Source: Alphaproteobacteria bacterium (GTDB lineage: Bacteria; Pseudomonadota; Alphaproteobacteria; Paracaedibacterales; VGCI01). Taken from it: DNA of 64,000 nt. Position 1 is the stretch's first letter. Each line of letters begins with the position of its first letter. The notes under the pieces are model-generated. The model worked only from the letters and a program-made list of their open reading frames with translations. It made no database searches and was not told the origin of the DNA. The position numbers and the translations under genes are program-made. The DNA is taken from assembly GCA_016869075.1 (NCBI GenBank), contig VGEY01000001.1, forward strand, positions 64,926 through 128,925. Direction: 5' to 3'. Below are positions 1 to 64,000 of the stretch, in pieces.

Positions 1-1
1 A

Positions 2-574
2 TCTTTTTCCTACCCCCTCCTTATGAATATAATTCGTGATTTCCTTTTATTGTTCATTGCTTACTTATCTTGGAAAATGACTCCAAAAGGAATACATGAC
101 TCCAATCAATTCTCGTGGAAACCTTTGGAAGAAGTTGCTGTCATATTTATAGGAATTTTTATAACTGTTACACCTATTTTACGTATGTTAAAGGGTGGAG
201 AATCTGGAGCCTTTGCTCCCCTCTTCGATTTCGTAAATTCAAACGGCTCACCAAATGCCCTGGCATATTTTTGGGCAACAGGAATTTTTTCTTCCATATT
301 AGACAATGCTCCCAGCTATTTAATTTTCTTTAATTTGACAGGAGGAAATCCTCTCTCTCTTATGAATGAAAATGCGGACCTTCTTATTGCTATCTCGACT
401 GGTTCTGTTTTTATGGGGGCTATGACTTATATTGGAAATGCCCCAAACCTCGTTGTTCAGTCTATTGCGATGCGTTCTCATATCAAAATGCCAGGGTTTT
501 TTGGGTACTTGCTTTGGTCTATGGGTATTTTGTTGCCAGTACTCTTAGGCTTCAGTTGGCTTTGGTTTTCTTGA
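2..574 (+). CDS. ArsB/NhaD-superfamily permease (putative Na+/H+ antiporter), C-terminal part; frame open to window edge
   Basis: The frame of ORF 23..574 has no stop back to base 2. The sequence is polytopic and hydrophobic, with FWATGIFSSILDNAPSYLIFF-type motifs. It ends at TGA 572-574. Confidence 0.55.
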   Translation, partial: SFSYPLLMNIIRDFLLLFIAYLSWKMTPKGIHDSNQFSWKPLEEVAVIFIGIFITVTPILRMLKGGESGAFAPLFDFVNSNGSPNALAYFWATGIFSSILDNAPSYLIFFNLTGGNPLSLMNENADLLIAISTGSVFMGAMTYIGNAPNLVVQSIAMRSHIKMPGFFGYLLWSMGILLPVLLGFSWLWFS

Positions 575-2410
575 ACTTAATTCGTTTGAAATTTCATCAT
601 AAAAACAGAATTTGCCTTTACCATCTTGCTTTACAGCATACATTGCGGCATCAGCTTCCTTTAACAATGACTCACCATCCTCAAGACCTGCGGTATAGAC
701 ACCAATGCCGATGCTGACCCCTATGGTCATAGTGATATCATTACGAATATAGGGTTCAGAAAGGGATTTCAAAATACGACGTGCAACCATCTCCACCTTA
801 TTACGGTTTTGAACATGAGTTAAAAGAATACAAAATTCATCTCCTCCAAAACGCGCAAGCATATCATCTCCACGAATACAACGCCACAGGCGTTGACCAA
901 CTTGATTCAAAAGCCAATCACCCATTTCATGCCCATAAGAATCATTAATGATTTTAAAGCCGTCTAAATCCAGAAAAAGAATTGCTAGCAACCCATTTCC
1001 GGATTCTTGGATACTTTGGATAGATTGATTTAACTTTTGATAAAAGGACTTGCGATTTGGCAAACCAGTAAGTGAATCATGATATGCTAAGAATGTTAAG
1101 TCCTGATGTTGGGCTTTATCCTGTGAAATATCTTTTACCACCAATGCTCCTCCACCGTCTGGAGTACGATAGGTTGTAATTCCTAAAGTCATGCCATTCA
1201 ACAATGATTCTTCCCATTGACTGGCAGGTAATAAGAAGTTCGCCTTTTTTTCTTCTGCCAAAGTGCGGATAGCTTCTTTTCCTGTTCCCTCAAATATATA
1301 TATTCCTGCTGAAACATTGGCATCTATAAATCTTTCAAATGTTAAACCACCACGCGTCATTTCTTCTCTATTCTTGAGATGGGGGTAAAATTCAAATAAC
1401 TTATCATTATGCATAACCATATGACTGTCTTGATCAAAGATAGCAAATCCATCTGGTAAGTTTTGGATTGCAGCTTCTAACTCACGGCGTGTCTTGTGCA
1501 TCTCTTGAGATCTCTTGACACGTTGTTCAAAAGCATACTTTTTTTCTAACACAGCATGAACACATACTTTTAACAGTGCTGGATTTACAGGTTTGGCAAG
1601 ATAATCTGCAACACCTGACTCTGTAATACGCTTGATATCCTCAGTATTTTCCGGAGGCCCAATAATGATGACAGGCATATATTCAACACTTGGATCTTTT
1701 TCAATTTTCCTTAAGAAATCATAAAGGTTTTCTTTAAACATCATATAATCAATTAAAATGGCATCTATTATTGAAGAATGTAATTGATCAATTGCCTGTG
1801 TTTCATTTTCAGCATTTAAAACCTTATGCCCTTCTCGCGTTAAACGACGCATTAAAGCTTGAGAAGTATTAAGGTTGCTATCTAATATTAGTAATGTTCC
1901 TGTTCTGGACATCCATTCTGGTACATGAACAGACGCCGCATTAATCATGCTTACAATCTGATCAAAACCCATGGAATGCAAGTATTCAGTTCCTGTACTT
2001 TCAAATTGTATGTTAGGCTGCTTATTTGAAAGAATATTTGTTCGGTTTTTTTCCGAAAAAGGCTTGTCTTGCAGAGCATTTTGTAACAACTGAAATGTTC
2101 TTTTCATTTCAAGTGATTTTTCACTTTGTTCTCCAATCACAAATTCTTTAATTTTGTTTATGTGAACTAAAAACTGCTCACGCAGCTTTTTTAATTCATG
2201 ACTGTTATTCTCCATATCCTTATAAAGAGAATCTATTGTTTTAAAAGTAGCTAGGCACTCTTGGGCTACTTTTGAAACTTCAGATTCCTTTGAAATCATG
2301 TCGCATAGAGAAGCGAGATAATTTTCAGCACTTAAAGGTTTAACTCCATCTATCTTTGCTCTGCTGAGCAAAAGTGATATCTGAGATATATGCTCCTGAT
2401 TTTGTTGCAT
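545..2410 (-). CDS. diguanylate cyclase with receiver and PAS-like domains (REC-PAS-GGDEF), preceded by an N-terminal helical region of unknown function
   Basis: GGDEF signature (RFGGDEFCILL, FLDLDGFKIINDSYGH). PAS-like segment LEAAIQNLPDGFAIFDQ. Receiver-like segment LLILDSN...AILIDYMM...YLAKPV. The ATG at 2410 is preceded by GGAGG and is preferred over TTG 2428. The 3' end overlaps the convergent permease gene by 30 bp. Confidence 0.85.
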   Translation of the reverse strand: MQQNQEHISQISLLLSRAKIDGVKPLSAENYLASLCDMISKESEVSKVAQECLATFKTIDSLYKDMENNSHELKKLREQFLVHINKIKEFVIGEQSEKSLEMKRTFQLLQNALQDKPFSEKNRTNILSNKQPNIQFESTGTEYLHSMGFDQIVSMINAASVHVPEWMSRTGTLLILDSNLNTSQALMRRLTREGHKVLNAENETQAIDQLHSSIIDAILIDYMMFKENLYDFLRKIEKDPSVEYMPVIIIGPPENTEDIKRITESGVADYLAKPVNPALLKVCVHAVLEKKYAFEQRVKRSQEMHKTRRELEAAIQNLPDGFAIFDQDSHMVMHNDKLFEFYPHLKNREEMTRGGLTFERFIDANVSAGIYIFEGTGKEAIRTLAEEKKANFLLPASQWEESLLNGMTLGITTYRTPDGGGALVVKDISQDKAQHQDLTFLAYHDSLTGLPNRKSFYQKLNQSIQSIQESGNGLLAILFLDLDGFKIINDSYGHEMGDWLLNQVGQRLWRCIRGDDMLARFGGDEFCILLTHVQNRNKVEMVARRILKSLSEPYIRNDITMTIGVSIGIGVYTAGLEDGESLLKEADAAMYAVKQDGKGKFCFYDEISNELSSRKPKPTEA

Positions 2411-2740
2411 AGGCAACAGCCTCCACAAATAGTACCAACTTTTAAAGGAATCCCCTTAGTTTGATACAGATTCCTTAATAAAAGTTTATCTATAAACAAT
2501 TAAGGAGGGATTAAAAATCCCTTCTGATTGTTATCTAAAGTCCTTACAATCTATTTTAATATGATGAAATGTTTAGTTTTTTTTAATATTTGTTAATAAT
2601 ATGAAGCCAAGTCTGGACTTCACCTTTTAAGGCGAAATAAAAATCCCCTTGATTTTTCAAGAAATATTGTGATTAATTGGGGAGCAATTCAACAAAATAT
2701 TTTCAAAAATGACAGGATATAGGAAGGAGGAAAAAAAATA

Positions 2741-3019
2741 ATGACTCGATCTGATTTGATTGCAAAAGTAACAGCATCCTTTCAAAGTTTAACATATACT
2801 CAAGTAGAAGAACTTGTCTGCAAAATCTTCGATGAAATCATGAAAGCCTTAGAGAATGGTGGCCGTGTTGAGCTACGTGGATTTGGTACTTTTTCGGTCC
2901 GTCACCGTAAACCCCGTAAAGGACGCAACCCACGAACTGGAGAAGTTCTTATGGTAGAAAGCAAAAGCGTCCCATTCTTTAAAACTGGGAAAGAATTACG
3001 TCAATTATTGAATTCCTAA
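2741..3019 (+). CDS. ihfB: integration host factor subunit beta
   Basis: 92 aa. ELRGFGTFSVRHRKPRKGRNPRTGEVLMVESKSVPFFKTGKELR is a classic IHF-beta/HU-fold arm. AGGAAGGAGG lies upstream of the ATG. Confidence 0.9.
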   Translation: MTRSDLIAKVTASFQSLTYTQVEELVCKIFDEIMKALENGGRVELRGFGTFSVRHRKPRKGRNPRTGEVLMVESKSVPFFKTGKELRQLLNS

Positions 3020-3036
3020 AATAAAAGGCAGCTCCC

Positions 3037-3906
3037 ATGAATTGGCTGACAAACTTTGTTCGACCTAAAATTCAGGCCCTCATGCATAAAAATGAGGTAC
3101 CTGATAATTTATGGGATAAATGTGATGCATGCGAACATATGTTGTTTCATCGAGATCTTGTGGAAAACAGCTATGTTTGCCACTACTGTCAAAATCATAT
3201 GCGTATGTCCGTTCAGGACAGACTTGATTCTTTGTTTGATAACAAAACATATGTAAAAGCCCCCTTGCCTAAAGCAATTACTGATCCTTTAAACTTCAGA
3301 GATAGCAAACGCTATGTTGATCGTCTTAAAGAATATCGTCAGAAAACAGGTCGCGATGATGCAATTGTTGTTGCAAGTGGTAAAATTGGGGGACAACAAG
3401 CCGTCGTTGCCGTGTTTGATTTCTCCTTCATGGGGGGATCCATGGGAATTGCTGTTGGAGAAGGTATTTTAACCGCAGCCGATTTAGCCATTAACACTCA
3501 TTCTGCTCTCATTATTGTACCATCCTCTGGGGGAGCCCGCATGCAAGAAGGTGTTTTAGCCCTCATGCAAATGCCACGTACAACTATAGCTGTTGAAAAA
3601 GTTCGCGAGGCAGGCTTGCCCTATATCGTTATTTTAACAAACCCAACAACAGGGGGGGTTTCTGCTTCATTTGCCATGCTGGGGGATATTGCCATTGCTG
3701 AACCTCAGGCAATTATTGGGTTTGCAGGTGCACGCGTGATTGAAGAAACCATTCGTCAGAAATTGCCAGAAAGCTTTCAGCGTGCAGAATACTTACTAGA
3801 CCATGGCATGATTGATATGGTTATTCATCGCCACAAAATGGCTGAGACCCTTGGGCGCATTTTAAGCATGCTCAATCCGCGTTCAAGCCCGTCTATGGGA
3901 AGATAA
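3037..3906 (+). CDS. accD: acetyl-CoA carboxylase carboxyltransferase subunit beta
   Basis: N-terminal Zn ribbon (CDACEHMLF...CHYCQNHMRM), followed by the FSFMGGSMG and PSSGGARMQEG carboxyltransferase motifs. Confidence 0.95.
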   Translation: MNWLTNFVRPKIQALMHKNEVPDNLWDKCDACEHMLFHRDLVENSYVCHYCQNHMRMSVQDRLDSLFDNKTYVKAPLPKAITDPLNFRDSKRYVDRLKEYRQKTGRDDAIVVASGKIGGQQAVVAVFDFSFMGGSMGIAVGEGILTAADLAINTHSALIIVPSSGGARMQEGVLALMQMPRTTIAVEKVREAGLPYIVILTNPTTGGVSASFAMLGDIAIAEPQAIIGFAGARVIEETIRQKLPESFQRAEYLLDHGMIDMVIHRHKMAETLGRILSMLNPRSSPSMGR

Positions 3907-4011
3907 GCTATTTAGATAAACACCATCGGAATATTTATATTGACCTGTTTTTAATTATGTTTTATTAGGTAATATTAATTTTATAAACAAAACGTAACTA
4001 TAGAGAATTAT

Positions 4012-4944
4012 ATGAATAAAACATTATTTTCATGTTTGAGTATTGCATTAGTATTATCTTCATTTGCGCAGGCGATGGAAAAGCCAGACACAAGTGAACC
4101 GGCAACCACAGCTCCTAAGGTGTTAAAGTTCAAACTTAATCCAGATACGGGCCGATTTGAAGATGCTGAAGGAAGTCATCTTATACAAGATTATAAGTCT
4201 GTTATAGGGGATATTTGTGAAGGTTTAGGCGCCTTAAGAGATGAGACGAGAGAGCAAATTAAAAAGGTTGAGTTAGATTTAAAAAAACTGACTCCCGACT
4301 CTCCAGAACGCTTAGGGGCTGAGCTTTATCTTAAAAAGTTGAAAAGGAAAGAAGCAAAATTTGAAAGTAAGTCTAGGGATCTTGTAGACTTAGAAGAAAC
4401 TCTGCAAACAATCTTGCGGGCTATTCACACGGGTACCTCTCTTAGTTATCCATATGTTACTTTGCGGGTTTTCAATTTTGAGCTCTTGGGAGCGACTTCA
4501 ATGGGTAAACATGATGCCTTTATGGATTTATTTTCCATATCTCGAGGCTTAGAAGATAGTTCCCACGTGTTATTGCCTATACCATATTCGCTTCCGGATG
4601 AAGCACGAGACATTCTTTTTAATCTACAAAATATTTTCCCTGCTCATAAGCTGATCAACCAACAGAGAGAGATATTTTCTATATCAGAAATGTATGCTCA
4701 TGTTTTGGGAGTTGAAAAGGCACTCAACCATACTTCAGAAATGCACTTACGATTATATGAAGAAATAGCAAAAAAGAGTGGGATACCCGTTAAGTTATTT
4801 TTAGAAAAAGAAATGCAATATTTAATAAAGAAGGCTGATGAAATATTAATTCCTCAACTTGCGCCCCCCTATTATTTTTTTAAAGTCATTGAAGCCTTTT
4901 TAGAAGAAGCACCTCGTCACAAACTTACAAAAGATAATGATTAA
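4012..4944 (+). CDS. exported hypothetical protein, tandem paralog A
   Basis: Sec-type leader MNKTLFSCLSIALVLSSFAQA|MEK. Shares VLKFKLNPDTG and a C-terminal LAPPYYFF block with the next ORF. No family recognised. Confidence 0.6.
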   Translation: MNKTLFSCLSIALVLSSFAQAMEKPDTSEPATTAPKVLKFKLNPDTGRFEDAEGSHLIQDYKSVIGDICEGLGALRDETREQIKKVELDLKKLTPDSPERLGAELYLKKLKRKEAKFESKSRDLVDLEETLQTILRAIHTGTSLSYPYVTLRVFNFELLGATSMGKHDAFMDLFSISRGLEDSSHVLLPIPYSLPDEARDILFNLQNIFPAHKLINQQREIFSISEMYAHVLGVEKALNHTSEMHLRLYEEIAKKSGIPVKLFLEKEMQYLIKKADEILIPQLAPPYYFFKVIEAFLEEAPRHKLTKDND

Positions 4945-4947
4945 ACC

Positions 4948-5895
4948 ATGAATTTTTCTAATATTTATATACTTAACTTCTTGAGATGCCTTATCATAAG
5001 CTTAACAACAGGCCTTGCAGCAGTAGCTGCTGAGACCCCTGGAACTAAAGTTGCTGCCACACCCCCTGTATTAGCAAAATTTAAAATCAACCCAGATTCA
5101 GGACATGTTGTAGATATACCCCCAAGCACATTGATCAAAAATTTTGAAAGAGCGGTTCAGGACTCTATCCGAGATGATAGTACTCTAAAGGAAGAAAAGT
5201 TACAAAAATTAGCTTCAATCAATGAAATGTTAAGTGGCTTACAACCTGGTTCCACGGAACATAAAATGCTTGCGATTTTTCATAAGAAATCACTAAAAGA
5301 ATTCGAAGAATTGGATCATAAAATAACAAGATTTCGGGAACTTCCCATTCTCCTTGCTAAAAACTTAGCAGCCGCTCTCGCTTCCTCCCAAAGCCCTTCT
5401 TCTTTTCCTTGTTCTATACCCAATTATGAAATATTTAAGAGCACGCCTTTCTCTGAACTCGAACAATTGGATAGTTTTTGGCATTCGATGATGCCCCATC
5501 CTTATAAAATTATCGACCACATTTCCATCTCCTTACATACTGACCTTCTAGATTTACTTCAACAAAAAACACAATCATTGGTATACAATTTAAGTGATAT
5601 ACAAGATGTAATGCATCGTGTTCAAAAATTGCTCTATATGATAGGCACGCAATTACCTATAACAAAATTTTCTGACCTTCTTACACTTAAATACGCTCAG
5701 CAGCTAGCTGAGGAACATCAAACAACACCTGTGATTACCTTAAAGAACCATTTGCAAGTTCTTCAGGTAGAAGCACAAGAGATTATCAAAAGAATGGCTC
5801 CGATTTATTATCTTGGGGTTGTTTGCTTTGAATTTCAAAAGCATTTAAATTATATAAGAAGAGCTCAAACTTTAACCGATTCTATTTCCAGCTAA
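4948..5895 (+). CDS. exported hypothetical protein, tandem paralog B
   Basis: Hydrophobic leader ...LTTGLAAVAA|ETP. VLAKFKINPDSG and MAPIYYLG blocks are colinear with ORF 4012..4944. It starts 3 nt after the upstream stop. Confidence 0.6.
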   Translation: MNFSNIYILNFLRCLIISLTTGLAAVAAETPGTKVAATPPVLAKFKINPDSGHVVDIPPSTLIKNFERAVQDSIRDDSTLKEEKLQKLASINEMLSGLQPGSTEHKMLAIFHKKSLKEFEELDHKITRFRELPILLAKNLAAALASSQSPSSFPCSIPNYEIFKSTPFSELEQLDSFWHSMMPHPYKIIDHISISLHTDLLDLLQQKTQSLVYNLSDIQDVMHRVQKLLYMIGTQLPITKFSDLLTLKYAQQLAEEHQTTPVITLKNHLQVLQVEAQEIIKRMAPIYYLGVVCFEFQKHLNYIRRAQTLTDSISS

Positions 5896-5946
5896 AAATT
5901 ATTTCATATTTGCTCGTAAAGCAAATTTAGATCTCTTATATATATG

Positions 5947-5984
5947 GAAGGGAGAATTCTCCCTTCTCATTTATCAATTTTTTA
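5947..5984 (+). terminator. candidate Rho-independent terminator after the paralog pair
   Basis: Perfect 8-bp stem GAAGGGAG/CTCCCTTC (5947-5954 / 5959-5966) with an AATT loop. A T-rich tract follows, but it starts ~10 nt after the stem (tcatttatcaatttttt). Confidence 0.4.
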
Positions 5985-6020
5985 GGATAAAGTATGCAGC
6001 ACTAGGTTAGGAGTCTATCA

Positions 6021-6620
6021 ATGAATAAAGGTATTTATTTCATATTGGGTCTTGTGATTGCTGGTGTTGGAACGGCGGGTTATTGGGCCTTAACAACCCC
6101 TCCAAAACATACAGATGCACCTAAAAAAGAAGCCAAAAAGGTTTCTCTTCTTACGATTAACTTTATTCCCACAGCTCCTGCCAAACCAATCACAGAAGGA
6201 AAATATTGGGAATTTGACAGCTCCTCAGAGTCTGCACCAAATGAAAAAGACCTGAAAGACTTGCAAGGTAAGCCTGTGATTTTGCATTTTTGGGCTACGT
6301 GGTGTGCACCTTGCGTCCAAGAGTTTCCTGAGCTTGACACCTTTGCCGATAAGTATAAGAATGGAGCGCATGTTCTTGCGGTAGCTACAGATGCCAAGAA
6401 CATTGATAAGATTAAAGAATTCTATAAAACGAAGGGAATTAAAACTCTAAACATTGCTCTTGATAAGTATGGTTCTTTATCACGATATTTTCAGGCGTCT
6501 GCCCTCCCAACAACGGTTTTTATAAACTCAAAAGGCGAGGAAATAGGTCGCATTCAAGGAGCAGTAGAGTGGAGTGGAACAGCGGGACGATTATTAAATA
6601 CATACTTAAGCAGGAACTAA
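6021..6620 (+). CDS. TlpA/ResA-like periplasmic thiol:disulfide oxidoreductase (thioredoxin fold)
   Basis: N-terminal membrane anchor, the WATWCAPC active-site motif, and LPTTVFINSKGEE. Confidence 0.8.
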   Translation: MNKGIYFILGLVIAGVGTAGYWALTTPPKHTDAPKKEAKKVSLLTINFIPTAPAKPITEGKYWEFDSSSESAPNEKDLKDLQGKPVILHFWATWCAPCVQEFPELDTFADKYKNGAHVLAVATDAKNIDKIKEFYKTKGIKTLNIALDKYGSLSRYFQASALPTTVFINSKGEEIGRIQGAVEWSGTAGRLLNTYLSRN

Positions 6621-7208
6621 ATGGCAAAACTTTATTTTTATTACGCAGCAATGAATGCAGGGAAAACGACGACACTTCTTCAATCAAGCTATAACTATTG
6701 TGAACGCGGAATGGATACATTGTTGTTTACACCAATTATAGACGATCGCTATGGAGAGGGTAAAATTGCTTCACGTATAGGTCTTGCCAACGATGCCATT
6801 CCATTTGATCGTTCCTTTAACTTTTTTGATTATATTTCCAAAGTTCAAAAGGAAATGCCTAAGCTTCGATGTATTCTTATTGATGAAGCTCAATTTATGA
6901 CCAAAGATCAAGTTTTGCAATCAGCAGAAGTGGTCGACCACCTTAAACTCCCTGTTTTAACTTATGGTTTGCGAACAGATTTCCTTGGTGAAACCTTTGA
7001 AGGAAGCCGGTATCTTCTCTCCTGGGCAGAAGAGCTTATCGAAATCAAAACGATTTGTCATTGCGGAAGTAAAGCAACCATGAATGCGCGTATTGATGAA
7101 AAAGGGAAAATCGTACGTCAGGGTGAACAAATCGAAATTGGGGGCAATGACCGCTACATTGCCCTCTGTCGTAAACATTTTATTTCCGGAACCGTAGGCG
7201 CCGAGTAA
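6621..7208 (+). CDS. tdk: thymidine kinase
   Basis: P-loop MNAGKTT, LIDEAQF, and the C-terminal Zn site CHCGSKA...ALCRKH. Confidence 0.93.
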
Positions 7209-7288
7209 GTCTATCTCTTCAACCTCTTGCCAATCTGTAAATTTTACGCTTACGATTGAGTATGAGGTTCTATTATGAAGAGAGGGTC

Positions 7289-8788
7289 ATGGGCTTCCAA
7301 CAGGTCTTATCCAACTTAAAGCTCGACCAATATATTACACCTTCGGGAACGCTTCGTGTCCGCTCTCCCCTTGATGGAGAAGAAATCGCACGCATCGGAG
7401 GTACACCTCTCGATCAAGTCGAAAAAATTATCCATCAATCACAGAATGCCTTCTTAAAATGGCGAACCATACCAGCTCCCAAGCGGGGTGAACTTGTCAG
7501 ACTTTTTGGCATAGAACTCCGCACCCATAAGGAAGACTTAGCTCATCTTATAACTTTAGAATGTGGAAAGATTTTGGAAGAAAGTCGCGGTGAAGTCCAA
7601 GAAATGATTGATATGTGTGACTTTGCTGCCGGCTTATCGCGACAGCTTTATGGCCTTACTATTACGTCTGAGCGACCTTTACACCGCATGATGGAAACAT
7701 GGCACCCGTTAGGCATTGTAGGAATTATCAGTCCTTTTAATTTTCCCGCAGCCGTTTGGTCATGGAACGCATGTTTAAGTCTCATCTGTGGAAATAGCCT
7801 TCTTTGGAAGCCATCTGAAAAAACGCCCCTTACTGCACTCGCCTGTCAAAGATTACTGAATCAAGCTATCCATCATTTTGAAGCTGCTCCAGAGCATCTG
7901 CAGCAGCTTCTTTTGGGAAATCATGTTATGGGTGAGAAATTAGTGGACGATTCACGCATCTCCCTTATCAGCGCAACCGGCAGTACGCGCATGGGGAAAA
8001 CCGTTGCACCAAAAGTTGCTAGTCGATTTGGGCGAAGTCTCCTAGAACTTGGAGGAAATAATGGCATGATTGTTGCTCCAAGCGCTGATTTAAATTTAGC
8101 GGCTCAAGCCATCGTCTTTAGCGCAGCAGGAACGACTGGGCAGCGCTGCACAACGCTGCGCCGGATTTTTATTCATGATTCTATTTATGTACAACTTATA
8201 CAGGATCTAAAAAAACGTTATAAAGATCTCCCTATAGGACATCCGCTAAAAGATAGAACTCTTCTTGGACCACTCATTGATGCCTCTTCTTTTCAATCCA
8301 TGCAGGATGCTCTCAAAAAAGCTCATCAAGACGGAGGGATTGTTTTTGGAGGAAAAAGAATATTAGAAGATAAGTACCCACAAGCATATTATGTAGAGCC
8401 CGCTCTTGTGGAAATGCCTGAACAAACTTCAACAGTTCGCTCAGAAACCTTTGCGCCTATTTTATATGCAATGCGTTATTCAAATTTTGAAGAAGCTATC
8501 TCACTTCATAACGATGTTGCTCAAGGTCTATCATCTTGCATTTTTACATCAGATATTCGGGAAGCTGAGATATTTTTATCGGCAAGGGGCAGCGACTGTG
8601 GTATTGCCAATGTGAATATTGGACCAAGTGGAGCAGAAATTGGGGGAGCATTTGGAGGCGATAAGGAAACCGGTGGCGGACGAGAATCTGGCTCTGATTC
8701 TTGGAAAACGTATATGCGCCGTGCCACCAATACAATTAATTTTTCATCCCAATTACCCCTCGCACAAGGAATAAAATTTGATGCATAA
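7289..8788 (+). CDS. aldehyde dehydrogenase, ALDH7/antiquitin type (probable alpha-aminoadipic/piperideine-6-carboxylate semialdehyde dehydrogenase)
   Basis: [59 protein letters not shown] and GQRCTTLRR motifs. The track ORF begins at TTG 7256. ATG 7289 (MGFQQV) fits the usual length of the family better. Confidence 0.82.
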
Positions 8789-10014
8789 TGCTAGCTATAA
8801 GTGAAGTACCCCCAATGACAGACTCTCATCCACATCATCCATCCGCATTCCCTTGGCAAGACATTCTTCTTCTTGAAGAACAACTCGAGCCACAAGAGCG
8901 CCTCATTCGTGATTCTGCTTATGCATATTGCCAAGAAAAATTAATGCCCAGAATTCTTGAAGCAAATCGCAAGGAACATTTTGATCGCACTATATTATCA
9001 GAAATGGGGCAAATGGGATTTTTAGGTGCAACACTGTCTCCTGAACAAGGCGGATCTGGCGCTGGATATGTAAGCTATGGTCTCATTGCTCGTGAAGTTG
9101 AACGTGTTGATTCAAGTTACCGTTCAGCAATGAGTGTTCAATCCTCTCTGACTATTTTCCCCATTGCGGCATATGGATCAGAAGAGATGTGTCGTAAGTA
9201 TTTGCCTGATCTTATTTCTGGGATAAAAGTTGGATGCTTTGGTTTAACAGAACCAGATTCCGGCTCAGATCCAGGAAGCATGCGCACAACGGCACGTAAA
9301 GTAGACGGTGGTTATCTCTTAACCGGCACAAAAACCTGGATTACAAATTCTCCCATCGCAGATATCATGATAGTATGGGCAAAAACCGAAGATAATGTTA
9401 TCAAAGGTTTTCTTGTTGAGCGAAATACAAAAGGCGTATCCACCCCTAAAATAGACGGTAAATTTAGTTTAAGGGCTTCTCTTACGGGCATGATAGTTCT
9501 TGAAGATGCCTTTGTCCCTGCAGAAAATATGTTCCCAAACGTAAGCGGACTCAAAGGCCCATTTGGGTGCTTAAATAATGCCCGCTATGGTATCGCCTGG
9601 GGAACCTTAGGAGCAGCAGAATTTTGTTGGCACGCTGCGCGTCAATATACTCTTGATCGTAAGCAATTCGGGCGCCCTCTGGCTTCTATGCAATTAATCC
9701 AGCTAAAACTTGCTGACATGCAAACGGAAATTACCCTTGGCCTGCAGGCTTGTCTTCGCGTGGGTCGCTTAAAAAATCAGGGGCTAATAGCTGCCGAAGC
9801 TACCTCTCTCATTAAGAGAAATTCATGTGGGAAGGCTCTTGAAATTGCAAGAACTGCCAGAGACATGCATGGCGGTAATGGAATTGTGGACGAATATCAT
9901 GTTATTCGTCATGTTATGAACTTAGAGGCCGTGAATACTTATGAGGGAACTCACGATATTCATGCTCTTATTTTAGGACGTGCACAAACAGGTATTTCAG
10001 CATTTGGAGAATAA
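8788..10014 (+). CDS. gcdH: glutaryl-CoA dehydrogenase (acyl-CoA dehydrogenase family)
   Basis: [13 protein letters not shown]...[15 protein letters not shown]-terminus, [14 protein letters not shown], and [14 protein letters not shown]. The start overlaps the upstream stop (TAATG). Confidence 0.82.
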
Positions 10015-10066
10015 CCCCCTTCAAATCCTTTCATATCTTTGAAAAGACTGCTATACTTGTCTTATA

Positions 10067-12313
10067 ATGAAAAGAAATACATACCTTACGCACGATACTT
10101 TACGCAAAAGCATTTTAGAACTTTTGGCAAGTAGCGAATCACCTCTTACAAAAAATCAAATTGCACGCCATTTAGGCATTCGAGGAGATAATCGCATCAT
10201 TTTAAAACAAGTTTTAGCTCAATTAGAGACTGAGGGTAATCTCGAACGTGGTTCACGCCGCAGGCTCATTCCTGCAACTCTTTCCTTTGCTGCAGGCCAT
10301 GTCTTAGTTGTTGAGATTATTGAAATAGGCGAAGATGCGCAATTAATTGCCATTCCTCTCGATTGGACTGCCGAGACACCTGCACCGAAAATTGAGCTAT
10401 TACCGTCTCGTCGAACACATACAAAACATAGTCTCTTAGGAGTTGGCGCTCACGTCCTCGTTCGCCTTCAAACCCACACAAAAGATCTTTGGCATGGTGA
10501 AGTTCTCAAGAAGTTAGAGAAAAAAGCAAAGACCCACTTAGGTATCTTTACACACTCCCGTGATGGAGGAGGCCGCCTATCACCTTGCCATCGCAAAGAT
10601 ACATTTCCTGGTGTCAAACTTTTACCTGCTGAAGCAAAAGGCCTTCTAGAAGGAGATATTGTTGCGTACTCTGTTTCCACAGCTTATGGACCCAAGATTC
10701 ATAATAAAATAGGCCGCATTGATAACCCAAAAAGTTTCAGTCAAATTGCAATATATGCACACCACATTCCTCATACTTTTTCTAAGGAAGCTATCCTTTT
10801 AAGTGAACAAGGAAAAGTTCCTTCTTTGGGACAACGTACTGATTTTACAAAAATTCCTCTTGTTACGATTGATGGTGAGGATGCACGAGACTTTGATGAT
10901 GCCGTTTGGGCATGCGCTGACAATGATCCACGTAACAAGGGGGGTTGGCGTATTCTTGTCGCAATAGCCGATGTTGCTTATTATGTCCGCCCGGGAGATG
11001 CATTGGATCATGCAGCAAAAGAAAGAGGAAACTCTGTTTATTTCCCCGACTGCGTTGTCCCCATGCTGCCCGAGGCTTTATCAAATGATTTATGTTCTCT
11101 TAAACCGAATGTGAACCGCGCCTGTATGGCCATTGAAATGATTGTTTCATCTGAAGGAAAAGTAAAATCGCACCATGTCAAACGTGGCCTCATGTGTTCG
11201 AGAGCACGATTAACCTATGCTCAAGTTCAAAAGGCGCTTGATGGTTATGTTGATGAGGTTACCGGTCCTTTACTTGAAACAGTGATCAAACCACTTTATG
11301 GTGCCTATAAATCTCTGGCAAAGGAACGAGCTCGTCGCGGTACTCTTGATATTGAACAACAAGAAAGAAAAGTTATTTTTGGTTCAAATGGTCATATTGA
11401 GCGTATTATTCCTGCTCCTCGCTATGAAAGTCATCGGCTCATTGAAGAATTCATGATTGCAGCAAATGTTGCCGCTGCTCGAACACTCCTTATAAAAAAA
11501 TGGCCATGTCTTTACCGTATTCATGATGCACCAGATGCATTGCGCATTGTAAATCTTCGTCAGATTTTACGCAAAATGAAACTTACTTTCACAAAAGCGA
11601 AAAAACCACATCCCCGACAATTTAATGAAGTTCTGACTAAGACAAAAGGGACCCCTGTTGCCCAAATGATATCTGATCTTGTTTTACGCTCTCAAGCACA
11701 AGCACGCTATAGTCCTTTAAATATCGGACACTTTGGCTTAAACCTAACTCATTACGCCCACTTTACCTCCCCCATCCGGCGTTACTCTGACCTTATTGTC
11801 CATCGTTCTCTCATATCTGCATTACAACTTGGTGATGACGGATTGACTGACAGGTCAGCGCATTTAACTGCACTGGCAGATCATATTTCTGCAACCGAAC
11901 GAACCGCTGCTGTTGCCGAAAGAGAGGTTCAAGATCGATTTATAATTGCCTATCACCTCCCCCACATTGGTAAAGTATTTCCGGCAACAATTGTTGGTGT
12001 AACCAAGAATGGGATCTTTGCCGCCATTTCTGATACCGGAGCGCAAGGTTTCATTCCTCGTCATCTTTTAAGAGGGGATGTTTTTCACTATGATGAAGGT
12101 AATCACAGGCTTCTAGGTCGACGCACTCAAACATCTTATCAACTGGGCAGTCCCATAGAAGTACGTCTCCAATCAGCTGACATATCAACCAACAGTCTTC
12201 TTTTTGAATTAGTAGATAATTTTGAATTTGCAAAACAACCCCATGTTGGGCATAAAAAGAATACATCAAACAAGCAACTAAAAAAATTTAAAAAGTCATG
12301 GCGCAAGAGATGA
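10067..12313 (+). CDS. rnr: ribonuclease R
   Basis: RNB catalytic motifs (IDGEDARDFDDAV, YFPDCVVPMLPE, HFGLNLTHYAHFTSPIRRYSDLIVHR), a C-terminal S1-like domain and a Lys-rich tail. Confidence 0.9.
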   Translation: MKRNTYLTHDTLRKSILELLASSESPLTKNQIARHLGIRGDNRIILKQVLAQLETEGNLERGSRRRLIPATLSFAAGHVLVVEIIEIGEDAQLIAIPLDWTAETPAPKIELLPSRRTHTKHSLLGVGAHVLVRLQTHTKDLWHGEVLKKLEKKAKTHLGIFTHSRDGGGRLSPCHRKDTFPGVKLLPAEAKGLLEGDIVAYSVSTAYGPKIHNKIGRIDNPKSFSQIAIYAHHIPHTFSKEAILLSEQGKVPSLGQRTDFTKIPLVTIDGEDARDFDDAVWACADNDPRNKGGWRILVAIADVAYYVRPGDALDHAAKERGNSVYFPDCVVPMLPEALSNDLCSLKPNVNRACMAIEMIVSSEGKVKSHHVKRGLMCSRARLTYAQVQKALDGYVDEVTGPLLETVIKPLYGAYKSLAKERARRGTLDIEQQERKVIFGSNGHIERIIPAPRYESHRLIEEFMIAANVAAARTLLIKKWPCLYRIHDAPDALRIVNLRQILRKMKLTFTKAKKPHPRQFNEVLTKTKGTPVAQMISDLVLRSQAQARYSPLNIGHFGLNLTHYAHFTSPIRRYSDLIVHRSLISALQLGDDGLTDRSAHLTALADHISATERTAAVAEREVQDRFIIAYHLPHIGKVFPATIVGVTKNGIFAAISDTGAQGFIPRHLLRGDVFHYDEGNHRLLGRRTQTSYQLGSPIEVRLQSADISTNSLLFELVDNFEFAKQPHVGHKKNTSNKQLKKFKKSWRKR

Positions 12314-12969
12314 TTAATCAAAATTTTTTATCCAAAATCTCTTATATTTTTCAAGATCTAAACCTTTTGAAGAGTGCCTTAACACATCCCAGCACAAATC
12401 CTTCTCAAAAAATCAGTGAGTTTGAGCGCCTGGAATTTTTAGGCGATCGTGTTCTTGGGCTTGCCGTTGCTCAAATGATTTATGAAAAGTATCCAATGGA
12501 AAATGAAGGAGATTTGGCTAAACGCTTTGCCGCCCTTGTTTGCCGTGAGGCGTGTTTAGAAGTCGCACAAAAAGTAGAGCTGGGAGAATATTTGACCACC
12601 TCTCTTAAAGACTCATCACCTAATCCTACTATTTGGGCAGATACAGTTGAAGCTCTTATAGGTGCAATTTACTTAGATGGTGGCATGGATGGTGCCATGG
12701 CATTTATCAATACTTATTGGCCAGCTCTTCTTGAAAAAGATATTCGCCCTCCAAAAGATGCTAAAACGTCTCTTCAAGAGCTTGCTCAATCAAAATATGC
12801 TGGTGCTATCCCCGTCTATGAGACTCTAGAGCATTCAGGGCCGGCGCATACTCCTACTTTTATTGTTCGCGTATCGGTTAAAGGGTTAGGCGAAGCAATT
12901 GGAACAGGGGCTTCGAAGCGCCAAGCAGAACAAATGGCAGCGGGTATACTGTTGAATGAGAAAAAATAA
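12298..12969 (+). CDS. rnc: ribonuclease III
   Basis: ERLEFLGDRVLG signature, DTVEALIGAIYLDGG, and a C-terminal dsRBD (GPAHTPTF...GTGASKRQAEQMAA). Confidence 0.93.
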   Translation: MAQEMINQNFLSKISYIFQDLNLLKSALTHPSTNPSQKISEFERLEFLGDRVLGLAVAQMIYEKYPMENEGDLAKRFAALVCREACLEVAQKVELGEYLTTSLKDSSPNPTIWADTVEALIGAIYLDGGMDGAMAFINTYWPALLEKDIRPPKDAKTSLQELAQSKYAGAIPVYETLEHSGPAHTPTFIVRVSVKGLGEAIGTGASKRQAEQMAAGILLNEKK

Positions 12970-13006
12970 GGTGTTACATAAACAGTCTTAGAAATAATTA
13001 GAAACA

Positions 13007-13624
13007 ATGGCAAACAAAGATAACGTTTTTGAAGACTATGAAAAAATTGCAGACTGGTTTGATTCAGTCCGGCTACGGGATCTGGTGCTTGAAAAGCCAT
13101 CACTCGATAGAGCTTTAACTTTGACCAAACAAGGAGGAAAAGTTTTAGATCTCGGATGTGGAATGGGTGAACCCATAGCAAAATATTTTATCTCTAAAGG
13201 TTTTCAAGTAACAGGAGTTGATGGCTCCGCCAGGATGATTGAGAAAGCACGAAAGTATATTCCTGAAGCAAAATTTAATGTTCAAGATATGAGACTTATA
13301 GATTTAAATGATAAATTTGATCTCATTGTTTTATGGCACAGTCTATTTCACCTCCCCTCAGATGATCAAAGAACATTGTTTACATGCCTTGAGAAATATA
13401 TAAATCCAGAAGGTATTTTGTTATTTACCTCTCACCATGAAGCTGGGGAAATATGGAGCAATAACGGTGGTGAGGATTTATATCATGCTTCGCTATCTCT
13501 TGAAGAGTATGAAAAACTCCTTAAATCAAATCATTTTGAGGTGCTTTTTCATAGTGTAAACGACAAAGAGTGTGGAGACACAACTATCTGGATAGCGAAG
13601 TATCGTGGCCAACCAGTTGGATAA
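13007..13624 (+). CDS. class I SAM-dependent methyltransferase
   Basis: Motif I VLDLGCGMGEP, then the acidic loop GVDGS and post-I/II strands (FDLIVLWHSLFHL). Confidence 0.75.
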   Translation: MANKDNVFEDYEKIADWFDSVRLRDLVLEKPSLDRALTLTKQGGKVLDLGCGMGEPIAKYFISKGFQVTGVDGSARMIEKARKYIPEAKFNVQDMRLIDLNDKFDLIVLWHSLFHLPSDDQRTLFTCLEKYINPEGILLFTSHHEAGEIWSNNGGEDLYHASLSLEEYEKLLKSNHFEVLFHSVNDKECGDTTIWIAKYRGQPVG

Positions 13625-13654
13625 GTAAATTTCATTTTAATGATCAATTTATAA

Positions 13655-14377
13655 TTGAGGAATCAGCATTTGGTTACGTCAAAACAACAAAAAATTATTT
13701 TAATAGCCGATCCACAAGTACTATCAATTCCTGCCGTTGAAAATGGTGACCCAATGTTTGATCTATGTGAACAGAAGATTATTGCCTTTGGACCTTCACC
13801 AGAGATTCCAAATAATACGGACTATACTAAAATGCGCAAAACCGTATATGAGAAGCTTTTGCAAGCACAGTCATTGCTCCCCCAGGGGTTGCGGTTATGT
13901 TTATATGAAGGATATAGAAGTTTAACTCTGCAAAATATGTTATTTACCAATCGATATAATCAAATAAAAGCACATTGTCCAAATTGGTCTGAACAACAAG
14001 TTTTTGAGGAAACAACAAAGCTTGTTTCTCCAGTCATTAATATTGATGGTACAAAAAATATTCCACCCCATTCCACAGGCGGCGCTATTGATGTTTATCT
14101 CATTAACGACCAAGGTGAGCCGGTAGAAATGGGAATTCATCCCAGCCGCTGGACAGAAGATATGGACGGCTCTCTTTCTCTTACATTTTCTGAAAAAATT
14201 TCTAATGAGGCAAAACACAACAGAAGTATTATGAACAACGTTTTAGAATCAGTGGAATTTGTGAACTACCCAACCGAATATTGGCATTGGTCTTATGGCG
14301 ATCGTTATTGGGCCTATCACATTGGGCATCCTCATGCTATTTATGAATCTCAAGAAAATGAAGGATGTAGTAACTAA
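13655..14377 (+). CDS. M15-family D-alanyl-D-alanine dipeptidase-like protein (VanX/DdpX superfamily)
   Basis: Zn-ligand motifs PPHSTGGAIDV and EYWHWSYG. Uses a TTG start. Its stop overlaps the era start. Confidence 0.7.
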   Translation: MRNQHLVTSKQQKIILIADPQVLSIPAVENGDPMFDLCEQKIIAFGPSPEIPNNTDYTKMRKTVYEKLLQAQSLLPQGLRLCLYEGYRSLTLQNMLFTNRYNQIKAHCPNWSEQQVFEETTKLVSPVINIDGTKNIPPHSTGGAIDVYLINDQGEPVEMGIHPSRWTEDMDGSLSLTFSEKISNEAKHNRSIMNNVLESVEFVNYPTEYWHWSYGDRYWAYHIGHPHAIYESQENEGCSN

Positions 14378-15264
14378 TGCAAACACGCTGTGGCTTTATT
14401 GTTATTTTAGGAGAACCCAACGCAGGCAAGTCAACCCTCGTTAACCAACTGGTTGGGAGTAAAGTGAGCATTGTTTCGCCAAAAGTACAAACAACACGTC
14501 AGCGTATTTTAGGAATAACCATTCGTGGTGAAAGCCAACTTATTCTAGTTGACACTCCAGGTATTTTTGCACCTCAAAAGCAATTAGAGCGCGCCATGGT
14601 TCAAGCAGCTTGGGAATCATGTAAAGACGCTGATGTTATTTCTTTGGTGGTAGATGTCACACAAAAATCCTTTGAGAGCAGTTTTAAAATTTTAGAGAAG
14701 CTTCAGTCACGCCCTGTCACCCTCATATTAAATAAAATTGACCGCGTAAAGCATGGGGCCCTCCTCACGATTGCTGCTCAATTTCAATCCTTTTCGAATA
14801 TCACTCGCACATTTATGATCTCGGCGCTGAGCGGTGATGGAATTGAAGATCTGGCGACTTATTTTGCGCAAGAAGTCCAACAAGGACCTTGGTTATATCC
14901 AGAAGATCAACTCACTAACATGCCTCAAAAATTATGGGCAGCGGAAATTACTCGCGAACAATTATTTCATCAACTTCATCAAGAATTGCCTTACAATATT
15001 CTCGTTGAAACAGAGGCGTGGGAAGAATTTGAAAATGGAACAGTAAAAATTAACCAGGTTATCTATGTCGCAAGAGAAGGTCAAAAACCTATCGTTTTGG
15101 GCAAGCGTGGACACCAAATTAAATCCATCAGCAGCGCTGCCAGAGAAGAAATGTCAATTTTACTTAATCGAACCGTACATCTTTTCTTACACGTTAAAAT
15201 TGCTGAAGATTGGCCTAATAAACCAGCTATGTATAGATTGATGGGATTGGACTTCCCTACCTAA
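14377..15264 (+). CDS. era: GTPase Era
   Basis: G1 GEPNAGKST, G3 DTPG, G4 NKID, and a C-terminal KH domain. Confidence 0.95.
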   Translation: MQTRCGFIVILGEPNAGKSTLVNQLVGSKVSIVSPKVQTTRQRILGITIRGESQLILVDTPGIFAPQKQLERAMVQAAWESCKDADVISLVVDVTQKSFESSFKILEKLQSRPVTLILNKIDRVKHGALLTIAAQFQSFSNITRTFMISALSGDGIEDLATYFAQEVQQGPWLYPEDQLTNMPQKLWAAEITREQLFHQLHQELPYNILVETEAWEEFENGTVKINQVIYVAREGQKPIVLGKRGHQIKSISSAAREEMSILLNRTVHLFLHVKIAEDWPNKPAMYRLMGLDFPT

Positions 15265-15355
15265 ATTTATAATGAATGCTCTCTTTTCTTCGTGATTATA
15301 TTTATATCAGAAGATTAAAGTGATTATTGATCTATTAAGTGATATAAAAATACAA

Positions 15356-16057
15356 ATGAAATGGACTGATTGCGGCATTATTTTATCATCTCGACCTTTT
15401 GGAGAAAGGAGTCGCATTCTTTCTATTCTCACACAAAATTACGGTCGCTTTTCTGGACTTATTAAAGTCCCTAAATCCCATTCTCGCTTGAGCATTGAGC
15501 CTGGAACATTTGTGGAAGCAACTTGGAATGCGCGCCTGTCAGAACATCTAGGACAATGGAGTTTAGAGACCACTGCAGCCATGGGGGCAAAGCTTCTTTC
15601 CTCCCCCCTTCCCCTTACAGCTCTCAGCAGTGCCTGCCAGCTCACAGACCAATGCTTGGCTGAGCGCCACCCCTACCCGATTCTTTATGAAGAACTGAAG
15701 CACCTCATTGAAGAGCTTGTTAGTGCTCCCCCAGCTTTACCAACTTATGTAAATTATGAGTTAGCTCTTCTTAAAGAGTTAGGCTTTGGCTTAGATTTAT
15801 CTGCTTGTGCAGCTACAGGACAACGAGAAAATTTAATTTATATTTCTCCTAAAACAGCCCGTGCCGTATGTGAAGAAGCCGGTGAGCCTTATAAATCCCA
15901 ACTCTTACCTTTGCCTGCCTATTGGGTGAAGGAAGAAGCTCTTCCAGACATACGATCCTCCCTCATGGTCACTGGTCATTTTATTGCGCATCATTTGACG
16001 CAAAGTAAAGGACTTCCCCTTATTCGCCAGCGGTTGATTGATATGGTTGGGAAATAA
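15356..16057 (+). CDS. recO: DNA repair protein RecO
   Basis: MKWTDCGIILSSRPFGERS is a typical RecO N-terminus. The track ORF starts earlier (15320), but ATG 15356 matches the family start. Confidence 0.88.
   Translation: MKWTDCGIILSSRPFGERSRILSILTQNYGRFSGLIKVPKSHSRLSIEPGTFVEATWNARLSEHLGQWSLETTAAMGAKLLSSPLPLTALSSACQLTDQCLAERHPYPILYEELKHLIEELVSAPPALPTYVNYELALLKELGFGLDLSACAATGQRENLIYISPKTARAVCEEAGEPYKSQLLPLPAYWVKEEALPDIRSSLMVTGHFIAHHLTQSKGLPLIRQRLIDMVGK
15948..16056 (+). repeat. direct repeat copy 1 (the genuine recO 3' end)
   Basis: 109 bp identical to 18590-18698 except for one mismatch (15955 a vs 18597 g). The offset is 2642 bp. Confidence 0.9.
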
Positions 16058-16127
16058 ATTTTTTAAGTTAATTCCATAAAACTTACATATGCTCATATAA
16101 TTTCTTTTTTGTTAGAAGTATTTTTTG

Positions 16128-16250
16128 ATGAAGAGACTTATTTATTTATGTATAGTTTCATTCCTTTGCTTCAACGCTATGGTTTTAGCAAGTAAATTTA
16201 ATGAAAATGAAACTTGGAAGGACATATATAGCCAAACCTATATAATTTGA
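16128..16250 (+). pseudogene. 5' fragment of a paralog of the 683-aa exported protein, truncated at an IS end
   Basis: Encodes MKRLIYLCIVSFLCFNAMVLASKFNENETWKDIY... This matches the leader plus FNENETWNEIY of ORF 18763. Homology stops where the 44-bp IS-end repeat begins, and a stop follows at 16248-16250. Confidence 0.55.
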
Positions 16251-16269
16251 GTATAATTGTAGCAATAGA
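16226..16269 (+). repeat. solo copy of the IS630-family element left end
   Basis: The 44 bp atatagccaaacctatataatttgagtataattgtagcaataga are identical to 17966-18009, which directly precedes the transposase reading frame. Confidence 0.75.
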
Positions 16270-16404
16270 TACACTCTTTTCCTGCTACAGGATATATGAT
16301 CATTTTATATAGGTCTGGATATATCTGAATTTACTTTACAATGTTGTCTTAACGAGATATACGTTCTCAGTTATACGAAAATACAATTATAATGGAATAT
16401 AATC

Positions 16405-17850
16405 ATGATAAATCACTTTATTAAGGTGATCATTTTGAGTCTATGGCTAATTCTAGAACCATCAGCTCACGATTTGAAACAAACTCATCAAGAAACATCT
16501 CCTCTTTTACCTAAGCACCCTATTCAGTCTCTGACACATAAATCAGTGCAACATGATTTGTTTTTAGATGATATGATTCTTTCTTTTAATGCTGAAAATG
16601 CTTTAAAAATAGAAAATTCAAAATCTTATGGTGATTGTAAATATTTAAAGCCTGTTCTCATTGGAGTTCCTGAGTACTCTCATTCAGCCACCTATTTCTA
16701 TGAAATAGGCTGCCCCTGGGATCGTTTTCCAGACTATAATGAAGATAAAAATAATCGTTCTTTACAGCCCACCTCACCCCGCTATGTTCCTACACTCGGG
16801 TTTTTGAATATACCCCCTGGGGATGGGCCTTTCCCATGCGTAATTTTATGTCACGGAAGTGAGGGAAATGCTTATATGCCGGATTACGTAACGGCTTTAG
16901 AAAAAGAAGGTATAGCGAGCTTATCGATTGAGCGATTTAGGCATTATTTATCCCCCAATGAAAGTGGACTATCAGTTCCAGTTATGAGTACTTCTAAAAA
17001 TCAGTTATTGGTTCCCTTAGAAGGAGAAACCATCCACACGATATTTGCTGCGAAAGTGATGACGACACACCCTAAAATTAACAGCACAGAGATCGGCTTT
17101 TGGAGTTTTTCACGGGGAGTGAATCCTGCTCTATCAGCTTGTATGACCCGGTATTTGAGCCGCATTGCTCCTGATTTTCATCCTGCTTTCTGTATTGGCT
17201 ATTATGGAATGCCTTTAGTTCACTGGCGAGATCCATTGGCAATACCGACTCTTTTCATACACGGTGCAAATGATGATTATACTCCGGTAACTAACCTTTT
17301 AGATTATATAAAACATCGTTATGATCTACGTTTCAACTTACCATCGGTAGTAACCCAGAAAGTTGTGTATACTTCAAGGAAGGAATTGTTAAAAGCCATT
17401 ATCTATCCTAACTCAGGCCATGCTTTTGATTATTACCCTCAACTATCAAGCATGCAAATGTTATCCTATTTATTCAGTAATCCCAGAAGTTTCTTTAGGT
17501 CCGTACTCAATAACCCCAGAGAAGTTTTTAACACCATATACACTAACATTCGATTTGCGTGGTATAACTTCATCGGTGGGTCTTTGAAAATCAAACATCC
17601 GGGGGTAATGAAAATGAGCTCTTGCTGCGTATGCCCAACCCCTGACGAAAGGAATTTCCTTGACGCAGATTCCGAGACACATCCTTGGACTGAATACCCT
17701 AATTACATAAAAAGTCGAGTCCAAATATCTGAGATAACATTGGAGTATAATCCTGTAGCAGCTAGAGACGCAAGGAAGGAAGCAATTTCTTTTATTAAGG
17801 CACACACCCTTTTTGGAAGAGGAGAAACGGAGAATTCTAAAGATAAATAA
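16405..17850 (+). CDS. exported alpha/beta hydrolase (dienelactone-hydrolase-like)
   Basis: Hydrophobic leader. PFPCVILCHGSEG, nucleophile-elbow-like GFWSFSRG, LFIHGANDDYTP and SGHAFD occur in the order expected for a Ser-Asp-His hydrolase. Confidence 0.55.
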   Translation: MINHFIKVIILSLWLILEPSAHDLKQTHQETSPLLPKHPIQSLTHKSVQHDLFLDDMILSFNAENALKIENSKSYGDCKYLKPVLIGVPEYSHSATYFYEIGCPWDRFPDYNEDKNNRSLQPTSPRYVPTLGFLNIPPGDGPFPCVILCHGSEGNAYMPDYVTALEKEGIASLSIERFRHYLSPNESGLSVPVMSTSKNQLLVPLEGETIHTIFAAKVMTTHPKINSTEIGFWSFSRGVNPALSACMTRYLSRIAPDFHPAFCIGYYGMPLVHWRDPLAIPTLFIHGANDDYTPVTNLLDYIKHRYDLRFNLPSVVTQKVVYTSRKELLKAIIYPNSGHAFDYYPQLSSMQMLSYLFSNPRSFFRSVLNNPREVFNTIYTNIRFAWYNFIGGSLKIKHPGVMKMSSCCVCPTPDERNFLDADSETHPWTEYPNYIKSRVQISEITLEYNPVAARDARKEAISFIKAHTLFGRGETENSKDK

Positions 17851-17965
17851 GGTAGAGATTCTATAAACTGCATCGTCAAGTTAACTTTGGCATATGAGAG
17901 ACGTCCGTGATAATTTTTGGAAACAAGCATGAAACTATCCGACTCTGGAACTTTAAGCTTGGTAA

Positions 17966-18590
17966 ATATAGCCAAACCTATATAATTTGAGTATAATTGT
18001 AGCAATAGAAACAATAATGAAGTCTACAATGACGTATTCACATGATTTTCGAAAAAAGGTTTTGTTCATAAAAGAGAAGGAATGTCTTAGCTTTGCCAAC
18101 ATTGCCAAGAGATTTGATATTGGGATTGCTACTGTTGTGCGATGGACAAAAAATATTGACGCAAAAACCTCACGCAATAAGTTAGCAACCAAAATTAACA
18201 TGGATGCACTAATGAAGGATGTTCAAGCTTATCCGGATGCCTATCAATACGAACGAGCACAACGCTTAAACGTTAGTAAAACGGGGATTGGATATGCCCT
18301 TAAACGTTTAGGTGTTACTTATAAAAAAAACCTTAAATCACCCACGAGCAAATTCCGTAAAACGATCTGTATTCTACCAAACTCTAGCTGAGTTTGAAAA
18401 AAAGATCGTTTACCAGCCTTTGTTGATGAGAGCTGATTTGAATATGATATGCCTCGTACTCAAGGTTATTCAAAGAAAGGTTCACGTTGCTTTGAAACTC
18501 ATGATAGGACGCAAAGAAGCGAACTAATGCCATTGGAGCGTTGCTTGGAAGTTTTGTTGACGATTGGCTTAAGTAAGAAGCATTGCTTAA
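17966..18590 (+). mobile_element. IS630/Tc1-mariner-family insertion sequence remnant, degenerate and 3'-truncated
   Basis: N-terminal HTH transposase region MTYSHDFRKKVLFIKEKECLSFANIAKRFDIGIATVVRW. The DDE start reads V-D-E-S-*-FEYDMPRTQGYSKKGSRCF. The reading frame changes at least twice, once after the A8 run at 18323-18330. The element ends abruptly at the recO-3' repeat. Confidence 0.75.
17987..18590 (+). pseudogene. IS630-family transposase pseudogene
   Basis: The coding information is spread over three frames (ORFs 17987..18391, 18312..18527, 18449..18640). There is an in-frame TGA at 18434-18436 inside the DESG motif. Roughly the last third of a normal ~340-aa transposase is missing. 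Confidence 0.75.
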
Positions 18591-18698
18591 CATACGGTCC
18601 TCCCTCATGGTCACTGGTCATTTTATTGCGCATCATTTGACGCAAAGTAAAGGACTTCCCCTTATTCGCCAGCGGTTGATTGATATGGTTGGGAAATA
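18590..18698 (+). repeat. direct repeat copy 2 (orphan duplicate of the recO 3' end)
   Basis: Matches 15948-16056. It is followed by TAG instead of TAA. It is fused to the truncated IS on its left and is not part of an intact gene. Confidence 0.9.
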
Positions 18699-18762
18699 GT
18701 GCTTGTTAAACGTTCGCTCAGTACCTATATGTACCTTATCTCAAACCAAGTTTTGAATTTAT

Positions 18763-36908: not shown

Positions 36909-39002
36909 ATGGCCACTCATGGGAATTTTATGTTTTTAAACCAACCTATTACATGTCTCTCAGGTGTTGGAACCAAGCGCCGCAGCTTATTTGAACGCTT
37001 GCTTGGCTTACGGGTTATAGATGCGCTCATGCATTTACCATGTGATATTGTCCACCGACGTTTTGTAAAAAATGTCTCTCAAGGTCAAGAGGGAGAAGTC
37101 ATTGCAATCGTGGCAGAAGTTGCAAAACACAGCCCTTCTTTTCATCCTCGAAAACCTTATTCAGTTTCATGTTTTGATGGGACATCTTTCTTTGACTTAG
37201 TTTTTTTTCGAGGAAAGGCTTCTTATTTACAATCTGCTCTGCCTATCAATTCTAAACGTCTGATTTCAGGAAAATTGGAAAGATTTCAAGACCGGTGGAA
37301 AATCACACACCCAGATTATATTACGACACCTGACAATCTAACCCTAGTATCCGGCGCTGAGCCCATATATCCTTTAACAACCGGTATAACGAATAAATGC
37401 ATTAACCGCCTCATGAAATCAGCTCTGATCAATCTTCCTGAATTACCAGAATGGCTTGATGAAACAACAAGAAATCAGTGGCCTCGGTGGCATGAAGCAA
37501 TTCAATGCGTTCATTCTCCTGAAACTTCTCAAGACTTAAATATCACTTCCCCTGCTCGTTTGCGCCTTGCGTATGACGAATTGTTAGCCCACCAACTTTC
37601 TCTTACATTAACGCGCAAGCATCAGCATACAAAAGCTCAAGGACAAACTCTTCTAGGAAATGGGCGTATTACGGCTAAATTGCGCGCGGCACTTCCCTTC
37701 ACTCTCACGCCTGGTCAAGAAAAAGCCATCACGGAGATTAGTCAAGACATGGCTTCATCTCACCAAATGCATCGTCTTCTGCAAGGAGATGTTGGGTGTG
37801 GAAAAACCATTGTTGCCCTCATGGCAATGGCCCAAGCCGCTGAAGCGGGCTATCAAGCAGCAATCCTCGCTCCTACAGATATTCTAGCCCGTCAGCATGC
37901 GGCGAAATTGGCTCCTTTATGCGCAGCATGTGGTATACGACTCGAGATTCTCACAGCACGTGAGCAAGGTAAAAGACGTACACAAATATTAAAGGGTTTA
38001 GGGGATCACCAAATAGATATCTTGGTTGGAACCCATGCTATCATTCAAGAGAGCGTTGAATTTGCAAAATTGGGGTTAGCCGTCATTGATGAGCAACACC
38101 GTTTTGGCGTAGAGCAACGGCTTGCCCTCATGCAAAAAGGAAACAATCCTGATGTATTGGCTATGACAGCCACTCCTATACCCCGCACGCTTATGCTGGC
38201 CAATTATGGGGATATGGACTTTTCCTTTATTCAAGACAAACCGTTGGGTCGACAACCTATTAGCACGCGTGTTCTTCCTCTCAGTCGTTTGGATGAGGTC
38301 ATTACAGGTATTGGTCGTGCACTCTCGACTGGAGCTAAAATATATTGGGTTTGCCCCCTTATTGAGGAATCTGAAGCTTTAGATTTAGCTGCCGCTGTAA
38401 ATCGTAAAGATACATTGGCTCAATTATTTCCTGGTAAAGTAGGCCTTGTGCACGGAAAACTTAAAGCTGAGGAAAAAGACGCTGTTATGAATAAATTCAT
38501 CAATGGCTCTCTCAACATTCTCATTGCAACAACCGTTATTGAAATTGGTGTGGATGTTCCTGATGCCTCAATCATGGTCATTGAGCATGCAGAACGTTTT
38601 GGACTTGCACAACTTCACCAACTTCGGGGACGCATTGGAAGAGGAAATCAGGCGTCTACTTGTTTACTCCTCTATAGTAATGCCCTTACGCCGGTGGGAC
38701 GAAAAAGACTTGAAATTATGCGCCAAACCAACGACGGATTTCTAATTTCCGAAGAGGACTTAAAACTGCGCGGAAGTGGGGAGTTGTTAGGAACAAAACA
38801 GAGTGGCCTGCCACGGTTCCGTATTGCAGATTTTTCTTCCAATCCAGATATATACGCAGAGCTTCTTGCAATGGCCAATAAGGATGCACGCCGGATTTGC
38901 CAAGAAGATCCAACTCTATCAACACCCCGCGGCCAAGCTTTACAAATTCTGTTATCTTTACAAGGTCGTGACAATGCCGCCAAATATAGTCGTTCTGGAT
39001 GA
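36909..39002 (+). CDS. recG: ATP-dependent DNA helicase RecG
   Basis: Wedge domain, then helicase motifs LLQGDVGCGKT, DEQHRFGV, MTATPIPRT and QLHQLRGRIGRG. Confidence 0.9.
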   Translation: MATHGNFMFLNQPITCLSGVGTKRRSLFERLLGLRVIDALMHLPCDIVHRRFVKNVSQGQEGEVIAIVAEVAKHSPSFHPRKPYSVSCFDGTSFFDLVFFRGKASYLQSALPINSKRLISGKLERFQDRWKITHPDYITTPDNLTLVSGAEPIYPLTTGITNKCINRLMKSALINLPELPEWLDETTRNQWPRWHEAIQCVHSPETSQDLNITSPARLRLAYDELLAHQLSLTLTRKHQHTKAQGQTLLGNGRITAKLRAALPFTLTPGQEKAITEISQDMASSHQMHRLLQGDVGCGKTIVALMAMAQAAEAGYQAAILAPTDILARQHAAKLAPLCAACGIRLEILTAREQGKRRTQILKGLGDHQIDILVGTHAIIQESVEFAKLGLAVIDEQHRFGVEQRLALMQKGNNPDVLAMTATPIPRTLMLANYGDMDFSFIQDKPLGRQPISTRVLPLSRLDEVITGIGRALSTGAKIYWVCPLIEESEALDLAAAVNRKDTLAQLFPGKVGLVHGKLKAEEKDAVMNKFINGSLNILIATTVIEIGVDVPDASIMVIEHAERFGLAQLHQLRGRIGRGNQASTCLLLYSNALTPVGRKRLEIMRQTNDGFLISEEDLKLRGSGELLGTKQSGLPRFRIADFSSNPDIYAELLAMANKDARRICQEDPTLSTPRGQALQILLSLQGRDNAAKYSRSG

Positions 39003-39009
39003 GAAAGTA

Positions 39010-39546
39010 TCATAGAGGCCCCCTTTCGACTAAAGCAGCTACCGCCTGATCCTTTTCTTTGCTGCCTCTTGAGGATCCAAACTCAAACGTATAGGCATCT
39101 TTCAGGCATGCACCAAAAATGCCTGCAATAGTTGAAATAATCCCAATGGCTTCTCCTGGAAGAGATTCGGAGTAGAAACTCAAAGATAATAAACACAGCA
39201 CTAGACCAACAGCAGCTGCAATAACCATGACGTCAGCCCGAACGTTTGATCGTCCTGCATTTATAATGGCAATATCCCTTAATCGTGCATCCTGTCGATC
39301 TTTCATAACTGCAAGTTCAATTTCCGCTTCCACTTGAATAATGGCTTTTTGAAATTCGCTCACCATACCTGAATTTTCTTGCAAACGCTGGATAGCTTCT
39401 ACTGGATCAAGTGTTCCAGTAATTTTTTGCGCAATATCGACAACTTTTGCAGCAACATCTTGTGCATGTTCTCCCCCAAGCCATCGAGCTATGATGGGGG
39501 CAAATCCAGCCAAACCTAAAGCAGCTGCGATTATGGGAAATGCCAT
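39010..39546 (-). CDS. holin, 3-TM GTA-release type (GTA_holin_3TM-like)
   Basis: Hydrophobic N-terminus MAFPIIAAALGLAGFAPII. Central segment RDIAIINAGRSNVRAD followed by TM segments. C-terminal FEFGSSRGSKEK motif that I associate with this family. Last gene after the hydrolase. Confidence 0.6.
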   Translation of the reverse strand: MAFPIIAAALGLAGFAPIIARWLGGEHAQDVAAKVVDIAQKITGTLDPVEAIQRLQENSGMVSEFQKAIIQVEAEIELAVMKDRQDARLRDIAIINAGRSNVRADVMVIAAAVGLVLCLLSLSFYSESLPGEAIGIISTIAGIFGACLKDAYTFEFGSSRGSKEKDQAVAALVERGPL

Positions 39547-39547
39547 C

Positions 39548-39979
39548 TTAGTCTCCTATTCCTAATTGATAAAATAAATGATTTGCTATACGAACCTTAG
39601 GTGTCCGCCCCCTTGCCCACGGAGGATAAACCTTTAATTTTGCAGCATGGTAGTGGTCACTCCCTTTTGTTAAATCTGGCCATTGTTGTTCGATTACTTT
39701 TAAGGCAACTTCCTGACAGATCTGAAAAATTGGATCCTCAATATACTTTTGTAAAAGAATGTGGCGGTTGGGATCTCCTTCATTCCAACAAGAAAACTGG
39801 GCGGGCTTATGGCAAATTTCTTTTATTGATTTTCCAAACCAATTTTGAATTTTGTATCGATTCATAACCACATTACCAACAGCAATTAATGAAGCGAGAC
39901 CTCCTTCACTATGAAAGTATTCTCCACGCGCCTCACCATAAATTGTGCGTGCCAAGATTTGAACAGTATCAAAATTCAT
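39548..39979 (-). CDS. cell wall hydrolase, SleB/Hydrolase_2 family (probable endolysin)
   Basis: LARTIYGEARGE...VGNVVMNRYK...ICHKPAQFSCWN...HYHA is the typical SleB-type cell wall hydrolase pattern. Confidence 0.8.
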   Translation of the reverse strand: MNFDTVQILARTIYGEARGEYFHSEGGLASLIAVGNVVMNRYKIQNWFGKSIKEICHKPAQFSCWNEGDPNRHILLQKYIEDPIFQICQEVALKVIEQQWPDLTKGSDHYHAAKLKVYPPWARGRTPKVRIANHLFYQLGIGD

Positions 39980-40356
39980 TTTTGTATTTCCGGAATTTCT
40001 AACAAAAGTGCCCAGTTTTTTTGATCTTTATCAAACTCAGACGATGTATGAGAAAGTATGCAACTGTACAAATGTTGCTTTATCTGGACCCAATCAAGAA
40101 CACGATAAGACGTTTGAGGCTGCCAATGGCCGCGTGGTGTTGGTATTGCTTTCGGTAGTGTAATTTTTCCCAAAATATTTCCAAAAGTCCCTTGAATTGT
40201 TAATTGATCTCCGTCTTGAATAATTTCCGCAATCCCCTCAGCTACTGGTGGCGTTGATTCTAAACTTTTAAGACGCTTTTCGAGTGTTAGGAAATTCCCA
40301 TCCATTTCTTCTATGGTCAGTGGTTCATTTTTTTGATGGCGATAGATAATTCCCAT
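39976..40356 (-). CDS. small phage tail-fibre-like protein with a possible CBM5/12-like C-terminus
   Basis: The N-terminus PLTIEEMDGNFLTLEKRLKSLE resembles tail-fibre N-termini. The C-terminus W-x5-Y-x5-W-V-x6-Y-x-C-x3-H-x10-W resembles the aromatic spacing of small carbohydrate-binding modules. Both are pattern-level only. Confidence 0.4.
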   Translation of the reverse strand: MGIIYRHQKNEPLTIEEMDGNFLTLEKRLKSLESTPPVAEGIAEIIQDGDQLTIQGTFGNILGKITLPKAIPTPRGHWQPQTSYRVLDWVQIKQHLYSCILSHTSSEFDKDQKNWALLLEIPEIQK

Positions 40357-40361
40357 ATTTT

Positions 40362-41159
40362 TTATTTCCCCCTTTTATAAAATAAATATCCATTTGCTAA
40401 GCGATAGGAAGAATAAGGAATTTTTAAATTCTCACCATTTTCATCCACGCCAAGTTTAAGATAAATTACAGACATTCCCGCTTCGAGTGATTCTCTAAGT
40501 GTTCGTTGTTCATCTGGTTGCCAAGTATCTTGAAAAAGTATCTCCGGTGACGACACTAACCCCTGCTCACGCCAATTAAGAAGTGAGGTTGGCAGTATGA
40601 TTGTTTCATCTCTCAGTGTGTCTAATGTAAAAACAAAGGGCTGAATATCATCTTCTACTTGTAGACCGCCAAATGCCCAAAGCACATGCTCGCTCCTCGT
40701 TCCTTTGTCTTGTAGGTGCCAGGAAATGGCGCGCCCTTCAGGCTGTACACAAAATGTTTTTACATAAAGATGGGGCCCAGGTAACTCCAGAACATAATCA
40801 GAAAATTGGACACCAAGGAAAGGAATATTTTCTTGCCCAGAAATTTTTTGATAATTTCCAGTTCCTTGAAACGTTACTCTTACATGCGAAAAAACATTCC
40901 GCGCGCTATACACCTGACAGTAAGTGCTCCTATCAAACTTTGCAGTAGCTGTTCTGTTCTCAAGCCAAATAGGAGTGAGATGAACATGAAGCTCTATAAC
41001 AGAAGGGAACATCTGCTCGACGAGCCAGCTGCCAGCATCCTTTACTCCTCCAAATTGGCAATGAGGATCTTCTCCATTAAAACTATCAGTTGCAAGTGCT
41101 GCATATCCAACTGGATAAGGTTTAAGCGTCGCACTTCGTAAGCCACGATCAAATCTCAT
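40362..41159 (-). CDS. phage-cluster protein of unknown function (265 aa from ATG 41159)
   Basis: ATG 41159 overlaps the upstream TGA (ATGA), indicating translational coupling. No family recognised. Confidence 0.5.
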   Translation of the reverse strand: MRFDRGLRSATLKPYPVGYAALATDSFNGEDPHCQFGGVKDAGSWLVEQMFPSVIELHVHLTPIWLENRTATAKFDRSTYCQVYSARNVFSHVRVTFQGTGNYQKISGQENIPFLGVQFSDYVLELPGPHLYVKTFCVQPEGRAISWHLQDKGTRSEHVLWAFGGLQVEDDIQPFVFTLDTLRDETIILPTSLLNWREQGLVSSPEILFQDTWQPDEQRTLRESLEAGMSVIYLKLGVDENGENLKIPYSSYRLANGYLFYKRGK

Positions 41160-42856
41160 AGATGAACTTCTCCTGCTAAATCTACCTGCTTTGGTGCTGT
41201 CCATTCTCGAAGAATTTCTAGATTGATGGTATGTTCAAGAACACTTCGACCTTTTAAACTCTTCAAATCAAGTGAGATGACGGTTGGAACCTCTTCCAAT
41301 GCACCCCTTAAATTTTGGCGAATGGGATATTGCTGGCTTTGTAAAAAACTAATTTGCTTTTCAGCATCATGGCTTACGAAAACTTCACGCAAAATGTCAT
41401 GTGCTTCCAATGCCTCCAAACCTAAAATGCCTTCTTTTGTTTTTTGCTGAGAATAATTTTCATAGAATAATCCAGATGCAGTTGCATAAAAATGAGGAAA
41501 GGTTGTATCTCCATAAGCTGAGTCAGCATATAATGTTTGTTTTAACTCAGGTAAAGGATCAGTTTTAGTGCCGATTGAAGCCACAAATCGAAGCCACGCA
41601 TAAGATTTTACTCCATCCTGATAGAGTTTATATGCGATAGCTTTTCCTGAAATCGCGCCTCCTGGAATGCGCTCATCTTTGAGTTGAATTGTATGATCCA
41701 TTGTCAAACCAATCCCCTCGTTGAATGGCATTGTAATTTCAACTTCAAGGCAGCGTGCGCTAGCAGCCAGGTGCGCACGAGCTATTTCCAAAGCATGTTC
41801 AACTGTCTGTCTTCCACGACGTGTTAAGAAAAAAGTACTTGTGGCTTCATGATGACCTGAGAGTGCTTCTACTTGCTGCAGTCGTAGATTTAGGACACGC
41901 CTTAATGGCCGAATTGTTCCGTCAAGTTGTGTTTTATGTTTAAGTGTGAATTGAACAATTTCTCGTCTCTTCTGACGATAGCGCCATCCAAGAACAAGAG
42001 TGCCAAACAACCAAACACGACGCCCACGTTCTAACTTTGCCGTCTGAGTGGTATCATCCCAAATCTTTAATTCAGGTGTAAGTGTGGGATATAAATTTAA
42101 TATGCCTGTTTTAGGTGGTTGGATGCGTTTTAATTGGCTTTTGACAACCCAAAATCCTGATCTTCCGATTTTCATGCCTTCCTTGGGCCACGTTGCTTCT
42201 AATGCCTGAGGTGTGAGGGTGTTGATAATTCCACCCGGAAATGCTGACGAAATTTTTGTGCCAAGACTGAGCTCCACTTCTGCCTTCTGAGTCCATTCAG
42301 CTGTTAAGATGACAGATATTTGTGCAAGAGGTGTTTCTGCCAAACTTACTTTTAAACTGTCTGAAAAAAATACATTTGTTAAATCAAGAACATGACGACC
42401 TTGAAATAAATCCGTCACGTAAACCACTCCGCTTACTCGATCCCATGCAAACAAGGCTGTACGCCCCTCTAGCCATTCAGAGGGATTCTGGTATTCTGTA
42501 TGTTCCACAAAAGCAGAATCCCAATAAGGAGCTTGTTTTAAGTCAGCTTCAATTGCTTGAAGTTGTTCAAGAGCATTTATTGGTTCAGCTGTTAACTCTA
42601 AACTGATCACATTATTTTTAATTTTTATAGGAAGGCCAAGAAGTCGACCGGAAAAAATTAATTCATCCCCTACCGAGATATAGACGTGTCGCTGCTCCAA
42701 GGGGGGTACCTTTATTTGTGCAACAATAACTGTAGCTAATGCCACTTCCCCCTCTCTATGATCAATGGACAATTCTAAAATATCTAAATCACAGCGGGCA
42801 TGAACTCTCGGATCATAGCGCTCTGTTTCTTTGCGCCACGCAAAATATGTTAACAT
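41156..42856 (-). CDS. phage-cluster protein of unknown function (566 aa), candidate tail or baseplate component
   Basis: First gene of the second transcription unit, with GGAG ~10 nt upstream. It is the largest ORF of the cluster. Its position is analogous to the distal-tail or hub genes of siphovirus and GTA clusters. No motif recognised. Confidence 0.5.
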   Translation of the reverse strand: MLTYFAWRKETERYDPRVHARCDLDILELSIDHREGEVALATVIVAQIKVPPLEQRHVYISVGDELIFSGRLLGLPIKIKNNVISLELTAEPINALEQLQAIEADLKQAPYWDSAFVEHTEYQNPSEWLEGRTALFAWDRVSGVVYVTDLFQGRHVLDLTNVFFSDSLKVSLAETPLAQISVILTAEWTQKAEVELSLGTKISSAFPGGIINTLTPQALEATWPKEGMKIGRSGFWVVKSQLKRIQPPKTGILNLYPTLTPELKIWDDTTQTAKLERGRRVWLFGTLVLGWRYRQKRREIVQFTLKHKTQLDGTIRPLRRVLNLRLQQVEALSGHHEATSTFFLTRRGRQTVEHALEIARAHLAASARCLEVEITMPFNEGIGLTMDHTIQLKDERIPGGAISGKAIAYKLYQDGVKSYAWLRFVASIGTKTDPLPELKQTLYADSAYGDTTFPHFYATASGLFYENYSQQKTKEGILGLEALEAHDILREVFVSHDAEKQISFLQSQQYPIRQNLRGALEEVPTVISLDLKSLKGRSVLEHTINLEILREWTAPKQVDLAGEVHL

Positions 42857-42892
42857 CTCTTAAAACTCCAAACGTCGTTTCTCAAATGAATT

Positions 42893-42922
42893 TATGGGCA
42901 AAATAACTTCTCATATGGGCAA
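42893..42922. promoter_or_regulatory. 9-bp direct repeat TATGGGCAA x2, spaced 21 bp, in the divergent intergenic region
   Basis: Copies at 42893-42901 and 42914-42922, between the 566-aa operon start (42856) and the EamA start (42975). Confidence 0.25.
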
Positions 42923-42974
42923 TTATTTCTTTTTTCTCGACTTTCTAACAAAATCCTTGTAAAAAGATAATTTA

Positions 42975-43982
42975 TTGAAATCATTCAAAGTAACATATAA
43001 GGCTATGACTAAGATTCGAACCTCTTCTCTCGCCCAGACGGATGAAAGTATTCAAGAAATGTTGCCTCAGCCTCTTTCAACAAATCCTTTTTCTTGGTTT
43101 ATGCGTAAAGGGTACCCCCAAGGAGCTTTTTGGGCTGTTATGATAACACTTGTGAGTGTTATCAATGATATTTTAATGCGCCTATTGGGTGCAGGCCTTG
43201 ATGTCATTCAAATTTTCTTTTTCAGATTTTTCTTCGGCATGTTATCTGTTATCCCTCTCATGCTATCTCATGGTTCTATTTTGTTTAAAACTTCCAGACC
43301 TTGGATGCACTTCTGGCGTGCTCTCTTAGGTGTGGGAGCTATTGGTGGTGCTTGTTATTCCGTAAATTTGTTACCTTTATCTGACAACACTATTATTATG
43401 TCCTCTCAACCCTTCTTTTTCCTCCCATTAGCGGTTCTTTTCTTACGTGAAAAAGTTGATTTAACCCGTTGGATTGCTATCCTTATTGGCTTCATAGGCC
43501 TTCTTATTATGTTTCAGCCAGGCGCAGAGTCCTTACGCATTGTTGCCCTTGTTCCCATTATCGCCGCACTCCTTTTTGCAATGAGTGATGTTGTAGCTAA
43601 AAAAATGGTTGTTACAGAAAGTACTCAATGCATGTTGTTTTACTTTGCGGTAGGTACGACTCTAATTACACTTATCCCAGCCATCCTCGTTTGGAAAACT
43701 CCATCTTGGTACGAATTGGGAATGCTTGCACTTCTAGGAATCGGCGGAAATTTAATCCAAGTCTGTATGATTCGCGCCTTTTCAGCAACGGAGGCCTCTG
43801 CCTTAAGTCCATTCCGATATGTTGAATTCATTTTTTCAGCATTGTTTGGTTTCCTACTATTTGCTGAAGTTCCAACACTTGTAACCCTTATTGGTGCAGC
43901 CTTTATTATCGCTGGAACTGCTTACATTAGTTATTACGAAGCTTTAAAAGAACACAAAAAAAACTTAAAGTTTAACTTATAG
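42975..43982 (+). CDS. EamA/DMT-superfamily transporter
   Basis: Ten predicted TM helices in a duplicated EamA arrangement. The start is TTG 42975 or ATG 43005. Confidence 0.85.
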   Translation: MKSFKVTYKAMTKIRTSSLAQTDESIQEMLPQPLSTNPFSWFMRKGYPQGAFWAVMITLVSVINDILMRLLGAGLDVIQIFFFRFFFGMLSVIPLMLSHGSILFKTSRPWMHFWRALLGVGAIGGACYSVNLLPLSDNTIIMSSQPFFFLPLAVLFLREKVDLTRWIAILIGFIGLLIMFQPGAESLRIVALVPIIAALLFAMSDVVAKKMVVTESTQCMLFYFAVGTTLITLIPAILVWKTPSWYELGMLALLGIGGNLIQVCMIRAFSATEASALSPFRYVEFIFSALFGFLLFAEVPTLVTLIGAAFIIAGTAYISYYEALKEHKKNLKFNL

Positions 43983-43987
43983 TTGCT

Positions 43988-44491
43988 TTAAATCTCTTCG
44001 AGTTCTAGTTTCCATCCAGCCTTTAGACCCCACTCATTTGTTGTAAGAGTAAATACGATTACACGCATGTTAAGCCATGGTCGATAACTCAAAAAAATGA
44101 CTTCATCCCGTTTTTTATTAATAGCTACTTTTCTTCCTGACACCTCCTTAATCTCAATATTTTTTCTATCTTGAGTAACAGCAAAAAGTGAACCCTCAAT
44201 TGGATCTCGCTCTAAATGTGCCTCTTGACCACTCACCTTTTGCCATAAGCGTTGAATACAACCTACGCGTACTTCGCTTCCACGCCAAAACCCCTCTAAA
44301 GCCAAAGACGCCTTATCTTCACAAGAAATAATAGAGCGATATTTATGCCCACTTTCTTTTCCCACATAAATGAGGGACCCATTGATGGTACGTCGTAAAA
44401 GTCCCGATTCAATAGGAATAAGGTTTTGTATGCATCCGCGTGCTGAAAGAGGAGGAAACCCTCCCCGGCTTAATATAAGTTCAGACTCCAT
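43988..44491 (-). CDS. phage-cluster protein of unknown function (167 aa) in the position of a major tail protein
   Basis: Last gene of the head-neck unit. It does not resemble the TP901-1/RcGTA g9-type tail proteins as I recall them. Confidence 0.45.
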   Translation of the reverse strand: MESELILSRGGFPPLSARGCIQNLIPIESGLLRRTINGSLIYVGKESGHKYRSIISCEDKASLALEGFWRGSEVRVGCIQRLWQKVSGQEAHLERDPIEGSLFAVTQDRKNIEIKEVSGRKVAINKKRDEVIFLSYRPWLNMRVIVFTLTTNEWGLKAGWKLELEEI

Positions 44492-44523
44492 GCTTTTTCT
44501 CTATAGACCTTTAAATAATATGT

Positions 44524-44655
44524 TTATTGAGCCCATCTTGGTAAATCTACAATGCGCCCTCTACTGGTTCGTCGAAAATAAAGTGTAAGTGCATCTACAG
44601 TTTCATCTTCGTTGAAGTCCTCTTTATCGGGTAGAATTTCAAGATCTTCTTCCAT
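44524..44655 (-). CDS. possible 43-aa acidic protein (below the ORF-track cutoff)
   Basis: Hand translation gives MEEDLEILPDKEDFNEDETVDALTLYFRRTSRGRIVDLPRWAQ*. The start is 6 nt after the DUF3168-like gene stop, and AAGAGG lies upstream. Confidence 0.35.
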   Translation of the reverse strand: MEEDLEILPDKEDFNEDETVDALTLYFRRTSRGRIVDLPRWAQ

Positions 44656-44661
44656 TCCAAT

Positions 44662-45084
44662 TTAACCTCTTACAAGTGAATCATAAAAATGATAAACGGC
44701 TTTGACTGGCTGATGACCAAACACCTTTCCAGAAGGTTCCGTGACACATCCTAAAAAACGAACTGTTGCTGTCTTATCTGCTGATAATTTTTCAGACAAC
44801 CACAGTGTTGCACCTTCTAATACTTCTCTTACTTTGCTTGATAACGAGGCAGCTTCTTCCATGCCAGGACTATGAGAATAAATACCAACTTTGAATTTTA
44901 CGCGTGTCTGCATATTCATTCCGAGCATATTTGTATCCATTACATACGGAGACCAGACCTCTTCCAACTCAATCAAAATAAGGGGGTAAAGTGCATTTGG
45001 AGGAATTGCAAGATGTATTCTCTGAGATGAATCAGCATTTAAGAGACGCTCTCTTACTGCAGTAATAATTTGAAAATCACTCAC
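44662..45084 (-). CDS. DUF3168-like neck / tail-completion protein
   Basis: Size, position after the head-tail adaptor, and the N-terminal pattern ...VRERL...IPPNALYPLILIELEEV. Confidence 0.65.
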   Translation of the reverse strand: MSDFQIITAVRERLLNADSSQRIHLAIPPNALYPLILIELEEVWSPYVMDTNMLGMNMQTRVKFKVGIYSHSPGMEEAASLSSKVREVLEGATLWLSEKLSADKTATVRFLGCVTEPSGKVFGHQPVKAVYHFYDSLVRG

Positions 45085-45412
45085 CTTCCTCTCCCACCTT
45101 ATACATTAAACAAGTCATCCATTGCCTCGTCTCATCTATTAAAGGTGGACAAAGTAATGCCAAAATAATTTCATCCCACTTTATGCGTGCAAATTTCATT
45201 CTATGATATCGCATAGTTACCTTATATTTTGTTTGAGGTGGCGCAACATTATTCCAATTTTCTCCATAGGACTCTTGACCTATAAAGCAAACTATTTTTG
45301 CCCAAACATAATTTATTTGCTGCCAATTCTCTTTAAAGGAACCATCTTTTTCTTCAACAATGTGCCTGCGCAAAAGAATGATACGGTCTTTTAGTTCTTG
45401 AATACGTGTCAT
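45077..45412 (-). CDS. phage head-tail adaptor / head-closure protein
   Basis: 111 aa. ELKDRIILLR...DGSFKENWQQINYVWAKI is the typical head-closure pattern. Overlaps both neighbouring genes. Confidence 0.72.
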   Translation of the reverse strand: MTRIQELKDRIILLRRHIVEEKDGSFKENWQQINYVWAKIVCFIGQESYGENWNNVAPPQTKYKVTMRYHRMKFARIKWDEIILALLCPPLIDETRQWMTCLMYKVGEEGE

Positions 45413-45984
45413 GGCAACCTCAAAGTTCGATACGTATCTAAAATCTCACGGACCAAAGAATTATGAACCAGAGATGCAGGATTTTGAAGTGAACTCCGAT
45501 GTTCATAAAAATCTGCAATACAGATTAATATTGCCTGTCGAAGAACAGAAGGTATATCATTTGGCCTATCTCCATATCCACTTTCATATTCAATTTCCAC
45601 CGGCTCTGATACATCTGCAAAAACAAGTCTTGGCACTTGATGATTTAATTCGAGACGATGACGCCGAATGGGTTGTTTTTCTCCTGTTGGCATTAGGCGA
45701 TTCACAGATAAAATTGAACGTAAAGGTGGATACGGTAATGGAACGGAGCAAACATCCATTTCTTCGGTTGATATGAGAGGTGGATAGGCTTTCTGTTTTT
45801 CCCAAATGAGTCTCCAAACTTGTGTTAAAAGAGATCTTCCAAGATATTCCTCCACAAAGCTAGCTGAAGCTTGTATCAAAGGGTGTAAATATTCATCTTC
45901 ATGGGCGTGGTCAAGGCGCAAATGCGCCTTGACCTCAGAAATACCTACAGGAAGAACTTCTAGCACTTTAATGCGTATCAACAT
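45409..45984 (-). CDS. gp6-like head-tail connector protein
   Basis: EVKAHLRLDHAHEDEYLHPLIQASASFVEEYLGRSL is the characteristic N-terminal motif of this family. Confidence 0.72.
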   Translation of the reverse strand: MLIRIKVLEVLPVGISEVKAHLRLDHAHEDEYLHPLIQASASFVEEYLGRSLLTQVWRLIWEKQKAYPPLISTEEMDVCSVPLPYPPLRSILSVNRLMPTGEKQPIRRHRLELNHQVPRLVFADVSEPVEIEYESGYGDRPNDIPSVLRQAILICIADFYEHRSSLQNPASLVHNSLVREILDTYRTLRLP

Positions 45985-45987
45985 GTG

Positions 45988-47172
45988 TTATTCCTTCACA
46001 AAATGAATGAACTTCAGGGCATCGAAGTTGACGACATCACCTCCCACTCGCTTTGTTGCATAAAATTCCACATAAGGCTTAGTACTAAACGGATCGCGTA
46101 AAACATGCAGCCCAGCGCGATCTACAATCTGATAAGCTTGTTTAAAATTTCCAAATGCTATTGAAGTAGAAGGCTCATTGATGTCCAAGGCTGGCATTTC
46201 ATCTGCAATGAATACCGGATATCCAAGTAAGGACGCAGGGGTGTTTTCACTTATGTTGGGCTGCCATAAATAATGTCGATTACCATCTTTCAATTTTCTT
46301 ATTGCAGCCAAAGCAGAACGTGACATTACCCAGGTAGCACCATTTAAATAATGAGCTTTTAAGGCATGAAAAATGTCTAACAAGATGTCTCCATCTGTTA
46401 ATCCGTTACGAGACTGAAATGCCTCGATTTTCCCCCATTCTCCTTTGCCAACTTGTACTTTCTCATATGTGAGAAAGCCCTTTGGTTTCCCATTTCCATC
46501 TCCGTTAATAAACGCTGTATTTTCTGTGAGAATCATTTTTTCTGCAATTTTTTCCGCTAGCCAAGATTCAATATCAACACTTGAGTCATCGAGTAACTTT
46601 TGGCTTGCCCGGGGTTTTGCATAAATTTGATGAACAGGTATGCGAATTTTCTGAAGCTCTGGAGTTCTTGTTTCAGGTCTGTCAGCTGTTTCAGCAACCC
46701 ACCCTACATCTGCAGTACCCTTTTCAATAAGCAATTCTAAAGCATCTGTTGAAATACTTGTTATACGCGAAAGAGATCGCATAGGAGAAGCAACTGACAT
46801 TGTAGAATGAATTTTATCTAACATACCGTGTGGAATTAAATATCCTCCACTTGCATCATTCAAACTGGACAAGGCTTTTTGCTCAAACCCTTCTTCCCCT
46901 TTGCGTATGTATGCAAAAAATGCGCCTTTTTCACCGCTCTCTTGTTCATTTGAATTCGCAATGTAGGGCTTTCGTAAAGCTATCTCTAAATGACTCAATC
47001 GCTTTTGCGCCTTATCAACCTCATCATTTAAATGGTTTACTTTTTCTTCAACCAATGGATCAATTACGCCTTTCTTTTCCAATTCCACAAGACGTTGATC
47101 ATTGGCTGCTTTGAACTCTTGAAAGGCACATTGGAGCGTATCAATTGCTTCTCGTATAAGCTGTGTTGTCAT
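45988..47172 (-). CDS. phage major capsid protein, HK97 family (with N-terminal delta/scaffold domain)
   Basis: Coiled-coil N-terminus (KAANDQRLVELEKKG...VNHLNDEVDKAQKR), then the HK97-fold body (GGYLIP..., NGDGNGKPKGFL, AIRKLKDGNRHYLWQP, PVFIADEMP). Confidence 0.9.
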   Translation of the reverse strand: MTTQLIREAIDTLQCAFQEFKAANDQRLVELEKKGVIDPLVEEKVNHLNDEVDKAQKRLSHLEIALRKPYIANSNEQESGEKGAFFAYIRKGEEGFEQKALSSLNDASGGYLIPHGMLDKIHSTMSVASPMRSLSRITSISTDALELLIEKGTADVGWVAETADRPETRTPELQKIRIPVHQIYAKPRASQKLLDDSSVDIESWLAEKIAEKMILTENTAFINGDGNGKPKGFLTYEKVQVGKGEWGKIEAFQSRNGLTDGDILLDIFHALKAHYLNGATWVMSRSALAAIRKLKDGNRHYLWQPNISENTPASLLGYPVFIADEMPALDINEPSTSIAFGNFKQAYQIVDRAGLHVLRDPFSTKPYVEFYATKRVGGDVVNFDALKFIHFVKE

Positions 47173-47230
47173 GAATGTTTTCCTTCTTTTCTAGGGATTA
47201 ATGAATTATGTTCCAAATGAGTAAAAAAAA

Positions 47231-47794
47231 TTATAAAGGCTTTTTCTCCTCCGTTTCTTTAAGAATTCTCTCACATTGATATAACCGATCTATGAGCGCC
47301 ACAATTTCAGGATCAATCATTTTAACCTGATTAACTTTGGCCTTTGGATTTGCAGCAAATGTGACTAAAGAAATTTCATGTAATGTCACTTCTTCTAGCA
47401 CCCGTATGTGTGGTATACCTGCGCGACCTTCAACGCGTCTTGCGCGTACGGTTGAAAATCCAATTGACAGGCCATCAATAATGCCATTTTTCAAAAGGCT
47501 GTAAGCTTCACGTCCTTGTGAAAGTTCTAAAAGCAATTGACCTTTAACAAATAGCCCATGGGCGTCTTCCTGAATTTCTTGCCAAATTCCTATAGGGTAA
47601 CGATAGTCATGTTGCCATAATAGTTTGGGCATCTTCCCTTGCTGCACCCAAGATTTTAAAGAAAGATCAAATGCGCCTGAGGCAACTTCTTCTCCTTGTG
47701 AATCAAGAACTCCGAACACAGAAGCATATCCATTAAAAACGCCTTCTGAATCACAATTTTTTAATGAAAGTGGGCAACTACGAATTTTTTTCAT
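47231..47794 (-). CDS. HK97-family prohead protease
   Basis: GVFNGYASVFGVLDSQGEEVASGAF...LLWQHD...DGLSIGF...LHEISLVTFAANPKA. ATG 47794 has AAGGA upstream and overlaps the portal 3' end by 17 nt. Confidence 0.88.
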   Translation of the reverse strand: MKKIRSCPLSLKNCDSEGVFNGYASVFGVLDSQGEEVASGAFDLSLKSWVQQGKMPKLLWQHDYRYPIGIWQEIQEDAHGLFVKGQLLLELSQGREAYSLLKNGIIDGLSIGFSTVRARRVEGRAGIPHIRVLEEVTLHEISLVTFAANPKAKVNQVKMIDPEIVALIDRLYQCERILKETEEKKPL

Positions 47795-49022
47795 GGTTTT
47801 TTCCTTGGGTAAAATTAGGGTTAAGAGGTATTGAAAGAACATCACCATCAACAATGGGACCATATCCCACTGCATGACGCTTTTCGTTTATGGTTAAAAA
47901 ATCTGCTGCTGTAATTTTTGACCAAACAGCTTCTCGTCGAGATGTAAGAGCAGGTATTGCATCAATGTTATAGCTAAGACATAAATTTTCTTCGAAAGCT
48001 GGCACCAACCAAAGATTAAATTCGGCTACAAGAAATTCTAGAAGAGGAAGAATTGTATCTTCCCACAAATGAAAGCGCGCTTCTTTATAGTTGGCAAAGG
48101 TCGCATCGCCGGGAACTCCTACAAGCATGGGAGGAACACCATAGGCTTGTGCAATTTCACGGGAAGATAAATTTTTACCTTCAATAAAATCTAAATCTTT
48201 GGGAGATAATCCCATCTCGCGCCAATCACAATCTCCTTCCAATATTATAATCTGTCCAGCATTTTTCTGACCCGAATAAATTTCCCGTAAATCACTGCGC
48301 AAAGAATCACGCTGCTCTTCACTCATCCCGCGCGAATGAGGTGTTGGGCGAACAATTAAGCCTCCACTTGGTCTTCCTCCATTTTGTAAAAGGGCTAAAT
48401 TGTGTCCCGCAACAGCGTTATGCTGATCAATGCTTTGCGCTGCTGCCTCAATGGGACTCATGCCATACCAATCATTTAATGGGTGAAAATTTTTTAAATG
48501 AAGAAGTGTTGAATAACCTGTTATAGGATCACAGGTATAAATTTTACGTTGCCCTGAAACATTATATTCATAGCCCGCAGGAATTCCCGTCGCGCTTGGA
48601 ATAATTTTTATGCGATCTGGTCGTAATGAGTGTAACTCAATAGGACTTCCCTCCTCATTGATGACAGATTCAATATATGTATTACCTGAAAGAAGAAGGT
48701 ACCCCACCACAGATTCCATAAAAGCAGATCCTGCTTGACGGGGACTTGGAGAATTCAACAAAGTGAGCAGAGGATGGCTTTCAATTTCTGTTGACCCACG
48801 ATACAAAAGCCAAGGAACACTGCTCAGTCCCCGAGCGATGAGGTTAACGCACCGGTAAACAATGACATTTTTTTGATATCCTTCTGCAGCAAGAGAATCA
48901 TAGCGACGCGGAGTCCAAATAGGATTTCCAACTGTGCCATATGCTGCAAGAGGAGCAACCGCGCTTCTTTTGGTTGCGCTGTTCCGCCATGGAAAAAGAA
49001 AAGTTTTGAGAGAGTCTTTCAT
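47778..49022 (-). CDS. phage portal protein, HK97 family
   Basis: 414 aa. YRCVNLIARGLSSVPWLLY, the FHPLNDWYGMSPIEAA pattern, and its position directly before the protease and capsid genes. AGGTGG lies 8 nt upstream of the ATG. Confidence 0.9.
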   Translation of the reverse strand: MKDSLKTFLFPWRNSATKRSAVAPLAAYGTVGNPIWTPRRYDSLAAEGYQKNVIVYRCVNLIARGLSSVPWLLYRGSTEIESHPLLTLLNSPSPRQAGSAFMESVVGYLLLSGNTYIESVINEEGSPIELHSLRPDRIKIIPSATGIPAGYEYNVSGQRKIYTCDPITGYSTLLHLKNFHPLNDWYGMSPIEAAAQSIDQHNAVAGHNLALLQNGGRPSGGLIVRPTPHSRGMSEEQRDSLRSDLREIYSGQKNAGQIIILEGDCDWREMGLSPKDLDFIEGKNLSSREIAQAYGVPPMLVGVPGDATFANYKEARFHLWEDTILPLLEFLVAEFNLWLVPAFEENLCLSYNIDAIPALTSRREAVWSKITAADFLTINEKRHAVGYGPIVDGDVLSIPLNPNFTQGKNHEKNS

Positions 49023-49097
49023 TTTTTAAGCCACCTTTCGTAAAGTATGAAAGTGGTTTAATGAATGCCCTCACCAATTGACAATTTTTTAAATTGC

Positions 49098-49142
49098 CCA
49101 AAAAAGAAAAAGGCCTGATTTCTAAGAAAAGAAAACAGGCCT
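49098..49142 (-). terminator. candidate Rho-independent terminator separating the upstream 150-aa gene from the portal gene
   Basis: Stem AGGCCTG/CAGGCCT (49111-49117 / 49136-49142) with a large 18-nt loop. On the minus strand it is followed by TTTTTCTTTTTTGGG. Confidence 0.5.
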
Positions 49143-49166
49143 CTTTAAAAGAGAAAAATAAACTTC

Positions 49167-49619
49167 TTACTTACACTTTAATTTTCCATCTCCCTGACCT
49201 CTTTTTAGAGGTTGAATATTTCCCAATTGTTCAGGTTGGAGACCAGCACTCACAAATTCGTTGGCCAATTTACTTTGTTGCCCTTTCAAGCCTTCTAACT
49301 GCATAGCTAATAAGGCAGGATTGTTTGGATTTTTCATATCAATTTTTGCCTTAGGATCAATGCTGGCTTTCTTTGACATTATTTCACCGATTTTATCTTT
49401 ATTGCCTGCATAGAGTTTCACGTCGTTACAAAAGCCTTCTCCTTCACCTTTTGCACGATTCTTAACACACTCTTCAAGCTTCTCGATATTTATTCCGCAG
49501 CTTGAAGAAGAATCCAGCACACCTTCCGGAACTTCTTGTCCCTTATATGTATGTGATTCAGCAAAGCTGGCTGATATTCCTAAGACGGCTACTGCAGCCA
49601 TGATTGATAAATGTTTCAT
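49167..49619 (-). CDS. exported hypothetical protein (150 aa)
   Basis: Leader MKHLSIMAAVAVLGISASFA|ES. Lys- and Gly-rich. No family recognised. Confidence 0.55.
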   Translation of the reverse strand: MKHLSIMAAVAVLGISASFAESHTYKGQEVPEGVLDSSSSCGINIEKLEECVKNRAKGEGEGFCNDVKLYAGNKDKIGEIMSKKASIDPKAKIDMKNPNNPALLAMQLEGLKGQQSKLANEFVSAGLQPEQLGNIQPLKRGQGDGKLKCK

Positions 49620-49719
49620 TAAAACCTCCCATAATTATAATAACTTTCATTTTTTATCATAGGCAGGAAGTCTTAAGAATTTCTTAAGAAAAAAGAGAAG
49701 AACCCTCCAATGTAAGGAT

Positions 49720-50922
49720 TTATTTTAACTGCTCAACAGCTTTTTGAATACGTTGACAGGCTTCCTGAAGCAACCCAGTATCTATGGCATAGGAGATACG
49801 AATATAAGGAGAGAGCCCAAATGCATCTCCACTCACACTAGCAACTCCCATACTTTCCAATAAATAAAGTGCAAATTCATTATCTGTAGAAATCTTTTTT
49901 CCTGCGGATGTTTCTTTGCCTATAATACCCGCGCAGGAGATATAAAGATAAAAGGCTCCCTCAGGTTTACGACAGCTAAGACCCGTTGTAGCATTGATAA
50001 TTTTAAGAGCTAAATCACGTCGTTGTTGAAAAGTTTGAACCCATGAATTTAGAAAATCTTGTGATCCTTGCAATGCAGCAATCGCTGCAGCTTGAGAAAT
50101 AGAGCACGCATTGGATGTACTATGAGATTGAATCATCGTGATAGCTTTAATAAGGTTTTTTGGACCTGCTGCATATCCAATACGCCATCCAGTCATCGAA
50201 TGTGATTTTGAGACACCATTCACACAGACAATACGATCTTGCAATTGAGGAGCCACGGTTGCCAAAGTCATAAAAGATTCATTGTCATAAATCAAATGTT
50301 CGTAAATATCATCGCACAATACATATACTTGAGGATGTTTTTCTAAGACGCTCGCCAATGCTTTCAATTCAGCGGCCTGATAAACGCTTCCTGTTGGGTT
50401 ACTTGGAGAATTTAGAATAAGCCATTTGGTTTTATCTGTTATTGCTCCTTCAAGCGCTTGGGGAGACAACTTAAAATGATCCGACTGCGGGCACTGAACA
50501 ATCACACTTTTACCAGAACATAAATGAACCATATCGGGGTATGACACCCAATAGGGGGCTGGAATGATGACTTCATCCCCTTCTTCTACTGTTGCAAGAA
50601 AAGCATTAAAAATTACCTGTTTAGCACCATTGCCAACCGTAATTTGATCCACCTCATAAGTGAGCTGATTGTCACGCGCTAATTTTTCTTTAATGGCTTT
50701 TCGTAAATCAATCAGTCCTTCAACTGCTGTATATTTTGTTTTTCCTTCTTTCATGGCACGAAGCGCGGCATCCTTAATAAAATCAGGAGTATCAAAATCT
50801 GGCTCCCCTGCACTGAGGCTGATGATATCCTGCCCTTGCGCCTTTAATTCAGAAGCTCTGGCCGTCATGGCAAGCGTTGGAGAAGGTTGGATGCGATTCA
50901 GCCGTGAAGCAAGTAGTGTCAT
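49720..50922 (-). CDS. aspartate aminotransferase (class I PLP-dependent aminotransferase)
   Basis: SAGEPDFDTP, NSPSNPTG and the PLP lysine motif VNGVSKSHSMTGWRIGY. Confidence 0.9.
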   Translation of the reverse strand: MTLLASRLNRIQPSPTLAMTARASELKAQGQDIISLSAGEPDFDTPDFIKDAALRAMKEGKTKYTAVEGLIDLRKAIKEKLARDNQLTYEVDQITVGNGAKQVIFNAFLATVEEGDEVIIPAPYWVSYPDMVHLCSGKSVIVQCPQSDHFKLSPQALEGAITDKTKWLILNSPSNPTGSVYQAAELKALASVLEKHPQVYVLCDDIYEHLIYDNESFMTLATVAPQLQDRIVCVNGVSKSHSMTGWRIGYAAGPKNLIKAITMIQSHSTSNACSISQAAAIAALQGSQDFLNSWVQTFQQRRDLALKIINATTGLSCRKPEGAFYLYISCAGIIGKETSAGKKISTDNEFALYLLESMGVASVSGDAFGLSPYIRISYAIDTGLLQEACQRIQKAVEQLK

Positions 50923-51030
50923 GTCATTTCCCTTGGCTTAAAAAAATTGAATATTTTACTTCTATCATAAACTAACTCCGTACAAGGAGGCAGCAGTATT
51001 TTATAAGTATTAAAAATATTAAGTGAAAAA

Positions 51031-51450
51031 TTAGGATTTGTTTTCTTTCTCAATCATTTCCTGAGCTTTCACGCTATAGCGTGCTGTCGGAACTAAAAGA
51101 AGGCGCTTAACACCAATAGGTTCTCCTGTTAGTTCACAATAACCATAAGTTCCCTCTTCAAGACGTCGGAGAGCGTCTTCCACACCATGTCTCATTTGAG
51201 TTTCCTGCTCCTGAATTGCAACATCTTCATCCTGCAATCCTTCTTGGGCGCTTCTATCCATAAAGTCACTTTCTTGATGAGAGGCCTCCATCAATGTTTG
51301 AGAAAGCAAGTGTTCTTTCATAATGAGCTGCTGAAGTATTTCTTCTAAGTGCTTCTTAAAATAAGTAACCATCTCGGGTGACATATAGGTTGTATCTTGT
51401 TTTGGATCATATCCTAAAGTTGATTTTGAAGAGACTGCATTAGTGGTCAT
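51031..51450 (-). CDS. dksA: RNA polymerase-binding transcription factor DksA (variant lacking the Cys4 zinc finger)
   Basis: Coiled-coil with an acidic tip (GLQDEDVAIQEQE). The C-terminus YGYCELTGEPIGVKRLLLVPTARYSVKAQE retains only one of the four canonical Cys. Confidence 0.82.
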   Translation of the reverse strand: MTTNAVSSKSTLGYDPKQDTTYMSPEMVTYFKKHLEEILQQLIMKEHLLSQTLMEASHQESDFMDRSAQEGLQDEDVAIQEQETQMRHGVEDALRRLEEGTYGYCELTGEPIGVKRLLLVPTARYSVKAQEMIEKENKS

Positions 51451-51658
51451 TTTGTCCTCTCATTTTTTGAATGCTACATTATACTAAATGACACGTGAGT
51501 CCTATAAAAAAATAATGTTTATAGACAAAATGTCTCATTCCATTTGTCCCTTTAAAAATGCGATACTATAGTCACAAAAATATCGTAATGAATATTTTTT
51601 AGATACTTTTCTTAATTTGCCTTCAAATATTTAATTTGTTTTAATGTGGCGAATAATC

Positions 51659-52327
51659 ATGGTTCCTAAGAAAAATATAATAGACCCCTTTACCAAAGAA
51701 CGGAAAAGGATGGTTAAAACACAAATTAAAGCAGCAGGTGTGCAGGATGTGCGCGTGTTAAAGGCCCTTCAAACTGTTCCGCGGCATCTTTTTGTCCCTC
51801 CTGATTTAAGAGAGCAGGCCTATGAAGACAAGCCCCTTCCCATTGGATATCATCAGACAATCTCTCAGCCTTATATTGTTGGGTTTATGAGTGAGGCCCT
51901 TGAAGTTAACACAAATGATAAAATCCTTGAAATTGGTACAGGAAGTGGATATCAAGCTTCAATTCTATCAAAGCTATGTCAGGATGTTTACACAATTGAA
52001 ATTGTCGCTCCTCTTGCATTACAAGCTCAAAAGACCTTTGAAAAATTGAGGTATTCAAATATTCATTGCAAAGCAGGAGATGGAAATATGGGATGGCCTG
52101 AGGCTTCACCTTTTGATGCCATCATTGTCACTGCTACGTGTTCTCAAATTCCTCCTGCTCTTATTGCGCAACTCAAAATAGGGGGAAGGCTTGTTATGCC
52201 TCTTGGGAAGGAAACCTCTGAACAAACTCTCATAAGAGTTATAAAAACAAAAAATGGTTTGCGCAAAGAGTATCTTATTCCAGTCCGCTTTGTCCCTCTT
52301 ACAGGGAAAACACAAGGAAGCGGTTGA
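51659..52327 (+). CDS. pcm: protein-L-isoaspartate O-methyltransferase
   Basis: PRHLFVP, QTISQPYIV, and the SAM motif ILEIGTGSGYQA. Confidence 0.9.
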   Translation: MVPKKNIIDPFTKERKRMVKTQIKAAGVQDVRVLKALQTVPRHLFVPPDLREQAYEDKPLPIGYHQTISQPYIVGFMSEALEVNTNDKILEIGTGSGYQASILSKLCQDVYTIEIVAPLALQAQKTFEKLRYSNIHCKAGDGNMGWPEASPFDAIIVTATCSQIPPALIAQLKIGGRLVMPLGKETSEQTLIRVIKTKNGLRKEYLIPVRFVPLTGKTQGSG

Positions 52328-52528
52328 TTTGCCCCCCATCAATTTTTATCTATATGAGAGGTAAAAACGTAAGAGAGATAAGCTCCATTTTTGTTAAAAT
52401 CCTCCCTAAAAGACCCTAATTTCCCTAAATAAACAGCTCTTTAACAAAATAATCCACAGAAATCCTGTACTTTTTTGCTACAAACAGGTAAATATAAAGG
52501 AAATGTAACCCTTGAGCCTGAGCGAATA

Positions 52529-54781
52529 ATGTCTACAAAGTCCATAAATGATATCTCTTTTGAACAAGCTTTAAGCGAGCGGTATTTGGCTTATGCCCTT
52601 TCAACGATAACCTCTCGCTCTCTGCCCGATGTGCGGGACGGGTTAAAGCCTGTTCATCGACGCTTAATTTATGCCATGCGCCAACTCCATTTAAACCCCT
52701 CTTCAGGATTTAAAAAATCAGCTCGCGTGGTGGGAGATGTCATGGGTAAATTTCACCCGCATGGTGACCAAGCCATTTATGACGCTCTCGTAAGGCTTGC
52801 GCAAGACTTTTCCGTACGATATCCCCTTATTGATGGCCAGGGAAATTTTGGCAATATTGACGGCGATAATGCAGCAGCCATGCGTTATACAGAAGCTAGG
52901 CTTACTGAAATTGCTGCGCTTCTCATGGAAGGTATTGACGAAAATTCTATTGATTTTCGAACAACGTATGATGGTGAATCTCATGAGCCTCTCGTATTCC
53001 CTGCTGCTTTTCCAAATCTTTTAGCCAACGGAGCAAATGGTATAGCCGTTGGAATGGCAACATCCATTCCTCCCCATAATATTGTTGAGCTATGCCAAGG
53101 GCTCACTCTCCTCATTGAAAAACCCAAGTCCACCCTTGCTGATTTAGTCGCTCTGATTCCAGGACCTGACTTTCCTACGGGGGGTATATTGGTTGAAGGA
53201 AAAGAATCTATTCTCACGAGTTATGAAACAGGTCGTGGCAGTTTCCGTTTAAGAGCGCGGTGGGAGAAAGAGTCCATTAAGGGGGGCAACTATCGTATTG
53301 TGGTCACCGAAATCCCTTATCAAGTTGCAAAATCAAAACTCGTTGAAAAAATTGCCCAGCTGCTATCAGAAAAGAAACTGCCGCTTTTAAATGACATCAT
53401 TGATGAGTCAACGGAACAAGTACGCCTGGTTCTTGAACCTAAGAGTCGTATGGTTGATGCAACGGTGCTCATGGAGTCTCTCTTCCGTCAAACAGATCTC
53501 GAAGTGAGAGTTTCTTTGAACATGAATGTTCTAGATGGCGGAAAAATACCCCGCGTCATGAACCTTAAACAAGTTTTGCAAGCCTTTTTGAATCATCGGC
53601 AAGAGGTTTTAGTACGACGTACCCAGCACCGCCTTGAACAAATTGTTGAGCGCTTGGAGATATTAGAAGGTTATCTCATTGCTTACCTAAATATTGACGA
53701 AGTCATCCACATTATTCGTGAAAAAGACGATCCTAAACCTCTCATGATTTCTCGCTTTAAACTGTCTGATCGACAAGTAGAAGCCATTTTAAATATGAGA
53801 TTGCGCGCTTTACGAAAATTACAAGAAATTGAAATCCGTCAAGAACACGCTTCACTGTCTAAAGAACAAACAGAACTTTCCGCGCTGCTTGAGCAACCTT
53901 CAAAACAATGGAAGCGTATCAAAGCAGACATCAAAGCTATTGAAAAACGTTTTGGCCCTGAAACCGCTCTTGGTATGCGCCGTACAACCTTAGGAAAGCC
54001 CCCAAAATCTATTGCCGTTCCCATCGAAGCCATCATTGAAAGAGAAGACGTAACAGTCATTTGTTCCAGTAAGGGGTGGATTAGAGCTGTAAAAGGACAT
54101 CAAATTTCCCCTGACGATTTGAAATATAAAGACGGGGATGAAGGACGCTTTGTTATCCCTGCTCAAACAACAGATAAGCTTGTTATTTTTGGTACAAATG
54201 GGCGGTTTTATACTCTGAGCATTGATAAACTTCCACGTGGTCGAGGTCATGGGGAACCTCTTCGCCTGATGATTGATTTAGATAACACAGACGACGTGGT
54301 CGAAATGATGGTCATTAAGCCGGAAATTTTGACGGGCCCTGAAGATCAGTTACCTTCTCTTCTCCTCGCCTCCACAGAGGGACGAGGATTTCGTGTCCAA
54401 GTAAAAGATATTATCTCGCAAACCCGCGGCGGTCGCCAAGTGATGGTTCTTAATAAGGAAGCAAAAGCAATAGCATGTTTTGCCATGCCGAAAAATCCTG
54501 CAGAACATTTAGTCGCTGCAGTGGGAGAGAATCGAAAACTTGTAATCTTCCCGCTCGCAGAAATTCCTTTCTTAAGTCGTGGTCGCGGCGTCATCTTTCA
54601 AAAATATCGCCAAGGCACTTTGTCTGATATTAAGATTTTCAAAAAAGGTGAAGAGCTTACTTGGCGCCGTAGTGGAAAATTACATAAAGAGAGCGACCTG
54701 CGACCGTGGCGTGCACAAAGAGGAGCCGTTGGGCGCCTAGCTCCTATTGGATTTCCACGCAACAATAAATTCGAACAATAA
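52529..54781 (+). CDS. parC: DNA topoisomerase IV subunit A
   Basis: [33 protein letters not shown], and AAMRYTE with the catalytic Tyr. It is ~750 aa and lacks the long acidic GyrA tail. ATG 52529 is preferred over the track TTG 52475. Confidence 0.85.
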
Positions 54782-54814
54782 GCGACCCAAGGTATTTATT
54801 GGGTGTGAGAAAAA

Positions 54815-55585
54815 TTACTTTGTTCCAGTAATATTTATCTTCCCTGCTCCACTTGTTGACTGTTTCAGGGTATTTTTAACTTTGACTAAATTAATGGTCC
54901 CAGCCCCATCGGAAGAGAGATCCGCGTTTTCCACGTCTCCTTTTATGGTTATAATTCCAGTCCCTTTAATAGATGCTTTAAGATTGGTTATTGTGCCTTC
55001 ATTGATCAAAAACGTTCCATCTCCTCCTATAAATAGATCTGCGTCGCCTTTTATTTTATTAATCGTAATTTCCCCAGACCCCTCAATATTACCTGTCAAA
55101 TTCTGAGTAGACGCAACTTTAACATCTCCATAGCCAGTAATATTAATTTTTGTGTCGTTTGTTGCACGAGGACCAATGTCTCCTTTACCACCAACCAAGG
55201 ACAAATCTAAAGGCATCTGAGGTGCCATTTTCAGAGTTAAAACGACCTTGTTGATATCTTGAACTATAGGTGCTCCTTTTTCATAAGCAATAAAAAGTAT
55301 TTTTTCTTCACCATTATGCTTGGATTCAACAGTAATTTTATTCAGAAATTGTGCATCTCCCTCTAAAGAAACATCCACCGCATCTCTCGCTCCAGAAGAG
55401 TCAACAATGACCTTCCCAGCAAAATTTTCTATCTTAACGCCCTTAATATGATTAAATTCTTTTTTCTCTTTTACATCCAGCACCTTAACTGCAGGAGATC
55501 CAGCTGCCTGTATTGGAAAGGATATAGAAAAAGTGAGCATATAAGTTGCGAGTGATATTGTCTTCAAAAAGTGCTTTAAAGTCAT
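54815..55585 (-). CDS. exported DUF2807-like / GIN-domain protein (beta-helix repeats)
   Basis: Signal peptide. Repeated G(S/T/A)G(E/K/I)I(T/N)I... strands (GSGEITINKIKGDADL, GTGIITIKGDVENADL, GAGTINLVKV, GAGKINITG). Confidence 0.65.
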   Translation of the reverse strand: MTLKHFLKTISLATYMLTFSISFPIQAAGSPAVKVLDVKEKKEFNHIKGVKIENFAGKVIVDSSGARDAVDVSLEGDAQFLNKITVESKHNGEEKILFIAYEKGAPIVQDINKVVLTLKMAPQMPLDLSLVGGKGDIGPRATNDTKINITGYGDVKVASTQNLTGNIEGSGEITINKIKGDADLFIGGDGTFLINEGTITNLKASIKGTGIITIKGDVENADLSSDGAGTINLVKVKNTLKQSTSGAGKINITGTK

Positions 55586-55770
55586 AGGTTTCTCCTAAAG
55601 ATAAAAATTACCTTAAATTATTCATAACACACATCTTTCAATTCTGGCCAGGGGCAAAAAAAGCACTTTCCCTCGTGACTCTTTTTTAAAAATAAAAAAA
55701 GAGAATTGCCGAGGTTTGTGAAAACTTTTATAAAACAATAAGACGTGGATATGAATATATAGGTATTCTT

Positions 55771-56478
55771 ATGAACCCAACTGCAGCAGCCACATCATCA
55801 GGTTTACCAACAGGCTTTGTGTATTTAGAAAATATCAACCCAAGCATCCTTACCTCCTTGCGCTATTTTGGAAATGAGAATTTTATTGGTCAACCCATCA
55901 ACGGATATCTTGATAATCGTGTCGTTTTTACGAAAGAAGCTGCAGCAGCCTTAAGTCAGGCACAATTTCTTTTCCAAAAAGAGGGCTATTCCGTCGTCGT
56001 CTACGATACCTACCGTCCACAAACTGCTGTAGAAAATTTTTGGCAATGGAGTCAAAACATAGAAGATCAGCTTAAAAAAGCCGAATACTATCCTCGTATT
56101 GATAAGGCCAAAGTATTTGAATTGGGGTATATAGCCCGCAGATCTGGCCACAGCCGTGGAAGTACGGTTGATCTGTCAATTATACCTCTCGGCCAAACTG
56201 TCCGATCCATTGAATGTAAGCCCCGTACATTACAGGATGGTTTTGAATTTTTATATTTAGATGATGGTACGGTCGATATGGGATCCCATTTTGATTTATT
56301 TGATGATGCTTCCCATTCCCAAAATTCTCTAATTACTCCCCAATATCAACAAAGACGCCTTCACTTTATCGAAATTATGGAACAATGTGGTTTTGTGAAT
56401 TACGCAAAAGAATGGTGGCATTTCACTCTTAAAAACGAGCCGTTCCCAAATACTTACTTTGATTTTCCAATCAAGTGA
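55771..56478 (+). CDS. ddpX: D-alanyl-D-alanine dipeptidase (VanX/DdpX, M15D)
   Basis: YDTYRPQTAV, SGHSRGSTVDLS and EWWHFTL are the canonical VanX/DdpX motifs. Confidence 0.85.
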   Translation: MNPTAAATSSGLPTGFVYLENINPSILTSLRYFGNENFIGQPINGYLDNRVVFTKEAAAALSQAQFLFQKEGYSVVVYDTYRPQTAVENFWQWSQNIEDQLKKAEYYPRIDKAKVFELGYIARRSGHSRGSTVDLSIIPLGQTVRSIECKPRTLQDGFEFLYLDDGTVDMGSHFDLFDDASHSQNSLITPQYQQRRLHFIEIMEQCGFVNYAKEWWHFTLKNEPFPNTYFDFPIK

Positions 56479-56518
56479 CCCACTCAATTGTCTCCCATCC
56501 CATGTGCCTGAGTGGATA

Positions 56519-64000: not shown

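Follow-up and report, generated by a model that had tools for sequence, protein, structure and literature searches.

The 64-kb window (the whole stretch of DNA analysed) contains three minus-strand open reading frames encoding proteins of 566, 265 and 126 aa (p566, p265 and p126), at the span given in an earlier note on this DNA. Gene p566 (42856-41156), which encodes a predicted baseplate hub or tail-tip protein, carries the Shine-Dalgarno motif GGAG ~10 nt upstream of its ATG, as that note had said. Gene p265 (41159-40362), an apparent Holosporales-specific orphan of the tail-tip operon, starts with an ATG at 41159 that overlaps the p566 stop codon as ATGA. A 280-aa version of p265 starting at 41204 was rejected because all homologs begin with MRFDRGLR. 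Gene p126 (40356-39976), which appears to encode a truncated tail fibre, begins 5 nt past the p265 stop codon with its own Shine-Dalgarno sequence (AAGGGGG), and its stop codon overlaps the start of the following hydrolase gene, also as ATGA. The translational coupling proposed for these genes therefore holds as strict overlap at the p566-p265 and p126-hydrolase junctions, whereas the p265-p126 junction is tight but non-overlapping. The upstream region attributed to this unit exists as a 118-bp stretch (42857-42974), but it is a divergent intergenic region common to p566 and a plus-strand EamA gene. One weak sigma-70-like match was found there (minus strand, 42951-42922), and promoter-like sites are no commoner in the region than expected from shuffled sequence; we infer that the promoter of the unit from p566 to the downstream membrane protein gene must be within these 118 bp.

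The module runs, as noted earlier, into a hydrolase and membrane protein pair. The hydrolase is a SleB-type cell-wall hydrolase (143 aa; 39548..39979, minus strand; Pfam Hydrolase_2, E=4e-17; PHROG endolysin, E=1e-17), and 1 nt separates its gene from the next, which encodes a 178-aa conserved membrane protein, p178 (39010..39546, minus strand; phrog_1544, function unknown, E=2.6e-20), a putative holin with hydrophobic segments at residues 1-23 and 100-129. This pair would supply lysis-type release or wall digestion. On the other side of p566 lies an EamA-family transporter gene (42975..43982, plus strand; Pfam EamA, E=1.4e-26), which separates p566 from the gene for a 167-aa protein (p167; 43988..44491, minus strand) and lies on the strand opposite to both. 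It is a host gene that has become fixed within the cluster, at the same position in almost every Holosporales locus. Beyond p167, all on the minus strand, are genes for a tail-completion or terminator-like protein (140 aa; 44662..45084; Tail_completion_gp17, E=7e-5, just under the cut-off), a head-closure or stopper protein (111 aa; 45077..45412; Pfam Phage_HCP, E=2.9e-4, below the cut-off), a head-tail adaptor (191 aa; 45409..45984; Phage_connect_1, E=9e-9; PHROG head-tail adaptor, E=4e-18), an HK97-fold major capsid protein of RcGTA type (45988..47172; Pfam Phage_capsid, E=2e-82), a prohead protease (47231..47875; Pfam Peptidase_S78, E=4e-30) and a portal protein of RcGTA type (47778..49022; Pfam Phage_portal, E=1e-82). 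The protease gene probably has an internal true start, since its open reading frame overlaps the portal gene. The capsid and portal proteins match RcGTA Rcc01687 (E=1.5e-76) and Rcc01684 (E=5e-90), respectively, far better than they match any phage structure. The head genes are of RcGTA type and the tail tip is not, so the cluster is of mosaic origin.

An AlphaFold (AF2) model of p566 was confident (pLDDT 88.6, pTM 0.78). Foldseek comparison of this model with the PDB gave 42 matches at E<=1e-3, and the top 50 were all hubs or spikes. The best matches reached a probability of 1.0, E-values to 5e-10 and TM-scores to 0.57 on the target (Mu gp44/MuSo2), and the fold matches included CIS/PVC spikes, Mu gp44, MuSo2, the pyocin hub, VgrG, 80alpha Tal and T5 pb3. 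Matches in BFVD were siphovirus tail proteins, Mu gpP and P2 gpD-like proteins. By its predicted fold, p566 is a multi-domain baseplate hub of the gp27/Mu gp44/Tal type, and it would form a trimer capping the channel. The earlier note could not match the protein to the common Dit/Tal/J patterns, and named ordinary Dit/Tal/host-specificity homologs in structure searches as one outcome that would refute its reading; AlphaFold and Foldseek, run on p566, returned an ordinary Tal-type hub. That the note could not match it to RcGTA g12-g15 either agrees with our Pfam, PHROG and PDB profile searches: neither p566 nor six phage homologs have a sequence match in Pfam or PHROG, and the p566 profile finds zero PDB chains at E<=10, the RcGTA portal and capsid entries being part of the library searched. 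Homologs of p566 were recovered in numbers (a word-indexed search gave 55, and a profile search 1,496 cluster representatives). In phages L001 and L004, and in IMG/VR contigs where this region is covered, the hub gene follows a tape measure gene and a p167 homolog, and the order there, in contigs reaching far enough, is tape measure, p167-like gene, hub, two small genes and fibre. The protein is thus like the gp27, Mu gp44, P2 gpD, VgrG and siphophage Tal hubs in predicted fold, and its phage relatives are like siphophage hubs in lying after tape measure and Dit genes. It differs from the known hubs in standing outside their Pfam and PHROG families, in bearing an additional C-terminal region of ~135 aa and, in Holosporales, in occurring without tube, sheath or tape measure. 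The loop past residue 336 is the point at which hubs of other lineages carry an inserted CBM5/12-like element.

The earlier note had grouped p167 with the tip genes, and its homology supports this: p167 is 28% identical (E=2e-18) to a 174-aa protein encoded between the tape measure and hub genes of L001, and a homolog of it lies upstream of, and adjoins, the hub gene in every viral locus in which both genes were called. Members of this family are 143-184 aa long. Neither Pfam nor PHROG contains a match to p167, and its profile finds no PDB chain at E<=10. We propose p167, an invariable partner of the hub, as a distal-tail (Dit) ring protein from the position of its gene and its homology to phage genes that are themselves uncharacterised. 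The arrangement resembles the Dit-Tal pairs of SPP1 (gp19.1-gp21) and T5 (pb9-pb3), in which a small ring-sized protein and then a large hub are encoded directly after the tape measure, with fibres encoded downstream as in the phage relatives described here. Compared with those Dit proteins, p167 would be a minimal, one-domain Dit by position rather than structure, and the nucleating tape measure is missing from the Holosporales cluster.

Residues ~10-110 of p126 are colinear with residues ~19-115 of 530-999-aa phage fibres (phmmer, E 1e-7 to 6e-13) whose genes lie downstream of the hub gene in viral contigs; one of these fibres (L035) matches PHROG tail-fibre families. The tail-fibre-like N-terminus reported earlier for p126 is accordingly a genuine fibre N-terminal module. 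The likeness of its C-terminal half to CBM5/12 modules is sub-threshold in p126 itself and gains support at family level: p126 scores 22 bits with CBM_5_12 (PF02839; E=1.7e-4), for which the cut-off is 26.2, and in an aligned set of 20 sequences, made up of 13 p126 homologs and 7 phage-fibre N-termini, 9 give matches at E<=0.01, the best at E=2.8e-8. The protein ends at residue 126, with no extended shaft or distal receptor-binding domain, and longer relatives are few (171-193 aa, and 526 aa in L024). Judged from these alignments, p126 is a truncated fibre rather than a complete adsorption protein, and would retain a hub-proximal anchor and a small CBM5/12-like sugar-binding motif. Homologs of p265 are found in nearly all Holosporales loci and in none of the viral loci. 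No Pfam, PHROG or PDB match was obtained for p265, hhalign found no match between it and the phage post-hub genes, and its AF2 model is of low confidence (pLDDT 39). It appears to be a lineage-specific orphan confined to Holosporales, most likely serving as a peripheral baseplate piece or fibre-docking protein that links hub and fibre. Two of the three unknown proteins, p566 and p126, are now given an identity.

The gap between the terminator-like gene and p167 is 170 bp. The 64-kb window contains no tube or tape measure gene, no further phage-like open reading frame and no terminase, and no tube, chaperone or tape measure gene is present in the cluster of ~20 related genomes (±10 kb examined), in agreement with the earlier statement that the module lacks a tape measure. 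One of these relatives (L010) has a larger gap at this position, filled by unrelated small secreted proteins. In phage L029, the same two flanking families enclose four genes (tube, two chaperone-sized genes and tape measure), and in all phage relatives reaching far enough upstream, the gene immediately before the p167 homolog is of tape-measure size.

All 21 of the genome loci belong to Holosporales MAGs, and the order in ~20 of these genomes is portal, protease, capsid, adaptor, stopper, terminator, p167, [EamA], p566, p265, p126, hydrolase, p178, [recG]. This order, including EamA and recG, is retained at hub identities as low as 23-27%. Exceptions are the relatives without p126 (L006, L013, L015, L016 and L026), of which L006 also has no nearby head genes or p167, the rearranged locus L024, and split open reading frames of p265 (L007), p167 (L009) and capsid (L027). 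Where dS is unsaturated, dN/dS values, which come from related lineages and not from this genome, are 0.14 for p566, 0.11-0.12 for p265, 0.12-0.27 for p126 and 0.14-0.28 for p167, compared with 0.06 for capsid and 0.055 for p178, the strongest constraint in the tip and lysis module. Since homologs of p566, p265 and p126 were found, are intact in ~20 genomes and have low dN/dS, the three genes are not chance open reading frames. No copy with the Holosporales-type hub or p265 sequence patterns was found in IMG/VR. The cluster is an anciently fixed, vertically inherited chromosomal element under purifying selection. That this is a Holosporales chromosomal element with an embedded host EamA gene had been overlooked in the earlier note; its head part is already published (PMC9254644).

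Together, the hub fold and the homology of p167, p566 and p126 to post-tape-measure phage genes support the original placement of the three genes, and p167, p566, p265 and p126 probably make up the tail-tip module of a GTA-like chromosomal element of Holosporales with an RcGTA-type head. In the ancestry of this element, a block of tube, chaperone and tape measure genes would have been deleted from a siphophage-type cluster. Any particles made would have the Dit ring docked straight onto the terminator ring, giving a head, neck and tail tip essentially without a tube; such stacking is plausible because the RcGTA stopper, terminator, tube and Dit proteins have one common fold (Bardy et al., 2020; PMC7296036). 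We tentatively raise the possibility of a new particle type, whose RcGTA-type head and neck would carry, directly on the terminator ring, a Dit-like ring together with a gp27-type hub from another siphophage lineage, and which would lack both tube and tape measure. This would be a "zero-length-tail" GTA derived from a siphovirus, long kept by endosymbionts and free-living relatives and retained for DNA delivery or another function. By transmission electron microscopy of related endosymbionts, George et al. saw no particles (PMC9254644).

Three other explanations were weighed. The tail may be complete but split, with tube, chaperone, tape measure and terminase genes elsewhere in the genome and an ordinary short siphovirus-type tip encoded here. 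Dit-hub complexes normally assemble around a tape measure and need it, and searches based on RcGTA, having missed the tip itself, could also have missed a tube or tape measure of non-RcGTA type; some RcGTA accessory loci are likewise unlinked, as is the large terminase in Holosporaceae (PMC9254644), which is also absent from the window. We nevertheless regard a split tail as rather unlikely: the slot upstream of p167, which holds a tape-measure-sized gene in phages, is empty or filled by unrelated genes in ~20 Holosporales genomes, and no Holosporaceae tube was found by published HMM and DELTA-BLAST screens (PMC9254644) or in the 64-kb window. Decay is very improbable. A prophage remnant with leftover, presently functionless tail genes would account for the missing tube, tape measure and adjacent terminase, and for the split open reading frames (L007, L009, L027) and gene losses in some relatives; however, split frames in MAGs may be assembly errors, and intact genes in a fixed order over family-level divergence (hub identity to 23%), dN/dS of 0.11-0.28, a host gene fixed within the cluster and the absence from IMG/VR of copies with the Holosporales-type hub or p265 patterns all argue against it.

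It is also unlikely, though less so than decay, that the hub, p265, fibre stub, hydrolase and membrane protein have been repurposed and act without DNA-filled heads, for example as an envelope or host-interaction device, with the head genes in another role (e.g., encapsulin-like). To our knowledge, neither a gp27-type hub nor a Dit-position protein has a function outside a tail or injection apparatus, and the head, neck, p167 and hub units are adjacent and co-conserved in most genomes. In favour of repurposing, EamA divides the two halves into separate transcription units, p178 is the most constrained protein of the module, and L006 keeps EamA, hub, p265, hydrolase and p178 without nearby head genes or p167, although it is one MAG contig only; George et al. 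suggest non-HGT roles for endosymbiont GTAs (PMC9254644).

The tail-tip reading can be set beside known systems. The RcGTA of Rhodobacter capsulatus (Bardy et al., 2020; PMC7296036) has close homologs of the head and portal proteins and neck proteins of the same kinds, and both elements are chromosomal and domesticated. RcGTA also has a tube (g9), tape measure (g11), Dit (g12) and peptidase (g14), whereas the Holosporales cluster has no tube or tape measure and, unlike RcGTA, carries lysis-type genes adjacent to the tip. No Pfam match to a g12-g15-type tip (DUF2460 Dit, DUF2163 hub, peptidase, megatron) was found, and the p167 and p566 profiles recovered no PDB chain. In RcGTA the gp27-like fold is divided between the hub g13 and the megatron g15, whereas p566 would be a single-chain hub of another family. 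Capsid-forming PICIs (cf-PICIs) are chromosomal elements that encode head and connector proteins and no tail tube or tip, and borrow complete helper-phage tails. The Holosporales element differs in encoding its own tip, in showing no mobility and in its fixed synteny with recG and EamA.

The closest known relatives are the GTAs of Holosporaceae and Rickettsiales endosymbionts (George et al., 2022; PMC9254644), which are the same element in the same lineage and share the RcGTA-type portal, protease, capsid, adaptor, stopper and terminator, the unlinked terminase, the apparently missing tail and purifying selection. In Holosporaceae the GTA head was described as kept and the tail as "missing", with a suspicion that the downstream genes encode tail proteins; that study left undecided whether the tail had gone or simply escaped recognition (PMC9254644). 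For the post-neck genes, in which that study found "no detectable similarity", we assign p167 as a Dit-position protein, p566 as a gp27-type hub, p265 as an orphan, p126 as a fibre stub, and the hydrolase and p178 as a lysis pair; these genes are conserved, constrained and split by EamA. The element is a variant of these endosymbiont GTAs that is new in its assigned tail tip, and any particle it makes would be tubeless. The p566 family defines a large unannotated group of hubs; it has ~1,500 cluster representatives and is common among uncultured siphophages. The "missing tail" becomes a concrete model, in which a tip set and a lysis pair are retained under purifying selection in a cluster devoid of tube and tape measure genes, and this bears on the function of "tail-less" GTA clusters in Holosporales and Rickettsiales endosymbionts.

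Three minus-strand ORFs encode proteins of 566, 265 and 126 aa (p566, p265 and p126; window positions 42856-41156, 41159-40362 and 40356-39976, respectively), confirming the span that an earlier note had given for them. A GGAG motif lies ~10 nt upstream of the p566 ATG, the p566 stop and p265 start codons overlap as ATGA, and the p126 start follows the p265 stop after 5 nt and is preceded by an AAGGGGG motif. The p126 stop in turn overlaps, again as ATGA, the start of a gene for a 143-aa hydrolase, which is separated by 1 nt from the gene for a 178-aa membrane protein (p178). A 280-aa reading of the second ORF was rejected because all homologs begin with MRFDRGLR. Upstream of p566, a 118-bp divergent intergenic region is common to p566 and a plus-strand EamA transporter gene (42975-43982), and a promoter scan of this region gave no sites above chance. 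Beyond EamA, the minus strand continues with genes for a 167-aa protein (p167), a Tail_completion_gp17-like protein of 140 aa and a head-closure protein of 111 aa, then for an adaptor of the gp6 type, a capsid protein with the HK97 fold, a protease of the S78 family and a portal. Single-sequence PDB searches with the 140-aa and 111-aa neck proteins yielded no match. Between the portal and aspartate aminotransferase genes, where a phage terminase would be expected, lies a gene (49167-49619, minus strand) for a 150-aa protein that has a signal peptide and no match in Pfam.

Structure prediction identifies p566 as a baseplate hub. Sequence searches with p566 gave no significant Pfam or PHROG match and no PDB match, either with the single sequence or with a 26-sequence profile, and tblastn queries with it and with two viral hubs found no real match among 50,697 records of cultured phages. 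The AlphaFold2 model built on the 26-sequence alignment is confident (mean pLDDT 88.6, pTM 0.78), and a Foldseek search of the PDB with this model gave 42 matches at E≤1e-3. Every one of the top 50 is the central hub or spike of a tail-like machine, contractile or not. These include the PVC, AFP and CIS spikes, the pyocin R2 hub, VgrG, T4 gp27, phage Mu gp44 and the MuSo2 43-kDa tail protein (TM 0.52-0.57 on target for the last two), 80alpha Tal, T5 pb3, and the tips of mycobacteriophages Bxb1 and Douge. Matches in a viral predicted-structure library were siphovirus entries annotated 'tail protein' or 'minor tail protein', together with proteins of the Mu gpP and P2 gpD types. The hub family is large yet unnamed; a profile search recovered 1,496 cluster representatives at E≤1e-3, of which 926 reached E≤1e-30, and the window's own p566 has no annotation beyond 'hypothetical' in its Alphaproteobacteria MAG. 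Typical receptor-binding decorations occur in some members, either as a CBM5/12 insert or as an RCC1 propeller at the C-terminus. The sole disordered loop of the p566 model (residues 333-337) is the exact site of a ~50-aa CBM5/12-like insert in the hubs of five related loci (L003, L005, L018, L020 and L022); hubs of other Holosporales lineages carry this motif as an insert, and in the window's clade p126 is the one protein that has it.

True siphophage contigs, among them two from metagenomes (L001 and L004) and 24 from IMG/VR, encode distant homologs of p566 (25-30% identity). Contigs that reach far enough on each side share a gene order of probable tube and chaperones, a tape measure of ~500-1030 aa, a 143- to 184-aa protein and the hub, followed by a ~150-aa protein, a ~200- to 330-aa protein (498 aa in one contig) and, in most contigs, a fibre of 530-999 aa. 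A viral scan with a single protein as query gave no match. p167, which has no significant Pfam or PHROG match and no PDB sequence match by single-sequence or profile search, is homologous to the small phage protein directly after the tape measure (BLASTP 28% identity, E=2e-18; HMM E 1e-24 to 1e-78), and thus takes the position of the distal tail protein (Dit). Residues ~10-110 of p126 align with residues ~19-115 of the phage fibres (direct phmmer, E 1e-7 to 6e-13), one of which has matches to PHROG tail-fibre families. This alignment is colinear across the motif PLT..E.D.NF..L..R and the block W..Y..D.V....Y.C..H.S..F. Of a whole fibre, p126 thus retains just the N-terminal module. The second block is a CBM5/12-like motif, scoring below the Pfam cut-off in p126 (E=1.7e-4), and CBM5/12 matches were obtained in 9 of 20 aligned sequences (p126 homologs and phage-fibre N-termini; best E=2.8e-8). 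Some p126 homologs have an additional motif, LP.Y...TLP....G.L.L......DG..W..L, at their C-termini (loci L005, L021 and L022), and in L003 (12819-13166) the LP.Y...TLP motif stands in place of the CBM-like block. The earlier placement of the three genes in a tail-tip module is borne out by the predicted hub fold of p566, the fibre-N-terminus homology of p126 and the Dit position of p167, and the label 'unknown' given to all three no longer fits p566 or p126 but still applies to p265.

p265 stays an orphan, apart from its Holosporales homologs. It is present in almost every Holosporales locus and was found in none of the viral loci. Neither jackhmmer nor hhalign profile-profile comparison related it to the two genes that the phages carry between hub and fibre, so simple divergence from either of these does not explain p265. 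Searches of Pfam, PHROG and the PDB (the last by single sequence and by profile) gave no match, the AlphaFold2 model has a pLDDT of 39, too low for a fold search, and a profile-based repeat of the homolog search gained just one sequence. IMG/VR pattern scans with p265 patterns and Holosporales-type hub patterns returned nothing from either.

By sequence, the head is of the type found in the Rhodobacter capsulatus gene transfer agent (RcGTA), with the capsid matching Rcc01687 (E=1.5e-76) and the portal matching Rcc01684 (E=5e-90) far better than any phage structure. In RcGTA, the gp27-like fold is divided between two proteins, the hub g13 and the megatron g15 (PMC7296036), whereas p566 is a single-chain hub. 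Profiles of p167 and p566 matched no chain in a PDB library whose RcGTA content was confirmed for portal and capsid entries only, and the tail-tip genes of the window are probably unlike RcGTA g12-g15. This makes the element a mosaic, with an RcGTA-type head and neck joined to the tail tip of another siphophage lineage. Holosporaceae and Rickettsiales endosymbionts have been reported to retain head and portal genes under purifying selection, with the tail apparently missing and the terminase unlinked; stopper and terminator occur in one clade, symbionts of amoebae and rhizarians, and no particles were seen by TEM in related endosymbionts (George et al., 2022; PMC9254644). The window element is in the same situation as these Holosporaceae clusters, with the tail apparently missing, and the present analysis identifies the genes downstream of their neck.

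No terminase, tube or tape-measure genes were found in the cluster or elsewhere in the 64-kb window, and p167 is only 170 bp away from the terminator-like gene. Phage contig L029 has the hub that matches p566 best among viral hubs (E=5e-61), and its capsid and adaptor also resemble those of the window; in this contig, four genes lie between the Tail_completion_gp17 family gene and the p167 homolog: one for a 257-aa probable tube protein, two of chaperone size, and one for a 587-aa tape measure with a weak, sub-threshold PhageMin_Tail match. The corresponding interval is short in Holosporales loci, with the exception of some genomes. The longest (3.6 kb, in Holosporales locus L010) was considered as a hidden site of the tube and tape measure and rejected, as it encodes five small opposite-strand proteins (4878-8257), most with signal-peptide-like N-termini, that are unrelated to tail genes. 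Within the sequence seen, deletion of the tube-chaperone-tape-measure block is the simplest reading, although the block may have been relocated elsewhere in the genome.

All 21 genome loci encoding a p566 relative belong to Holosporales MAGs (Candidatus Finniella, Paracaedibacteraceae, Caedimonas and unclassified Alphaproteobacteria). In ~20 genomes the order is portal, protease, capsid, adaptor, head closure and terminator where detectable, p167, EamA on the opposite strand, hub, p265, p126, SleB-type hydrolase, p178, and recG on the opposite strand, and it is retained while hub identity falls to 23-27%. Nearly all Holosporales clusters (L003-L027) share the EamA gene, fixed between the p167 and hub genes in opposite orientation to them, and it would split the element into two transcription units. 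The host transporter fixed inside the element and the unchanging chromosomal neighbours speak for an old domestication and vertical descent rather than for repeated prophage insertion. A nearby tyrosine recombinase gene (Phage_integrase and SAM_1; 34942-35928, plus strand) was weighed as a sign of a prophage and rejected; it adjoins accA and recG, and looks like a chromosomal XerC/D gene rather than a prophage integrase. Departures from the common arrangement include the absence of p126 from five loci (L006, L013, L015, L016 and L026). In L006 (6709-11143), EamA, hub, p265, hydrolase and p178 stand alone, with the head genes and p167 absent from the 18.7-kb contig and the head unit either lost or moved. 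L024 (7605-16752) is rearranged to portal, adaptor, p167, hub, protease, capsid, p265 (399 aa) and fibre (526 aa), without EamA; here the adaptor adjoins p167, and stopper and terminator were not detected. Elsewhere in the window, three tandem paralogous ORFs (25715-32046, plus strand; 595, 725 and 730 aa; 45-55% identity) are located in a stretch with strong positive AT skew. They end in nearly identical stretches of ~140 residues, N-termini resembling signal peptides are present in at least two of the three, none has a Pfam match, and they may form a family of secreted or effector-like proteins.

Nei-Gojobori dN/dS was calculated for two pairs of related lineages (L018-L025 and L021-L025, respectively), with values only where dS was not saturated, and was 0.14 and 0.14 for p566, 0.12 and 0.11 for p265, 0.27 and 0.12 for p126, 0.28 and 0.14 for p167, 0.06 and 0.055 for the capsid, and 0.06 and 0.05 for EamA; for p178, L021-L025 gave 0.055 and no value was obtained for L018-L025. 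Comparisons that involved the window's own genome had saturated dS. The tail-tip genes are therefore under constraint, less strongly than the head genes.

Particle formation by this element, as proposed here, would begin with transcription of one unit from portal to p167 and a second from p566 to p178, the latter starting in the divergent intergenic region. Heads would assemble and be closed by adaptor, stopper and terminator, and a p167 ring would stack on the terminator ring, which is plausible because stopper, terminator, tube and Dit have one common fold in RcGTA (PMC7296036). A p566 trimer would cap the p167 ring, p265 and short p126 trimers with the sugar-binding motif would decorate the hub, and the SleB-type hydrolase and p178 would release the particles or open the wall. 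The element joins the known GTA-like clusters of endosymbionts, to which the assignment of tail-tip genes is new, and the published 'missing tail' becomes a specific, testable, tubeless architecture.
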